64,000 nt of DNA from a virus. The stretch lies in IMG/VR virus record IMGVR_UViG_3300009161_000003, positions 1 through 64,000 of that record; one strand, 5' to 3'. A model generated the notes under the pieces. It was not told where the DNA came from. It ran no database searches and worked only from the letters and a program-made list of their open reading frames with translations. Position 1 is the stretch's first letter. The number at the start of each line of letters is the position of its first letter. The translations under genes and the position numbers were made by a program. Of the stretch, positions 1 through 64,000 are shown piece after piece.

Positions 1-1085
1 ATTTCTGTTGAGTTAATTGTGGTTGTTGTACCGTTTACTGTTAAATCCCCTGACAAAACAAGAGATGTACCAGTTGCAGCACCAATGTTTGGTGTTACAA
101 GTGTTGGTGTATTAGCAAAAACAAGTGCTCCAGTACCAGTTTCATCAGAGATGATACCAGCAAGTTCTGATGAACTTGTTGCTGCAAGTGCGTTTAACTT
201 ATCTGTTGTTACAACAAGAGTCTTTGATGACGGGATAGTTGTACCGTTAACAGATGTAGCAGTAGCAACACCAAGAACTGGTGTAACAAGAGTTGGTGTA
301 TTAGCAAATACTAATGCGCCTGTTCCTGTCTCATCTGAAATAACTCCTGCAAGTTCTGCAGATGATGTTGCAGCAAGTGCTGAAATTTTGCTTGTTGTAT
401 AAACACCATTTGTTACTGTTGCAGCATTTCCAGTTGTAGAACCGGATGTTCCTGTTACGTTACCTGTTACGTTACCAGTAAGATTACCAGTAAATGTTCC
501 AGCAATTGCACCTGTTCCAGTAATGGTTGGGCTAGTAATAGTTGGAGTAGTTAATGTTTTGTTTGTAAGTGTTTCTGTTCCTGCAAGAGAGGCTACGTCT
601 GCATCAGTTACTGCAGTGTTTAATTGAGCCAAAGTTGAAGTAACTGTGTTTGAACCAAGTGATATTGATTTGTTTGAAAAAGTATTTGTTGATGAAGCAG
701 ATACTGTAATATCTGAAGTAAGTGCTACTGTACCTGTTGCATCTGGAAGTGTAATTGTCCGATCTGCGGTTGGATCTGTGGCTGCAAGTGTTGTCTCATA
801 GGCATCTGCTGTTGCACCTTCAAATGAAATTTCTGTTTGAAATACACCAACTGCTGCTGGATCTGACCACTGAACACCATAAGTTGCTCCTGATGCTGCT
901 GTGAGGACTTGTCCGTTGGTTCCAACGCCAAGACGTGCTACTGCATCATCTGCACTACCAACAATTAAATCACCTTTAGCATCTACAACTCCTGCGGTAA
1001 TAACATTCTTACCATTAACAGTTGCTGTTGATCCTTGAACAACTAAACCATTTTTTACTTTAAAATCTTTGTCTACTGTTGCCAT
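1..1085 (-). CDS. Tail fibre / virion fibre protein, running off the left edge
   Basis: ATG at 1085 after a GGAG SD. MATVDKDFKVKNGL..., with AKGDLIVG..RLGVGTNGQVLTA and a duplicated SDETGTGALVFANTPTLVTP motif. Not in the ORF track because it has no stop in the window. Confidence 0.8.
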   Translation of the reverse strand, partial: MATVDKDFKVKNGLVVQGSTATVNGKNVITAGVVDAKGDLIVGSADDAVARLGVGTNGQVLTAASGATYGVQWSDPAAVGVFQTEISFEGATADAYETTLAATDPTADRTITLPDATGTVALTSDITVSASSTNTFSNKSISLGSNTVTSTLAQLNTAVTDADVASLAGTETLTNKTLTTPTITSPTITGTGAIAGTFTGNLTGNVTGNVTGTSGSTTGNAATVTNGVYTTSKISALAATSSAELAGVISDETGTGALVFANTPTLVTPVLGVATATSVNGTTIPSSKTLVVTTDKLNALAATSSSELAGIISDETGTGALVFANTPTLVTPNIGAATGTSLVLSGDLTVNGTTTTINSTE

Positions 1086-1100
1086 TTTTTATCTCCTTTT

Positions 1101-1547
1101 TTATACCTTTAATCCCATACGTGCATAACGTACGGTGATAGGGGTTATACCGATAACTGGAGTAACCGTTACGGATACTGTATTTCCAGCACGGGAGACG
1201 CTAATGGTGCCAATATTCCCATCATTGTCGATTGTTCCATACTCACTGACAGACACATCTGTAGTGTCAGCAAGAATTGTCATTTCTGTTGCGTAATATT
1301 TATTTGCGCCACCAGAAGTCTTTTTAATAGAGATCATATACTTAACTGCTCTATATTCAGTTGCATCAAAATTATCAATTACTGTAGCACTTTCAATGCC
1401 GTTGATTGTTGACTCATTGTTTCCCGCACTACCCAAATCAGTTGCTTGAGCGCTTGCTGTGTCAATAAAGTCTTCAAAGTCCGTCTGTGAGGGACGATCT
1501 CCTGTTTGAAATCTTAACTTTAAGTTTGCTAGTGATAGTCGGGCCAT
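1101..1547 (-). CDS. Virion-associated protein (fibre C-terminal-like domain)
   Basis: ORF track; beta-rich; structural context. Confidence 0.6.
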   Translation of the reverse strand: MARLSLANLKLRFQTGDRPSQTDFEDFIDTASAQATDLGSAGNNESTINGIESATVIDNFDATEYRAVKYMISIKKTSGGANKYYATEMTILADTTDVSVSEYGTIDNDGNIGTISVSRAGNTVSVTVTPVIGITPITVRYARMGLKV

Positions 1548-1570
1548 GTTTATATTATAACATAATTTTA

Positions 1571-1888
1571 TTACAAAATATAGTTAGAAAAACCAATTAT
1601 CTGCATACCAATTCCTGGAGGATTTAAAGGATTTATACCTTCAATACCTACATTAGTTATCTTTAATCTAAATGGAAGTATTTCATTTATTGATACCTTT
1701 TTAGAATAGTCAACTGTTTTTATACCCGAAGATTTAAAACCTTTTATTGGAATTATTTTGGTTTTTGTTTTAACGTCAGTTAAAGTTGTTTTTGAATAAT
1801 TAACAGTTTTAATTTTGGAAGACTTAAAATCTTTTACTGAAGTTATCTTTGCTTTTGCCTTAACATCAGTTAATGTTGCTTTAGCCAT
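1571..1888 (-). CDS. Hypothetical Lys-rich protein with an internal duplication
   Basis: TLTDVK..K.KI...K.FKSS.IKTV.YSK occurs twice. Confidence 0.6.
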   Translation of the reverse strand: MAKATLTDVKAKAKITSVKDFKSSKIKTVNYSKTTLTDVKTKTKIIPIKGFKSSGIKTVDYSKKVSINEILPFRLKITNVGIEGINPLNPPGIGMQIIGFSNYIL

Positions 1889-1891
1889 TTG

Positions 1892-2308
1892 TTATGACTG
1901 ATCTGTAACTTCGCCAAGCATGATCATTTCTCCTTGACATACCGTCCAAACCCTTGTAGGATCTGTAAGTTGAACATCAAAAACATCACCAGTTCTTAAT
2001 TGTTTAGATTGAGCAGGAGTCAAAGAAACTAAAAACTCTCCATCTCCATCAGTTACTGATTGTACTGGTACTAATTTGAATATTAAATCATCTCCGACGT
2101 TATCAGAGTACCGTCTAAAATCGACCTCAATGTCCCAATCATCAACTACAATTGGATCTCCTGCATCATCTTGTACATATATTCTAAAAGAGGCGCTATC
2201 GCCAATTACAACCGTCCAGTTAACCAATGGTGGCTTATTTCCAATATTGTAGGTAGAAGGAGCCTTTACATCCATCTCTGATTCGTCTGGATTGCGGTAT
2301 TTAGCCAT
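1892..2308 (-). CDS. Virion structural protein (BppU-N-like GD[ST]xxF beta-sandwich)
   Basis: VIGDSASFRI...FDVQL...QGEM; resembles 5488-5865 and 6722-7135. Confidence 0.55.
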   Translation of the reverse strand: MAKYRNPDESEMDVKAPSTYNIGNKPPLVNWTVVIGDSASFRIYVQDDAGDPIVVDDWDIEVDFRRYSDNVGDDLIFKLVPVQSVTDGDGEFLVSLTPAQSKQLRTGDVFDVQLTDPTRVWTVCQGEMIMLGEVTDQS

Positions 2309-2420
2309 AAAGAAATTATATCACATTAAGTCTTTAAGTTGACTCAATCTCCAAATCCATGATATACTAGTGAGTAACACCATAACTTTATGGTGTTTTT
2401 GTTTCTAAGGAGGAACAGTC

Positions 2421-2960
2421 ATGACAACTAATAAGATAGTGATTGGAATACTCGCAGCAGTAACTGGAATTGCTTTGTTCTCTAATTCTAGTGCTAATGC
2501 TGAAAATAATTTGAGTAAAACAATGTCAAAAGAAGAAACAGCAACCGCTCAGGCGGTTTTTTTGGTTTCTAAGGAAAACAAATTAAATAGTTATAAGAAT
2601 GTTAGAAAGCAACTCAGTCCAACAGATTTAGTAGATCTTTTAGAATCTGTCGGTTTTGAAGGGTATGCACTAAAAGTTGCTTGGGCGACAGTAATGAAAG
2701 AATCAATGGGAACCCCTACATCCTTTAATGGTAATCGTAGTACAGGAGATAGTTCATATGGATTATTTCAAATCAATATGTTAGGATCATTGGGCGCAGA
2801 TCGACGGGATAAGTTTAACCTTGATTCCAACGACGATCTATTTGATCCCGTTAAAAATGCACAGATTGGCTACCACATGAGTGATGGTGGTAAAGACTGG
2901 TCTGCTTGGAAAGGTATTACTTGGAAGACTAAAGAGTGGTTAGCAAGGTATCCTGATTAA
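2421..2960 (+). CDS. Secreted lytic transglycosylase / lysozyme-like protein
   Basis: Signal peptide; catalytic ES, GLFQIN, DPVKNA and WSAW motifs; SD AAGGAGG. Confidence 0.85.
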   Translation: MTTNKIVIGILAAVTGIALFSNSSANAENNLSKTMSKEETATAQAVFLVSKENKLNSYKNVRKQLSPTDLVDLLESVGFEGYALKVAWATVMKESMGTPTSFNGNRSTGDSSYGLFQINMLGSLGADRRDKFNLDSNDDLFDPVKNAQIGYHMSDGGKDWSAWKGITWKTKEWLARYPD

Positions 2961-3190
2961 TCTTCTTTAAAAGAAACTCTAACCTGTCCCCATTTTCCTA
3001 AAGGACACTCTGCATTTGGCAGTTTAGTTTTTTGATTCATCAAACAACCACATTTTTTACATTGGCTTGTTAGGTGTATTAGTTCTGGACATGTTTTACA
3101 TATGTTAAAACGCTCTGTAGCAATTTCTGTTTCTACCCTGCCAATATTTTTATTAAATAAATCCCAAGGTCTTGCTTTTTTTTCTGACAT
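2957..3190 (-). CDS. Small Cys-rich metal-binding protein
   Basis: CKTC...CKKCGC...CPLGKW. Confidence 0.7.
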   Translation of the reverse strand: MSEKKARPWDLFNKNIGRVETEIATERFNICKTCPELIHLTSQCKKCGCLMNQKTKLPNAECPLGKWGQVRVSFKED

Positions 3191-3195
3191 TAGAA

Positions 3196-3420
3196 TTATT
3201 CTGGATTTGTAAATTCAGAGGTTAATGAGTTATAGGTTGCTCCAATTTTAACATCAGAGGTTCCATCATTGTGAACTTTATCACTAATATCTACAATGAC
3301 TGGATCGCTTAAAAGTATTGCACCTAATTTATCATTTGTGCGAAGCACGTCTACAACTTCTCCATCAATAATAAGTGCTAGTCCAATTGGAACAATTGTG
3401 AAGTCTGGCAAATCTGGCAT
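3196..3420 (-). CDS. Small tail-fibre-associated protein
   Basis: ORF with GGAG SD; context. Confidence 0.55.
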   Translation of the reverse strand: MPDLPDFTIVPIGLALIIDGEVVDVLRTNDKLGAILLSDPVIVDISDKVHNDGTSDVKIGATYNSLTSEFTNPE

Positions 3421-3457
3421 ATTTATCTCCTTTTAGTATAGTATACAGTATTAATTT

Positions 3458-4405
3458 TTATTGTGCAGCAAAATTATCCAATAAAGATCCAACATTTGTG
3501 GTTGATGGAGTTTTTACTATTCCAACACTTGTTCCTTTAGTTGGTGATGTAGCGGTATAAACAAGATCTGATCCCAATTGTGAAGATAGTCCAGCACTTG
3601 AGTACGCCTTTGCTGTTATTACATTTCCAGATGTTGAAACAAGAATAGATGAAGCGGTTGTATAACTAGAAGAGTTATTTTGAGTTGCTATTGTTGATGA
3701 TGTTGGGGTGGTGATTGTTCCAGAAACATCTGAATATATTGAAAGAGTTGTTGCTGTACAGGTTTGACAATTACAACTATATGTTGGATTATAAGACGCA
3801 CAGCCACCACCAGTATAACTAGAGCATCCACAGTGCGCTTCATTATACTCACTTACAACTGAATAAATTGCAGCACCATTAGTATAAGTACATCCTGAAC
3901 CACCAACATCGCCATCATTACTATCATAACATCTGCAACTTGTTGGTCCACCACTATAGTAGTATGCACCACAGGCCCCACAACCACTACAGACCTGCTG
4001 GTACCCTGATATATATGAGTATTGGCAGTAGGCCACAACGCAAACTGTTGGATTATAAGACGCACAGTCACCACCACATGTTTGGCAATTACAACTCGAA
4101 CTAGAATATGAAACAGAACTTGCCCACCAATTATTATTATCAGTTACCCAAAAAGCAACTCCTGGGCCACCATTTGTAATATCAGCAGAAACTGCTACAT
4201 TTTGAAGTCCTAAATTTATTGATGCTAATGGATAAGTACTTCCTGCATCTGAAGATGTTACTTTATTTGAAGATATTGTCCATGTGCCTCTTGTTGCAGA
4301 CCATGACTGCCCTGTGTCTGCTGAGCCTATAGATCCATCTGATCTATTGAAAGAATCAGTTATCCTGCTTAATATTGATGTGATAATTCCAAGTATATTT
4401 AGCAT
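3458..4405 (-). CDS. Virion protein with lectin-like beta-sandwich flanks and a Cys-rich central insert
   Basis: DSFNR..G..TGQSW N-terminus, LDNF C-terminus, 18 Cys in the centre. Confidence 0.7.
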   Translation of the reverse strand: MLNILGIITSILSRITDSFNRSDGSIGSADTGQSWSATRGTWTISSNKVTSSDAGSTYPLASINLGLQNVAVSADITNGGPGVAFWVTDNNNWWASSVSYSSSSCNCQTCGGDCASYNPTVCVVAYCQYSYISGYQQVCSGCGACGAYYYSGGPTSCRCYDSNDGDVGGSGCTYTNGAAIYSVVSEYNEAHCGCSSYTGGGCASYNPTYSCNCQTCTATTLSIYSDVSGTITTPTSSTIATQNNSSSYTTASSILVSTSGNVITAKAYSSAGLSSQLGSDLVYTATSPTKGTSVGIVKTPSTTNVGSLLDNFAAQ

Positions 4406-4414
4406 GGAATATCC

Positions 4415-5314
4415 TTAAGCCGTCAGGTCGCCTAGAAGAACCCAGGAGTTTGTTCCTACTTTAATAAGTGTTGCTGCTGAGTATTGTCCAGAAAGTTTTC
4501 TATTATTACTTTTACTATTTAATGTAACGCTTCCACTTACTGGTGCAACTGATGTTTGAACAGATCCTATTTGTAGAATGTCGACTCTTGCTCCCGCAGG
4601 AAATGTGGTTTCTAATGGAATTGTAATAATTGAAGTTGATGAAGATACGTTCATAATAATAATTTTTCCAGCATCTGTTGGATCTAATGTATAGTTTCCT
4701 GTTTTTGTTGATGAATCAACTGTTTGCTTTAATGTTGAAACAGCAGTTGGTGTTGCTGCTTTAATTGAAGAGGTTTCTGATGTTGAATCACTTAATTGAA
4801 CAATTCCTACAACAGATGTGGTTGCTGCGGTAGATGCTTTGTCATACGCTGCTTTTACTGCTGTTGGTGTTGCTGCAAGAATTGAAGATGTTGTTGATGT
4901 TGAATCTGATAGTTGAACAACTCCAGGTGTTGAAGTCGATGCTGCTGTAGGTGCTGCCCAGGAAAGTCCAGTGGCTGTGGCTGAATTTGCTGTAAGAAGA
5001 TGTCCGTTACTTCCAACCCCTAAGCGAGTTACTGTATTGTCTGCAGTTGCAACAAGTAAATCTCCTTTAGCATCTACAGTAGAAGCAAGAATTTGTCCGT
5101 TATTAACAGAAACAATTGAAGCAAGTTGTGTATCAATATCATATAAATATTTTGAAATGCCACCAGTTGGAGTAGCACCACTTGCAAGCGGAGCATCCTG
5201 TCCATAATGATAATTTCTTAATGCAATCTGAATGTCTGCAGCATCTGACATTGCTGGCATTTTTGCAAGGGGATATTTATGAGTTCCGTCAGTTCCAATA
5301 TTTGTGGCAGCCAT
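4415..5314 (-). CDS. Tail fibre protein
   Basis: Two phage tail-fibre repeats (GVVQLSDSTS.TSS..AATPTAV); C-terminal W.L.GDL domain. Confidence 0.85.
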   Translation of the reverse strand: MAATNIGTDGTHKYPLAKMPAMSDAADIQIALRNYHYGQDAPLASGATPTGGISKYLYDIDTQLASIVSVNNGQILASTVDAKGDLLVATADNTVTRLGVGSNGHLLTANSATATGLSWAAPTAASTSTPGVVQLSDSTSTTSSILAATPTAVKAAYDKASTAATTSVVGIVQLSDSTSETSSIKAATPTAVSTLKQTVDSSTKTGNYTLDPTDAGKIIIMNVSSSTSIITIPLETTFPAGARVDILQIGSVQTSVAPVSGSVTLNSKSNNRKLSGQYSAATLIKVGTNSWVLLGDLTA

Positions 5315-5341
5315 ACAAAGATTATACCATAATAATAAAAA

Positions 5342-5488
5342 TTATTGATTTATTGTAACAATATTACTTGCTTGAGTTACTTCTACTTCTTGATCAATTC
5401 CTGTTGAATTTGGAGCGGTATTGAGAACAATATTTAAATCTGATTCATAAACAGTTACTGAATCTAAATAAACAACAACTTCTGGCAT
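5342..5488 (-). CDS. Small hypothetical protein (48 aa)
   Basis: MPEVVVYLDS..., start overlaps the stop of 5488-5865. Confidence 0.5.
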   Translation of the reverse strand: MPEVVVYLDSVTVYESDLNIVLNTAPNSTGIDQEVEVTQASNIVTINQ

Positions 5489-5865
5489 TATGCACCAGTT
5501 ACATCGTCAGTTACTGTAATTTCTCCAGTTAAAAGTGTATATCTCAATGAGGCACCATTAAAAATTTCAACATCGTAATAATATGTTCCTCCACCAACTA
5601 AGTCTGCTCTAGCATCTGGTTTAATTACACAAGTAATAATATCTGTACTTGTATTTATTACTGCAGAAAGTTTGCTTGCGTCCGCAACACTATCAATTGA
5701 TGTGGTTGGGTTATTGCCTCTACTTGTAGAAATTGTAAAAACTGCTCCGGCAGCAGAATAAGAATCTAGTTGAAAAGTTGCTCCAGAAGAATTTTTTGGG
5801 GTAATTACAAACTGAAACGTGTCTCCACGATAATAGTCAAAGTTATATGTACCTGGGAATGCCAT
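5488..5865 (-). CDS. Virion structural protein (BppU-N-like)
   Basis: YRGDTFQF...YYYDVEI...LLTGEITV. Confidence 0.65.
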   Translation of the reverse strand: MAFPGTYNFDYYRGDTFQFVITPKNSSGATFQLDSYSAAGAVFTISTSRGNNPTTSIDSVADASKLSAVINTSTDIITCVIKPDARADLVGGGTYYYDVEIFNGASLRYTLLTGEITVTDDVTGA

Positions 5866-5880
5866 GATCTTATTATACCA

Positions 5881-6645
5881 CTAAGAAATGTGGACTAAGA
5901 TAGATTTGACTTTTACATCCCCGTCAAAATCTGCTCTAATTTGTGGATTAATACCATATTTTCTAATTCTATCATTTATCACGTACAAAGTTTGGGTAAC
6001 TGAAAAATCATAAAGATATTTATACTTTAGGTTTGCTACAAACTGTGTTGAATTTAAAGTTGCTTTTTCAGAAAAGGCTCTTATCCAAACCTCAGTATTA
6101 TTTCCATATGTTTCTAGTTCAAAACAATAAGTTATTTCAACTCTAGTGCCTATATCTAATCCTTTAAAGTTTAATTGTTGATTTGCTGCACTCCATAGAC
6201 TTACATTTCCTTTTGGCAAATATTCTTCGTTTGTCCCCTCAGATTTTGCATCGTTTAATATATTTACCCATCCTTCATCTCCGCTAGATAGTCCTACACG
6301 AATTTGTGACTGATCTAAATTTTCATAATATGCCCAACCAGACTTTTTATTTTGAGAAACTATTCCGTTGCTTGCAACAATTGACGATTCTCCTGGTTCT
6401 CCTTTTTGTCCTCTTTCACCTTTAGCACCTTGTGGCCCAGGATCCCCTTTGTCGCCTTTTGGTCCTATCTCTCCCTGTCTGCCAGCAATACCTTGTGGTC
6501 CTGGTGGCCCTACAAGTATTCTATAGTCTATATCGGGCACTGAGGGATTATTTGTTTCTACAACTGTTTCTGCTGCTGCTTCGGCATAGCCATATTTAGG
6601 CTTTGATTGCATCCCTGGAATTTCAGACTTTTTACTTATACTCAC
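5881..6645 (-). CDS. Collagen-repeat virion protein
   Basis: Gly-X-Y run GPPGPQGIAGRQGEIGPKGDKGDPG. Confidence 0.85.
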   Translation of the reverse strand: MSISKKSEIPGMQSKPKYGYAEAAAETVVETNNPSVPDIDYRILVGPPGPQGIAGRQGEIGPKGDKGDPGPQGAKGERGQKGEPGESSIVASNGIVSQNKKSGWAYYENLDQSQIRVGLSSGDEGWVNILNDAKSEGTNEEYLPKGNVSLWSAANQQLNFKGLDIGTRVEITYCFELETYGNNTEVWIRAFSEKATLNSTQFVANLKYKYLYDFSVTQTLYVINDRIRKYGINPQIRADFDGDVKVKSILVHIS

Positions 6646-6721
6646 TTATTAATTATAAAGGTTTTTAAGTTAACCTTAATTACCTTAGAGGGTGTAACTG
6701 CAGGTGATGTAACTTTAATAA

Positions 6722-7135
6722 TCATAATCCAGTACCTGTTACATCGCTAAGCACTACAATAGTTCCAATAACTGGTGTCCAAGTAACTTCTGATTCAACT
6801 GCACCAGACTCATCGTTAGGAATAATAATTTCCAAATCAAAAGGTAATTCTAAAACGGTATTTTTATAACCAGTTCCCCAAAGTTTTGTAATCTCAGAGG
6901 TAGCAGTAATAATAACATAACCAGTATATTTTTCAACGGTCAATTCATCTAAAGTATCACCAGAAGCATCATAAGAAGAAGAAACAAATGTCCAATCAGA
7001 AATATCTACAAAGGTAACTTCATCATCTTCTAAAAATTCTACTTTAAGAGTTGCTGTATCTCCACGAACTACTTTCCATTGGATATTTATAGGAGATGCT
7101 CCTACTTGATCAATGGAAGCGGTGACAGAACTCAT
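6722..7135 (-). CDS. Virion structural protein (BppU-N-like)
   Basis: VRGDTATLKVEF...FDLEI...GTIVVLSDVT. Confidence 0.6.
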   Translation of the reverse strand: MSSVTASIDQVGASPINIQWKVVRGDTATLKVEFLEDDEVTFVDISDWTFVSSSYDASGDTLDELTVEKYTGYVIITATSEITKLWGTGYKNTVLELPFDLEIIIPNDESGAVESEVTWTPVIGTIVVLSDVTGTGL

Positions 7136-7163
7136 AAAATTATTATACCATACGGTTTTTCAT

Positions 7164-7192
7164 TTGACAGATCAGGAAAGTTCGTGTATACT
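7164..7192 (+). promoter_or_regulatory. Consensus sigma70/SigA promoter
   Basis: TTGACA-17 nt-TATACT. Confidence 0.65.
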
Positions 7193-7265
7193 TAAAATAT
7201 ATAAGAAAAAAGATGTATCTTTAAGTTAAATATATAGAAGATATCTTATATATAGTATATATATA

Positions 7266-7475
7266 TTATGGATGATTTTTTAAATGATCAATTAAGAGAT
7301 CGAACATTTTGTCAGTTTTTTGTTCTACTCTAGTTAAAGAGTCTTTCATCGATGATCCAGAATTCGGCTTAAGTTCGATTAAATAATGTTTTACAAGCCA
7401 CTTGATTCCAAAGGCGATAGATGATACAATTGTAAGTATTGCAACAATTAATGAAGCCCAGTCCTGTATAGTCAT
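7266..7475 (-). CDS. Small single-TM membrane protein (holin-like)
   Basis: N-terminal TM followed by ELKPNSGSSMKD and a coiled coil. Confidence 0.6.
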   Translation of the reverse strand: MTIQDWASLIVAILTIVSSIAFGIKWLVKHYLIELKPNSGSSMKDSLTRVEQKTDKMFDLLIDHLKNHP

Positions 7476-7509
7476 TGTAGGATTATTATATCATCATTTA
7501 AGGAGAGTT

Positions 7510-8280
7510 TTGAAAAAAGAAATACTCAGTACGCTTGAATACTCAAAAAATATAATTATATCTCCAGATGTTGATGGTTTAATGAGCGCAACACTTCTTT
7601 CTCGAAATTTGGGACATCGAGTCGTCGGCACATATGACAAAAGTATTTTATGTTTGGCGGAAGATATAAATCCGGCGGAATGTCTGTTTGTCGACTGCGA
7701 TATGAATACTTCAGAGTTCGCGTCAATTGGAAATCATATGCGACTTATGGAAGATAACATCTGTATCGAATCTTTTAATCCAAATGTTCACTTCGCCACC
7801 AAAAAGTATAACGAAAAGTTCCCTTACGCAACCTGTTACTTAATCGCGTTTGCAATAGAGGCACAAACCACCACTTTAGACAAACAACGCATGGCATATG
7901 CAGATTCGACATACAAAAATGCTGTCGACTATGCAGAGAATATGCGAAATTGGTCTACTAGGATGGATGATGAGAATGTCCGATATGTTTTGTCTGATGA
8001 AGTAGATGTTTCCAAAGTAGCAAAAGAGTATGAAGAGAAACAAGGTTTGGTATCTCGTAGACTTGGGCTAGAAAAGTATTTGGTTGAGATGAATACCGCA
8101 TTAGAGAAACATTCTGCTTGGAATTTTGCATTTCCTGAGAAATTAACAACAATTAAAAAATATAAAACGGGATTAGTTGACAAAAATACTGCTATACGGT
8201 ACAATAAAGATATAATCTCCTATGCTGAGATCTACGGTGGAGAATATAGTGTTACCTACAAAGATTTGGAAGAGGTATGA
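7510..8280 (+). CDS. DHH-like phosphoesterase
   Basis: SPDVDGLMSA, FVDCD, GNH motifs; TTG start after AGGAG. Confidence 0.55.
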   Translation: MKKEILSTLEYSKNIIISPDVDGLMSATLLSRNLGHRVVGTYDKSILCLAEDINPAECLFVDCDMNTSEFASIGNHMRLMEDNICIESFNPNVHFATKKYNEKFPYATCYLIAFAIEAQTTTLDKQRMAYADSTYKNAVDYAENMRNWSTRMDDENVRYVLSDEVDVSKVAKEYEEKQGLVSRRLGLEKYLVEMNTALEKHSAWNFAFPEKLTTIKKYKTGLVDKNTAIRYNKDIISYAEIYGGEYSVTYKDLEEV

Positions 8281-8471
8281 TGAATAGAAAAGAAATTGAA
8301 GCAATTATTATTGAAGAAATGGTTAATTTGTACACAGAAGAAGGAAATGCAGTTAATGTTCCTACAAAAATGATTGAAAGAGGAATTCGTCTGGCGATGC
8401 CTGGCTGGGAATTAGTTGCAGAAAGATTATCTTCAAGGCTAGAAGAAAAATTGTTAAATATCGCAACTTGA
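8277..8471 (+). CDS. Hypothetical protein
   Basis: Coupled ORF with GAGG SD. Confidence 0.55.
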   Translation: MMNRKEIEAIIIEEMVNLYTEEGNAVNVPTKMIERGIRLAMPGWELVAERLSSRLEEKLLNIAT

Positions 8472-8522
8472 CTTTAAAATATCTATGGTTTATACTTGAT
8501 ATAACAACTACGAAGGGTTAAA

Positions 8523-9545
8523 ATGTTTAAAGTAAGAGTATTATTGGCTTCTCTGTCATTTTTATTGGTTTCTGCTGTTCCATCCCAGGCAAATTGGTCT
8601 GTTTTAAGCGAAAATTCTAATTCTGTCAGGGAATTTGTGGTTTCATCAGATGAAGTAGTCTCAATTCCACAAGTTGGCAAGATGTATGCCGTAGTTGAAG
8701 ATGGCATGATCATTAAATTTGTTACCTGGACATCAAAAATGCAACAAGAACTGCTAGTTTCACTTCCATACTCACTTATGGTTAACTATGTCGACATTAG
8801 TGGCATTTTAAGAGCAGAGCCTATCAATCATGGCGATAAAATCTACGTTCAAACCACTCCAACCACCAAAGTTGAGTTAAATAACGAATTTGTAAGTGCT
8901 CCAGTAATCGATCTGCCTATTTTCGACGGGATCCCAGTTGAGCAATACGCAACAGAGGTAATATCTAAAGAAGCAAAGGCTGATTACTCAACATCTATCA
9001 CAGTCAAGCCAATTGAAAACAACGATCCAAACAAAATCGTTCAGGTTCAGGTAATTTCCAACGGTATGTCATTTACAAGCATAACCACAGATAACACAAA
9101 CACTCCAGTTGTAGTAAACAACCTTCCAGCAAATGCTCTTGTAACGGTACAAACAGTTATCCGCGATATGGTAACAAACTCAGACACAATTATCCAAAGT
9201 GTATTGACACCAACAGTAGTTGTGGATATTCCGGTTTTGCCTAATAGTCGTAATGTTGAAGAAGATAGGGCTAACATTTCATCCCCGAAAGTTTTGAGTC
9301 AAAATGAAGGTCGGGGCGCCACCATTTCTTTCGATCCAATCGCAAACTTTAATTCTGATAAAACCAGAGCAGCAATTATGGTTGTAAGTCCAAGTGGTGC
9401 TACCACATACATTGGTATTGATGGTAATGGAGGATCTGTGAATGTTGCTGATCTATCCCCCGAAATTAATTACGTGTATAAAATGGTTATTCGGGATATG
9501 GACTCAAGCGAAGAAACCGTTATATTAGGATCCTTGAGTAAATAG
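8523..9545 (+). CDS. Secreted protein with two FN3-like beta domains
   Basis: Signal peptide; repeated V.V..L.P...Y..(T/M)VIRDM. Confidence 0.6.
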   Translation: MFKVRVLLASLSFLLVSAVPSQANWSVLSENSNSVREFVVSSDEVVSIPQVGKMYAVVEDGMIIKFVTWTSKMQQELLVSLPYSLMVNYVDISGILRAEPINHGDKIYVQTTPTTKVELNNEFVSAPVIDLPIFDGIPVEQYATEVISKEAKADYSTSITVKPIENNDPNKIVQVQVISNGMSFTSITTDNTNTPVVVNNLPANALVTVQTVIRDMVTNSDTIIQSVLTPTVVVDIPVLPNSRNVEEDRANISSPKVLSQNEGRGATISFDPIANFNSDKTRAAIMVVSPSGATTYIGIDGNGGSVNVADLSPEINYVYKMVIRDMDSSEETVILGSLSK

Positions 9546-9650
9546 GTCTTCTTGTATCCAAGGAGAGTTTGAATCTATAGGGGTTTGACAATCGCAATGT
9601 TGACAAACCTCTTGTTGAAAAACCTTTAATGCAAAACCATTGTTTTCCAT
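9525..9650 (-). CDS. Small Cys-containing protein, leaderless
   Basis: TATAAT-6 nt-ATG at 9650; CQHCDC. Confidence 0.45.
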   Translation of the reverse strand: MENNGFALKVFQQEVCQHCDCQTPIDSNSPWIQEDLFTQGS

Positions 9651-10121
9651 GTATTCATTATATACCCGATTTTCTGAATTTCTGAAAAATTTTATATTTG
9701 GGAAAAGTGGTTTTACAGAAATCTGAATATATTTTGCAGATGTACGATACATGTATATGAAAAAAATAAATAAAATAAATTAGTGAGCACACTGTGACAT
9801 GTGCCCACCGTATCTATTTGCTTTACTGTGTACCCTGTACCCACCCATTTAATCCTAATAAATCACAGTCAACCCGCACCCGTGTTGTTTTATTTAATCG
9901 CTTAGGCAAGTCATCAACGAATGTCCGCACCTGTGCTAATTGATCGAATGACATTTTCTTTTCTGTGCCTTGTGTTGTTGTTAGTGTTAGCGTTATCATT
10001 TATTTATCCCCTTCGCATTCGCATGGCATGACTAGCGTTCCTTCTGTACCGTAAAAAACAAATCCTGCGCTGTTACACTCAACGCAATCAACCGCTATAA
10101 CATCTAATAAATTACCCATAA

Positions 10122-10367
10122 TTAGAGCCCCTTATTCCAGTTATATCTTGACATGATCTCAAGATTTAATGCTGTTTTTTCTATCTCGCTCATTGAGTCA
10201 AGGATAGAACGACCCTTAGAGATGTTTTCTCTAATGCGTTGCTTTTCTGATTCATCTAATTCATCACCGCGATATTTTGGTGATGTAGTAGCGTACTGAT
10301 CTACTAGATCCTCTTGATGTGTAAAGTAAGTCATTTGAAGCCTTTCTAAGTAGTGAGATTTTCTCAC
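10122..10367 (-). CDS. Hypothetical early protein
   Basis: Downstream of a leftward TTGATA-17-TATAAT promoter (~10383-10411). Confidence 0.5.
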   Translation of the reverse strand: MRKSHYLERLQMTYFTHQEDLVDQYATTSPKYRGDELDESEKQRIRENISKGRSILDSMSEIEKTALNLEIMSRYNWNKGL

Positions 10368-10642
10368 TCTCTCTTATACCGAATTATACACGAGCCCACC
10401 GACAATATCAAATCTATAATTGGGCGATTCTGGACATATTGCCAAAGTGTAATGCAACTCACATACCATACTAGGACAAAACGGACACACCCCTTGGGCC
10501 CCGCCCGAAATGTCCGATTTGTACTGTGATGTATCTAACAAAAATACTTTTGGAAATGTCCGATTTGTATGCATGTCTAATTTGAATATAAGCCTAGAAA
10601 ATGGTAAACTTGCCTATAACAACAACAAGAAAGGTGGTCAAT

Positions 10643-10822
10643 ATGACTACACTAATGCTAAATAAAATCCACACTCACACCCCTTTGGTGAGTGCTATCT
10701 CTACCTATAACGAGATCGCATATACCATATGCGTTGAGTGTGATCAAAACATTGAGTCATTTTATATTGACTTTGATAATGACCGCTTAGGTCGTTGGAG
10801 TAAATGGGAGGTATCAGTATGA
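10643..10822 (+). CDS. Hypothetical Zn-binding early protein
   Basis: GAAAGG SD; HTH...CVEC. Confidence 0.6.
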   Translation: MTTLMLNKIHTHTPLVSAISTYNEIAYTICVECDQNIESFYIDFDNDRLGRWSKWEVSV

Positions 10823-11163
10823 TAAAAAAATGTATGTGTTGCGATTCCCCTGCTTGGGTATCGAAAAAAAATATCCCTGCTATGTGTGATAATTGCATCG
10901 GTAAAAATGTGAGTAACTTGGAGGTATCAAGATGAACTACTGGGCTCTACTCTCCCTAATATCTGCTGGACTCGTTGCGCTTGCTGGCGTGTTAGCCTTT
11001 GGCTTATTGCTAAGGGCTGAGAAATATGGGTGGGATAAATGAAATGTGGGCTATCTCACAAAACTAATTTAATAAATGTCCGATTTATCCGCATTTTGGA
11101 TTGGTGTTTGTCAGTGGCTTAGGCTAGACTTAGAATATAACAACAACGAAGGGAAAACCTATA

Positions 11164-11352
11164 ATGATGACAAGAAAAGACTATGTTAATGTATCGGATA
11201 TTTTGCGAGCATATCAAGATGAGATTGCTCAAACTTTATTCGAGGATTTAATAATGGATTTCGCAGATTTCTTTCAAGCAGATAACGATAATTTCTCACC
11301 AGAGAAATTTGAAAATGCTTGCTACAATTCTACTATGAAAGTTGGTGCGTAA
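11164..11352 (+). CDS. Hypothetical early protein
   Basis: MTRKDY...F..DN.NF...KF..AC; promoter and SD upstream. Confidence 0.65.
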   Translation: MMTRKDYVNVSDILRAYQDEIAQTLFEDLIMDFADFFQADNDNFSPEKFENACYNSTMKVGA

Positions 11353-11582
11353 TGAGTTACACTTATTCTTTTGATCGTGTTACACCAGAAACCGAAGGGT
11401 ATGGAGATACAATTTTCGATACCCCAGAAAACAACACCGAGCCACCAGCAGATTTATTTTCTGATTTATCAGATTGGGCAGATTGGACAGATGAGGACTT
11501 AGCAGAATATGAGGCTTACTATGAGGAACACTATGACGAAACAGAGGAACTACAACAGGAAGCGAGAAACAACAATGAATAA
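11352..11582 (+). CDS. Highly acidic small protein
   Basis: TAATG coupling; D/E-rich. Confidence 0.55.
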   Translation: MSYTYSFDRVTPETEGYGDTIFDTPENNTEPPADLFSDLSDWADWTDEDLAEYEAYYEEHYDETEELQQEARNNNE

Positions 11583-11778
11583 CACTCTAACAGTAGAAAC
11601 CCCTATCGTGTTTAAGCACACAATAAACCTAAACGACTATCCAGAGTTTAATCAATTGAGTGAGGAAAAAATAAAAACTTTCCTTACTGAAATGGTTGTC
11701 GCTGTCTTTGAATTAAAAGAAACAGAAAAGAAAGTCAATAAGTACAACAATGGATCTTATTGTGAGGTGGTTGCGTAA
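11575..11778 (+). CDS. Hypothetical early protein
   Basis: Coupled ORF. Confidence 0.55.
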   Translation: MNNTLTVETPIVFKHTINLNDYPEFNQLSEEKIKTFLTEMVVAVFELKETEKKVNKYNNGSYCEVVA

Positions 11779-12086
11779 TGGGTAGAATGTTATCTAGTGA
11801 GTTGGCTAGTGGGGATTTTGGTATCCCCCTAGAAAGTGCAATGACTTATCACTTGCGGAATAATCACTACCCGCCAGTGCCTCATTCTATGGTGTCGGTA
11901 TGTATTGAAGCAATTGATGCATATAGTGACGGACTACCAGAAAAACTAATTGCGCTACCTTGCGACGGATTAGATAGAAACGGCGAGCCATTCCAAATTA
12001 CTTGGAGAGGTGAGCGATTTGCACCAGCAAATGCAATTATTGAAGCAAACCACTTATGGGAATGGGTGACATATGACAACGACTAA
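11778..12086 (+). CDS. Hypothetical early protein
   Basis: HLRNNHYPPVP...HL motif; GAGG SD. Confidence 0.65.
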   Translation: MGRMLSSELASGDFGIPLESAMTYHLRNNHYPPVPHSMVSVCIEAIDAYSDGLPEKLIALPCDGLDRNGEPFQITWRGERFAPANAIIEANHLWEWVTYDND

Positions 12087-12557
12087 AACACTACAAGAAA
12101 AACTAGATGAAGCATCCTTAGCATTAGAGCCAGTGCTTTGGGAAATACTAAAAGAAATTGAGGAAAATTAAAATGATAACAAACTTAGATATAATCGCTA
12201 TAACAATTGCACTTGCAGGATCTTGCTTAGTAATGATTTTGCAATTTAATTATATTAGAAAACAAAAAGATAGTATTTATATTTTGCAAACTCTAAACAA
12301 AAAACTCATGCATAGAAAATAACAAAAGCCCTTCGGGGCCCAGGGGCCAATGTCCGATTTGTGTAGAATCTCCCAGGAATTGACTTTGCCTTAACTAAAT
12401 GATAAAATTATCCTATGACAAAAAAAACAGATGAGGAGTTACGTATCCTTATGGAGTTACGTAGATCTAATGCTGCCTCCTATGTCCCGTCAAAAAAAGT
12501 TTACGTACGTAAGAAAAAAACCCCCAAATTGTCAGTGGAGGAAGGTATAATAGAACT

Positions 12558-13280
12558 ATGAACCCTAAACTAAAAAGATCAAACGATAGAAAGGTTGCCA
12601 ATGCTGTCAGTCCTAATGGTAAGACTGCAACAATTGCTAACACCTTTGGCCTCCCCGCTGGTAAAGCATTCTCATGTCCAGGAGAAACTCCTACCTGCAA
12701 AAAAGTCTGCTACGCAGGAAAGTTAGAAAAGATTTACAAGGGAGTAAGAGATAACCTGCTCCATAATTGGGACCTATTAAAAGACGCTAGCCAGGACACA
12801 ATGCAATTATTATTAATGGATATGATTGCAGACTTTAAAAAGGATTGCGATAAGCGCAATGCAGAAAAACTATTCCGCATTCACTGGGACGGTGATTTCT
12901 TCAATGATACTTACACCAACGCCTGGAAAGAAACTATTCTTAATCATCCCGATGTACAATTCTGGGTCTACACAAGAGTAGAGAGCGCTGCAGGCATTCT
13001 AAAAGATATTACAAACTTATCTTTATATTATTCAACCGACGACGACAACAAGAATATTGCACAAGGTCTCTCTAGTCAAGGAATAAAACTGGCCTATCTT
13101 TCACAAACCTTTGCACAAGGTAAAGAAGACATGCTCAACCTTATTGGCAAGAGTGGCGTTAAGTGTCCTGAGAACAATAAGAAAATTCCTCTCATCTCTA
13201 AGGCAGGGTCTGCATGCGTTACCTGTGGCCAATGCGTATATGAGAGAAATGATATTCTATTCTCTGCTAGTAAGAAGTGA
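12558..13280 (+). CDS. GP88-like protein (radical-SAM-like Cys cluster)
   Basis: CPG...C.K.CYA, FRIHWDGDF, FWVYTR, C..C..C. Confidence 0.75.
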   Translation: MNPKLKRSNDRKVANAVSPNGKTATIANTFGLPAGKAFSCPGETPTCKKVCYAGKLEKIYKGVRDNLLHNWDLLKDASQDTMQLLLMDMIADFKKDCDKRNAEKLFRIHWDGDFFNDTYTNAWKETILNHPDVQFWVYTRVESAAGILKDITNLSLYYSTDDDNKNIAQGLSSQGIKLAYLSQTFAQGKEDMLNLIGKSGVKCPENNKKIPLISKAGSACVTCGQCVYERNDILFSASKK

Positions 13281-13498
13281 TTTGACTATCCCCTGCCAAA
13301 ATGGTAAAATTGAACTGTCCGAAAGGAATATAATATGGAGTGGCTCGTATTTATACTTATATCCATATTACTAATAAATGGTATGGGTCATAAGTGAAAT
13401 GTCCGAATTGTCCTGTGGTGTATCTCACACCGCTAGGATTTGAATTATAGCCCTCAAACTGCTATAATTGAACTATCAACAAACGAAAGGAAGCAAAA

Positions 13499-13651
13499 AT
13501 GGGAAACTATCAAATCGGAGATAACTACACAACTCTAAAATCTGGAGTTACTGGCGTTATCAAGGAAATCCACCCACAAGCATCTGGCTCGGTGCGTGTT
13601 CTGCTTGATGTAAGCGGAAAAGAGCGTTGGACAACTTGGTCTGCTGAATAA
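13499..13651 (+). CDS. Small SH3-like protein (50 aa)
   Basis: Promoter TTGAAT-17-TATAAT and GAAAGG SD; MGNYQIGD...RWTTW. Confidence 0.6.
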   Translation: MGNYQIGDNYTTLKSGVTGVIKEIHPQASGSVRVLLDVSGKERWTTWSAE

Positions 13652-13660
13652 GCAAATCAA

Positions 13661-13694
13661 ATCTCACCTGAGTATGTGAAAGATAAACTGCTCA
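13661..13694 (+). ncRNA. Repeated H-type pseudoknot motif, copy 1
   Basis: ATCTCAC-CTGAGTAT-GTGAAAGAT-AAAC-TGCTCA. Confidence 0.7.
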
Positions 13695-13728
13695 CCCCTT
13701 TAACCCCTAACAGAAAGTGAACCCGAAT

Positions 13729-14151
13729 ATGTCAAGAGCAAAAGCAATCTCAGTAAAAATCGCAACACCTAAAGTAATTAAGGCACTAGAGCAATCATTA
13801 AATAAACTAGAACTTGATTGGACTTCTCAAGAAGCACAAGAAGCAAAATACCAGAAGTCTATGGAAAAGTGGAAAAAGGAAGTTATTGACTATGCAGTAG
13901 CAAACATCAAGAAGGCAGAAAACTTCCGTACCAATTATCGTTCTTGGAACAACACTCTCAATGTAGATTTTGACATCATCACAAAGGAAGGCAACTTCCC
14001 TACTGAACCAACTAAGGACTATGTAGTTTTGCATCATCACTCATACAATGAGCAGAAAGAGGAAATCTCAAACGCAATTCGTATTCTCAAGATGACAGAT
14101 GAGGAAGTTGTCAATACTTCCACATACAATGCAGTTGCCCGTTATCTGTAA
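13729..14151 (+). CDS. Hypothetical early protein
   Basis: ORF track; coiled-coil. Confidence 0.7.
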   Translation: MSRAKAISVKIATPKVIKALEQSLNKLELDWTSQEAQEAKYQKSMEKWKKEVIDYAVANIKKAENFRTNYRSWNNTLNVDFDIITKEGNFPTEPTKDYVVLHHHSYNEQKEEISNAIRILKMTDEEVVNTSTYNAVARYL

Positions 14152-14239
14152 ATAATCTTGGGGAGGTAGAATAATTCCATTTTCCTCCACCTCCCCATCT
14201 CAAAAATAGACGGGCAAGCAAACGCCCTGATACTACTAA

Positions 14240-14267
14240 CACCCTGAGCAAGGTGAAAAACTGCTCA
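14240..14267 (+). ncRNA. Pseudoknot motif, copy 2
   Basis: CACC-CTGAGCAA-GGTG-AAAAAC-TGCTCA. Confidence 0.75.
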
Positions 14268-14366
14268 CCAAAAAATTGCCCACGGGCCGATGTGATCTTG
14301 CTCACAATGTCCGATTAGTACCTTTTAAGATTGGCTATTGTCAGCCCTATCTGCTAAGATTAGAAT

Positions 14367-14687
14367 ATGACAACGAAAGGAACCCCTATGGAAAACCCCC
14401 TAATGGAAAAGATCGCAGACGAAACAATGGCAGGTGTACACTCAGAGGAAATCACAAGTGAGGCAAGTGCCTTGCTCGCAAGTATTGGAGAAGGTGTAGA
14501 CTTAAACACAATTATGCGAGAGTTGTATAATTATTCTTTAAGTGTTGCCGCTATGACCGCAACCAGAATTGTGCCTTTCTTTCTTAGTGAGAAAGAAATT
14601 GACAATGAAATTGACAAGGCAGTAAAGCATAACGAAACACAGTTAATAAATGAAATTGAATTATTCCTACAATCGGAAGGACAGTAA
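14367..14687 (+). CDS. Hypothetical early protein
   Basis: ORF track; alternative SD-led start at 14388. Confidence 0.65.
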   Translation: MTTKGTPMENPLMEKIADETMAGVHSEEITSEASALLASIGEGVDLNTIMRELYNYSLSVAAMTATRIVPFFLSEKEIDNEIDKAVKHNETQLINEIELFLQSEGQ

Positions 14688-14688
14688 T

Positions 14689-15072
14689 ATGCAAGCAACA
14701 GATACAGAGTTACGCATTGAAATCGAAAGACTAACGCAATTACAAAAAGATACCAAAACAATATCAGAGAGCAACTTTCAGTTATATTTAAAGTTGCAAG
14801 ATAATGTCAGATCTTTTTTTCAAGAACACGTTGGCGGTGGCGAGGACAATGTGTATGTCAGTCTTAATTCAATTAATTCTTTCTTAGCAGAGAATAGTAT
14901 TGAAACAATCAAAAAAACTTTTGCTGTTTATTTTACTATCGACGGGTATGCAGAAGTCGAAGCAGAATCAGCAGAGGAAGCCAGCGATATGTGTAGCAAC
15001 ATTGAAGCGTCATCTTGGGATATAGAAATTTCAAGTTCCGAGTTAAGCATTGATGCTGTAACACCACTATAA
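14689..15072 (+). CDS. Hypothetical protein
   Basis: VEAESAEEA motif common in small phage proteins. Confidence 0.65.
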   Translation: MQATDTELRIEIERLTQLQKDTKTISESNFQLYLKLQDNVRSFFQEHVGGGEDNVYVSLNSINSFLAENSIETIKKTFAVYFTIDGYAEVEAESAEEASDMCSNIEASSWDIEISSSELSIDAVTPL

Positions 15073-15089
15073 AATTCCTATAGGGGAAT

Positions 15090-15117
15090 AGACCTAGCCA
15101 AGTCTTAAAACTGGCTA
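15090..15117 (+). ncRNA. Pseudoknot motif, copy 3 (covariant)
   Basis: AGAC-CTAGCCAA-GTCT-TAAAAC-TGGCTA. Confidence 0.75.
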
Positions 15118-15229
15118 CCGCCCCTGGGCGATGTCCGTTTTGTACCATTTACAATCTTTTAGTCTTAGGATTTGACTTTGGCTCACCTATCCTGTAAAAT
15201 TAGAATATCAACAAAACGAAAGGAATAAA

Positions 15230-16204
15230 ATGGCTCATGAGTTAGAAAGCGATAAATCATTCGCTTCATTTAGACAACCTGCTTGGCATGGTTTAGGTAC
15301 TGTGTTTCAAGAGGAAGTCAATACAACAGAAATGTTAGAGTTAGCAAATCTTCATAAGTGGGATGTTCGCTTAGAGGATGTTGTTATGCCTACACCGCTA
15401 GTATGCGATAAGAATTATTTTTTTGTTACCCGAACGAATCCATTTATCGCAGGACAAAATGATGTGCTTGGCGTAGTTGGCGAACGCTATCACACTCTAC
15501 AAAATGAGGATCTATTCTCATTCGCTGATGCAATGCTTGATGGTGGTCGTTGGGAAACTGCTGGATCAATCAAGGGTGGTCGTGTAGTATTTGGTTCTAT
15601 TGCACTTAATCGCTCAATCGTGTTAGACCCTAATGGTGTAGCAGATAAAATCGATAACTATCTTTTGGTTCACACCTCACACGATGGTTCTGTATCTATT
15701 CAAGCAAGTGTTACACCTGTGCGTGTAGTATGCGCTAACACTCTTAATATGGCGTTGCGCTCTACTAAGCAATCATTCAAGATTCGCCATACTCAAACTG
15801 CTAATGGTAAAGTTCAAGCAGCCCGTACTGCTCTTGGATTAGCCAATGCGTATCTTGATGACTTTTCTAAAATGGCTAACACCATGATCGAAAAAGAAAT
15901 CAACGCAAAACAATTCAATGATGTTCTACTCGCTGTCTATCCTAAGCCTAATGATGATTCCAAAAAGGCTATGACAATGTGGAAATCAAAAATTGAAGTT
16001 ATCAACGATTTATATGTTGGCGATACAAATCATATGATCGCTGGTAATGCTTGGGGTGCGTTTAACGCAATCACCGAACGCCTAGACTGGTATCGTGGTA
16101 CTGGTGAATCTAAGTTGGCAGCAGCAAGTGGATTTGATTCTGCTATGAACGCAGAAAAGAATCGTATTCTTAAAACTGTTAATGCTGTCCTTCAAGTAGC
16201 ATAA
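15230..16204 (+). CDS. DUF932 / TIGR03299-like phage-plasmid protein
   Basis: PAWHGLG, ETAGS..GG.VVF, SHDGS, TPVRVVCANTL, IRHT. Confidence 0.9.
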   Translation: MAHELESDKSFASFRQPAWHGLGTVFQEEVNTTEMLELANLHKWDVRLEDVVMPTPLVCDKNYFFVTRTNPFIAGQNDVLGVVGERYHTLQNEDLFSFADAMLDGGRWETAGSIKGGRVVFGSIALNRSIVLDPNGVADKIDNYLLVHTSHDGSVSIQASVTPVRVVCANTLNMALRSTKQSFKIRHTQTANGKVQAARTALGLANAYLDDFSKMANTMIEKEINAKQFNDVLLAVYPKPNDDSKKAMTMWKSKIEVINDLYVGDTNHMIAGNAWGAFNAITERLDWYRGTGESKLAAASGFDSAMNAEKNRILKTVNAVLQVA

Positions 16205-16210
16205 CAAAAT

Positions 16211-16237
16211 AATCCTGAGCAAGATTTAAAACTGCTC
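16211..16237 (+). ncRNA. Pseudoknot motif, copy 4
   Basis: AATC-CTGAGCAA-GATT-TAAAAC-TGCTC. Confidence 0.75.
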
Positions 16238-16239
16238 TT

Positions 16240-16313
16240 GGTTCCGTAGCATAGTTGGTTAATGCGCTACCCTGTCACGGTAGAGATCGTGGGTTCAAGT
16301 CCCATCGGAATCG
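16240..16313 (+). tRNA. tRNA-Asp(GTC)
   Basis: Acceptor GGTTCCG/CGGAATC, anticodon arm CTACC-CTGTCAC-GGTAG, T-loop GTTCAAG; CCA not encoded. Confidence 0.95.
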
Positions 16314-16583
16314 CGCCCGTGGGCCCAAACCTTATATCCTATCAAACCTCTATCTTATTTTATCTTCAAACCTCTATTAAGAAGAACTTGCTATTTCCCC
16401 GATCTAGGAGTATAATTAATATATGAACCCAGACCGAGATCGACTAAGTTGGCCTATTACCGTACAAGAGTTAGTTAATGAGATATATGAGGATAATCTT
16501 TATCACTTTGAATTCCAGGAAAATATGGGCGGACCAGAGTGTGATTGTCATCTTCATACCACTATGGAAACTATCGTTAAATA

Positions 16584-16787
16584 TTGGGGGGAATAATGCT
16601 AGGTTTTATAGAAGGAGATCATCTTCCAGATATGGACATAAAAGCATTAAGAGAGTACATCCGTATTCACATAATTTCATTGGAGCAAGATCTGGATATG
16701 GAAGACGGTGCTGATAGCATTGTTCCTTATTTAGAAGGTGCCATTGAAGTATCTAGACATTACTTGAAGGTTTTTGATGACAGATAA
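16584..16787 (+). CDS. Hypothetical protein
   Basis: ORF track. Confidence 0.5.
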   Translation: MGGIMLGFIEGDHLPDMDIKALREYIRIHIISLEQDLDMEDGADSIVPYLEGAIEVSRHYLKVFDDR

Positions 16788-17025
16788 GTATCCCCTTATC
16801 CCGTCGCATTTAGTCAAAGCACTTGAAGATAAGACTATTCCATTAATTGATCTTTTGCACGGCCACCTCAAAGTTGAAATGGTGGACTGTGAAGAAGCCA
16901 TGAAAGATAACCCTGACCGATTTTTGCAGGGATATATGGAGGCCTTGACAAACCTATACTGCATGACGTATAATCTAAGTATAGAACGAGCAGCACTTGA
17001 CAAACAACCATTAAGAACGGTATAA
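16774..17025 (+). CDS. Hypothetical protein
   Basis: ORF track; GYMEALT..Y..TY motif. Confidence 0.55.
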   Translation: MMTDKYPLIPSHLVKALEDKTIPLIDLLHGHLKVEMVDCEEAMKDNPDRFLQGYMEALTNLYCMTYNLSIERAALDKQPLRTV

Positions 17026-17211
17026 TTAATATCCCGACTACCTGAAGGACAATATGAACTCATACGAGATTGAATTAATACATGAGCCCAGCGGGGCTTA
17101 TATGAATTTCATTCTATTCAGTGAACTAAAGCAAGATGACATTGATGTAGCCGAAACAATTTGGGCGGACATGTCAGTAATTGTTTTAGATTATAAAGAA
17201 GGGGATGAATA

Positions 17212-17601
17212 ATGGGATCACGCACTAACTTTCACTTCAAGACTAATGAGGATACTTTAACCTTATACAGTCATTGGGGTGGAGAAGAAAGAAAGAAAGA
17301 CTTGGCTCGTGCAATGTATGCTGCACTACCAAGAAAAGGAGATAAGCCATATGCATTGCGTATTATGGTTTCGCAATTGATTGGGACCTCTTGGGACAAT
17401 GAAACAGGTTATGGCCTGTTTGTAAACGACCCTGCAGGAGCAGAAGAATCATATGGCCATCTTGAAATCAATCTAGACACCTGGACTGTAAACGATGATG
17501 GTAATGTTGTATCAATCGAACACTTCATCAGATACAATTCAGACCTGGTGGCGCTGCCAGATAAATATTTGACACCAGTGCCAGATCCTGCTATAATTTA
17601 A
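17212..17601 (+). CDS. Hypothetical phage protein
   Basis: MG.R.NF...LYSHWGG. Confidence 0.7.
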   Translation: MGSRTNFHFKTNEDTLTLYSHWGGEERKKDLARAMYAALPRKGDKPYALRIMVSQLIGTSWDNETGYGLFVNDPAGAEESYGHLEINLDTWTVNDDGNVVSIEHFIRYNSDLVALPDKYLTPVPDPAII

Positions 17602-17635
17602 TAGTCACACTCAACCCTAACCGAAAGGCAACAAC

Positions 17636-17794
17636 ATGGCAAAAGCAATCAAAGCAAAGACATACCCGTATCTTGAATCTTGGGATACACGTTACGGCAC
17701 CTCAGAGCGCGTCGTTCTTCGTAAGAATGGCAAGTTCGTTGACAACGTCTCCCTAACAGCCCTTAAGCGTGGGCAACGGGTAGCCTCTCGCTAA
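17636..17794 (+). CDS. Small basic protein (52 aa)
   Basis: TTGACA-17-TATAAT promoter, GAAAGG SD, followed by two hairpins. Confidence 0.65.
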   Translation: MAKAIKAKTYPYLESWDTRYGTSERVVLRKNGKFVDNVSLTALKRGQRVASR

Positions 17795-17897
17795 CATGAG
17801 ATAAGGAGAAGGGGTTCTCCCTTATCTACAGGGCACTTGGTCTCTTCACCTTGTGCCCTTTATCTTTTTCTGGTACAATTAAATAGACTGGAGTGAT

Positions 17898-18104
17898 ATG
17901 AGTAGATTCGTTAAACACGCACAAAGTAATGAGGAAAAGGTAGCAATTAAAATTGGTACGCTACTTTCTGATTTTAGATTAGATTTAGAGTCAGTAGGGT
18001 TTTATCTATCTCGGGTAAATCCATTTACTGTTTATCGCAGAATCGCAGAATCAGTAGAGTCAAGTATCGATCAACTAGAAGGAGCACCAACCAGACATGA
18101 TTAG
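17898..18104 (+). CDS. Hypothetical protein
   Basis: GGAG SD. Confidence 0.65.
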   Translation: MSRFVKHAQSNEEKVAIKIGTLLSDFRLDLESVGFYLSRVNPFTVYRRIAESVESSIDQLEGAPTRHD

Positions 18105-18372
18105 TCCATTCAATAAAAGGTTAACCATCCTTTCTGATGTGTACCTACACTACAGAGAAGACGACGAGTTCAAAGAGTTTGCGGACTACAATGACTTGGG
18201 ACTACCCCTAGCACATGTATGCGCTTCAGGCCTTGCTGAGATCAAACCAGACGGTATAGTCTATATAGAGGAAACATATGACCTTCTAATAGATGCTATG
18301 GGACTTGACCCAGATGTAGAGTATAACAGTATCGAAGAAATGATTGACCTATTAGAACCACGAGATGAATAG
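18097..18372 (+). CDS. Hypothetical acidic protein
   Basis: YNDLGLPLA; coupled to the upstream ORF. Confidence 0.65.
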   Translation: MISPFNKRLTILSDVYLHYREDDEFKEFADYNDLGLPLAHVCASGLAEIKPDGIVYIEETYDLLIDAMGLDPDVEYNSIEEMIDLLEPRDE

Positions 18373-18393
18373 CAAAGAATAAGATTAAAACTT

Positions 18394-18428
18394 ATACCTC
18401 CCGTTTCTGCAGCGGGGGGTATTTTTTT
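18394..18428 (+). terminator. Intrinsic terminator
   Basis: ATACCTCCCG...CGGGGGGTAT followed by a T-run. Confidence 0.65.
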
Positions 18429-18629
18429 ATGTCCAAATTTTAAACCATGTTATAATATAGTTATGAGCCCAAGACACTTTACCAAGGTTATGTATGGTCC
18501 TTATTACTTATCTGATAAGCACTATGATCCAAATATCAAACCTCATATCCATCAAACCATCATGTGTAAGGTTTTGAAGTATACTGGTATTACCTATGTA
18601 ATTGGTCTCTTTAAATCCCAGGAAAAATA

Positions 18630-18989
18630 ATGGCACGTATAAACCATATAATGAGGTTTATCTCGAAAGAACTTAGGGAAGTCAAACAATCTCAGGGGTT
18701 AGATAAATACGTAAGCGCTCAAGAGATACTAGAGGTATACAAACTAGACATGTTCCTATTGGCAGATGAGGTAGGGCTTGGTGATGATGTTAAACTACTT
18801 GACCAACATTTAAACTTATTGGAAGAAATCCTTGAAGAGAATTATGTTTTAGGATTACAACGAAATCAATTGATAGATCTTTTAAAGGTTATAACTTATC
18901 TACACACCAACTATGTTGAGGCCACAAAAATTTTGACCGCATATTACGAACGGTTAAAAAATCCCCAGACCTCCTTTACGAAGGGCTAA
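18630..18989 (+). CDS. Hypothetical protein
   Basis: ORF track. Confidence 0.55.
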   Translation: MARINHIMRFISKELREVKQSQGLDKYVSAQEILEVYKLDMFLLADEVGLGDDVKLLDQHLNLLEEILEENYVLGLQRNQLIDLLKVITYLHTNYVEATKILTAYYERLKNPQTSFTKG

Positions 18990-19570
18990 AAAATTTCCCC
19001 GAAGTTTACGAAGGGGATAAATATTTCACGGGATATATCAAACCACTCTCTCTAAATACCCCTATATAAAACATTACGAAATATAAATCTTTTCCCCTGA
19101 TTATCAAACCTTTATATAATTTTATTACGAAATACTTTAAAATATCCCAGAATTTGTTATCAAATTGTTATACATATTTGGCAACTTGACAAACCTTTAT
19201 ATCTGTGATATGGGGGATATGGGGTTTGGGATATGATGGTTTGGGGGTATGAAGGTTTGGTAAAAGATATTACGATCTTATATTAAAATGTTCTATACTC
19301 CACTATCCTCCACTTTGCTCCACTACAAAACCATATTTCCCCACTTAGTAAGATTTAATTGTGGATAAACCTGTGGATAACTCTTTGATATAATGGATAT
19401 ATGGACAAACCAGAATATGATTCATTAGGTAAATTATGGAAAGATGCACCAGATTGGTGTGATGATTGTGTAGCAAATCCAGGAGAAACCTGTCCTGACT
19501 GTGGATATACACACAACTGCTAAACCTGTGGATAACTATGCTATTTCCAACGGTATTGACTTGTGGATAA
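18944..19570. promoter_or_regulatory. Origin-like / host-factor-binding locus (iterons, MraZ-type repeats, DnaA boxes)
   Basis: TTACGAA x5, CTCCAC x3 at a 10-bp period, TGTGGATAA x4. Confidence 0.7.
19401..19523 (+). CDS. Small Zn-finger protein (40 aa), leaderless
   Basis: TGATATAAT-6-ATG; CDDC...CPDC. Confidence 0.55.
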   Translation: MDKPEYDSLGKLWKDAPDWCDDCVANPGETCPDCGYTHNC

Positions 19571-19590
19571 CTATGTGATATCATGAATAT

Positions 19591-19710
19591 ATGGCACACC
19601 AATGTAACTTTGAATTAGACCTCGATGGACAAATCACCTGCTCTATATGTGGGGCTATGGATGATGACATGAAGCCAAGTATCTTTGAATCACAAATAGA
19701 CTTTGAGTAA
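19591..19710 (+). CDS. Small Zn-ribbon protein (39 aa), leaderless
   Basis: TTGACT-17-TATCAT-6-ATG; HQC...CSIC. Confidence 0.55.
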   Translation: MAHQCNFELDLDGQITCSICGAMDDDMKPSIFESQIDFE

Positions 19711-19785
19711 CACTGGGGTTATGTTCTTATAGGGGTAATGGGGGTCTTTCTTGACTTCCCCCGAAAAATTTGATATGATTAAACA

Positions 19786-20043
19786 ATGATTAAACAGGTT
19801 AGAACAAAGAGTAATGCTTACAGTACTGTAAAGTATGACAAATATGGAAACATACTAACTCCATCTAGGAAAAGGGAACTTAAGAAAGCAAAAGAGGAAC
19901 CTATAAAGGGTCCTAAGTGCATTAAGATTGTAAGCCAGTATCTTGGTACATGTTGTGTTTGTAATGCTAGAATATCAGTTGGTACACATATATTATGGAA
20001 CAAGAAAAGTAAAAGCACAAAGCATGTAAAGTGTCCATCTTGA
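19786..20043 (+). CDS. Basic Zn-binding protein
   Basis: CCVC...HVKC. Confidence 0.6.
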   Translation: MIKQVRTKSNAYSTVKYDKYGNILTPSRKRELKKAKEEPIKGPKCIKIVSQYLGTCCVCNARISVGTHILWNKKSKSTKHVKCPS

Positions 20044-20312
20044 AGATAGTGAGATCTTGTTCTTCAACCACAAAAAAGGGTAAGCCTTGTTCTATATTTG
20101 TGGAAGAGTGGAGAACTGTAGATAAGTGTCATGTTCATGATCCTAATGGCGTATTTAGACAACAGTTAAAGCATGGCAGACCAACTAAGATTAAGAAAAC
20201 AAAAATTAAAACTATTCAACAATGTCAGCATAAGTGGTATATGAGAGATCCAGGCATTCAATGTAGTAAATGTTTTGTTCTTTGGGATAAGTCTGATAGA
20301 CTTAATGCATGA
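20031..20312 (+). CDS. Basic Cys/His-rich protein
   Basis: C..TTKKGKPC...CHVH; CQH...CSKC. Confidence 0.6.
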   Translation: MSILKIVRSCSSTTKKGKPCSIFVEEWRTVDKCHVHDPNGVFRQQLKHGRPTKIKKTKIKTIQQCQHKWYMRDPGIQCSKCFVLWDKSDRLNA

Positions 20313-20995
20313 ATGTTCCAAAAGTAATTAGACAACCATTGGCATACAATGAAGAAAAAATGTATAAAGTCTATGAACTTGAAGAAGCACATGCTATATC
20401 TAAAGATCAATTAAATAATGCAAAACTATTTAGTTCAAGAAAAGATTACGTAGAAACTTTAAGTAAAAATATATCATATTTAGAGGTAGGGGTCCTTTGG
20501 GGTAATTCCGCTAAAATGATTATAGACACAACAAACGCTAAAAATGCTGATCTTTTAGACTATTATAATGGTGCACCAGGTATTCTACAGGATAGAGTCA
20601 GTGCTCCAAAAAATAGTTCCATAACACATGAACAGCATATAAAAAATAAATTTGCTTATCATCCCAATGTAAATACCATAAAAGGAGATGCAATAGAAAT
20701 ATTATCTACTTTAGATAAAAAATATGATTTTATTTTTTTAGACATAGACAGAGATAGGCTTTTAGCAAGAAAACTTTTATTAGATTCTTCTAAGTTAACT
20801 AATGTTGGTGGAGTTATAGGATTAACCTCTTATCTAAATTATGACAGTGTTTTATATGAAGGCCCTGTAGGAATATATCAAAGCGTAAATGAATTTTTAT
20901 ATTATAACCAAAATTGGTCTGTTGATGGATTGCTGCTAAACACTCTTGGATTTCATGATATATACATCAAGAAGAATAAGGATAGTAACCAATAG
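20309..20995 (+). CDS. Class I SAM-dependent methyltransferase
   Basis: YLEVGVLWG, KGDA, YDFIFLD, GGVIG. Confidence 0.8.
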   Translation: MNVPKVIRQPLAYNEEKMYKVYELEEAHAISKDQLNNAKLFSSRKDYVETLSKNISYLEVGVLWGNSAKMIIDTTNAKNADLLDYYNGAPGILQDRVSAPKNSSITHEQHIKNKFAYHPNVNTIKGDAIEILSTLDKKYDFIFLDIDRDRLLARKLLLDSSKLTNVGGVIGLTSYLNYDSVLYEGPVGIYQSVNEFLYYNQNWSVDGLLLNTLGFHDIYIKKNKDSNQ

Positions 20996-21274
20996 TGCCC
21001 TTTTAGGGCATAAAAAGGTTTGTTACTTCTATTTCGCGCCGAACCTTAAAGACTTGACAATTTCCGTGTTTTAGCATATACTGGTTATAACAACTAACAA
21101 AGGATAATAATGAACATAACACACGAAGTACTCAGTTTTGTAAAACAACGTCAACATGGACATGGTTTTGGAATTAACAGCCAGGAAATTGAAGACTTTT
21201 TAAAAGAAATTGATCCAGACAACTATAACTCTTTTGAATTTGATTACGCTTTAGTAAGTGAAGCACAGGTTTAA

Positions 21275-21484
21275 ATGTTTATATATACTATGTTAATGTC
21301 GTTAATATTTCTTAGTACCCCGTCAGTTTATGACGATCCATACTACTCAGATGTTAATTACTGTGATATTTATGCTTACTGTGATAACCCAGATCTTGAT
21401 ACAAGCCTAGATGATGAGGTTATCTCAGATGAGGCTGATTGGGACTTAGAGGAGTTTTTAATTAGCATAGGTTGGTATGAGTAA
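21275..21484 (+). CDS. Small acidic protein
   Basis: ORF track. Confidence 0.45.
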   Translation: MFIYTMLMSLIFLSTPSVYDDPYYSDVNYCDIYAYCDNPDLDTSLDDEVISDEADWDLEEFLISIGWYE

Positions 21485-21696
21485 TGACACACGCTGAATT
21501 ACTTGCAAATATTAACAGCCCACAGTTCCAGAATAGTAGAACTTTAGAGACTCCATACCTTGCCCTTCGTGCAGTAGTGGAGTTACACAAAGGACAGTCA
21601 GATCTGGTCTCAAACCTCATTGGGAAGGTCTGTCACCCTTGTAGAACAAACTATCCATGCAAAACCATCAAGGCTATTGAAAAAGAGTTAAAATGA
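21484..21696 (+). CDS. Actinophage-type small protein
   Basis: ALRAVVELH...C..C...YPC.TI.AI. Confidence 0.65.
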   Translation: MTHAELLANINSPQFQNSRTLETPYLALRAVVELHKGQSDLVSNLIGKVCHPCRTNYPCKTIKAIEKELK

Positions 21697-21835
21697 ACGG
21701 TATTCCATGCAAACTCTGTAATGAACTCAATGCCACACAAGCAGTAATTGATGGCATCTATTGCCTTAATTGTTATATAGGGATTACGAATGGGTCTTTA
21801 AATTCCCAGGCAAACTAGGGTATACTTATTTAAAT

Positions 21836-23428
21836 ATGAAAACAGATAAAATAGTTATTGTTGGTGGAGGCTCTGCAGGTTGGATGACTGCTACAACTTT
21901 AATTAAAGAATTTCCCACAAAAGAAATTGTACTAATCGAGTCTAAAAATGTTCCAACTGTTGGTGTTGGAGAGTCAACTATTGTCGGTATTAGAAAATGG
22001 GCGCAGTTTATAGGATTGAAAGAAGAGTCTTTCTTTAAAGAAACAGACGCTACTATTAAAATGAGCATTAAGTTTACAGATTTTTATAAAGAAGACTCAG
22101 GCAGTTTTCATTACCCTTTTGGTGATCCAGTAGTAGATGGCAATAGAAATCCTTTTGCTGATTGGCATTTAAAGAAGTATTTAAACCCAGAAACTCCAAT
22201 AGAAGATTTTGTAAATTGTTTGTTTCCATCTGCTGCCTTATTTAATAATGATAAATATTCTGAAAACTCATATAACGAATTTCATAATTTTAACCCTAAG
22301 AACGACATTGCCTACCATTTTGATTCCACTAAATTTGCTATATGGCTTAGAGATACATACTGTAAGCCTGCTGGCGTAACTCATATAATTTCAACTGTAG
22401 TATCTGTTAATAAAGACAAAGATGGAATTAAAAATTTAGTTTTAGAAGATGGAAGTTTAATTGAAGCAGACTTATTTATTGACTGTACTGGTTTTAAAAG
22501 TTTATTATTGTCAGAGTCATTGTTAGAGCCTTTTATATCATACTCTGATATGTTGCCAAACAATCGTGCATGGGCTACTAGGGTTCCATATATTAATGAT
22601 GACATAGAAATTCAAGGGTACACAAATTGCACTGCAATCTCTAACGGTTGGTGTTGGAATATCCCATTGTTCTCAAGACTAGGGGCTGGCTATGTATATT
22701 CAGATAAATATATAACTCCAGAAGATGCCAAAGAAGAATTTAAACAGTATTTGATGTCTAACAAAATGACTATACCTCGTTCTAAAGAAGATGTTGACAA
22801 ATTAGAATTTAAAGATATTAAAATGAGAGTTGGTATTCATGAAAGGACATTTGTTAAAAATGTAGTAGCAATAGGTTTATCTGCTGGTTTTATAGAACCT
22901 TTAGAGAGCAATGGCCTTTTTACTGTTCATGAATTTTTATTTAAACTTATAGATATTCTTCAAAGAGGTAGTATTTCTCAGTTTGATAGAGATATGTACA
23001 ATGTTTCAGTAAAAGATTTGTTTGATGGATTTACCAAATTTGTTGCTTTACATTACGCACTTTCTCACAGAGAGGATAGTGAGTATTGGAAAGAAATAAA
23101 CAATAAAATTTTTAAAGATAGAAATGGCGACCCATACAATCAATATCATGGTCGCACTGATTTATTTTATAATATAATGTGGAGATATATGGAAAACAAA
23201 GGGCATCCATTGGGCGCTGCAGGCATTACATATATTTCAACTGGAATGAATCTTAACATGATAAATGATTATAGGTTTATGGATATTAAAAATAGAATTA
23301 ATCCTACAATAGTAGAAGAAATAAACAAAATTATTTTTTTATGGGAAGAAAGAAAATTAAAATGGAATATGGCTTCAAACAACTCCAAAACAATGAAGCA
23401 ATACTTGTTAGAAAAGTATCATCAATAA
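21836..23428 (+). CDS. Tryptophan-halogenase-family flavin-dependent halogenase
   Basis: GGGSAGW, GVGEST, conserved Lys in ATIKMSI, GWCWNIP, FIEPLES. Confidence 0.93.
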   Translation: MKTDKIVIVGGGSAGWMTATTLIKEFPTKEIVLIESKNVPTVGVGESTIVGIRKWAQFIGLKEESFFKETDATIKMSIKFTDFYKEDSGSFHYPFGDPVVDGNRNPFADWHLKKYLNPETPIEDFVNCLFPSAALFNNDKYSENSYNEFHNFNPKNDIAYHFDSTKFAIWLRDTYCKPAGVTHIISTVVSVNKDKDGIKNLVLEDGSLIEADLFIDCTGFKSLLLSESLLEPFISYSDMLPNNRAWATRVPYINDDIEIQGYTNCTAISNGWCWNIPLFSRLGAGYVYSDKYITPEDAKEEFKQYLMSNKMTIPRSKEDVDKLEFKDIKMRVGIHERTFVKNVVAIGLSAGFIEPLESNGLFTVHEFLFKLIDILQRGSISQFDRDMYNVSVKDLFDGFTKFVALHYALSHREDSEYWKEINNKIFKDRNGDPYNQYHGRTDLFYNIMWRYMENKGHPLGAAGITYISTGMNLNMINDYRFMDIKNRINPTIVEEINKIIFLWEERKLKWNMASNNSKTMKQYLLEKYHQ

Positions 23429-23700
23429 TGCAATGGGTTTTAGCAATTAAAACTATGTTTTATAAAGAGTATTGGAATAAAGCAAATACTATTGAGTTTT
23501 TTGCGTTTATGACTAAGTTAATGATTATATTTCCAGGTCTAATATTTGAAAAACAATTTTGGTGGCTATATGTCTTTGCTTTATTATCTAGCCTATCTTT
23601 AATCTGGTCATCAACAGTAAAAACTCTGCCTACTATAATTTGGTTTAATATAGGATGGTCTATTCTTGCTATTACTGCAATATTAAAATATTGGCTTTAA
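23428..23700 (+). CDS. Small multi-pass membrane protein
   Basis: About three hydrophobic segments; TAATG coupling. Confidence 0.65.
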   Translation: MQWVLAIKTMFYKEYWNKANTIEFFAFMTKLMIIFPGLIFEKQFWWLYVFALLSSLSLIWSSTVKTLPTIIWFNIGWSILAITAILKYWL

Positions 23701-23755
23701 TTAGCATACATTTATATAAATTCCCTGGAAAATTAGGCTATGCTATAATAGATTT

Positions 23756-24370
23756 ATGGCATATGTAGTTAACGGAAAACCAGTTGGAAATGATCCACCT
23801 AGTGTAGAAAGAAATCATTCATATATGAAGTTTTTTCATGAGGTTGGTAATTCTGTTGAAAACATTAAGATTATTCCTAATTTTTTAACAAAAGAAGAAA
23901 TTGAATACCTTATGTCTGATATAAATACAAGGCGACATATTAGTTTTGTATCTCAAAAAGATAATGAAGGTAATGCCTTAACTTATATTTATCAGTATAA
24001 TGGACTAAAAGACATTCATAAAGTAATAGAAAGATGCAAAGATCAAATATGTAAATCTTATGGAATTGAAAAAGAAAAGATAAGAGCAAAAGAACAACAT
24101 CTTAATGTGGTTAAATGGGTAGAGGGCACTTATTTAGATTTACATGTTGATGACCTTGGATATGTTACAGACAATCATTTGCCAGTACTTATTTATTTAA
24201 ATGATGATTATGAGGGTGGAGAGATTAAGTTTGAGACTCATAATTTATCTTTAAAGCCAAATGTTGGAGATTTTATTGTTTTTCCAGGAAATTTACATTA
24301 CCCACATGAGGTAACAAAAGTTTTATCTGGAACTAGATACACATTGCCTATTTGGTTTACGATAGTTTAA
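23756..24370 (+). CDS. 2OG-Fe(II) oxygenase (P4H-like)
   Basis: HVD...YLNDDYEGG...HEV...RY. Confidence 0.9.
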   Translation: MAYVVNGKPVGNDPPSVERNHSYMKFFHEVGNSVENIKIIPNFLTKEEIEYLMSDINTRRHISFVSQKDNEGNALTYIYQYNGLKDIHKVIERCKDQICKSYGIEKEKIRAKEQHLNVVKWVEGTYLDLHVDDLGYVTDNHLPVLIYLNDDYEGGEIKFETHNLSLKPNVGDFIVFPGNLHYPHEVTKVLSGTRYTLPIWFTIV

Positions 24371-24372
24371 AG

Positions 24373-24624
24373 ATGACAGATAGTAATAAAAAAAGAAAAC
24401 TTTTGGATGGATCTGAAGTAAATGATTACGATCATCCTATTGATCTTATATTACATACAAAGGCTCCTGCAAAATGGAAATTGATTGATCTTGAAACTGG
24501 TCAAGAATATTTAGGTTCAGATATATCTCATGAAACATTTGGAGAAGTTTTACGTAACAAAGTAGCAAAATCTAAAATAGGATCTTGGTTTAAAACAAAA
24601 GGAAGAGTAATAAAAAATGGATAA
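24373..24624 (+). CDS. Hypothetical protein
   Basis: TKAPAKWKLIDLETGQEY. Confidence 0.6.
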   Translation: MTDSNKKRKLLDGSEVNDYDHPIDLILHTKAPAKWKLIDLETGQEYLGSDISHETFGEVLRNKVAKSKIGSWFKTKGRVIKNG

Positions 24625-26044
24625 TACTAACAAACCTATAACATTTCATTGGATGTGGAGAAGGCACTGGCAGATAAATGACAGTATTGAAAACCTAGAC
24701 CTTAATGGAATTATGAAAATGGCAAAAGAGTTAGATGGTGCAGGGGTAAAATCTGTTTTACTTCCGTATGGTCCAGGAGGTATAGATTTTTCTTTAGTTA
24801 TTTCAGACGCATTAAAAACAACAGATCAATTAATTATGACAATTGCGTTGCCTGCATACGGAACAAGTCCAGATTACGCTGCCAAAATTTGTGAAACACT
24901 AAATCGTTTTGCTCCTGGAAGAATTGGAGTAAATCTTGTTGCTGGAAGATGGGGGGATGAAGGCAATGGCCCTTCAGAAAAATTGGTATTAGACCACTAT
25001 ATGCATGATTCGTCTCTCATTGACACTCTCGAAAAAAGAGTAGCAATATCTGCAATTTGGATGGATAAGGTTATAGATTTAATGAAAACTCATCAACATA
25101 AAACTCACATGGCAGTTGTTGGATCTTCAGATACAACAATTGGAATAGCAAACAAACATTGCGAATATATATATGTAGATGATAATTTAATATATAAAGA
25201 ACAATTTAAAAAAATTGATCTTAATCGTGTAAAACCAATACTTATTATTGATCCACTTATTATTAACAATACAGAAGAAGAACAAAATGTAAAATATGAT
25301 AAAAATGCGCCATTAAGAAAGCAGCATCATCATGTTAAAGGCCCATTGGTGGATGTTGTTAAACAAATAAAGCAATTATCAAAACAATTTGGTATATATG
25401 ATTTTATGATCCATACTGACCAAGCAGATATTAGCAAATTATTAGAATTAGTAAAAGATTTTAACAGCATTGACGTTCCTGAGCAAAAACAAATTGTAAT
25501 ATCTGAACTAACAAAGGAAAACTTTACAAATATTGGAAGTAATCCTAAAAACATAAAAATATTTAACAATTACCTTAGCAAAGATGAGTGTAAAAATATT
25601 ATAGGATTAATTAATAATACAGAGACAAGTAATAATCGTCCTCTTCAACCAGACAACAATGGCAATCCTACTCTGTCTTTATTGTATTACGACTCACTTA
25701 ATTATTCAGAAAAATATATTCCTCAAATTCAGGATATGGTAGAAAAAGAATATGGAGTAAAATTAAAACCAAGAAATTCTCGTTTTGCTCAATGGGTGCA
25801 CAGTCAGAGTCCTTTAATACCAATAGATGATTTGGGTCATAAAGATTCAAACCATTTAGCAGGTTGGGTATATTTGAATGACGATTATATAGGTGGAGAA
25901 CTATCTTTTATTCATCAAGGTGTGTCTTTTAAACCTAGGGCTGGTGATTTAGTTTTATTCCCTGGAAATATTCACTATTGGTACCATGTTGCTCCTGCAA
26001 ATGGATCAAGGTATATTATGCCACTTTGGTTTGATTTTGTTTAA
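24617..26044 (+). CDS. Luciferase-like (LLM) monooxygenase domain fused to a 2OG-Fe(II) oxygenase-like domain
   Basis: SPDYAAKICETLNRFAPGRIGVNLVAG (SsuD-like); C-terminal YLNDDYIGGEL..FPGN..RY. Confidence 0.75.
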   Translation: MDNTNKPITFHWMWRRHWQINDSIENLDLNGIMKMAKELDGAGVKSVLLPYGPGGIDFSLVISDALKTTDQLIMTIALPAYGTSPDYAAKICETLNRFAPGRIGVNLVAGRWGDEGNGPSEKLVLDHYMHDSSLIDTLEKRVAISAIWMDKVIDLMKTHQHKTHMAVVGSSDTTIGIANKHCEYIYVDDNLIYKEQFKKIDLNRVKPILIIDPLIINNTEEEQNVKYDKNAPLRKQHHHVKGPLVDVVKQIKQLSKQFGIYDFMIHTDQADISKLLELVKDFNSIDVPEQKQIVISELTKENFTNIGSNPKNIKIFNNYLSKDECKNIIGLINNTETSNNRPLQPDNNGNPTLSLLYYDSLNYSEKYIPQIQDMVEKEYGVKLKPRNSRFAQWVHSQSPLIPIDDLGHKDSNHLAGWVYLNDDYIGGELSFIHQGVSFKPRAGDLVLFPGNIHYWYHVAPANGSRYIMPLWFDFV

Positions 26045-26059
26045 TGGTAGAATAGTTAT

Positions 26060-27058
26060 ATGACTTATTTCACAAGGGATATTTTAGATTTTTACAGATT
26101 TGATAAAGAAAAAAACTACATATATTTAAAAAAATATTTTTCAAACAGTGATACTCTTGGACTGCACAATCCTAATTCCACAATTGTTTTTGATAGTGTT
26201 AATGTTTTTGATAAGGCTAACTGTAAAACTGTTGATGATGATAATACATACGAAATTAATAAAAATGGTTTTCGTGGAAAAGTTGATGAAAATTCAGATG
26301 TCATAGCATCTGGTTGTTCTATAACTTTTGGCATTGGAGTTCCAGAGGAGGCAAGATGGACAAATATTTTAAGCAACCAAATTAATAAAAACATCATTAA
26401 TTTAGGAGTTGAAGGAGCATCTGTAAAAAATGTTTGTACCAATATCATTCAATACTGTATGAATAATAAAATGCCAAAAGAAATTTTTTGTTTATTTCCA
26501 GATTTTTTTAGAAGTATGGTTGTAGTAGACGAAGAATTTTATAAATCAGGATTAAGCAAGAGGTATTGGGATGAATCAGATAAGTTAATACTAACCTTTT
26601 GCAATCCAAATGTTAGGAAACATAGTAAAAATCGTGTATTTATGGAAATAAAAGACAAAAATAATATAGAAGATTCTGTTTCTCCACACCAGTTAATACT
26701 AGATTCTGTAAATTTTATTTATATTTTAGAATCATTCTGTTTAACAAATGGCATAAAATTATATTGGACAACATGGGATGATGCTAGTTTTGCAATTTTG
26801 CAAGAAATGTCCAAAATTAAAGATTTTAAATTAAAAAATTTTTCACAGTCTATGCCAAGTCATTCTTGTGATGGTCTTTTACATGATCATTTTGGGTTTA
26901 AAAATCATCCACAATGGGAAAGAGGGTCTGATTATTCAATCATAAATAATAAAAAAACAAAAGTTTATGCTCATCCAGGCATTCATTATCATACTCATAT
27001 TGCAAGTTTGTTTTATAAAATGCGTGAGCAACAAAATCATGATATGATAGGTATATGA
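26060..27058 (+). CDS. SGNH/GDSL-like protein
   Basis: GCSITFGIG, NLGVEGAS, HPG. Confidence 0.65.
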   Translation: MTYFTRDILDFYRFDKEKNYIYLKKYFSNSDTLGLHNPNSTIVFDSVNVFDKANCKTVDDDNTYEINKNGFRGKVDENSDVIASGCSITFGIGVPEEARWTNILSNQINKNIINLGVEGASVKNVCTNIIQYCMNNKMPKEIFCLFPDFFRSMVVVDEEFYKSGLSKRYWDESDKLILTFCNPNVRKHSKNRVFMEIKDKNNIEDSVSPHQLILDSVNFIYILESFCLTNGIKLYWTTWDDASFAILQEMSKIKDFKLKNFSQSMPSHSCDGLLHDHFGFKNHPQWERGSDYSIINNKKTKVYAHPGIHYHTHIASLFYKMREQQNHDMIGI

Positions 27059-27729
27059 TGATTGATCACTCTAAAGATGAAATCTATTTAACAAATGTGG
27101 CTAAATTAGGAAGTTCTGCAAAAAACGTATATGTTATAGATAATTTTTTACCTAATGAAGAGTATCAAACATTATCTAATTTTGCAAATAATTCTGATCA
27201 AATCCCTTGGATTAAAGAACCTTGGACTACAGACAGAACTGCTCCAAATTCAATTCCGGAAGATTACGTTAAAATTATAAAAAAAATATATCCACTTGCT
27301 AGATTAAATTGTATGGATTATTATGATGTAAAAGTAAATGATTATCCTCCAGAAATTAGAGACGTTCTTTTAAGAAAGTGGAGTCCTGGAAGTAAAATGG
27401 AACCTCATATAGACACAGAGGCTCAAAAAAATCTACATATTGTAGGTATGTATTACCTTAATGATAATTATGATGGAGGAGAAATATTTTTTCCAGATTA
27501 TAATTTAAAAATTAAACCTAAATCAAATAGTTTACTTATGTTTCCTGGTAACGAAAACTATGTTCACGGAGTACATGAAGTTTCAAAAGGATTTAGGTAT
27601 ACTTACCAGGTAAGTTTTGTTTTTAAAGGCTCTACATTTGTAGGAGAAACAAAACATAATCTAGCGTATTATAAAAAGATCAATTATGATCCAAAGAATT
27701 TTATGAATTATGATCCAAAATCATTCTAA
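27055..27729 (+). CDS. 2OG-Fe(II) oxygenase
   Basis: HID...YLNDNYDGG...HGV...RY. Confidence 0.9.
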   Translation: MMIDHSKDEIYLTNVAKLGSSAKNVYVIDNFLPNEEYQTLSNFANNSDQIPWIKEPWTTDRTAPNSIPEDYVKIIKKIYPLARLNCMDYYDVKVNDYPPEIRDVLLRKWSPGSKMEPHIDTEAQKNLHIVGMYYLNDNYDGGEIFFPDYNLKIKPKSNSLLMFPGNENYVHGVHEVSKGFRYTYQVSFVFKGSTFVGETKHNLAYYKKINYDPKNFMNYDPKSF

Positions 27730-28321
27730 AAAAGATGAAATCTATTTAGCAAATGTTGCAAAAATAGGAAACTCTATAAATAACATACAATATACTGAAA
27801 ATGTGTTATCTCAAGATGAGCATAAACAAATACTTGATTTTGTAAAAACCCGTGAATCTTGGACAATTCAACCTTGGGATAGTAAAGTTATCATATTTCA
27901 TGAGATGCCTAAAGAAATTCTTAATTCATTAAATAAAGTTTTTACGCTTGCTTATGAAAAATCTAAAAATTTTTATGATATAAAAATTAATTTTTTTGAA
28001 GATTTGTCATTAAATTTGCTTAAATTTGAAAAAGATTTTTCTTTAAAACAACATATAGATACTGAGTCAAGTGAATCAAATCATATTGCATCAGTATATT
28101 ATATTAATGATGATTACACAGGTGGAGAAATTAATTTTTCAAATTATAAATTAAAGATTAAACCTAAACCAAATAGTTTAATTGTTTTTCCTGGAAATGA
28201 AAACTATTTGCACGAAGTAGTTGAAATTACAAGTGGAGAACGATATAGTTCATCTTTGTGGTTTCAGTATACTGGGTCTACTTTTAATAAGAAAAGCGAG
28301 TGGTATGATGATCCAATCTAA
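27710..28321 (+). CDS. 2OG-Fe(II) oxygenase
   Basis: HID...HEV...RY. Confidence 0.9.
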   Translation: MIQNHSKKDEIYLANVAKIGNSINNIQYTENVLSQDEHKQILDFVKTRESWTIQPWDSKVIIFHEMPKEILNSLNKVFTLAYEKSKNFYDIKINFFEDLSLNLLKFEKDFSLKQHIDTESSESNHIASVYYINDDYTGGEINFSNYKLKIKPKPNSLIVFPGNENYLHEVVEITSGERYSSSLWFQYTGSTFNKKSEWYDDPI

Positions 28322-28865
28322 TTTAGGAAATTCTATAAATAATATACAAGTTACAGAAAATGTTTTGTCTAAAGAAGAACACAAACAACTGCTTGATTAT
28401 ACAATAAGTGTTGATTCTTGGCAAACTCAACCTTGGGGAGTTAAGTTTCTTTTATCAAAAGAAATGCCAGAAGAAATTGTTGATTTGTTAGAAAAAATTT
28501 TTAGAACCGCTTATGAAAAATGTACAAATTTTTATAATGTAAAACTTTATGTTTTTGAAAAAGGAACAGTTCCTTTAATTAAATTTGAAAAAGGATATAA
28601 GATGCATGAGCATGCGGATACTGCAGGAGATTTTGCAGTAATATATTATATCAATGATGACTATGAAGGAGGAGAAATTAATTTTATGGATCATAATTTG
28701 AAGATTAAACCAAAGGCTAACAGTTTTATCACATTTCCTAGTAATGCAGACTATTGGCATGAAGTACTTGAAAATACTGTAAAAGAAAGATATTCTGCTA
28801 CTCTCTGGTTTAAGTATGATGGCTCTGATATGTCAAGGCCAGCATTAGGTTTAAGTCGTAAGTGA
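28305..28865 (+). CDS. 2OG-Fe(II) oxygenase
   Basis: HAD...HEV...RY. Confidence 0.9.
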   Translation: MMIQSNLGNSINNIQVTENVLSKEEHKQLLDYTISVDSWQTQPWGVKFLLSKEMPEEIVDLLEKIFRTAYEKCTNFYNVKLYVFEKGTVPLIKFEKGYKMHEHADTAGDFAVIYYINDDYEGGEINFMDHNLKIKPKANSFITFPSNADYWHEVLENTVKERYSATLWFKYDGSDMSRPALGLSRK

Positions 28866-29506
28866 TTACAAAAGAAGATTTAGTAGAGGCCACAAAAGAA
28901 AGACGTCTTCATGTAGTAAAAAATTTTTATAATAAATTTCCTTTATGGTTAGATATAGATAATTTATATGATTTAATAAAAGATACAAAACCAGAAGATA
29001 TAGATTATAATTCTTTTAACACAATGATAATTATGGATAAATTTAAAATTTTAAATTTTTATAATGATGTAGTAGAAATTTTTTCTAAAATTCATAATGG
29101 GCATATACAGTTTATAATGTTAATAATTAGTTTTATTAATAGAAACAATAACGTTATTAATGATTCTGATTGTTTAAGACTTACTAAAAAATATTATTTA
29201 GACAATCCAAAAAAAATTCCAAAAGAACTTACCATTAATAAATATAGTGTTGATGGTTGGCCAAATAGTTTTTGGGACCCTCCAATTCATTTTGATGCAG
29301 AAGATAGAATTTTTATTCAAGGCTTAGGACAAACTTTATGGAAAATATTTGACAATAACAATGTTTTAACTGATGAAATTATACTTTATTCTGGTGATTT
29401 AGCATATATTCCTGCAAAATTACAGCATAGTGTTGAGTCTTTATGCGCTAGACATTCAGTAAGTATTGCTTTGTCTGAAGACAATGAAATTAACCATATG
29501 CTATAA
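28862..29506 (+). CDS. JmjC/cupin-like oxygenase
   Basis: HFD...QGLG.T.W...GDLAYIP...H.V. Confidence 0.75.
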   Translation: MITKEDLVEATKERRLHVVKNFYNKFPLWLDIDNLYDLIKDTKPEDIDYNSFNTMIIMDKFKILNFYNDVVEIFSKIHNGHIQFIMLIISFINRNNNVINDSDCLRLTKKYYLDNPKKIPKELTINKYSVDGWPNSFWDPPIHFDAEDRIFIQGLGQTLWKIFDNNNVLTDEIILYSGDLAYIPAKLQHSVESLCARHSVSIALSEDNEINHML

Positions 29507-29751
29507 TTGAAGTATGATTGCCGTATACTCTGATATTATGAAAAGGCTTAATGGTGAGAAATGCCATTTCTGCAGCGAGGTTGCCCTATATAACGATATG
29601 GCAGGCTACAAACTTATTGGTGTATGCAAGAAACATTTAAACTATCACACAAGTTAGGACAATATGCCACTGCTTAAATTCTACAAACCAGCAATACTTC
29701 TTTCATGTATGCTGGTTGTAGCGTATGTTTTGTTATATTTATTTTTATAAG

Positions 29752-30795
29752 TTAAGACTTAGATCCAATCAATGCAATCTGTGCTTTTGCTATAGCCAGT
29801 GCTGATCCTGTAAGTGGAGAGTATTCCAATTTTTTGGCTGAGAGACTGGCACATGAAGTAGCAGTGTATTTAAAGAATCCTTTAATGATATTTGCCTTAT
29901 CACTTGCCTGTGTTGGTGCTAAACCATAAGAGAAAGAGGATAGGTTGTAAGCCCTCTTATCCTTATTGTTATAGTTTGGAACAATAATGCCATTTCCTTC
30001 AGGCTCAAAGTCACTCAGGAATGCAGATGCTGCTTCAGATGTAGGCTGCATAAATACACCAGCACCATTTTCAACAGATATTTTAGCAAGATTTTGATTT
30101 GTAGCATAAGAAGATTCCATATAACCTATTGCACCGTTTGTACCTGCCACAGCAGATGCCATAAGATTGGTTCCAGCAACAGAACTAAATGTTCCCATAG
30201 GTAGTTGGCTTTTTGGAAATACCTGTGTAAAGGCTTTGTTTGGTGTCTTTGTCCAAATTAATGGAGCAATAGCGCTAAAGTATTCTGTTACTACTTGTGT
30301 GGTTCCAGAACTATCTGCACGATAGAAAACCATAATTTGTAAGTCTGGAAGTTTTGGCTTTACTTTCTTTATAGTATTATCTTTAACTATTTGAGGATCA
30401 TTCCATTTTGTTATATCCCCTGCAAAAATTTTAGCCAATGTTTCTTTCTTTAATTGAATCTTTCCTTTATACCCATCAATTCTATATGCAATTGCAATAG
30501 GTCCTGCTATTAGTGGAACATATACAAACTCTTTTGTTTTATTAATTTGCGAGGCAGCAACATCACTGGCTGCAAAATCAACAGTATTTTGCATAAACAT
30601 ATTAATTCCAGCACCTGATCCTAATGCTGTATATTCTATATTATGTCCAGATGCTTTTGCATATTGAACACGGCAGTCATTGATAAAGTTAGCAATGAAT
30701 GATGAACCAGCACCCGTAAGTTGATCTGCATGGGCTGGTTGGGCGATGAGTAAAGATGCAGCAATTGCTGCCACAATAAATCTAGAGGATTTCAT
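29752..30795 (-). CDS. pstS: Phosphate ABC transporter substrate-binding protein
   Basis: GAGSSF, GSGAG, DFAASD, RADSSGTT; signal peptide. Confidence 0.95.
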   Translation of the reverse strand: MKSSRFIVAAIAASLLIAQPAHADQLTGAGSSFIANFINDCRVQYAKASGHNIEYTALGSGAGINMFMQNTVDFAASDVAASQINKTKEFVYVPLIAGPIAIAYRIDGYKGKIQLKKETLAKIFAGDITKWNDPQIVKDNTIKKVKPKLPDLQIMVFYRADSSGTTQVVTEYFSAIAPLIWTKTPNKAFTQVFPKSQLPMGTFSSVAGTNLMASAVAGTNGAIGYMESSYATNQNLAKISVENGAGVFMQPTSEAASAFLSDFEPEGNGIIVPNYNNKDKRAYNLSSFSYGLAPTQASDKANIIKGFFKYTATSCASLSAKKLEYSPLTGSALAIAKAQIALIGSKS

Positions 30796-31081
30796 GATTT
30801 AATAATATCAGGAGTATTTTGATTTAGGGTAAATAGAAAAAGAACATCTAATTAACAGTAGGTGTTTGTTGCTTTTATTTGTTCTATATGGTATTCTTGT
30901 AGTATGTATTCTTCTAATCATGCTGCTGAAATCTTGTTTCAAATACAAGATCTTCATAATAAATATGAAGTAAACACTGGTAGAAGTGCAATTCATGATT
31001 TAATTGCCATGAAAATTATACAGCATGAAGCAGCAAGTGAATATGACACAAGTGTATATGAGATATGGGATAAGGAATATA

Positions 31082-31291
31082 ATGAAGAAAAGTAATACTA
31101 AGGTTTCTCAACATAAACAAAAAAGGGCAAGTAAAAACAAACTTCGCCTTGCTGATAAACCACATCTATCAAAACAACAAAGACAAGAAGCAGCAGAGCG
31201 ATATAAACTTACAAGTCAAATCATAAACAATAACGTTCTTTTGGCACAAAGAGAACTTGAATCTATTGAAAAGGAAAAAGTAAATGACTAA
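31082..31291 (+). CDS. Small basic protein
   Basis: K/R-rich; SD AAGGA. Confidence 0.5.
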   Translation: MKKSNTKVSQHKQKRASKNKLRLADKPHLSKQQRQEAAERYKLTSQIINNNVLLAQRELESIEKEKVND

Positions 31292-31431
31292 TACTTCTCA
31301 TGAGGATCGAAGGGTTAGAGACAAGTCGTACCAAGAAATGAAACTGTTTGCTAATCCTAATAGGCTTATGGGCTTTTGGGGTAATTTATGTGGCCTTTTT
31401 GCTACCTTTTTTTCAAACCAAGCAGAAAAAT

Positions 31432-32046
31432 ATGGAGATTATTTTGAATATAAGTAATGAGATTTGTCAATCGTTTGATGTAAAAATGCATTTGCCTAAA
31501 GAAATACTGGAAGCAGGTGGTGTTACTCAAAATTGTAATTTATCTTGTGTTGCTCCCGCATTTGTTTATGTAGAGGGTATACATGGTAAAAAATTTTTAT
31601 GTGACTATCATTATTATTATGAAATTTATATGACTAGGAATGGATATTCAGAGCCTAATGTTTCTTGGAAAAATATTCAAAATTTTATAATTGATGAAAC
31701 AGAAAGAGTAAAAGAAACATTTGCAAAAAATGTAACAACTACAGAAACAATTGGACATAAATGCTCACTAATTAATACATATACTCCAGGCCATAATTGC
31801 ACTGCTGATGCCCTTGTAAAGGTTACACCCACTGGCATTGTTCCTGGTAAAATAAATTTTACAGCAATAAAAGACAGAAACAATATCTCAGAAAGTATTT
31901 TTTATTGTAATTTTCATTTTAGAAGAACCTATTATAGATACTATAGTAACGGCACGATTTATGAAGATTATCATCAAATATTAGACGAAAGGTCTAGGAT
32001 GACAATGACTCTTGCTGAAGAATTCTCAAGACTTACATATGTCTAG
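31432..32046 (+). CDS. Protein with two C..A.A.V...F.C..H Zn-binding units
   Basis: CVAPAFVYV...FLCDYH and CTADALVKV...FYCNFH. Confidence 0.65.
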   Translation: MEIILNISNEICQSFDVKMHLPKEILEAGGVTQNCNLSCVAPAFVYVEGIHGKKFLCDYHYYYEIYMTRNGYSEPNVSWKNIQNFIIDETERVKETFAKNVTTTETIGHKCSLINTYTPGHNCTADALVKVTPTGIVPGKINFTAIKDRNNISESIFYCNFHFRRTYYRYYSNGTIYEDYHQILDERSRMTMTLAEEFSRLTYV

Positions 32047-32244
32047 AATGGTGGTATAATAAATATCTGATTATTTATAATCACTACCAAAGGAAGTTAT
32101 GGCAGAAGAAAAAGGTTTAAGGCCTAGAGTTATAGTTGATGTAAATAAGCATGGTATTAGACGAGAACGAAACATAGATTTTGTTAAGAAAAAGTTTAAA
32201 GATGAGGATGAATTGAATCCTAAAAGAAAAAAGAAGAATCAAAA

Positions 32245-32454
32245 ATGACAACAACTCCTTTTTCACTTATAAAAAATATGTTATGGGATAATTATGGATA
32301 TACTCTTTCAGATGATCCTTCATACATGACTAAAAAAATTATTAGTAAGTTGGAAAATAATGGATATAAAATTGTTCCTTTTATTTTAAATGATAACCCT
32401 GATGGAATGAACGGTAGAGAAAGCAATCCTAATAGACAAGGACTAGATCAATGA
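32245..32454 (+). CDS. Hypothetical protein
   Basis: ORF track. Confidence 0.5.
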   Translation: MTTTPFSLIKNMLWDNYGYTLSDDPSYMTKKIISKLENNGYKIVPFILNDNPDGMNGRESNPNRQGLDQ

Positions 32455-32702
32455 AACAGTTAATGCATTTTACTGCAAAATGGTGTACTCCATGCAAGGC
32501 AATGGAACCTGTAATTGAAGATTTTAGACGCAGGCATCCAGATGTTATTTATACTAAAGTAGATATTGATGATGATATGCAAACTGCTGTTGACTTTGCC
32601 GTAATGGGTGTTCCAACATTCATATCTATTGTTGATGAAAATTTGTTTGAAAGAAAAAGTGGTAGAGCCACTATCTTTCAATTGGAGGCGTTGTTTAATT
32701 GA
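32451..32702 (+). CDS. trxA: Thioredoxin
   Basis: FTAKWCTPCK...VDID...VPTF. Confidence 0.9.
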   Translation: MKQLMHFTAKWCTPCKAMEPVIEDFRRRHPDVIYTKVDIDDDMQTAVDFAVMGVPTFISIVDENLFERKSGRATIFQLEALFN

Positions 32703-32805
32703 TTACTATATTTAAAAAAATAAAATTATTTTATTACTTACTAAAAATAAGAAAAAGAAAAAATAATAATAGGTTTATATATTAATTTATTAGAAAAGGC
32801 ATACA

Positions 32806-34242
32806 ATGATTATTCTTGGAATTAATGGAACCTCTCATGACGCATCTATATCTTTAATAGAGGATGGAAACATACTTTTTGCTGGGCATTCTGAAAGATA
32901 TAGTAAGGTAAAAAATGATTGGTACAACTGCCAAGAATTGTTTGACGATGCATTTCAATATGGATATCCAGATCAAATAGCGTACTATGAAAAACCTTGG
33001 TTAAAAAAATCAAGACTATTATTTGGCGGTTCTTCAGACTGGAAACCAAAATTTAAAACTAAATTTGATACATCAAAAATAAAAATAACAAATTTTAATC
33101 ACCACTACTCACATGCAGCAGCAGGATATTTTACAAGTGAATTTGATGATGCAGTTATTGTGGTTTTAGATTCAGTAGGAGAATGGACAACCTCGTCAAT
33201 TTATACTGGAGAAAATAATAAAATTAATTTATTAGAAAAAACAGACTATCCATTTAGTTTTGGATTATTTTATTCTGCCTTTACTCAATTGGTTGGCTTA
33301 AAACCAAACGAAGAAGAGTATATTATGATGGGTATGGCAGGGTATGGAGATTGGAAAAAATACTATAAAGAAGTTATAGAATATTTTCCAGATATAAATA
33401 CACAAAAATATAATTTTCATAAAGGTATACATGATTGGCCTTATAATATTTTTGCACAAGACAAGTTTGACATAGCAGCAGCAGTTCAAAAAGTCTATGA
33501 AATTAGACTGCTTGATTTTATGTTAAAGGCTAAACGTATTTCAGGAAAAAACAACTTAGTATTTATGGGTGGATGTGCTTTGAATTGTTCTGCTAATACA
33601 CAGTTGTGGGAAGTGTTTGATAATGTTTGGATTATGCCTAATCCAGGAGATGCTGGAAGTTCTCTTGGTGCAGCAGCAGCATTATATGGAAAACATATTA
33701 ATTGGAATGGTCCGTACTTAGGACATGATTTATGTGGAACATATCCCGTTGATCAAATTTTAAAACAATTAAAAGAAAATAAAATTGCAGCCGTTGCTTC
33801 AGGAAGAGCCGAGTTCGGTCCAAGAGCACTTGGAAATAGAAGTATTTTGGCAGACCCAAGAGACCCAGAGATTAAAAACAAGGTAAATAAAATAAAACAA
33901 CGAGAAGAATTTAGACCATTTGCTCCAGTAGTATTAGAACACTTGGCAGATAAATGGTTTGAAATGCCAACGACATCTATTCCATATATGCAGTATGCGG
34001 TTAAATGTAAAAGACCAAAGGATATTCCTTCTGTAGTTCATGTTGACGGAACTTCTAGAGTTCAAACAGTAAATGAAAAACAGCATCCAGGATTATACAG
34101 AGTATTAAATAAATTTTATTTAGAAACTGGAGTACCAATTCTTCTTAATACAAGTCTAAACATAAAAGGGCAACCACTTTTAAATGATGAAACAGATATA
34201 GTTAATTGGGAAAAAAAATATGATAGTAGTATTATAAGATAG
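32806..34242 (+). CDS. NodU/CmcH-family carbamoyltransferase
   Basis: HDAS, HHYSHAA, GGCALNC, EFGPRALGNRS, RPFAP, NTSLN. Confidence 0.95.
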   Translation: MIILGINGTSHDASISLIEDGNILFAGHSERYSKVKNDWYNCQELFDDAFQYGYPDQIAYYEKPWLKKSRLLFGGSSDWKPKFKTKFDTSKIKITNFNHHYSHAAAGYFTSEFDDAVIVVLDSVGEWTTSSIYTGENNKINLLEKTDYPFSFGLFYSAFTQLVGLKPNEEEYIMMGMAGYGDWKKYYKEVIEYFPDINTQKYNFHKGIHDWPYNIFAQDKFDIAAAVQKVYEIRLLDFMLKAKRISGKNNLVFMGGCALNCSANTQLWEVFDNVWIMPNPGDAGSSLGAAAALYGKHINWNGPYLGHDLCGTYPVDQILKQLKENKIAAVASGRAEFGPRALGNRSILADPRDPEIKNKVNKIKQREEFRPFAPVVLEHLADKWFEMPTTSIPYMQYAVKCKRPKDIPSVVHVDGTSRVQTVNEKQHPGLYRVLNKFYLETGVPILLNTSLNIKGQPLLNDETDIVNWEKKYDSSIIR

Positions 34243-35020
34243 TTAAAGAATCTTCATATTGTTTTTTAAAATGTCTATACCATCCATATTGTGATTCTAT
34301 TCCTGGATGACGATAAATGTCAGTGTCATCATCATCTGCTTTCCATAACCTAGGATGATTTTTATTTAATTCTATATAGTTAAATGTTTCTAACAAAAAA
34401 TCTTTTGAAATTAAAGGTGAAAAAATTGTATCAAAATTATTAAAAATACCATTTTTTTGAAAATCAGAAGACATAAAATTTTTGTTTAAATTTTTGTTAG
34501 AATTTTTTTTATTTTCATAATCTTTCCAAAATGTTGATATTAATTTTATTTTATTAGAATAACAATATTCTTCAAGCATAAGGTAGTTATAAAAAAACAT
34601 TTCTTCGCAAACATCATCTTTATAAAAAACATCTTCTCTATCTATGGGTGGCAACAACAAAAAAATAATTTTTGGATTTCCAAATAATTTAAAATATTTA
34701 AATAAATTGTGAATTATTTTTGCAACAGAATGACCAGAAATTGCTAAATTAAAATATCCAGAATGTGTATTATTTTTATTTAGTTCTTCATATAACATTT
34801 TAGACCAAACTTCAGATTCCTCTAATCCACTGCCAGAGGTCATAGAACAACCAGAAAATAAAATATGTTTTTTATCATGCTTATTGGTAAAATCATCACA
34901 TCGATATTCATAGTTATTTTTTCTATAAAAAACATTGTTTTTTGTTTGTCCTTGTTTATCTAAGTATGGACCCCAAGTAACTTTGTCAAGATTAAAATAA
35001 TCATTAGTATTATTAATCAT
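34232..35020 (-). CDS. SGNH-like protein (paralog of 26060-27058)
   Basis: SGCSMTSG, NLAISG, HPG. Confidence 0.6.
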   Translation of the reverse strand: MINNTNDYFNLDKVTWGPYLDKQGQTKNNVFYRKNNYEYRCDDFTNKHDKKHILFSGCSMTSGSGLEESEVWSKMLYEELNKNNTHSGYFNLAISGHSVAKIIHNLFKYFKLFGNPKIIFLLLPPIDREDVFYKDDVCEEMFFYNYLMLEEYCYSNKIKLISTFWKDYENKKNSNKNLNKNFMSSDFQKNGIFNNFDTIFSPLISKDFLLETFNYIELNKNHPRLWKADDDDTDIYRHPGIESQYGWYRHFKKQYEDSLTIL

Positions 35021-35034
35021 TGTTTTAGTTAAGG

Positions 35035-35466
35035 TTAATGCTTTGTAAATCTAAAAGCAGAACCATCCCATAAAGACTTTCCAAATGCAGGTTGTGCTTC
35101 ATCTTGTAAACTAAAAGCACTTCCCTCCCAAATTTTTTCTTTTTTATTTTTTTCACGATTAACTATGCCACGACTCCAACTAAACCCAGCATCTCCGCCC
35201 CATGCATCCCACATAATTCTTCCATTTGATGGGAACTCTGGACCAGAGTAAAACCCTTTACCTTTTTTATCTACTTCGTGACGGGAAAAGAAAGAATACA
35301 TTCTTTTAACGGTATCAAGCGACATTGCTGAACCATTAACAATATCTGTTGCTCTGCCCCAACCAACAGGAGTTCCTGCACCAGTTGCTTTTCCATCTTC
35401 TTTCCATTTAAGTGCACGTCTTGCTGCAGCCTTCATTCCAGAAGTTGGGCTATATGTGTCAGCCAT
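35035..35466 (-). CDS. Probable head-associated protein
   Basis: GTPVGWGRA...RMYSFFSRH...WGGDAG. Confidence 0.65.
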   Translation of the reverse strand: MADTYSPTSGMKAAARRALKWKEDGKATGAGTPVGWGRATDIVNGSAMSLDTVKRMYSFFSRHEVDKKGKGFYSGPEFPSNGRIMWDAWGGDAGFSWSRGIVNREKNKKEKIWEGSAFSLQDEAQPAFGKSLWDGSAFRFTKH

Positions 35467-36041
35467 TACTTATTAAAGCCTCTTGTATCAAACATACTTC
35501 CATCCCAAACTGATTTTGTTGCAACTGAGTTTGATTTGTATGTTCCACCACGACGCTTGTATTCTTGAACTACCCAAGAATTTGCTACTGCACTTGGATA
35601 TACGTCAAACTTATCTTTTGCTGCTTGAACAACTCTAGCATAAAGTTTTGGGTTTGATGGATCAGATCCACCACTTCTTGGTTTAATAAAATCAGCATAG
35701 TTTGGTTTCTTTGCCTTATCAATTGATTCGTAATTTTCTTCCATTTTAAACTCCTTCATAGTCATATTATTAAATTTTCCATCAAGATCTGGAATAGTTA
35801 GTGGATCAATTTTAGTTACTAAAGAACCTTTTACTCCAACTAAACGTTCAGTTTCATCCCAGCCATAACCTTCTTCAAATTCAAGAATACGTACTAAAAC
35901 TGCTGGTTCTTCTGTTGAAGCCATTAAAGAATAATCAGAGTATTGTATTCCAAACATACCATCTGTCATAACATGCTGAACAATTCCAACGTAGGTTTCA
36001 TCGTCACCCTGTGCAAGAACAAAATCACCTTCAGATATCAT
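35466..36041 (-). CDS. Hypothetical protein with a C-terminal PSA.AN.W...YK..GG domain
   Basis: Motif recognition. Confidence 0.6.
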   Translation of the reverse strand: MISEGDFVLAQGDDETYVGIVQHVMTDGMFGIQYSDYSLMASTEEPAVLVRILEFEEGYGWDETERLVGVKGSLVTKIDPLTIPDLDGKFNNMTMKEFKMEENYESIDKAKKPNYADFIKPRSGGSDPSNPKLYARVVQAAKDKFDVYPSAVANSWVVQEYKRRGGTYKSNSVATKSVWDGSMFDTRGFNK

Positions 36042-36095
36042 GTTTCCATTATAACAGATATTCTGCTATAATTGTAAAACCAACGATTGGAAACA

Positions 36096-37052
36096 ATGGC
36101 TCATATTGTATTTTTAGGTAACTTTGAAGTGTCATATAGTAGTGAGAATCATCATGCTAAGTCTTTAGAGTCTCTTGGCCATACCGTTTGCAAATTGCAA
36201 GAAAGAACAATTAAGGATAGTTTTGTTCTTGAACAAGCAATGAATAGTGATCTCTTTATATGGGTGCATACACACGGCTGGGTGACTCCTGGAAGACTTG
36301 GAATGGGCTTTGTACTGGAAGAGTTAAAGAAGGCCAACATCCCCACAATGACATACCATTTAGATCTATGGTTTGGCCTAGAAAGACAGAAAGATTTAGA
36401 AGAAGATGACTTCTATAAAACAATTGGGCACTTCTTTGCAACAGATAAGTTAATGACTGATTGGTTTAATAAGAACACTAATGTTAAGGGGCACTTCCTA
36501 CCTGCTGGGGTATATGATAAAGAGTGTTACATCCATGAAGATTATAATAAAGATGAGTTTGAGTATGATGTAATATTTGTTGGTAGTAAGAGGTATCATC
36601 ATGAACATAAATACCGTGCAGAATTAATAGATTTTTTAAGACGAATCTATGGTAAAAGATTTTTACACGTTGGTGGAGATGGAGACACTGGAACTGTACG
36701 TGGAAACGATTTAAATAGAATTTATGCAAAAAGTAAAGTAGCAATTGGTGATAGTCTTAACATTGATTTTAATTATCCATATTATACAAGTGATAGACTA
36801 TTTGAAAGTACTGGTCGTGGTGGATTCACTATCTACCCTCGCATTAAAGGCCTTGAAGAATATTTTATTGATGGAGAAGAAATTGTTTTTTATGAGCACG
36901 GGAACCTTGAAGATCTAAAATCAAAGATAGATCAATATCTTGATGATAATTCAACAAGGGAACTAATTAGATTAAATGGTCATGAAAGAACTAAACAAGA
37001 ACATACATATATTCACAGATGGGCAACTATTATGAAGGAGTTGGGATTATGA
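36096..37052 (+). CDS. GT-B glycosyltransferase (CgeB/Glyco_trans_1_2-like)
   Basis: FVGS...SDRLFE..G.G...HTYIHR. Confidence 0.8.
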   Translation: MAHIVFLGNFEVSYSSENHHAKSLESLGHTVCKLQERTIKDSFVLEQAMNSDLFIWVHTHGWVTPGRLGMGFVLEELKKANIPTMTYHLDLWFGLERQKDLEEDDFYKTIGHFFATDKLMTDWFNKNTNVKGHFLPAGVYDKECYIHEDYNKDEFEYDVIFVGSKRYHHEHKYRAELIDFLRRIYGKRFLHVGGDGDTGTVRGNDLNRIYAKSKVAIGDSLNIDFNYPYYTSDRLFESTGRGGFTIYPRIKGLEEYFIDGEEIVFYEHGNLEDLKSKIDQYLDDNSTRELIRLNGHERTKQEHTYIHRWATIMKELGL

Positions 37053-37762
37053 CTGAAATGATTAAAGCCGTTATTAACGGAGAGTTTGAAATTACTTTAC
37101 CAAAACATCGTGCAGATAGACCAGATTGGTATCAACCTCATGGCTGGGAGAAACCAAGACTAAAGCATATGTCAGAAAATATTGGATCTGGAGATGTTGT
37201 ATATTATGTTGGTGCAGAAGAAGGAGAGATGCCTGCTCTATGTCAGATGTGGGGTGCTGAGGTAGTTTTGTTTGAACCTAATCCAAAGGTTTGGTCGCAT
37301 TTCCCATTACTGTGGAGTGCAAATAATTTAGAAATGCCACTTGCTTGCCTTCCTGGATTTGCGTCAGACAAAGATAATAAACTTGCAAGAATATATTATG
37401 GAGAATTTCCACCAGAAGCAGATGCACCAATTGAAGCAGCACATGGATTTAAAGAACTTCAATATGAAGCAGATAAATATGGTCAAACAAAAATTGACAC
37501 TCTTGTTTATGAAAAAGGATTAAAGCCACCTACTGCAATTTCATTAGATGTTGAGGGTAGCGAATGGCGTGTACTTGGTGGTGCAGAAAAAGTTATGAGA
37601 GAGTTTAAACCAAAAATCTGGCTATCTGGTCATCCAGAATTTATGATGATGTATTGGAATGAATATCTTTACGATCTAAGACAATTTATTAAAGGCATTG
37701 GATATAAAGAAACTTTCCTTGACTATCAACATGAGGTACATTTATTCTATGAAGCAATCTAA
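37049..37762 (+). CDS. FkbM-family methyltransferase
   Basis: VGAEEG, FEPNP, LDVEGSE..VL.GA. Confidence 0.85.
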   Translation: MTEMIKAVINGEFEITLPKHRADRPDWYQPHGWEKPRLKHMSENIGSGDVVYYVGAEEGEMPALCQMWGAEVVLFEPNPKVWSHFPLLWSANNLEMPLACLPGFASDKDNKLARIYYGEFPPEADAPIEAAHGFKELQYEADKYGQTKIDTLVYEKGLKPPTAISLDVEGSEWRVLGGAEKVMREFKPKIWLSGHPEFMMMYWNEYLYDLRQFIKGIGYKETFLDYQHEVHLFYEAI

Positions 37763-38603
37763 CTGTTATCTATACTCTTTTAATGAAGGAGACTGTGCTG
37801 CTGATAAGTGGGACTATGGACTTCTTAAAGAAATATTTGATAAATATAATATAGAACAAATTAAGGTTAATGCTTTGCCAATAGAAGACAGAGCATTTGT
37901 TGTAATTCCTGGACCACAAAATATAGGACATGAAAAACATATATCAAAAGAATTAAAAAATATATCTAGATTAGTTTTATTTATAACAGGGGATGAAGAA
38001 GGAGTCTTTGATATAGATAGAATAGAACATTCTAATGCAGAGATTTGGATTCAATACCCTCACAAAAAACATGAAAAATATAACAAATTTCCAATTGGTG
38101 TACCGCAACATTTAAAAAACAATTTGCCTAATTATAAGACTAAAACATATGACGTATTTTTTGCTGGGCAAATCACACACCAAAGAAGAGAACAATTGGC
38201 AGGGGCAATAGCATTAGTCAACAATGCCCTTTATAAGCCCACAGATGGCTTTGCTAGAGGAGATAAGCCAATTCATTACTACGACAACCTAGCCAGTTCA
38301 AGGATTGCTGCCTGCCCTGCAGGGGCTGTAGTTATTGACTCATTTAGATTGTTTGAAGCAATAGAGATGATGTCCTTGCCAATAGCAGACCTTATAGATT
38401 CAAGTGGCTTGGAGGATGATTTTTATCAACGTCTTTTTAATGAGGCAGTTCCATTTTATAAAATAAAAAATTGGAACGACTTGCCTGTTACTGTCTCAGG
38501 TTTGTTAGAGGGTTATCCAAACAACATGCATACTGTGGTATGCTGGTGGATCAAATACAAAAGAGATTTTGGGATTAAATTAATGAGGCAAATCAATGCA
38601 TAA
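37749..38603 (+). CDS. Exostosin/GT47-like glycosyltransferase
   Basis: FFAGQ...CPAG....SFRLFEA. Confidence 0.7.
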   Translation: MKQSNCYLYSFNEGDCAADKWDYGLLKEIFDKYNIEQIKVNALPIEDRAFVVIPGPQNIGHEKHISKELKNISRLVLFITGDEEGVFDIDRIEHSNAEIWIQYPHKKHEKYNKFPIGVPQHLKNNLPNYKTKTYDVFFAGQITHQRREQLAGAIALVNNALYKPTDGFARGDKPIHYYDNLASSRIAACPAGAVVIDSFRLFEAIEMMSLPIADLIDSSGLEDDFYQRLFNEAVPFYKIKNWNDLPVTVSGLLEGYPNNMHTVVCWWIKYKRDFGIKLMRQINA

Positions 38604-39357
38604 AAATGATGTGACAATAATTTTAGCAACATCAATTGTTCCAGATCATCCAAACACTAAAATGATAGAAGAAACAATACATAGTATTAGAGCACATTTT
38701 CCAGATAATGAAATCATTATGCAAATTGATGGGTTAAGAAAAGAACAGTTGCATAGAAAAAATGATTACGATGAATATAAAAATCGCATACTTTGGAAAT
38801 GTTTACACGAATATAAAAATGTTTTGCCAATTATTTTTGATCAGCATAGCCATCAAACAACCATGATGAGGCAAACAATAAAAGAAATACAAACATCATT
38901 ACTTTTATATGTTGAGGGAGATACACCTCTAACTCCAGATATAGAGATTGATTGGCAAAAATGTTTGGATATGATTGAGTATGGAAAAGCAAATACAATA
39001 AGGTTTCATTTTGAAGCATCTATTCCAGAACCACACAAACATTTAATGTTTAAATTAGAAGATGGATTTTTACAAACTGCTCAATGGAGTCAAAGACCTC
39101 ACTTAACTAAGGCTTCATATTATAGGAATATTATATTACCACCACTTGATGAATGTGCTTTTATTGAAGATAAAACTCATGGGATAATTCAAGATGACAT
39201 TTTACCTTATAATCTTTTTAGTGAAGAAGGATGGGAAAAACACAAACTTTGGATATATCATCCAGAAGGAAACATTAAAAGATCACAGCATTTAGATGGT
39301 CGTCAAGGAACACTTAAATACACAAGTGATGATGAGATTAGAGGATACACTGGATGA
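38596..39357 (+). CDS. GT-A-fold glycosyltransferase
   Basis: LYVEGD, WSQRPH, HLDGR. Confidence 0.65.
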   Translation: MHKNDVTIILATSIVPDHPNTKMIEETIHSIRAHFPDNEIIMQIDGLRKEQLHRKNDYDEYKNRILWKCLHEYKNVLPIIFDQHSHQTTMMRQTIKEIQTSLLLYVEGDTPLTPDIEIDWQKCLDMIEYGKANTIRFHFEASIPEPHKHLMFKLEDGFLQTAQWSQRPHLTKASYYRNIILPPLDECAFIEDKTHGIIQDDILPYNLFSEEGWEKHKLWIYHPEGNIKRSQHLDGRQGTLKYTSDDEIRGYTG

Positions 39358-40394
39358 CACTTGGAATTATTGCTAGATCTGATAATACTGGACTAGGAAA
39401 TCAAACACGGGAGTTAGTTAAGATGCTTAATCCCGACAAAATTTTATTGATTGACTCAGAACACTTCAATGGTAATGAACAACATCCAGAATGGTATAAG
39501 GATTATAATGTAGTACATACGGAAAGAGGTTTTCCAACTAAGCCAGAAGTAATAGATTTTTTAAGAAACATAGATGTGGTGCTAAGTTGTGAAACTTTCT
39601 ATAGACAAGATTTTTTACATTATGCCAAACGAAGAGGCATTAAAACAATCTTGCAATATAATTTTGAATTCTTACTTAACATGTCTAATCCAGAAGCAGA
39701 ACTTCCAGATGTTTTACTTGCTCCAAGTTTATGGAACATAGAGCAAATAGAAAAAATGGTTGATGGAAGATGTAAAGTAATTCACCTCCCACCACCAACC
39801 GATACAACCTTATTTGAAAATGTTAGACAAAATAATATGTCAAAAGATCATAATAGATTGTTGCACGTTGGTGGAAAGTTTGCAGCAAAAGATAGAAATG
39901 GAACTCAAACTGTTTTGCAAATGCTTAAGTATTCAAAGGCAAGTTATGAGTTAGTAATTACAACACAAAAGTTTCCAGAATTAGATTTAAAAGATTCAAG
40001 AGTTACCGTTAATAACAGTAATCCAGAAAATAGGGAAGAACTTTATAATGGGTTTGATGCTATGCTTTTGCCAAGAAGGTATGCTGGTTTATGTCTTCCA
40101 ATGAATGAGGCATTGATTAGTGGACTCCCAGTATTTATGACGGACATATCTCCAAACAATTTAATTCTTCCTAAAGAATGGTTAGTAAGATCTGAACACA
40201 TTAATAGTTTTCAAGCCAAATCGTTAGTAGATGTATATGATGGAAATCCAGAACATTTAGCAGCCATTGTTGATGAGTATATGGATAATAAAGATAAGCG
40301 TGAAATGAAAGATTCTGCATTACAAATAGGATTAAATCATTTTGCTAAAAATAATCTAAAGGATAATTATTTAGATCTTATCGCTCATATGTAG
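39354..40394 (+). CDS. GT4-like glycosyltransferase
   Basis: GLCLPMNEAL.SGLPV..TD. Confidence 0.8.
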   Translation: MTLGIIARSDNTGLGNQTRELVKMLNPDKILLIDSEHFNGNEQHPEWYKDYNVVHTERGFPTKPEVIDFLRNIDVVLSCETFYRQDFLHYAKRRGIKTILQYNFEFLLNMSNPEAELPDVLLAPSLWNIEQIEKMVDGRCKVIHLPPPTDTTLFENVRQNNMSKDHNRLLHVGGKFAAKDRNGTQTVLQMLKYSKASYELVITTQKFPELDLKDSRVTVNNSNPENREELYNGFDAMLLPRRYAGLCLPMNEALISGLPVFMTDISPNNLILPKEWLVRSEHINSFQAKSLVDVYDGNPEHLAAIVDEYMDNKDKREMKDSALQIGLNHFAKNNLKDNYLDLIAHM

Positions 40395-41067
40395 ATTTTT
40401 CTGAAAAGTTTGTAGTTAAAAAATCTAACAAAAACATAAAAGAAGTATCTGCGCTAGACAAATAAGGAATTTCTTTTTTGTCTTGGTTATAAGATAATGC
40501 AACTAATGCCCCACTTTTATGAACCTTTACATCTTTTACTGTTTCTCCACCAATGTTAAATGTATTTCCATACTTTGATCTCCAAAGTGTTGAATAATTT
40601 TCTTCAAGAATAGTTATTAGTTTGCTTTTTTTCATTGGCATTGGTACGTGAAGTTCATAACTAATAGGATTTAATATATCTCTTCTTTGTAAATAAGCAT
40701 ACGTTGTTCCTAGTCTATTTAAATAAGTAGATCTAATCCCCAGATTATGATACTGATTTATTTGATCTTCAAGTAATCCGTTGTTGTATATTTCTACTTC
40801 ATCTATTTTGTTTGTAATATAGAAATCATCATTCATTAATATAAAGTCTTCAGGTATTTCTTCAGAAGCACAGGCAGCCCTAAGATTATTAAGTGCATTT
40901 TGATATTTATGTTGATCTTGTAATACTGAAATATGATTGCCAACATACCAGTCTGGTTTTCCACCAACTACCCAAATTTTTGGATCATTAGTATTTTTTA
41001 CAACAGATCTAATTGAGTATCTAAGTTCTTCGTTTTCACCATCTTTACATATGTATACAAAATTCAT
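40378..41067 (-). CDS. Stealth-like / sugar-phosphotransferase-like protein
   Basis: EELRYSIRS, FILMNDDF, YELHVP. Confidence 0.7.
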   Translation of the reverse strand: MNFVYICKDGENEELRYSIRSVVKNTNDPKIWVVGGKPDWYVGNHISVLQDQHKYQNALNNLRAACASEEIPEDFILMNDDFYITNKIDEVEIYNNGLLEDQINQYHNLGIRSTYLNRLGTTYAYLQRRDILNPISYELHVPMPMKKSKLITILEENYSTLWRSKYGNTFNIGGETVKDVKVHKSGALVALSYNQDKKEIPYLSSADTSFMFLLDFLTTNFSEKSTYER

Positions 41068-41082
41068 AAATTCCCTTTATAT

Positions 41083-41114
41083 AAAAAAATAGGGACAGAC
41101 GTATCTATCCCTAT
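41083..41114 (-). terminator. Intrinsic terminator after the holin-like gene
   Basis: ATAGGGA...TCCCTAT hairpin plus T-run on the minus strand. Confidence 0.65.
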
Positions 41115-41127
41115 CTATTAAGTATAA

Positions 41128-41406
41128 TTACTTTGCTACTTTTTTAGCAACTTTCTTTTTTGCTGCCTTTTTAACTGGCTTAATATTCTTAAGCGCAGCC
41201 TCTACATCTTTTGCAACTGCATCAAACTTACCAAAAGATTTGTCTTTTGGATTGGCTGCACGAAGTGCAACTGGAACTAATGCTGCCACAAGTGCTGCCC
41301 ACATATCTTTAGGATCTGTAATTCCAGCGGTATACAAGGCAATTACGCCTGCAAGAACTGAACGACCATAACTTGAAAGCATTGCTTTTAATTGTACGTT
41401 ATTCAT
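41128..41406 (-). CDS. Holin-like membrane protein
   Basis: Two TMs, LRAANPKD, AKK-rich tail. Confidence 0.65.
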   Translation of the reverse strand: MNNVQLKAMLSSYGRSVLAGVIALYTAGITDPKDMWAALVAALVPVALRAANPKDKSFGKFDAVAKDVEAALKNIKPVKKAAKKKVAKKVAK

Positions 41407-41455
41407 TTAATCACCTCTTCCATATACTATTATAGCGTATATTACTATAAATTTT

Positions 41456-41845
41456 TTATTTTTGCTCAACTATAGGCTTGAGTTTTTCTAAGATAAATTT
41501 TAATTTTGCATCTGAGTATAAGTCTGCCAACTTTGGCTGTTCAATTTGTTGCTCACAATATAAGATAATATCATTAACAATAGCCATTGTTTCTTCAATA
41601 TAGTTAAAGGCCACATCTCTAGAATCTGATAAAAATTTAATAAAGTTTTCTTGGGTTTCATCTGTTTCATTTTTAATTAAATCTAATTGATCTTTTAAGG
41701 TTTCAGAAAAAGCCTTTAATATTCTTTGATCAAGAACAAATTGTTTTAATAATGTTTTTAATGTATACACCTTATAGGACAAGGATACAATAACACACAT
41801 GCTTAAAAATAATCCAGTAAACGTAATTAAATTAAAGAACTGCAT
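41456..41845 (-). CDS. Membrane-anchored coiled-coil protein
   Basis: N-terminal TM; FIKFLSDSRD.AF.YIE. Confidence 0.6.
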   Translation of the reverse strand: MQFFNLITFTGLFLSMCVIVSLSYKVYTLKTLLKQFVLDQRILKAFSETLKDQLDLIKNETDETQENFIKFLSDSRDVAFNYIEETMAIVNDIILYCEQQIEQPKLADLYSDAKLKFILEKLKPIVEQK

Positions 41846-42338
41846 CTAATAACTCATTTCTTTGTGCGTGTGTTGGCCAATAGTAATTGCATTTTTCACA
41901 ACATGGTTCATTATATAAACTAATTGTTGCATACTGATACTTGTTATAAAAAATAGGATCTTTTTTAAATAGATTGGCCTTATGGGTTGTTGTAATACGC
42001 ATTACTTCATTATCGTTAGACCAGAACATTGGTGGAGTCTTTCCCCATCTACCCGAACATTTTTCTTTAAGATCATTAAGGTTGTTCTCATTGTTTATTG
42101 TTTTGATACCGCGAACCTTAGCCTCTTTTATCATATGCTGTATATAGGACCACAACCCCGTCTCATAGCCCTTCCACATAAGCACGGCAGGGTGATTACG
42201 CCATGCTCCAGATGGTGACTCTCCTGACAACACCTTGAGTATTTGATACCCCTCAAGGATCTGTTTGTTAAGTCTTTTATTGTCTAAAGATTTTGCGGTA
42301 TATGAAATGTCACTGGACGGCAAAAATGTTTGCATCAA
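41832..42338 (-). CDS. Pyrimidine-dimer DNA glycosylase-like (MSMEG_6728 family)
   Basis: MQTFLP...LDNKRLNKQ..E..Q...W.NHPA..MW. Confidence 0.85.
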   Translation of the reverse strand: MMQTFLPSSDISYTAKSLDNKRLNKQILEGYQILKVLSGESPSGAWRNHPAVLMWKGYETGLWSYIQHMIKEAKVRGIKTINNENNLNDLKEKCSGRWGKTPPMFWSNDNEVMRITTTHKANLFKKDPIFYNKYQYATISLYNEPCCEKCNYYWPTHAQRNELLDAVL

Positions 42339-42447
42339 ACAACCTTAAGAGTATTGCAACGAGTACAGCCAACATATGTATTTCCAGTAAATGGACATGC
42401 TCCAGCATCTACAAAGACATGCCCTTTAATCTTACAAATCAATATTT

Positions 42448-42684
42448 TTATAATGGTTTGCCACCCGTCCTAACTAACATAACTATAGCCCCATTTTCTT
42501 CTAAGGCTTTTTTAACCCTTACCATATATTCTACAGCAACTCTTTTATCTCTGTCAAATAAATTCATAAAACTTTTTTCATCTGCCCTTACTGTAATGAA
42601 ATGCTCATTATCAATAATGTCTACACCAAATCCTTGTGGAGGAGTAAGGGATCTAACTGCTCGCTTCATTGCATCTGTATACAT
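42448..42684 (-). CDS. Hypothetical protein
   Basis: ORF track. Confidence 0.6.
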   Translation of the reverse strand: MYTDAMKRAVRSLTPPQGFGVDIIDNEHFITVRADEKSFMNLFDRDKRVAVEYMVRVKKALEENGAIVMLVRTGGKPL

Positions 42685-42685
42685 T

Positions 42686-42967
42686 TTACCTCATTGTCAA
42701 ATTCTGCCATATTTCAGACCATTTAGATTTTGTTTTATGACTATTAAACTCTCTAGATATTTTACCTTTGTCTAAATAAATACCGCCCCAAATTCCATAT
42801 TCTTTCTGTGATACACCTACAGCAAAACATGTTGCTGCGACTGGACACTTTAGGCAAACACTGTCAACACCATGACGAATATCTGGAGTTTCTTCATATT
42901 TATCAAAAAATAGATTTGTATCAAAGTCTTTACAAGCAGCACTTTCTTTCCATAAGTGTTTATTCAT
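42686..42967 (-). CDS. whiB: WhiB-family transcription factor
   Basis: W...AAC...FF...C..CPV...C...GIWGG. Confidence 0.92.
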   Translation of the reverse strand: MNKHLWKESAACKDFDTNLFFDKYEETPDIRHGVDSVCLKCPVAATCFAVGVSQKEYGIWGGIYLDKGKISREFNSHKTKSKWSEIWQNLTMR

Positions 42968-43175
42968 GCTGTTTGTACTTATCTGGCATAGTCCAGCCGT
43001 TACGGTTTGCTACATATCTTTTTTGAATATTCCATTTATTATTTTTATATACTCCGTTTTTTTCAAAGGCAGCAGAATCTAATGGAGTTAGTTCAAGAAC
43101 ATCCCAACCATCCCAAGACAACTTGCTATTCATGGAAACAATTGATTCCATTTGTTTTAAATTATTTACAATCAT
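42960..43175 (-). CDS. Hypothetical protein
   Basis: L.WDGWDV. Confidence 0.6.
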   Translation of the reverse strand: MIVNNLKQMESIVSMNSKLSWDGWDVLELTPLDSAAFEKNGVYKNNKWNIQKRYVANRNGWTMPDKYKQHE

Positions 43176-43184
43176 TATTACTCC

Positions 43185-43547
43185 TTAGTATTGGAATGTT
43201 CCAAATTCAAAATCTTGCTCTTGTGCAAGTCTTGCTATATTTGATAGTGCTTGGTTTGGTTTTGATAGATAGGAAAAGTAATCAATTTCATGTAAGTTTT
43301 CTTCGACCCATGTATAATGAACCTTGATAAACTTAACTTTGATTCCTCTAGCCTTTAGATTTCTTTCTGAAACATTGCAAAACTCAGAAGCAAAATCATT
43401 TACATTTGATGGTCCTAATGAATATACAATAAACTCATGATCAGTTTCTTTTAAACCAGACATCATTACACCCATAGAACGAAGGAAAACAGAATACTCA
43501 TCGAACTCATTGGTTCCCTGTACTACGACCTTCATTTCTTTTTCCAT
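43185..43547 (-). CDS. Hypothetical protein (SLOG/YspA-like N-terminus)
   Basis: MKVVVQGT..F..Y..F. Confidence 0.55.
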   Translation of the reverse strand: MEKEMKVVVQGTNEFDEYSVFLRSMGVMMSGLKETDHEFIVYSLGPSNVNDFASEFCNVSERNLKARGIKVKFIKVHYTWVEENLHEIDYFSYLSKPNQALSNIARLAQEQDFEFGTFQY

Positions 43548-43920
43548 TCTTTAGGTGATCTAATATATCTAACATCTTTGCTACTTCTTTATTGTCCATA
43601 TTTGTAAAATCAATTGGTTTTGCATTTTCCCTATCGACTTCGCCTTCTTCTACATTTGCTTGATAAAACACATTATTGTTTACCCAGTAAGCAGTTGGGC
43701 CAACAACTAAAACACGAAAGGTATTTTTTTCTTTCAGTTTTGTAGTTTGAGATACACGTTTTATCTCTATACCTTCTGGCAAAAGGTTAGAAATAATACT
43801 GTGAATCCTAGTCTGACTATATTTAATTTTTGGTAAAACTTTTTTTTCTTGTTTCTTTACTGTATAAAGTATAGCCCAAATGCCATAAATTGTCAACAAT
43901 AAAAGAACAATTTGATTCAT
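43507..43920 (-). CDS. Membrane-anchored hypothetical protein
   Basis: N-terminal TM; TGATACAAT-6-ATG. Confidence 0.6.
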   Translation of the reverse strand: MNQIVLLLLTIYGIWAILYTVKKQEKKVLPKIKYSQTRIHSIISNLLPEGIEIKRVSQTTKLKEKNTFRVLVVGPTAYWVNNNVFYQANVEEGEVDRENAKPIDFTNMDNKEVAKMLDILDHLKNGKRNEGRSTGNQ

Positions 43921-43932
43921 GTATCTATTGTA

Positions 43933-44259
43933 TCACTGTTGCGATAAAATTCTTTTGATTTCATTCAAAACTGTTTTATAAATATCGTCCAACCAAGAAA
44001 TAGCGTTTTCATCAAAAGCCTTTTCTGTTAGTCCAACATCTGGATTATCTTGCAATAAATCAATTATTAAAAATCCTTGTTCCCATAAAAACATTACCTC
44101 ACGGTTTAATTGTGTTTGATGTATATCAAATAGATCTGGATTAATGTCTTTTAGTTTGTCGGTAAAGTTATAAATGGCTTCACCTTCTTCATTTAAACCA
44201 GCATATTCAATTGCACCTTGTTCAATCAAATCTATAAACATAAAGTCTTCTTCTTTCAT
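43933..44259 (-). CDS. Hypothetical protein
   Basis: ORF track; GGAG SD. Confidence 0.6.
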   Translation of the reverse strand: MKEEDFMFIDLIEQGAIEYAGLNEEGEAIYNFTDKLKDINPDLFDIHQTQLNREVMFLWEQGFLIIDLLQDNPDVGLTEKAFDENAISWLDDIYKTVLNEIKRILSQQ

Positions 44260-44261
44260 TT

Positions 44262-44837
44262 TTACTCCCTGTAGTCAATGTTAAGAATACATCTAATTTG
44301 TGATTCTTTTGGTGATGTAGATGAATGGTAATATCTACCGTCAAATTTTATTGCAGTACCCATTTTGGGTTCTACAGAATGTAAAACTGGTAAATCTTTA
44401 GGATTGGAAATATCATCTCCAAATTTTTTATCAAAGATGACAGTGTTTCCATCTGCAGAATTAAAGTAATACAGGAACACATTATGGGGAATTGCATTAT
44501 CAACATGTGGATAATTGTAGTTATCATAATCAGACTTAGTTAAGATATTTATCCTAGCCCTAATTACGGTTTTAGGTTTGATATTATGCTTGTCACAAAA
44601 TTTATTAAATACATATTGATATTCATTATTATTTAAATCTTGCACAACTTGAAATGTATTATAGGAATCAGATGTTGCTAGTACTAATGACTTTGGCAGT
44701 TTTTCTCTTTGCCCTGGAATATTCATTATTTCTAGGGCTCTCCAAACTTTCCAGTTTGGTTGATAGTTTGAAAAAATTTGATTAGCAAAATCAACCTGTT
44801 CTTCGTATGTTAAAAAATTGTCATCTTGAATGAACAT
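44262..44837 (-). CDS. 2OG-Fe(II) oxygenase-like
   Basis: PHVD...LYY...DG.T...FDG..YHS...R. Confidence 0.75.
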   Translation of the reverse strand: MFIQDDNFLTYEEQVDFANQIFSNYQPNWKVWRALEIMNIPGQREKLPKSLVLATSDSYNTFQVVQDLNNNEYQYVFNKFCDKHNIKPKTVIRARINILTKSDYDNYNYPHVDNAIPHNVFLYYFNSADGNTVIFDKKFGDDISNPKDLPVLHSVEPKMGTAIKFDGRYYHSSTSPKESQIRCILNIDYRE

Positions 44838-45091
44838 TACTGATACGATTCGCCTTGTAGCCTATTTTCAACAAGTCTTTCTCTTTCGTCGAGGAAAGAG
44901 TAGGCATATGCCAACATCTTTTCTTTTCCAACTGGGTCATTCATAATTTTATTATAATGATGGCTGCAAAACATTAGTTCGCCATTTACTCCAGTTACAG
45001 ACACATATGCCTGTGCTGGACAAGAATCACACCTATCTAAGGGTGTAAGAAGCCATTTGCGTTCAGCGGTTTGCTCAATCATTCTATTCAT
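44837..45091 (-). CDS. Actinobacterial Zn-binding protein
   Basis: LTPLDRCDSC.AQAYV...L.FC.HH. Confidence 0.7.
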   Translation of the reverse strand: MNRMIEQTAERKWLLTPLDRCDSCPAQAYVSVTGVNGELMFCSHHYNKIMNDPVGKEKMLAYAYSFLDERERLVENRLQGESYQ

Positions 45092-45092
45092 A

Positions 45093-45278
45093 TTATACCT
45101 TCTTATTGTCGGTGGAGTAAAAACCCTTACTATTAAATTGTACACCAAATGGAGTGTATTGTCTAGTTAGGACACCGTTGCATTTTTCACAAAAATATTT
45201 AGGCTCATCTTCTAAGATAGATCTTTCTTTAGTAAAGTTTATTGCACAAGGATAACATAGGTATTCATATTTTGGCAT
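45093..45278 (-). CDS. FmdB-family zinc ribbon protein
   Basis: MP.YEY.C..C...C..C...F...GFYSTD. Confidence 0.85.
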   Translation of the reverse strand: MPKYEYLCYPCAINFTKERSILEDEPKYFCEKCNGVLTRQYTPFGVQFNSKGFYSTDNKKV

Positions 45279-45287
45279 AATTTAATC

Positions 45288-45929
45288 CTAAAGTGATGTT
45301 ATTGTTATTTTTAGTTTAGGGCATTTAATAGATTTAATTGCCAAAAATTCTTTTTCATCTACAGAAAGTGACCATCTAATTTTAATTGAGACCCAATTTG
45401 AAATATATTGACATTTATATTTTTCATTTGTTGGCAGCCAATCTGCTGGATCTTGATCGCTTTTAGATCTATTTGATGAACCAGTTACCGCAATTAAATG
45501 TCTTGGGTCTGTTTGATCATTTGCATATAGTTCACGTTTTTTATCATCCCATGCAGAGGCTCCAGAATCCCAGGCTTCTGCAAGTGGAACCATATGGTCT
45601 ACATCTAATTTTCCAGCATCAGTTACTTTTACACTGTCATAAATACTAAACCATTCTCCGCCTTTAATTACACAGCCTTTTTCAACAACTGGTTTAATAA
45701 TTGCTTCTGAAATGATTACTGCTTTTCGTGAGTCGCATCCATTACCAACACCAACCCAGTGCTTAAACTTGGTCCTTACGTAGCCTGTACGATCTTCTGG
45801 GGCCACCTTTAAGGAATTTACTGCCTGATCTATAGAGTTATAGGAAATAGTCTTGCTAGGCAAAGCGTAGGCAGTATTTGTAAAGATAAAACTAATTAGT
45901 AATAAGGCTAAGACCATTTTTGATTTCAT
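45288..45929 (-). CDS. Secreted HNH nuclease (DUF1524-like)
   Basis: Signal peptide; DVDHMVPLAEAW.SGA, NRSKSD.DP..W.P. Confidence 0.85.
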   Translation of the reverse strand: MKSKMVLALLLISFIFTNTAYALPSKTISYNSIDQAVNSLKVAPEDRTGYVRTKFKHWVGVGNGCDSRKAVIISEAIIKPVVEKGCVIKGGEWFSIYDSVKVTDAGKLDVDHMVPLAEAWDSGASAWDDKKRELYANDQTDPRHLIAVTGSSNRSKSDQDPADWLPTNEKYKCQYISNWVSIKIRWSLSVDEKEFLAIKSIKCPKLKITITSL

Positions 45930-46071
45930 TTTTTTCCTTTTGTTTTAATTGGCTCTCCAGTAATTCTGTCTTTTCTATATCGTTCAGTGCCGTCTTTATT
46001 TAAAGCAACGATATTTCCATCACGCAGAATCATATGGTTAAAACCAATTTTAGTCTTAGCCTTGAATGACA

Positions 46072-46659
46072 TTATTTTGCTGCCTTCTTTGCTACCTTTT
46101 TTGCTGCTGGTGGTGCTAATTTTACTTCAAGAGGAGTTGCTTCTTCACCTTTATAAATTGGACGACCCCAACCAACAATAGTGTTTACTAATTTTTTTCC
46201 ATTATCTTTTACATATGCCCGTGTTTTTTCAGCACACATCCCACCATTACGCTGATCTCCCTTAGCAGATCCAGCAGTATTTCCTTCAACGGTTTGAATG
46301 GTTCCGTCTCCATTGTTTTTAATACATAGACCTACGTGTGAAATTCGGTTAACGCCATCCTCTGGGAAGTCAAAATAAATCCAATCTCCAGGTGTTGGGT
46401 CATCATTACGAGCATCTGCCCATCGTTTATTTTTCTTAAACCAATCTGATGCTTCTACTGTTGAAGCAGATTTTGGATATTTCTTTGGATCTAGTCCTGA
46501 TGTAAATGCAGACCAAGAAACAAAAGACTGGCACCAAGGAAGAAAATTTGCACCTGTCCATTTGCCATACTTTGTTTCATTATCTTTTGGACCTTCAATA
46601 GTCCCTACTTCTTTCTTGGCGATTTCAATGATCGCTTCTACTGTGCCTTTTTCTGCCAT
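46072..46659 (-). CDS. CHAP-domain peptidoglycan hydrolase (endolysin)
   Basis: PWCQSFVSW, PGD, HVG, VEGNT. Confidence 0.88.
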   Translation of the reverse strand: MAEKGTVEAIIEIAKKEVGTIEGPKDNETKYGKWTGANFLPWCQSFVSWSAFTSGLDPKKYPKSASTVEASDWFKKNKRWADARNDDPTPGDWIYFDFPEDGVNRISHVGLCIKNNGDGTIQTVEGNTAGSAKGDQRNGGMCAEKTRAYVKDNGKKLVNTIVGWGRPIYKGEEATPLEVKLAPPAAKKVAKKAAK

Positions 46660-46707
46660 TTTATTCTCCTTTGTTTGTGTTATATATTATATCATTAATC
46701 TGCATAT

Positions 46708-47268
46708 TTATTGCAGGTCTGGATCTACATGTTGATATTGCGTGGTATGCATTAACAATAAAGTGTATCTTTTTCCATCTTCAATTGGAGTAATTCCATG
46801 CTTCCATTTTTCTCCGTCACTAATAAAAAATACAGCACTATATTTTTTTGGTTTATATTCAAAGTCTAAAACAGGAAAAAAAATCTTTCCTCCTAAAAAT
46901 TCATCATTTAAATAAATTACAGAACTATATTCAATAAATTTTTCTGGATCCTGATCATCAATATGAACCCCTCCAGAACTTCCTACGTTCCATACTGATC
47001 CAAAGGCTTTGAAACATTTAATTTGATTTTTTTCGTTTGGATTTAATTCTTGATGAATTAGGTTTGCTTTTAAAGCATATTTTTTTAAAAGACTAATGGT
47101 TGTTTTGTTATATGGAAATGCTGTTCCTCCGTATCTACTTTTATAATATTCTGGATAAGGATTTATTTCTGAAGGTTTATTGATTTCAGATATCAAAACA
47201 TTAGCATCTTCTTCACTAATAAAGTCATTAATTATAATTGGTTTATCTTTTATAGGCAAGTTAGTCAT
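46708..47268 (-). CDS. 2OG-Fe(II) oxygenase
   Basis: HID...YLND...GG...HGI...RY. Confidence 0.88.
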   Translation of the reverse strand: MTNLPIKDKPIIINDFISEEDANVLISEINKPSEINPYPEYYKSRYGGTAFPYNKTTISLLKKYALKANLIHQELNPNEKNQIKCFKAFGSVWNVGSSGGVHIDDQDPEKFIEYSSVIYLNDEFLGGKIFFPVLDFEYKPKKYSAVFFISDGEKWKHGITPIEDGKRYTLLLMHTTQYQHVDPDLQ

Positions 47269-47272
47269 AATC

Positions 47273-47917
47273 TTATTCCTCCCCTGTGGAAAAATATCTT
47301 TTTTCTTTAGGTACGTTATGATACCAATTTGGCAAAGAATATTTTATTCCATCTGTTATTTCTTCAACTTCATGAACATATAAAAAATTTGATGGGAAAA
47401 ACAATATACTTCCAGCCTCTGGTTTAAATGATAAATTTGAATTTTTAAAAACCAAATTACCACCTTTATAATCATCATTTAAATACATCAAAACAGAAAG
47501 AGTCCTAGTGCTTACACCGTGATCTTGATGTGCTGGCAGATATCCAGATTTTTCATACTTAAGTAAATGCATTGCATCATCTCTAGATTTAACATTTAAA
47601 AATGGATAGAGACCCTTATACTTAGAAAGATATTCGTCTAATGGAGAAAATAATTTTTTTGAAATGCTGTAAATTTCATCATAAAAAAAATCATCTTTAT
47701 TTATTTGTCCCTGTGGTATAAAAAATTTTTGCCAACAAAAAAATTGTTCTTTGTCATTCCAAGGAGACCAAGGCCTAGCCATAGTTTTAATAATTTTATT
47801 TTTATTATTTAATATTTTTTTATCTAAATCTTCAACCTCTTTAATTATTTTTTCTGAATCAATAATTGCATTTTTATAATAAACTAATCCTAAATCTAAA
47901 ATTTCAACACTATTCAT
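47273..47917 (-). CDS. 2OG-Fe(II) oxygenase
   Basis: HQD...YLNDDYKGG...HEV. Confidence 0.9.
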   Translation of the reverse strand: MNSVEILDLGLVYYKNAIIDSEKIIKEVEDLDKKILNNKNKIIKTMARPWSPWNDKEQFFCWQKFFIPQGQINKDDFFYDEIYSISKKLFSPLDEYLSKYKGLYPFLNVKSRDDAMHLLKYEKSGYLPAHQDHGVSTRTLSVLMYLNDDYKGGNLVFKNSNLSFKPEAGSILFFPSNFLYVHEVEEITDGIKYSLPNWYHNVPKEKRYFSTGEE

Positions 47918-48762
47918 TATGATACTTCTTTAACTCTAATTGAATCAAAACCAGGAAAATATCTATTTGTTTCTGAATCTAAATTAGAAGTAGTATTTTT
48001 GTATGATACTCCAATATTATCAAATGGCAAATAATTTATATCTAATATGTCAATATTTTTATATTTTTCAAAATTATTTAATTTGTTTTTATTTTTCTTT
48101 AAATAATTAATTGATTCATTGTAATTATGATACAGATCATATGAACAAAAAGAATCCTCTAAATTATTTACTTTTGAAATTAAGTAAAAACTAGACGGAC
48201 ATGAGTATATCTCAATATCATTTGCCATTAATTCTACTGAAAGTAAAATATCTTGTCCATAATATTTTAGATTATTTAAAATAGAAAAAAACTTTATATA
48301 TTTTTTATCTAAAAAAATAAAATTCATATCTACCCAATTATTTAAATAAAAATTATTTGAAAGTTCTTCGTTTTTATTTATTAAAAAATTATTAATAGAT
48401 AAATTAGTTTTTCCCTTTCCAGATATAATTAAATTATTTTTTGATTTTAAAAAATTTGTTAAAAGCATGTCCCAATTATTTATTAACTCTATATGTTCGC
48501 TTATTTCTAAAAAATAATCATAATTGGTTTTTAAAAACGTATATCTATAATGTGGAATCCCTACATGGTCATCCCATCTTACGTGATTATACTTAACATG
48601 ATGATTATTATAAAAATCTTTTTCCCTATTTATATTTGATTGGTCATAAATAAAAAATCTTAATGTTAAATTGCCACTAGATTTTTTTATAATGCTATCA
48701 ACGATTGACTTTAAATTTTTATTCTTATATGAATGAATAAAAATGCCAATAGTTTCTTTCAT
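47917..48762 (-). CDS. Degenerate GT-A (GlcNAc-transferase-like) protein
   Basis: YDYFLEI..H......WD; very AT-rich. Confidence 0.5.
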   Translation of the reverse strand: MKETIGIFIHSYKNKNLKSIVDSIIKKSSGNLTLRFFIYDQSNINREKDFYNNHHVKYNHVRWDDHVGIPHYRYTFLKTNYDYFLEISEHIELINNWDMLLTNFLKSKNNLIISGKGKTNLSINNFLINKNEELSNNFYLNNWVDMNFIFLDKKYIKFFSILNNLKYYGQDILLSVELMANDIEIYSCPSSFYLISKVNNLEDSFCSYDLYHNYNESINYLKKNKNKLNNFEKYKNIDILDINYLPFDNIGVSYKNTTSNLDSETNRYFPGFDSIRVKEVS

Positions 48763-49394
48763 TATAACAATGGGATCCAATGCTGTTGAACAAGACTATT
48801 ATTTGGATCATCTTGAATAAGGTCTGATAGCGGAACAATATCATATGCTAATGTAATTCTTGGTCCTTCCCAATCCCAATCTGCCATAGCATGCCTATGA
48901 CCCATTTCAGAAACAATCATTCTATTATTTACATTATGGTTATCAACATTTTTTCCATGAACAATATAGTGTGTTGTTGATGGTTCTGCATTGATTGAAT
49001 AGTACCCATGAAAACGAGGTGCTGGGAATGGACCATGATCATGCCAATCTAATTTTCCCTTTTTTGTAAAATTAACATTAAACCAACCTTGAACCATAAA
49101 CTTTTGTTTGCTAAAATCAATATCATAGTATTCACAAGCCTCTTTAATTAATTCAGAAAGACCTGTGTATACATTATAAATTTCTGGATTATAAAATTGA
49201 AAAACATTGTAATCTCTCCATTTTATGGTAGAAATACTTTGAGAATCAACAAAGTTATCTGACTTAGGGTCTAATGGAGTAATTCCTTTAATTTGTTCAT
49301 TTTGTATTTCATCGTAAGTTTTAAGCAAAAAACCTTTTAATTTATCAAGATCATTGTCTAAAAATCTTTCAAAAAACTTATGTTCTTTTTTCAT
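48762..49394 (-). CDS. Putative 2OG-Fe(II) oxygenase (WFN..HDH type)
   Basis: WFNVN...WHDH...HGYY...H...RITLAYD. Confidence 0.7.
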   Translation of the reverse strand: MKKEHKFFERFLDNDLDKLKGFLLKTYDEIQNEQIKGITPLDPKSDNFVDSQSISTIKWRDYNVFQFYNPEIYNVYTGLSELIKEACEYYDIDFSKQKFMVQGWFNVNFTKKGKLDWHDHGPFPAPRFHGYYSINAEPSTTHYIVHGKNVDNHNVNNRMIVSEMGHRHAMADWDWEGPRITLAYDIVPLSDLIQDDPNNSLVQQHWIPLL

Positions 49395-49424
49395 AACAAA
49401 ACCTTTCTATTTCTAATAAGTATA

Positions 49425-50159
49425 TCATAAATACGTCTTCTTTTGCCATGTAGTTTTTCTGTAATACCCAGTTACATTTGTCCTTCTTTTCTCTTCAGAT
49501 ATATTTTTTTTTGCATACTCTTTTTCATCAATCACAATCTCTTTTTGCCAAGGCTCCCTTTTTATTGGCAGCATCTGGCATATAGGAGTTCCTTTTGGAA
49601 TAATTCCAAAGAAATTCTTTTTTATAAAAATTGGAATAAAGGCAGGCAGACCCCAGATATCTGAATCAACAACGGCAGATGAAGTATAAAATGGTAAATC
49701 ATATCTATTGAATGGATGAGTAATTAAAATAGAGTACCCTTTAGGTGTTTCATAAAACCAATTCATTTTTATACCAAAATGAATAGGATGGCATTCTAGT
49801 GGAATAGCCATATCTACAGCGGGTCTTTTGTCTACTAAAATTATTCCACTATTCCACGAAAGAGAAGGAATTCCATCCTTATCTAATTCTACTAATAGGT
49901 CCTCCTCTAAACAATACATATACCCCATTACCATTGCGTCAAAAAAAGGTAAACAAAGTTTAGTAGACACATTGCTTCCATCTACCCCTCTATCGTTGAT
50001 TGGTGCCAAATCTTTTAATTTATTGCTTGCTCCTCCATATGGAGATAAATCTTTATACCAATCTGGAAGGCACTTTATAGCCTCTACTGGAGGAGACAAC
50101 CTTTTAGTAAAATCAGAAGCACCTTCACTTGCAACAAAAGTTATTTTTTTATTTTTCAC
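49425..50159 (-). CDS. Conserved phage protein (TPKGYS..HP.N / PKGTP..Q type)
   Basis: Motif pattern often seen beside phage oxygenase clusters. Confidence 0.65.
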   Translation of the reverse strand: MKNKKITFVASEGASDFTKRLSPPVEAIKCLPDWYKDLSPYGGASNKLKDLAPINDRGVDGSNVSTKLCLPFFDAMVMGYMYCLEEDLLVELDKDGIPSLSWNSGIILVDKRPAVDMAIPLECHPIHFGIKMNWFYETPKGYSILITHPFNRYDLPFYTSSAVVDSDIWGLPAFIPIFIKKNFFGIIPKGTPICQMLPIKREPWQKEIVIDEKEYAKKNISEEKRRTNVTGYYRKTTWQKKTYL

Positions 50160-50805
50160 TGTACTCCTTTATAATTTTTTTTATAATAACCTTATCTTTA
50201 ATAATGATATCAAATGCTGGAGTATTGTTTTCAATAATAAAAAAACCATCTTTTATCATTGATTCTTGTTTCTTAATTAAAAAATATATCCACTTTGGGT
50301 AAATATGTTTTAGTTTTATATCTATTTTATTTAATTTAATTGTTTCTGGAAAAACAAAAAACGGAGAACTTAAAATATTTCTGATCTCAACATCAACATC
50401 TTCATCAATAATCCATTGTGTATACATCTTGTATTGTGCTAAGTAGCAGTCATCTTTATCTTGTAAAACCCTATCTGATGGATAAAATTGTCTTAGCCAT
50501 GTTTTATCTAATGCATAAATATTATGAACACCTTTTCTTTCAACCCATATGTCTGCATGTGTATGTTGTCTTAAAACAATGTAATCATTTTCTAAGATTA
50601 ATTCTGGCCTTATTCCAAAGTTAAGGGCATAAGCATTAACAGGTTTTACTATATTATTTTTGTATTTACTATTTAAAACCCCTTCAATTTTTGTCCACTT
50701 TCTAGGCACATTTGAAATATTTTGAATTTCATAAAAATCAATATTCGCAGAGTTAAGCCAAAATTTTGATCCAACTATATTGTTAAGCACATTATCATGA
50801 GACAT
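50149..50805 (-). CDS. Hypothetical protein
   Basis: ORF track. Confidence 0.6.
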   Translation of the reverse strand: MSHDNVLNNIVGSKFWLNSANIDFYEIQNISNVPRKWTKIEGVLNSKYKNNIVKPVNAYALNFGIRPELILENDYIVLRQHTHADIWVERKGVHNIYALDKTWLRQFYPSDRVLQDKDDCYLAQYKMYTQWIIDEDVDVEIRNILSSPFFVFPETIKLNKIDIKLKHIYPKWIYFLIKKQESMIKDGFFIIENNTPAFDIIIKDKVIIKKIIKEYSEK

Positions 50806-50809
50806 ATTG

Positions 50810-50880
50810 AGCCTCTTGCAGGAATCGAACCTGCACCATCCGCTTACAAGGCGGAAGCACTGCCACTATGCTAAAGAGGC
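50810..50880 (-). tRNA. tRNA-Thr(TGT)
   Basis: Acceptor GCCTCTT/AAGAGGC, anticodon arm TCCGC-CTTGTAA-GCGGA, GGTTCGATTCC. Confidence 0.95.
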
Positions 50881-50892
50881 ATTTTTTTGTTC

Positions 50893-51072
50893 TTATTCTA
50901 ATATCTTGAATACTACTTGGCATGGATCTCCACCTTCGTCCCACTCCTGTGCTTCTTCTGGAGTCATATGAGGATCTCCATCATGTGTATTACAAAATGG
51001 TGTCGTTATCCATCCCCTTGAAATTCCGTTATTAATCCATATATCAAACTCTAATTCTTCTGTTTTGTCCAT
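50893..51072 (-). CDS. Small hypothetical protein (59 aa)
   Basis: GWIT.PFCNTHDG...GGDPC. Confidence 0.6.
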   Translation of the reverse strand: MDKTEELEFDIWINNGISRGWITTPFCNTHDGDPHMTPEEAQEWDEGGDPCQVVFKILE

Positions 51073-51086
51073 AATATATTGTATCC

Positions 51087-51611
51087 CTAAATACTCACTG
51101 TGTCAATTGGACCAAGACATGATGTAGAAAATTTAATGGCAGATGAAACAGCATTTATAGATCTTTTGCGAGCATCTTTTTGATTTTCAGTAGCGTGTAA
51201 ATTTCCTAATGCATATTGCATTCCAGATCCCATTACTAAATAATCTCCAGTGTATTGTGTTAAAGACATATCCGCAGCACTGTGCTCAAAGATCTTTCCT
51301 TTAACGCAAATAATCATTCCAAAATCAGAATCTTTTGATACATCTACCCACCACTCATTATAAAAATCACGAAGTTCTTTAATAAATTTAGTGTACATAA
51401 ATTTTTCAATATTATTTCCAGTTGGAATTGATGGTTTAAAATTATGTTTTATTCTATCGCCATCCATAGTTCCTGCGTATCCAAATAGGTATGGACCTTG
51501 TTGCCAAACTTTTGAGGTGGCACATTGAAGTATGATTTCATCGTCAGATACGCCTCTTTCGCCAGACATATAAATTTTTTCATCTTTGCGAACAACGACA
51601 ATACAAGTCAT
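51087..51611 (-). CDS. Ntn-hydrolase (HslV/proteasome-beta-like) protease
   Basis: N-terminal MTCIV, G.AG, GSG..YALG. Confidence 0.75.
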   Translation of the reverse strand: MTCIVVVRKDEKIYMSGERGVSDDEIILQCATSKVWQQGPYLFGYAGTMDGDRIKHNFKPSIPTGNNIEKFMYTKFIKELRDFYNEWWVDVSKDSDFGMIICVKGKIFEHSAADMSLTQYTGDYLVMGSGMQYALGNLHATENQKDARKRSINAVSSAIKFSTSCLGPIDTVSI

Positions 51612-51647
51612 GCTACTCCCTTAGTTTTGTTATTTTTTTTAATATTA

Positions 51648-52364
51648 TTATGCTTCATCATAGATCTGAGGTAATGGAAAATAATGTTGTTCCCAAAAAG
51701 TTTCATGTTCTTGAAATTTAGAATTAAGAAAATCTTTTTGTAAAGCCATATTTAATGGAATTATATCGTATGCAATTGTAATTCTTGGACCATCAAAATT
51801 CCAATCAGACATTGCGTGTGGAAAACCAACTAAAGACAATATTGCACGATTATTAATGTTATGATTTATTTTTATATCTCCATTAATATTATAATGTGTT
51901 TCAGAAGGTTCTGCACTTACAGAATAATATCCATGAAGAGCAAAAACTTTACGATCTGGATGCACATGATCATGCCAATTTAACTTTCCACCCTTTTCAT
52001 TATTGTTAATATTAAACCATGATTGACATACAAATTTTTGACTATTATAGTCCACATCATAATACTTACAGGCTTCTCTTGTCATGTCAACAACAGAGGA
52101 ATAAAGGTCATGGATAAATGGGTAGTACATTTTAAAAGCATTATATTCTCTAGATTTTATTGTAGAAATAGAATTTGATTCTTTAAAAAATTCATTTTCT
52201 GGATGAAGAGTATCAAACTTTTTTACTCCACGCATTTCACCATTAAGAATTCTATCATATTCAAATTCTAAAACTTCTGTTGCTTCTTTTAAATCTATAT
52301 TTAAATCTCTATAAAAAAACTTTTGTGGCTTATAGTTTTTATTAAAATAAGGTACCTTGCCCAT
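51648..52364 (-). CDS. Putative 2OG-Fe(II) oxygenase (paralog of 48762-49394)
   Basis: SISTIK, WFNIN, WHDH, GPRITIAYD. Confidence 0.7.
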   Translation of the reverse strand: MGKVPYFNKNYKPQKFFYRDLNIDLKEATEVLEFEYDRILNGEMRGVKKFDTLHPENEFFKESNSISTIKSREYNAFKMYYPFIHDLYSSVVDMTREACKYYDVDYNSQKFVCQSWFNINNNEKGGKLNWHDHVHPDRKVFALHGYYSVSAEPSETHYNINGDIKINHNINNRAILSLVGFPHAMSDWNFDGPRITIAYDIIPLNMALQKDFLNSKFQEHETFWEQHYFPLPQIYDEA

Positions 52365-52437
52365 AAAACCCCTTCAGTAGTAGATACATTAATTGTACCA
52401 CTTAAAGGGGTCTTATGTCAACTAAGGGGATTTGTCC

Positions 52438-52728
52438 TTATTTAGACTTTTTGTCCACTGACGAGAATGCTGCATTAATTTCTTGAATTGTAAGTTTGCC
52501 ATCGTCAAGAAACCCTCTAGCCAGTCTTTCAACTACAGTTGCCACTCCTAGCGTTCCAGCCAGAATAACAGCCTTTGTTGTACTAATTCCCACTACTGCT
52601 CCAGCACCTATTACAGATAGTCCTGATGCTGCAAATACCGCAACAATTCGCATAACAATATTATTTATGCTTGCAATTGCTCCTGATCCGACTTGGGTAG
52701 CCTCTTCAATTTGTTTTGCTCTTGCCAT
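52438..52728 (-). CDS. Membrane protein
   Basis: Two TMs, DDGKLT..EINAAF. Confidence 0.65.
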   Translation of the reverse strand: MARAKQIEEATQVGSGAIASINNIVMRIVAVFAASGLSVIGAGAVVGISTTKAVILAGTLGVATVVERLARGFLDDGKLTIQEINAAFSSVDKKSK

Positions 52729-52730
52729 TT

Positions 52731-52901
52731 TTATTCCTCCTTTTTATTTCTGATTGGATAACTTATCATCCAAGCAATAAATGTACCTATAATTGCATAA
52801 CCAACTACTGTTTTAGCACTTCCGTCTAAAACAACCCAGGCAATGAACATGCCAAGGATGGTCCAAAGTTGATCTATCATATCTTTTAGTATTTTTACCA
52901 T
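52731..52901 (-). CDS. Small two-TM membrane protein (56 aa)
   Basis: [27 protein letters not shown]...; read manually. Confidence 0.65.
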
Positions 52902-55189
52902 CTCTCATTCCTCCTTGACCCTGATGAGCCACTGCCTGACCCTCCAGAATTTCCTCCTCCAGTTGACCCACCTGAAGATCCTGCTGCGCCTGCTGCTCCT
53001 GTGGCTGCTCCAACAGCATTAATTGCTGCTCCTGCAGCGATAACTGTTGCAACAACTGCGTCTGTAGATTCATTTCTTTCTTCATCACTCATGTCTGCTC
53101 CAACATTTCCAAATGCTGCCAATGCTGCTCCTGGATCTGAAAATGCTGCTGATAACAACGCTCCTGGGTCTGTCAATAACTCTAAAGAAACAGCAACTTC
53201 TGCTGTAATCACAACTTCATTTCCATTCACATCTGTACGAACCTCAACTGGAGTTTCTGGTGGAAGATCTTGTAACTGAATGCCTGCTTCAGCAACCTGT
53301 TCTTTTGTAAGGTTTTCTCCTGGCGCTACAGATTGAATAAGAGCGTCAGCAACAATATTTTTTTCTGCTTCAGATAACTTTCCATCTCCACTTACTAAAT
53401 CAATAATTGCTTTTAAATCTTCTTTTGAAACTTCTCCATCTGAAGCAAGTGCATCTAATACTGCTTCTTTATCTGCCAATGAAAGTTTTCCATCTTTTGC
53501 TAATGCTTCAATTAATTGATTAGTTTCTTTTGTATCAATTTTTCCATCTGCAGACATTACATCTGCAATATCTGAAACTTCTGAACTATCTAATTTACCA
53601 TCAGACAATGCATCAGACACAGTGTTATTTACTGCTTCTTGAGTTCCATTATCTATAGCATCTGCTTCAGCCTGTGCATTTGCTTCTTCTTGTGCCAGTG
53701 CTTCAGACTCTGCTTTAGCATTCGCCTCTTCTTGTGCTAATGCTTCGGCTTCTGCCTGAGCATCCGCTTCTGCTTGTGCTTGAGCCTCTGCTTCTGCTTT
53801 AGCGTCTGCCTCAGCCTGCGCTAGTGCTTCGGCCTCTGCTTGGGCATCAAGTGTTGCTTGTGCTAATGCCTCAGCCTCCGCTCTTGCATCCGCTTCTGCT
53901 TGTGCTTGAGCCTCTGCCTCTGCTTGTGCTTGAGCCTCTGCCTCTGCTTGTGCTTGTGCATCTGCAATTGCTTGCGCTTGAGCCTCTGCTTGTGCTTGTG
54001 CTGCATTTGCTGCTGCTATTGCAGCATTTTGTGCAGCAACTTGTGCGTTATATGCAGCAATGGCTGCTTCGGCCTCTGCTTGGGCTTGTGCTGCTTGTTG
54101 TGCAATTAATCTTGCTGCTTCTTCTTCTAGTCTTGCAATTTCAGCAAGTCTAGCAATTTCTGCTAACCTGTCTATCTCAGCAAGTCTAGCAACCTCAGCA
54201 AGTCTAGCAACTTCCGCAAGACGTGCAATCTCTGCTAATCGTGCAACCTCTGCTAAACGGGCAACCTCTGCAAGTCTGGCTTCCTCTGCTTGTGCATCAA
54301 TGATCGCTTGCGCTGCTGCAATTTCTTCTGCAGTAAGACCTATCTTTAATGTAACAACGTTTGAATTTGCAGAATACATTTGCAATGTATCGTTATCTGA
54401 TCTAATATTAAATGACCAAACCGTTCCACTTGGCTTTAGATTTGTTAGTACTGAGTGGTTAATTGTTATTGTTGTATTAAGAGAGTTGGGTTCTCCAACA
54501 TTTCCTGTTGCTATTCCCCATCCCCCGCCATCTGCGCTAAAAGAAATAGCATATCTTTCTGGCTGAGTATTACCAGTATTAGGTGCTTCCCAAGTTAATA
54601 CTGTTGATGTTTCTCCATCTACTACTGTTAAATTTCTTGGGGCACCTATAGTTAGGGGTGCTTGTGAAGTAAAGGCTTCTGCTGGAATAATTTGCATTGA
54701 TCCAGATTGATTCCAATATAGGAACACATTTGCTCCCCCACCATTTTCGTAATACATTAATTCTATAGTTTTAGGAACTCCTGCTGTAAAAGAAACTGGA
54801 GCACTTGTAGTTCCTCCACCACCCTTATCACGCCAGTCGTTTGTTATTAAAGTGCCATCAAGATATAATTTAGTTCCATCATCTGCTGTTGCTAAAAACG
54901 ATATGTTTTGGGTAGTGTTGCTAAGTATTGATCCTGTAAATCTTACAATTACGTCTTCTGAAGGTCCTCCAAGAACACTTCCACTTCCCCATTGAAAATT
55001 AATATTGGGCACAGTTGTTATTAAAGTTGGAGACATTCCTTGTGGTATATAGGGAGCAGCATTTTGACCTTGCACATTATAGACTTCTGCAGTTAAACCC
55101 TCTGTTGCATGGGCTTTTTCTGAGTACCCGAAAAATAAAGACCCGACGACAAGGCCTAAAACAATTAACGTTCTAAGTGATTTTTTCAG
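52895..55189 (-). CDS. Surface protein: signal peptide, PA14, FN3, Ala/Glu/Gln repeat stalk, DGK repeats, C-terminal anchor (probable CTG start)
   Basis: [11 protein letters not shown]...YYENGGGA (PA14); AEVARL and AQAEAE repeats; in-frame signal peptide upstream of the GTG. Confidence 0.8.
53650..54290 (-). repeat. Coding tandem repeats (AEVARL / AQAEAE units)
   Basis: Visible in both DNA and protein. Confidence 0.85.
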
Positions 55190-55247
55190 TTCCCCTTCTC
55201 CTAGGTCAACATTGTTGACTATTATATTATAACATTATATTAAAAAG

Positions 55248-55279
55248 TGAGCAGTTTATAGACAACTACTCGGGTCTAT
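55248..55279 (-). ncRNA. Pseudoknot motif, copy 5
   Basis: ATAGAC-CCGAGTAGTT-GTCTAT-AAAC-TGCTCA on the minus strand. Confidence 0.7.
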
Positions 55280-55377
55280 CGTTCACGGTATTAACCTAAC
55301 GACTCTCATATAGAGCATCCGTATTAAATATAGCCGATCAATGTTTCATAATCTCTATAACTATATATTATACAGAA

Positions 55378-55794
55378 TTATTTGATTTTTATAGATTTTG
55401 GTTTCTTTTCTTCTGGAATATTGCGTGTAACTTTAACATTTAACATTCCATCCGTAAGATCAGCAGTTGTTACTTCCATATATTCACCAAGAGCAAATGA
55501 ACGAGTAAACTTACGAGCAGCAATTCCTTTATGTAATACTTCTGCATCAGTTACTGTTGCCTGTTCTCCCTTGATAATTAAGGTTCCTTTATCTACCGCA
55601 ATATCAAGGCTTTCTTTGCTAAACCCTGCTACTGCTAGAGTAATAATATAATTATCATCATCTAGTTTAAGTAGATCATATGGTGGAAATCCACCTGCAT
55701 TAATTGAATGTGCTTGGTTTAATCTATCTAATTCTCGATTAAATCCAATAAAAAAAGGATCTTTAAAAAGATCCATAGCGAACGTTGTTACCAT
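55378..55794 (-). CDS. Hsp20 small heat-shock protein
   Basis: FPPYD...AVAGF...HKGIAAR.F.R.F.L...GML. Confidence 0.95.
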   Translation of the reverse strand: MVTTFAMDLFKDPFFIGFNRELDRLNQAHSINAGGFPPYDLLKLDDDNYIITLAVAGFSKESLDIAVDKGTLIIKGEQATVTDAEVLHKGIAARKFTRSFALGEYMEVTTADLTDGMLNVKVTRNIPEEKKPKSIKIK

Positions 55795-55860
55795 TTTCTT
55801 TCTCCTTTTCAGCGAGTTAATTTATATCCCCGTTAGGCAGATACTATATTATTATAACAC

Positions 55861-55889
55861 AAAAGGCAGGGAACTTATGTTACCCTGCC
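55861..55889 (-). terminator. Intrinsic terminator
   Basis: GGCAGGG..CCCTGCC followed by TTTT on the minus strand. Confidence 0.7.
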
Positions 55890-55905
55890 CTAAGTGTTGG
55901 ACTAT

Positions 55906-58485
55906 TTACTTCTTTTGTAGTTTTGCTACTGCTTTAGTCAATGCATTAACAGACTTCATCAATGATGCAATCTGTGTAGTCAATGAATCGATCAAGGTTG
56001 CAACTGAGGCTTGTAGCACAGTTACCTGTGTTGCAAGAGCCTTAACTGCTGCGTTTGCAGTTGCTACGTCAGCCTTGACTGCTGTTACGTCAGTCTTGAC
56101 AGATGTCACTGAATCAATAACGTTAACTGCTGGAAGAGATACGATTGCAATTGCAGTGTTTTCTCCTTTAGCAAAACCAGTTACTGGAGTGTCTGCTATA
56201 TCTGCTGACTGTGCAATAGTTACAAGAGATGCAATGATTCCAGCATCTGCAAGTTTTCCATCAAAGGATTGTAATATTGCAGAGGCATTTCCATTAGCAT
56301 CAGTTACTGCTGAAGTTGAAGTTACTCCGTTGCCAAAGATTCCCTTAGAATCAACTGCAAAGTTAACACTAATTCCTTTAACTGGATTTCCCCAACCATC
56401 TTTAACAGTTGCAGTTACTTTTCCACTAGCAGTTGTTAATGTAATGTTTCTTGCTGTTGTTGCAACTGCATCATTAACAGTAAAGGTTGCAGTTTGTGTC
56501 AATCCTCCACCAACAACAGTTACTGTTGCAAGTCCAGGTTTCGTTCCAATTGCTGTAAATTCTTGTCCGCTTCCGATAGTAACAGTCTTCAAATCTCCTG
56601 TTAATGGACGAACAGTAGGTGCAGAAGTTCTAAGAACAACTCCGTCAGATGCAGTAACAACAAGTGCTACTCCAGAGACAGAAGTTCCTGAAGCATTCTT
56701 TAATGATGTTGCAATGGTTACTGCAGATGCAGTTCCTGCTGTTGTTGCTTGAACATCTTTTAATACTTTAACAGTCTCTGTGCTTCCACCAGTTAGTGTT
56801 AGTGAGGCATATGATCCCGTTGCAGAATAGGTAACTGTAAGAACATTTGCAGACGTTAGCAGACCAGTTGAAGTTCCTGGCGCAGTAACCTGAATGGTCA
56901 ATGCATCAACAAAGTTTGTTGTTGAAGTGCTTGAATCTTTAAATGTAATTGTTGCATCTCCATTAATATCAGTAACTGAAGTTGCAATTGTTGTTCCAAA
57001 GTTTCTGCTTGAAGAAGACAATGTTCCAGTAACAAAATAATATTGCTGAGCAGTGTCAAAGTTATTCTTTACATTAATCTTAAGGCTTGTGGTATCTCCA
57101 CTTTTAACTACAGAGTTTGTAATTGATGCACTTAATAGTGATGTAGAAATTCCAGTTGTTCCTAATGCACCTTGAGAAACTGAAGGAGCAGTATAGGTAA
57201 CTGTAACAACAGAGTTTCCTGTTGCTAGGGCAACTGTAATTGTGAATGATCCACTAGCAGTAGTAGCAGAAGTAACATATGTTCCAATTCCATTCGTTCC
57301 AATAACTACTGGATATGTTCCATTTGTAATTCCAGCAACGCTAGAAGATGTAATCTTAGCATTAACAATCGATCCTGCTGTTCCACTAATGGACCAACCA
57401 AGTGTTGATGCAGAAGAAGTGCTAGCAAAATATGTTGTTGATGTTGGTGTTTCAATTGCAACTGGAGCAACATACTTAACTGTAGATGTTGAAACTCCGA
57501 TGGCAGTTGAAAGAGCAACCTTTGTTGCAGTTGCTACTGGATTTGTTGTAAATGTTACGACTTTGGCAACTGATGGAGTTAAAATTCCACCCAAGTTAAA
57601 TGTAAGAGCAGAACTTGTTGAACCACTATGCTTAGCATGAAGATCATAGGATCCTGTTGATGCTGTAAGTGAGTCTGTTGACTCTAAGAATGTATTTGTT
57701 GTTGGTGTTCCAGATCGTGAAGCAGTTGTTAAAACACTTCCTGGAGCAGTTAACTTACCTTTTGTTACTGTTAATGTTTCTGTTGATCCAACTGCAATAG
57801 TTGAAGAAACTGTAATTCTTTCTAGAGAATTACGAAGCAATGTTGGAATACCACTAGTATCTTTAAGTGTAATTCCAAGATCAACTGACACATCCCCTGC
57901 TGTTACTAAAGAAGAAGAACTTGTTTCTAATGAAACTGGAGTTCCTCCAACTTTAACATCTGCAGTAAAGTAAGCCTCTCCACCATCAATGGTTGAGTTT
58001 CCGCCAATTGTGTTTCCCACATTGTCAATCCATAATAAAATTTTATATGTTCCTGGAGTTCTAAATGCGTTTGATAAAACGCTTACAGAATCAACCGTAA
58101 CTGTTTCATCACTTCCGCCTAGAACAACAGTTGCTGCAGTGTTGTTTGATAAAGTTGCAAGAGCCACAAGAGTGTCTCCAACTGTAATTTGAGTTGTTGC
58201 ATCGACTGTTGCTGGTGTTGGATTTGAAATAATACGACCACGAACAGTTACTGTCTCACTTGCTCCAGATGTATCTGAAAGAGCAATCATCGATACAGAA
58301 ATCTTGTTGTCTGCAGCAGTTGCTGTAGCAACGCCACTAGATAATGATGATGAACGGTTTGGAACGGTATCTACTGATAAAATTCCAGTAATTGCTGCAT
58401 TGGCTGGGGCTGATGTAATTACAGACACTCCAGACAGGGCAAGCGCACTAACTGCTGTAACAGCAATCTTTTTAAATAAGTTCAT
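55906..58485 (-). CDS. Large secreted Ig-like (Big-1) / S-layer-like surface protein
   Basis: Signal peptide ending APANA; T/S/A/V-rich; VKDGWGNPV.G..V.F, TDANG.A; C-terminal coiled coil. Confidence 0.75.
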   Translation of the reverse strand: MNLFKKIAVTAVSALALSGVSVITSAPANAAITGILSVDTVPNRSSSLSSGVATATAADNKISVSMIALSDTSGASETVTVRGRIISNPTPATVDATTQITVGDTLVALATLSNNTAATVVLGGSDETVTVDSVSVLSNAFRTPGTYKILLWIDNVGNTIGGNSTIDGGEAYFTADVKVGGTPVSLETSSSSLVTAGDVSVDLGITLKDTSGIPTLLRNSLERITVSSTIAVGSTETLTVTKGKLTAPGSVLTTASRSGTPTTNTFLESTDSLTASTGSYDLHAKHSGSTSSALTFNLGGILTPSVAKVVTFTTNPVATATKVALSTAIGVSTSTVKYVAPVAIETPTSTTYFASTSSASTLGWSISGTAGSIVNAKITSSSVAGITNGTYPVVIGTNGIGTYVTSATTASGSFTITVALATGNSVVTVTYTAPSVSQGALGTTGISTSLLSASITNSVVKSGDTTSLKINVKNNFDTAQQYYFVTGTLSSSSRNFGTTIATSVTDINGDATITFKDSSTSTTNFVDALTIQVTAPGTSTGLLTSANVLTVTYSATGSYASLTLTGGSTETVKVLKDVQATTAGTASAVTIATSLKNASGTSVSGVALVVTASDGVVLRTSAPTVRPLTGDLKTVTIGSGQEFTAIGTKPGLATVTVVGGGLTQTATFTVNDAVATTARNITLTTASGKVTATVKDGWGNPVKGISVNFAVDSKGIFGNGVTSTSAVTDANGNASAILQSFDGKLADAGIIASLVTIAQSADIADTPVTGFAKGENTAIAIVSLPAVNVIDSVTSVKTDVTAVKADVATANAAVKALATQVTVLQASVATLIDSLTTQIASLMKSVNALTKAVAKLQKK

Positions 58486-58567
58486 TTTTCTCCTATAAGT
58501 TAACATGATTTTAGCCTTTATGACTATACCTTATTATAGCAGATATATGAGAACTGTGTCAAACTGA

Positions 58568-60355
58568 CTATAATAAATTAAACTTTCCTAAAAACTCTTC
58601 AACATCTTTTGGCATCTGCATATTACGCTTCTCTTCTCTTTCTTGAAACTCCTGCCGATTTCTTTCTTTTGCAGCACTGCCCCAAGTGTGTACATCAATT
58701 TCTAAGTTTAAATCTTTTTGTGTGTGTGCAATTGCTCCATAGACTGCACCACAAACAGCATCTGCTAAATCTTTAGATAACTTACGTGGGTGGTCCACTC
58801 TGTTACCTTTCATAATTTTTAACTCAGAAAGTTCCTGAAGCAATAAATCAATTTGTGGCATTGCAATTCTTTCTTCATAAACCATCATTGCTAAATCTTC
58901 ATAATGTTTTTTAGCAACTGAAACTGTATCTGTATTTATTCCAACAGCCTTAAGTTCATTTTGAATATCAAATGATTGCCATCTATCAAAGGATACAATA
59001 CCAATGTTAAATCCTTGCCTTCTTAGGTTAATAATCCATTGTTTTACTTCAGATAAGTTTACTGGCCCCTCAATTTTTGGCTCCCACCATGCAACGGCAT
59101 CTACAACAACAACTGGTGCAACCTGTTCATAGTCTTTAATAACTTGAATGTTAACCCATTTGTCAACGTGTGCAATAGCAACAGCACACTTATCATGCTT
59201 CTGTGCAAGGTCTGCGTGTATATAATATGTTTTGTCTGGATCTGGTTTAAAAGATTCATCAAACCTTCTATTAGAATCTAGTGGATTTCTTAGCGTCATA
59301 CACTTAACTAACTTATCTTTTTGTTTAAAGAATGCGTCTGATGAAAATGTTGGGATACATGCAAAGCGCATCATTGCATCACCCAAGTCTGTATAGAATG
59401 CATGTTTAAAATCTTCAATACTTCTTGTTGGGTTTACTTCCCATGTTGGTCTTTTTAATGCTAAGATTCCAGGAAACTTATATGAAATAATATAATCTTC
59501 ATCCCAGGAAATTTCAAATGAGTTGTCTGGAGTATCTCCTAGTTCTGGATTTAAAATAAACTTATGGGTTCTTTCAACAACTTCTTTTTCAGCAATTACA
59601 CTGTCATATTTTTCAGAGATAAAGTCTCCTGGATATCTAGGAAATGAAAGCAATACAACTTTTCCAAGATCTGGGAAACGAGAATCGACTGATCCACGAA
59701 ACGCTTTATAAATATTTTCTGCAGTTTTACCTTGTTCATTACCAGTTCCAACTTCAGATGCAAAACCAGAAATCTCATCAAGAACTGCAAGCAATAGGTT
59801 TAAACCTTCATGTGATTCTCTTTCTGAGTGTCCAGAATAAACAGTTATCGATTGATCAAATTCAATAGAGTCTGCTTTTGCATTATACTTTCCCGCAAAC
59901 CAAGGAGATTTTTCAATTTTATTTTTAAATCCTTTAAAAAAAACGTTCTTTGCTTGTTGAGCATTTATAGCAACGTTAATTAAATCTATTGCGTCTCCGC
60001 TTGGTTTTCCGAAGTATCTTGCCGGGTCTTTAAGACATAGTAACTTATAAACAATATAGGCACAAGCCACAGTCGAAGTAAAGTCCTTGCCACTACCCTT
60101 CCCAAGTTGTAAAATAATTTCGTTTTTAGTAAATTTTTCATAATATTTTTTACCTTCCACTGTTCCCATTATTTTTTCTAAATCTTCTTTTTTATAAATC
60201 TGACTCATTGCTTCAACAATTTCATATTGTATTTTTGACAATGGCGGTTGGCCTAAATAGTTTGGAGACTCAATAAATGTTTTTGCATCTACTGGAACCT
60301 CTAAAAAATTATTGTCTTCAAGTACTTCTAGAAACTCATTGAACATCGTGGACAA
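58568..60355 (-). CDS. terL: Terminase large subunit
   Basis: GKGSGKD Walker A, VLDE Walker B, HADLA...D...KDLADA nuclease. Confidence 0.92.
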   Translation of the reverse strand: MSTMFNEFLEVLEDNNFLEVPVDAKTFIESPNYLGQPPLSKIQYEIVEAMSQIYKKEDLEKIMGTVEGKKYYEKFTKNEIILQLGKGSGKDFTSTVACAYIVYKLLCLKDPARYFGKPSGDAIDLINVAINAQQAKNVFFKGFKNKIEKSPWFAGKYNAKADSIEFDQSITVYSGHSERESHEGLNLLLAVLDEISGFASEVGTGNEQGKTAENIYKAFRGSVDSRFPDLGKVVLLSFPRYPGDFISEKYDSVIAEKEVVERTHKFILNPELGDTPDNSFEISWDEDYIISYKFPGILALKRPTWEVNPTRSIEDFKHAFYTDLGDAMMRFACIPTFSSDAFFKQKDKLVKCMTLRNPLDSNRRFDESFKPDPDKTYYIHADLAQKHDKCAVAIAHVDKWVNIQVIKDYEQVAPVVVVDAVAWWEPKIEGPVNLSEVKQWIINLRRQGFNIGIVSFDRWQSFDIQNELKAVGINTDTVSVAKKHYEDLAMMVYEERIAMPQIDLLLQELSELKIMKGNRVDHPRKLSKDLADAVCGAVYGAIAHTQKDLNLEIDVHTWGSAAKERNRQEFQEREEKRNMQMPKDVEEFLGKFNLL

Positions 60356-60872
60356 TTGTTATTACCTCATTTGCCTTAGCGATAGATGATAATCTTTTCA
60401 TAATTTCATCTCTTACCTGTGGATATTCAGAAGCAATATCACGCAAGATTTCAATTAATACTTCTTGCTTTTGTTCAACCTCTAAGATCTCTTCTGCTAG
60501 TTCTTTATTTTCTAGCAGCCCTGCTTTTTGTAGCATATCAATTCTTTTTGATTCAATGTCTAATACTAATTTAATTGCATTAGTCTTTGCTCCAAGATTA
60601 TTATTTAATCCAGCCTCATCAATAACCTCGTAGGCTTTAGAAATTAACTTACCATAGTGTTGGTCTGCTGCTGCTAATGCTTCTTTTGCTCTACCTCGAA
60701 TTGCATCGTTAGCAGAAGCCATAACTTTCCACTCATTTATAAGTGCAACAACTCTAACTCTAGGCATACTTAAATCTTTTGAAATCTTGGTTGGGTCACT
60801 ACCCTTTAAATATTCTTCTACTACTTTATTTATTTGATCTAAGTGTTCAATAAGTTCAACTTCAGTTGACAT
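60336..60872 (-). CDS. HTH/helical protein, candidate terminase small subunit
   Basis: N-terminal HTH; directly upstream of terL. Confidence 0.55.
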   Translation of the reverse strand: MSTEVELIEHLDQINKVVEEYLKGSDPTKISKDLSMPRVRVVALINEWKVMASANDAIRGRAKEALAAADQHYGKLISKAYEVIDEAGLNNNLGAKTNAIKLVLDIESKRIDMLQKAGLLENKELAEEILEVEQKQEVLIEILRDIASEYPQVRDEIMKRLSSIAKANEVITIVHDVQ

Positions 60873-61107
60873 GATTTATTCCTTCAATTCTATAGATTTC
60901 ATCTTGAATATAAAAAATTGCTTTCTTTAAATCTTCAACATGTTTCTCTTCGTTTTTTAATCCTGCTCTCCAAAGATACTTAATAGCATTGCCTATATTA
61001 AAATTTCTATGTCTAGTTATTTCTAAGCACTCAACGCCAGATGGATCGCTAGTATAATGTTCTGGATGGCTAACTTGATCAACCGTAATTTTTAAATGAT
61101 CGCTCAT
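60862..61107 (-). CDS. DUF3310-family protein
   Basis: V.HP.HY...GNAIKYLWRAG.K...EDLKKA..Y. Confidence 0.9.
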   Translation of the reverse strand: MSDHLKITVDQVSHPEHYTSDPSGVECLEITRHRNFNIGNAIKYLWRAGLKNEEKHVEDLKKAIFYIQDEIYRIEGINHVN

Positions 61108-61259
61108 CGCTTAGACTTCCTTAATCCAAATTTTGCAAGGTAAACGTAAACAGTCTCTACTGTACATCCACACTCCTTAGCAATCTCCTCTGGAGTCTTT
61201 TTATCCATAACATATCGTTTACGCATAAAGACTTCTGATGTATACAGTTTAGCAGCCAT
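61104..61259 (-). CDS. Small HTH protein
   Basis: TPEEIAKECGCTVETVYVYL. Confidence 0.7.
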   Translation of the reverse strand: MAAKLYTSEVFMRKRYVMDKKTPEEIAKECGCTVETVYVYLAKFGLRKSKR

Positions 61260-61263
61260 ATCG

Positions 61264-61908
61264 TTATTTGTCAACTTCTGTCTCAAGGATATCATAGTTG
61301 TATGCGTTTGAGTCTTCAAGCGTCCATTTATCATAACTTTCAACATCCCATTTATTTGTATTAATAAGTCTTTGTATTACTAGATCTTTTTTTGTTACAA
61401 AAGATGGTTCTTTTAACCTTACCCTGTTATTTGGCTGTATTGCAAAGTTTCCATCATCTCTTTGAATTACATGCCCACACTTGTGCTGTCCTGGATTTTC
61501 AGAGTATCCATCATCAAGTATGTTACTTTCTGGACTATGCCAATCAAGTGTAAATAAATATTTTCCAGGAACATTTGTTTTATTTCTATCAAGATATGAA
61601 ATTCTCATGTTACTTAAATTTTCAAATTTTGTAACTGAAATATATGGACTAAAAGAATTCCATAAAACTAAATTATGAATTGGCTCTTCTGGAACATTTG
61701 GTTTTGTACAAAAAGCATTAATTGGCATTCTCCACCACATTCCACCATCTTCCATTAATAAATGAAATAGTGGACTTCTTCCCTTAACAGTTGCAACTCC
61801 AAATATAACACATGGAAAATATTGATCATGACTGTCTTCTTGATCTCTTAAAAAATTTCCACGAACATAACATTCTATTGGTGGTATGTTTGCATTTAAC
61901 TCTGGCAT
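61264..61908 (-). CDS. Conserved hypothetical phage protein
   Basis: LNANIPP...YLFTLDW...HKCGH...QPNNR. Confidence 0.7.
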   Translation of the reverse strand: MPELNANIPPIECYVRGNFLRDQEDSHDQYFPCVIFGVATVKGRSPLFHLLMEDGGMWWRMPINAFCTKPNVPEEPIHNLVLWNSFSPYISVTKFENLSNMRISYLDRNKTNVPGKYLFTLDWHSPESNILDDGYSENPGQHKCGHVIQRDDGNFAIQPNNRVRLKEPSFVTKKDLVIQRLINTNKWDVESYDKWTLEDSNAYNYDILETEVDK

Positions 61909-62498
61909 TACTTGTCAACTCCCATTGCTTTATCCCAGTTTTTTATAGCCCAATGCCCAATACCACAAGCATCTGCTACATCATTGTCAGTTATAGATCT
62001 ATCATACTGCATATTAATAAACCTTATTGTTCTTTCTTTGCGTAAATTTCTTTCATAGGTTTTATACCAAGACTCTGACTTTCCAGGATTTGCTGATCGT
62101 ATAGCAAACTTTTCATCCTTGTCAATTTTTTTATTACCAATAAAGTTTTGCCAAGTTATTGGAGAAACTGTTCCTATAACTTTTGTGCCAGTTAGTCCTG
62201 CTGCCCCTAACAAGGCTCCTTGAACAAGCGCTAAGTCTGCAGCAACCTTTGGACTATTCATGAATACAGTATGTTCAATAACTATTGCTTCAAACCCTCC
62301 GTAATGATCTAAGAATGATTTAGTCTTATTACATGCATCCATAACCTTTTCATAATTTGTTTTACCTTCAAAATTAATCTTACCAACTGTTCCAAGAACA
62401 TTATCATTAAATACAGCAAAGGCAAGGCTGTTTGTACTAGCATCAATGGCACATATTGTTTTTGGCTTAATAGCAAAGCCCCACTTATTCTTGTTCAT
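61908..62498 (-). CDS. RuvC-like Holliday junction resolvase
   Basis: AIDAS, VIE, DVADA. Confidence 0.8.
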   Translation of the reverse strand: MNKNKWGFAIKPKTICAIDASTNSLAFAVFNDNVLGTVGKINFEGKTNYEKVMDACNKTKSFLDHYGGFEAIVIEHTVFMNSPKVAADLALVQGALLGAAGLTGTKVIGTVSPITWQNFIGNKKIDKDEKFAIRSANPGKSESWYKTYERNLRKERTIRFINMQYDRSITDNDVADACGIGHWAIKNWDKAMGVDK

Positions 62499-62775
62499 AT
62501 TGCATATAACCTTTAATTTGATTAAGCATTCTATGTAATTCTTTTGGATCTACCGTGCAATTTGGACAATAGTTAACGTCGTTGTACATTGAAAGGGTAG
62601 TTCCACAACCTCTGGCACATTTTCTATCTTTGCCAATTCTTTTTTTTCTTTTATTTAATGCCTGCTTGTTAGCAATTTTTACTTTTGTTGCTTCATTTCT
62701 ACAAGTTGGACTACAGTAAATTTGATAACTTACTGTAGCATCAAACATATTCTCGCACCAACTACACGGCTTCAC
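62485..62775 (-). CDS. Zn-binding protein
   Basis: CSWC...YCS..C...C..GC...CPNC. Confidence 0.7.
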   Translation of the reverse strand: MKPCSWCENMFDATVSYQIYCSPTCRNEATKVKIANKQALNKRKKRIGKDRKCARGCGTTLSMYNDVNYCPNCTVDPKELHRMLNQIKGYMQYEQE

Positions 62776-63577
62776 TTAGACCCTCTAGTGGAGCAATTTT
62801 AATTACTCCTGGTCCTGCATCAGCGCAGGCCTTTTGGACTGGACAAGCCTTACAAATTTTTGAATTTGCACGATAGTTTTTATTAGGAAGAGTTCTATCT
62901 TCCCAGGCCTTGCGTACTTCCCTTAGCCAGTTAAATGTATTGTCTATCCATTGTCTATAATGGTCATTGACGCTTATTGGAATTGCAAGAAGTTCATGGC
63001 TATTTTTATTTTCATATAATAAAACTCCATCTTTCTTCTTAAGAATTTTCATATACAGCAATATCTGAATAATGTGACCTTTTTTAGCCTTATTCATTCT
63101 TTTATAATACTGAAATGCTTCTTCTCCGCATGTTTTAATTTCTAACACAACTTCTTCATCATTAATAACTAAAATACCATCTCCATATCCAAAGATTGGA
63201 GGATCTTGGTTACTAATTTTAAATTCAGTTGTTGGCTTGCCAGTCTTTTCATCAGTAAATACTTTTGCTATTCCAGAATTAAGAATTGCGTCTTGAATTC
63301 TTCCATGAGATAACGTACCATTGCCCATATTTGCAGCAGAGAATGGAGTAGTCAAGTCATCAAACTCGTTGCCATCAAAGGCTAAGTACCAATATCTAGC
63401 ACACTCACCAAACCCATAAGCAATTGTTGATGGAGCAAATGTTTTCTTTTGAACAAACTTTTTGTCACGACCTACAAGATAGCCTTTTTCAATAGCCTCA
63501 ACTAAAGATTTAGTATCTATGTGACTTTCTGCCTTTGTTTGTTTTACCATTACTTGTTGTAGTAAACTTTTAGTCAT
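62762..63577 (-). CDS. Cas4-like / PD-(D/E)XK exonuclease
   Basis: C.R, G...H, DG..EIKT, Q...Y, C..CP...C. Confidence 0.85.
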   Translation of the reverse strand: MTKSLLQQVMVKQTKAESHIDTKSLVEAIEKGYLVGRDKKFVQKKTFAPSTIAYGFGECARYWYLAFDGNEFDDLTTPFSAANMGNGTLSHGRIQDAILNSGIAKVFTDEKTGKPTTEFKISNQDPPIFGYGDGILVINDEEVVLEIKTCGEEAFQYYKRMNKAKKGHIIQILLYMKILKKKDGVLLYENKNSHELLAIPISVNDHYRQWIDNTFNWLREVRKAWEDRTLPNKNYRANSKICKACPVQKACADAGPGVIKIAPLEGLSEAV

Positions 63578-63605
63578 TATATTCCTTTGTTTAGACAAGT
63601 ATACA

Positions 63606-63911
63606 CTATCTGGTGATATATTTCAGTGCTGACACTAAATTGTTTACTGCTTCTGCTGCAGTATAATAAATGTTTTTCTTTCCCCTGTTACTTTTATCAA
63701 CATTTGCCATCCAGGTTGCTTTCAATGCCAACTTAGCAGCAATAGCCTGAAGTCTAACAATTTCTAAAGTTGCAACTTGAATAGGAATGTCTGGTTTAAT
63801 AATAAGTTTAGCAATCATAGTCAGTGCAGTTGTAAGATCTTCATCTTGCATGTACTCTGCTATGTCTGATAGATCATTAAGTTGTTCTAGTGTTGTATTG
63901 TTTTGTTCCAA
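63606..63911 (-). CDS. Hypothetical protein
   Basis: ORF track. Confidence 0.6.
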   Translation of the reverse strand: MEQNNTTLEQLNDLSDIAEYMQDEDLTTALTMIAKLIIKPDIPIQVATLEIVRLQAIAAKLALKATWMANVDKSNRGKKNIYYTAAEAVNNLVSALKYITR

Positions 63912-64000
63912 AGTTTAACTACTTTCTATTTATTTTAACAATGAGTCTTTTTTGTAATATTCTTCTTGATATCTTAAAAAGTTTTTATTTTTAACCCAAG

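Follow-up and report, generated by a model that had tools for sequence, protein, structure and literature searches.

The phage DNA analysed here carries five copies of a small H-type RNA pseudoknot located after the 3' ends of genes, and these belong to a family of which about 120 IMG/VR contigs yielded at least 180 distinct members. That the fold exists and is conserved throughout the family is almost certain. Its role is tentatively proposed, at a little short of an even chance, to be that of a cap which protects the upstream mRNA at its 3' end without the help of a protein; this function is inferred from context, with neither RNA data nor an observed 3' end behind it.

The five copies and their surroundings

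All five copies lie in the window, i.e. the whole stretch of 64,000 nucleotides of phage DNA under analysis, at the positions given in an initial annotation and with exactly the letters it had written. The segments of each copy are given in the order P1a, L1, P2a, L2, P1b, L3 and P2b, followed by the tRNA gene that adjoins copy 4:

13661..13694, plus strand: copy 1; TCAC (13664-67, extendable from 13661), CT, GAGTA (13670-74), T, GTGA, AAGATAAAC, TGCTC (13689-93)
14240..14267, plus strand: copy 2; CACC (14240-43), CT, GAGCA, A, GGTG, AAAAAC, TGCTC (14262-66)
15090..15117, plus strand: copy 3; AGAC (15090-93), CT, AGCCA, A, GTCT, TAAAAC, TGGCT (15112-16)
16211..16237, plus strand: copy 4; AATC (16211-14), CT, GAGCA, A, GATT, TAAAAC, TGCTC (16233-37)
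55248..55279, minus strand: copy 5; ATAGAC (55279-74, giving a 6-bp P1), CC, GAGTA, GTT, GTCTAT, AAAC, TGCTC (55253-49)
16240..16314, plus strand: tRNA-Asp (GTC)

The claimed switch of P2 from GAGCA/TGCTC to AGCCA/TGGCT is complete in copy 3, G-U pairs are tolerated in the P2 of the window copies as had been stated, and in each of these copies P2 forms the minimum-free-energy hairpin. A sense-strand location after a stop codon, also part of the initial annotation, holds throughout, with each copy trailing a same-strand ORF at a distance of about 9-12, 88, 17, 6 and 98 nt for copies 1 to 5 respectively. The neighbouring genes are a 50-aa ORF, a 140-aa ORF, a 106-aa ORF, DUF932 and hsp20. The 50-aa ORF upstream of copy 1 terminates with the TAA at 13649-51, and the next ATG lies 35 nt downstream of this copy, at 13729. 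Copy 2 follows the 140-aa ORF, which ends at 14151, and precedes a mini-hairpin (GCCCACGGGC, 14278-87), a regulatory box region and a promoter-like site at 14338-66. Copy 3 has a TAA at 15070-72 upstream, and GCCCCTGGGC (15120-29) and then a promoter-like site (15172-200) downstream. Copy 5 is found about 98 nt past the stop of hsp20 (55794-55378, minus strand), with ACTTTTT and TATAAT-like boxes downstream. Copies 2, 3 and 5 are thus upstream of promoter-like sites and can belong only to the upstream transcript. In the case of copy 4, the DUF932 stop codon (16202-04) lies upstream and the 5' end of the tRNA-Asp just 2 nt downstream; from the established biology of RNase P it is inferred that cleavage at this 5' end would leave a DUF932 mRNA ending 2 nt past the motif.

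Fold, invariant letters and spread of the family

The H-type pseudoknot originally proposed is supported by covariation in both stems of a larger alignment of 94 copies, which were picked from phage contigs solely by their unpaired invariant letters. In this alignment 94.7% of the stem cells pair, as against 76.8% after shuffling (a value of 94.7% is reached in 0 of 500 shuffles) and at most 37% in slid controls; 148 cells are changed on both sides, as against 36 in the shuffled sets, with compensatory changes present in both stems. The same covariation bears out the claim that P1 varies in sequence and nevertheless pairs, and a P1 with 4 or more bp is present where expected in 105 of the 124 IMG/VR instances retrieved by the letters of P2 and AAAC alone. 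Across the family, P1 comprises 4-7 bp of variable sequence closed by C-G, L1 is C-U, P2 comprises 5-6 bp, in most cases (U)GAGCA/UGCUC(A), L2 tends to be a single nucleotide (T, A or C), and L3 is A-rich and ends in AAAC. The reported invariance of the junction letters was recovered as well: the AAAC-U leading into P2b is invariant in 94/94 aligned copies, and L1 is near-invariant as CU without being required by the search. Likewise near-invariant are the C-G pair closing P1, seen in 94/94 aligned copies and at 160 of 178 sites in a search that left it free (the remainder being at the level of control matches), and the A-U pair where P2 meets the junction, even in a search not requiring it. 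A boxA-like reading of UGCUC was rejected, since this strand covaries with P2a.

A covariance-model search of the whole 112.9-kb phage genome recovered exactly the five window copies. Copies 2, 3 and 4 scored 45.0, 29.3 and 45.4 bits, and copies 1 and 5, both outside the training set, scored 25.3 bits (E 1.4e-4) and 22.5 bits (E 8e-4). The next-best match in the genome, at 39053-39085 (13.6 bits), is without L1 or P2a and was rejected as a sixth copy. A descriptor scan of 1.2 Mb returned 200 matches, as against 0 in reversed controls. The five repeats are beyond a chance match.

The carriers include T4-like cyanophages, the source phage itself, which encodes WhiB and on that account has a probable actinobacterial host, and phage or mobile-element contigs in MAGs of many phyla. 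Five MAG genomes have 1-3 motifs each, and in other MAG contigs the flanking genes that were checked are phage or mobile-element genes. A BLAST search of GenBank phages with the 31-nt motif gave mostly noise and one true copy, in the cyanophage Synechococcus phage S-RIM4, where it lies at about MK493321.1:45612-45640, 10 nt past a TAG stop codon; as the GenBank record of this phage is annotated as an isolate, the idea should be directly testable.

The initial annotation regarded the family as unrecognised. This stands with respect to Rfam 15, which has no match even for the motif alone, but relatives do exist, as the invariant letters echo the coremin Xrn1-resistant motif (see below). At the gathering threshold the whole window matched 2 tRNAs and nothing else in Rfam; with E relaxed to 10, the region 13400-16500 showed no match overlapping the motif; and motif-only searches recovered no family, the sole match being a 13.3-bit antisense match to an L13 leader. 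Full-text literature searches turned up no description of this phage motif. Its hairpin may be among the candidate viral structured RNAs, about 10,000 in number, that have been catalogued (PMC10690425).

Placement relative to stop codons and tRNAs

In 169 of 191 instances the gene preceding the motif is encoded on its strand. The C of L1 is never less than 9 nt and most often 9-14 nt away from the stop codon, leaving at least 5 nt before P1, while many copies are 50-100 nt past the stop codon; the distance to the next start codon shows a broad spread. Genes upstream of the motif include those for the abundant HSP20 and major capsid proteins, and the flanking gene families show no functional coherence. 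Some phage early regions are rich in copies, with up to 9 in 14 kb. Downstream of the motif there is a G-poor single-stranded stretch, and a T-rich tail straight after P2b (e.g. ACTTTTTTATTG) is seen in 33/182 copies (18%), with 82% lacking a T-run. Two further candidate features were discarded. A stop codon at a fixed 5-nt offset is not supported: the TAA frequent at -8 to -6 is not the stop of any long ORF and appears to be part of the A-rich 5' flank. Mimicry of a tRNA acceptor with a 3' ACC was suggested by the ACC after 3/5 window copies, yet this is only weakly enriched across the family.

In 22 cases (20 descriptor matches and 2 found by eye) the motif lies 2-8 nt 5' of a same-strand tRNA, the tRNAs being those for Asp, Leu, Glu, Asn and Arg. 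It is present at 22 of about 57 gene-to-tRNA junctions, as against 0 of 38 tRNAs within arrays, and the tRNA is always the first after the gene; a minority of copies, about 12%, have a tRNA downstream. Most of the tRNA-Asp cases belong to a single syntenic lineage (DUF932, motif, tRNA-Asp), so that the 22 junctions represent about six independent events. Related phages (L025, L038 and L069) have an ordinary GC hairpin in place of the motif at the equivalent tRNA-Asp junction, which suggests that motif and hairpin are interchangeable.

Relatives among known RNAs and possible functions

Among the functions listed in the initial annotation, the context favours a 3' exonuclease barrier or processing boundary. 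In such a cap, the compact knot would belong to the 3' UTR of the upstream gene, folding without protein into a stacked and probably triplex-braced structure, with predicted base triples of the L1 C with P2 and of L3 adenines with P1. It would sit just beyond the footprint of a ribosome halted at the stop codon, and it is proposed that, being outside this footprint, it would not be melted by translation. The transcript might then be cut or ended just downstream, by RNase P at an adjoining tRNA, by termination at a U-run or by an endonuclease in the G-poor linker, leaving a 3' tail potentially too short for 3'-to-5' exonucleases of the PNPase or RNase II/R type, with stabilisation of the upstream message as the outcome. 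In favour of the cap are the anchoring to the upstream gene, the tRNA junctions, the promoter-like sites after copies 2, 3 and 5, the T-rich tails of some copies and the abundant proteins among the upstream products. The breadth of carriers argues for a role that is protein-free or tied to universal machinery. Against the cap, many copies are without an obvious end-generator just downstream (e.g. copy 1, with its nearby ATG), the short distance from the stop codon could partly be due to genome compaction, the tRNA link comes down to about six independent junction events, and coremin, to which the motif is nearest in sequence, acts against an enzyme that runs 5'-to-3' and not 3'-to-5'.

At the 3' end of the vertebrate MALAT1 and MEN-beta RNAs a triple helix is followed by the tRNA-like mascRNA or menRNA, with RNase P making the end and the structure protecting it. 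The phage arrangement is reminiscent of this logic, in that a compact A-rich tertiary structure lies directly upstream of a tRNA or tRNA-like element. However, there is no homology of sequence or fold, as MALAT1 uses U-rich motifs to clamp an A-tract whereas the phage motif is an H-type pseudoknot, and the downstream element in the phages is a real tRNA, found for the above minority of copies only. The bacterial mRNA 3' stabiliser hairpins (REP elements and terminator stems) have the post-stop position and the proposed function in common with the motif, and plain GC hairpins occupy the same junction in the related phages noted above. Unlike these simple GC-rich stems, the motif is a sequence-conserved pseudoknot with tertiary invariants, and it resides in phage or mobile-element DNA wherever flanking genes were checked. 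The compact H-type architecture of the motif recurs in the luteovirus-type -1 frameshift pseudoknots (BWYV, PLRV) and in the preQ1-I riboswitch, as do the conserved C of its short L1, the 0-1 nt at its junction and the A-rich L3, whose position in the minor groove of stem 1 is predicted for the motif. In contrast to the former, the motif follows stop codons and has no slippery heptamer 5-9 nt upstream and no overlapping frame, each window copy being intergenic and preceded by a stop. In contrast to preQ1-I, which is found in the 5' UTR of queuosine genes, the motif neighbours DUF932, HSP20 and unknown genes, its junction nucleotide is variable and L2 has no conserved ligand-pairing C; RF00522 gave no match up to E 10, even with the motif alone.

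Judged by its letters, the phage motif has its closest known relative in coremin (xrRNA-C), which, together with its Watson-Crick variant xrRNA-WCC, occurs in beny-, cucumo- and other eukaryotic RNA viruses, and which combines a 3-4 bp hp1 with a loop-closing C-G pair (U-A being tolerated and G-C inactive), a loop 1 with the consensus YGAD or YGNNAD, a spacer with A15-A17, C18 and U19 as essentials, and, immediately past this spacer, an hp2 with 4 or more bp that is needed for Xrn1 stalling (PMC6546385, PMC10520033, PMC10321173). The two have in common a short first hairpin closed by C-G, as the hp1 closing-pair criterion requires, a pyrimidine-first loop containing GA(G), an A-rich spacer that ends in AAAC-U and pairs back to the loop, which meets the spacer criterion (compare GUUAAACUAC in coremin), a length of about 20-30 nt and a location often in 3' UTRs or intergenic regions, sometimes in repeated form. 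The 8-nt loop of the phage motif, CUGAGYAW, fits the YGAD/YGNNAD consensus only in part, as it has Y in first place and contains GAG but has its G in third place; it does resemble the active coremin heptaloop CGAGUAA. The second stem of coremin has 3 bp or is non-canonical, as opposed to the 5-6 Watson-Crick pairs of the phage motif, and its carriers are RNA viruses rather than DNA phages. The hp2 criterion is not met, as a second hairpin within 0-5 nt after P2b is found in 24/182 copies, compared with 37.8/182 in shifted controls. Further, coremin blocks a 5'-to-3' nuclease, whereas the context of the phage motif points to protection of upstream RNA.

It is possible, though quite unlikely, that the knot is a phage counterpart of the xrRNAs, stalling RNase J or another 5'-to-3' exonuclease and shielding the downstream RNA as coremin does against Xrn1. 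The invariants held in common with coremin (GUCCGAAGACGUUAAACUAC) speak for this, namely the short C-G-closed hp1, the pyrimidine-first loop (the heptaloop variant CGAGUAA, itself Xrn1-resistant, compares with CUGAGUAU in the phage motif) and the spacer ending in AAAC-U, as do the GAG-CUC pairing of the Watson-Crick variant and the probable host of the source phage, RNase J being present in the actinobacterial lineage. Yet the motif keeps its position relative to the upstream stop and not to downstream starts, copies directly upstream of promoters are absent from the downstream transcript, the second hairpin required by coremin is not enriched (13% of copies vs 21% of shifted controls), and a leader-protecting block 2-8 nt 5' of a tRNA would be pointless because RNase P removes the leader. 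The strict invariants (C-G, CU, A-U and AAAC), which exceed the needs of pairing, could instead mark a signal read by a host or phage protein, such as an endonuclease, RNA chaperone or translational repressor, that cuts or regulates nearby. The G-poor stretch after the motif and the copy-rich early regions would fit such a signal, which is nonetheless quite improbable: the carriers are too diverse for one common phage protein, the flanking gene families are incoherent in function, and all the invariants are at the helix junction, as tertiary contacts would predict. This incoherence also leaves the ligand switch suggested in the initial annotation without support. Its antitermination element finds no pointer in the context, and its decoy akin to type III antitoxins fares no better, as the window copies are dispersed singles with whole genes between them (13661, 14240, 15090, 16211 and 55279) and do not meet the ToxI-like criterion of ~36-nt tandem repeats by a ToxN-type toxin gene.

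That P2 is the most stable hairpin in 5/5 window copies, that 33/182 copies have a T-rich tail and that some lie upstream of promoters would be consistent with an intrinsic terminator or pause site in which P2 is the terminator hairpin and P1 steadies its large loop. This is decidedly unlikely, as the combination of a GC-rich hairpin and an immediate U-tract is satisfied only in a minority of copies and not overall, a terminator scan flags 0/5 window copies, and many of the copies lead directly into a tRNA or a further ribosome-binding site, at which point ending transcription would do harm. A roadblock that halts post-termination or read-through ribosomes, uncoupling translation of the downstream gene, would agree with the 5-10 nt spacing from the stop, which is the geometry of recoding stimulators, and with the ability of coremin to block scanning ribosomes and stimulate -1 frameshifting. 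It is highly unlikely in view of the copies before tRNAs with no downstream ORF, the many copies 50-100 nt from the stop and the five window stops, none of which is followed by a slippery site or by a frame that is extended or overlaps. That the motif acts as DNA (as an operator, recombination or replication signal) or is a chance repeat is scarcely credible: TGAGCA-N11-TGCTCA is palindromic and some copies are just upstream of a -35 box, but compensatory changes in two crossing helices and G-U pairs are unexpected for a protein-bound duplex, the motif is co-oriented with transcription (169/191), and the reversed controls are empty.

Returning to the 3' cap, a more general form of it can be envisaged, wherein a coremin-related, nuclease-proof and protein-free knot serves as general gene-end punctuation in DNA phages of many phyla and, with RNase P at adjoining tRNAs, both sets mRNA 3' ends and shields them, in a parallel among viruses of prokaryotes to the MALAT1 triple helix and its mascRNA. 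This extension is speculative and on the whole rather unlikely. The motif itself would be a new and very widespread family of phage RNAs with clear rules of sequence and structure. If it is a 3' cap, it would provide phages with a compact (~30 nt) means of controlling message stability gene by gene and would tie mRNA maturation to tRNA processing. If this is true, exonuclease-resistant RNA knots would extend from eukaryotic RNA viruses to DNA phages, and the motif is small enough to serve as a synthetic mRNA stabiliser in bacteria.

Five copies in a complete phage genome

The virus record is complete (112,922 bp, direct terminal repeats, 34% G+C), the window being its first 64 kb. The phage encodes a WhiB-family protein and GP88, of a mycobacteriophage-type family; its host is therefore likely, by inference, to be a freshwater actinobacterium. 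All five sequences singled out in the initial annotation were found in the window, letter for letter, each 3' of a gene on the same strand:

Motif copies (start, strand, location) and the WhiB-family gene
copy 1, 13661, plus: 3' of a 50-aa ORF
copy 2, 14240, plus: 3' of a 140-aa ORF
copy 3, 15090, plus: 3' of a second 140-aa ORF
copy 4, 16211, plus: 3' of a DUF932 gene and 2 nt 5' of tRNA-Asp
copy 5, 55279, minus: 3' of hsp20
WhiB-family gene, 42779-42952, minus: 49.4 bits

A relaxed pseudoknot descriptor gave about 60 unrelated matches in the genome, the sequence signature being common to the five copies only. When the whole genome was searched with a covariance model built from A2, a 94-sequence alignment of motif copies, exactly these five were recovered; the two outside the training set reach 25.3 and 22.5 bits, against 13.6 bits for the next-best match, which is not a true copy.

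GCCC-NN-GGGC mini-hairpins lie 3' of copy 2 (GCCCACGGGC, 14278-14287), of copy 3 (GCCCCTGGGC, 15120-15129) and of the tRNA-Asp 3' end (GCCCGTGGGC, 16315-16324), and may serve as processing sites or as terminators that lack a U-run. At 15083-15124 the strands AGGGG/CCCCU could pair as an outer helix around the entire pseudoknot of copy 3, in competition with the GCCCCTGGGC hairpin. Between pseudoknot and next promoter a regulatory module is repeated (14291-14322 and 15132-15146), in which the palindrome TGTGATCTTGCTCACA is followed by a TGTCCGWTTWGTACC box and then by promoter-like sites (14338-66 and 15172-200); similar TGTGA..TCACA palindromes and boxes recur 3' of the motif in related IMG/VR contigs.

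Fold and junction of the pseudoknot

A scan of IMG/VR by the letters CCTGAGCA...AAACTGCTC only, with P1 unconstrained, recovered at least 120 loci. Among the matches listed, 105 of 124 instances have a P1 of at least 4 bp precisely at the expected spot, highly variable in sequence, where chance would give about 10%. With the P2 sequence left free, the descriptor returned 200 matches in 1.2 Mb versus none in reversed controls, the compensated P2 variants including AAGCA/TGCTT, GGACA/TGTCC, GGCCA/TGGCC, GACCA/TGGTC and AGCCA/TGGCT. To avoid circularity, copies were also picked solely by their unpaired and junction letters (CCT..A.G..AAACT); in the commonest length class of this selection both stems are fully paired in 82 of 97 copies. 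In A2, which derives from the same selection, 94.7% of the stem cells are paired, versus 76.8% in shuffles and at most 37% in slid controls, and 148 cells are changed on both sides versus 36 in shuffles, with double changes in three of the four P1 pairs and four of the six P2 pairs. Both stems thus covary in this larger alignment, and the observation and structural interpretation offered in the initial annotation are confirmed.

P1 comprises 4-7 bp (NNWC/GWNN), its junction pair being an invariant C-G, and L1 is C-U (C-C in copy 5); under a descriptor demanding neither, CU and the C-G closing pair still characterise about 160 of 178 sites, and the other sites correspond to the control rate. 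P2 has 5 bp, of which the junction-facing A-U pair is invariant, and an optional sixth U-A pair. L2 is mostly one nucleotide, chiefly T, A or C, and the A-rich L3 ends in AAAC in every case; the initial annotation had already claimed AAAC as invariant. A-rich sequence precedes the motif on the 5' side; on the 3' side there is mostly an A and then a G-poor stretch. All invariants cluster around the P1/P2 junction. Base triples form at this place in BWYV, preQ1-I and other compact H-type knots, and by analogy with such established structures the invariants may mark inferred triples.

Anchoring to the upstream gene and possible function

Context rules were drawn from about 190 copies. A same-strand upstream neighbour is present in 169 of 191, in agreement with the sense-strand, after-stop location originally reported, and only three lie inside a same-strand ORF. 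Measured from the stop codon, the L1 C shows a sharp lower limit at 9 nt and a mode at 9-14 nt, so P1 never starts less than about 5 nt from the stop; spacings to the next start codon spread widely, from 20 to 300 nt. The motif is therefore anchored to the upstream gene. Five copies from several IMG/VR loci (distance -4) are exceptions: the TGA within CCTGAGCA is the stop of the upstream long ORF, and those genes therefore end within the knot. The mRNA channel reaches about 11-13 nt from the P site; judged by this reach, the motif lies as near the stop as a terminating ribosome permits without unwinding the knot. What follows 3' varies: a tRNA, an A/C-rich leader with ribosome-binding site, a T-run (18% of copies) or a promoter. 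In four IMG/VR contigs of related phages (L097, L094, L048, L024) a stretch of roughly 14 kb holds 6-9 copies, with roughly one behind almost every small early gene.

Twenty descriptor matches and two copies seen by eye lie 2-8 nt 5' of a same-strand tRNA (Asp, Leu, Glu, Asn or Arg), and one more is 33 nt 5' of tRNA-Thr. The motif occurs at about 22 of 57 tRNAs with a protein gene as their 5' neighbour versus none of 38 within arrays; at the equivalent DUF932/tRNA-Asp junction of other phages (contigs L025, L038, L069) a plain GC hairpin is found. RNase P cleavage at the tRNA would be inferred to leave the upstream mRNA with a 3' end 2-8 nt past the knot, a tail which, from established enzymology, should be too short for 3' exonucleases to engage.

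The motif had no match in Rfam 15 at any of the thresholds used, and full-text literature searches turned up no account of it. It closely echoes coremin, the Xrn1-resistant xrRNA-C motif of eukaryotic RNA viruses (GUCCGAAGACGUUAAACUAC), in which a hairpin of 3-4 bp with a C-G closing pair carries a YGAD or YGNNAD loop (CGAGUAA being active too), the AAAC-U spacer is essential, and a Watson-Crick variant pairs GAG with CUC (PMC6546385, PMC10520033, PMC10321173). However, coremin's obligatory second hairpin is not enriched after the phage motif, and coremin blocks a 5'-to-3' nuclease; the motif is accordingly not classed as a member of that family. To judge from sequence, the phage motif appears to be a relative of coremin in fold, and its direction of use probably differs.

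There is no experimental evidence on function. In the reading we tentatively place foremost, at somewhat under an even chance, the knot caps the 3' end of the upstream gene's message without the help of a protein. Its rivals are an RNase J-type exoribonuclease-resistant RNA shielding the downstream RNA, a protein-recognised or processing signal, a pseudoknot-braced terminator and a ribosome roadblock.

Distribution among phages and mobile elements

Among the upstream genes DUF932 (21/133) and HSP20 (16/133) predominate; the others are a diverse set in which major capsid proteins also appear. A true copy is found in the Synechococcus myovirus S-RIM4, annotated in GenBank as an isolate, which makes this phage a candidate system for bench tests. 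There the motif lies 10 nt 3' of a TAG stop, and the next gene follows after about 30 nt:

S-RIM4 copy
L179 (S-RIM4 locus):1199-1226, equal to MK493321.1 ~45612-45640: AGTC CT GAGTA T GACT TAAAAC TGCTC

Further carriers are MAG contigs classified as Nanopelagicaceae, Bifidobacterium, Saccharibacteria, Polaromonas, Methanobrevibacter and others. Flanking genes in those checked are of phage or mobile-element type (Mu-like head protein, ArdC-like, HSP20), and five MAGs searched genome-wide hold 1-3 copies each, multiple copies always sharing a single contig. The motif is thus a feature of phages and mobile elements rather than of host chromosomes in general, and its carriers are too diverse for a shared dedicated phage protein. 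Two Methanobrevibacter MAG contigs (L127:377-402 and L131:1893-1918) have copies with a U-run directly 5' of an ArdC-like/M78 peptidase gene; their archaeal binning may be wrong but, if correct, would extend the motif to archaeal mobile elements.
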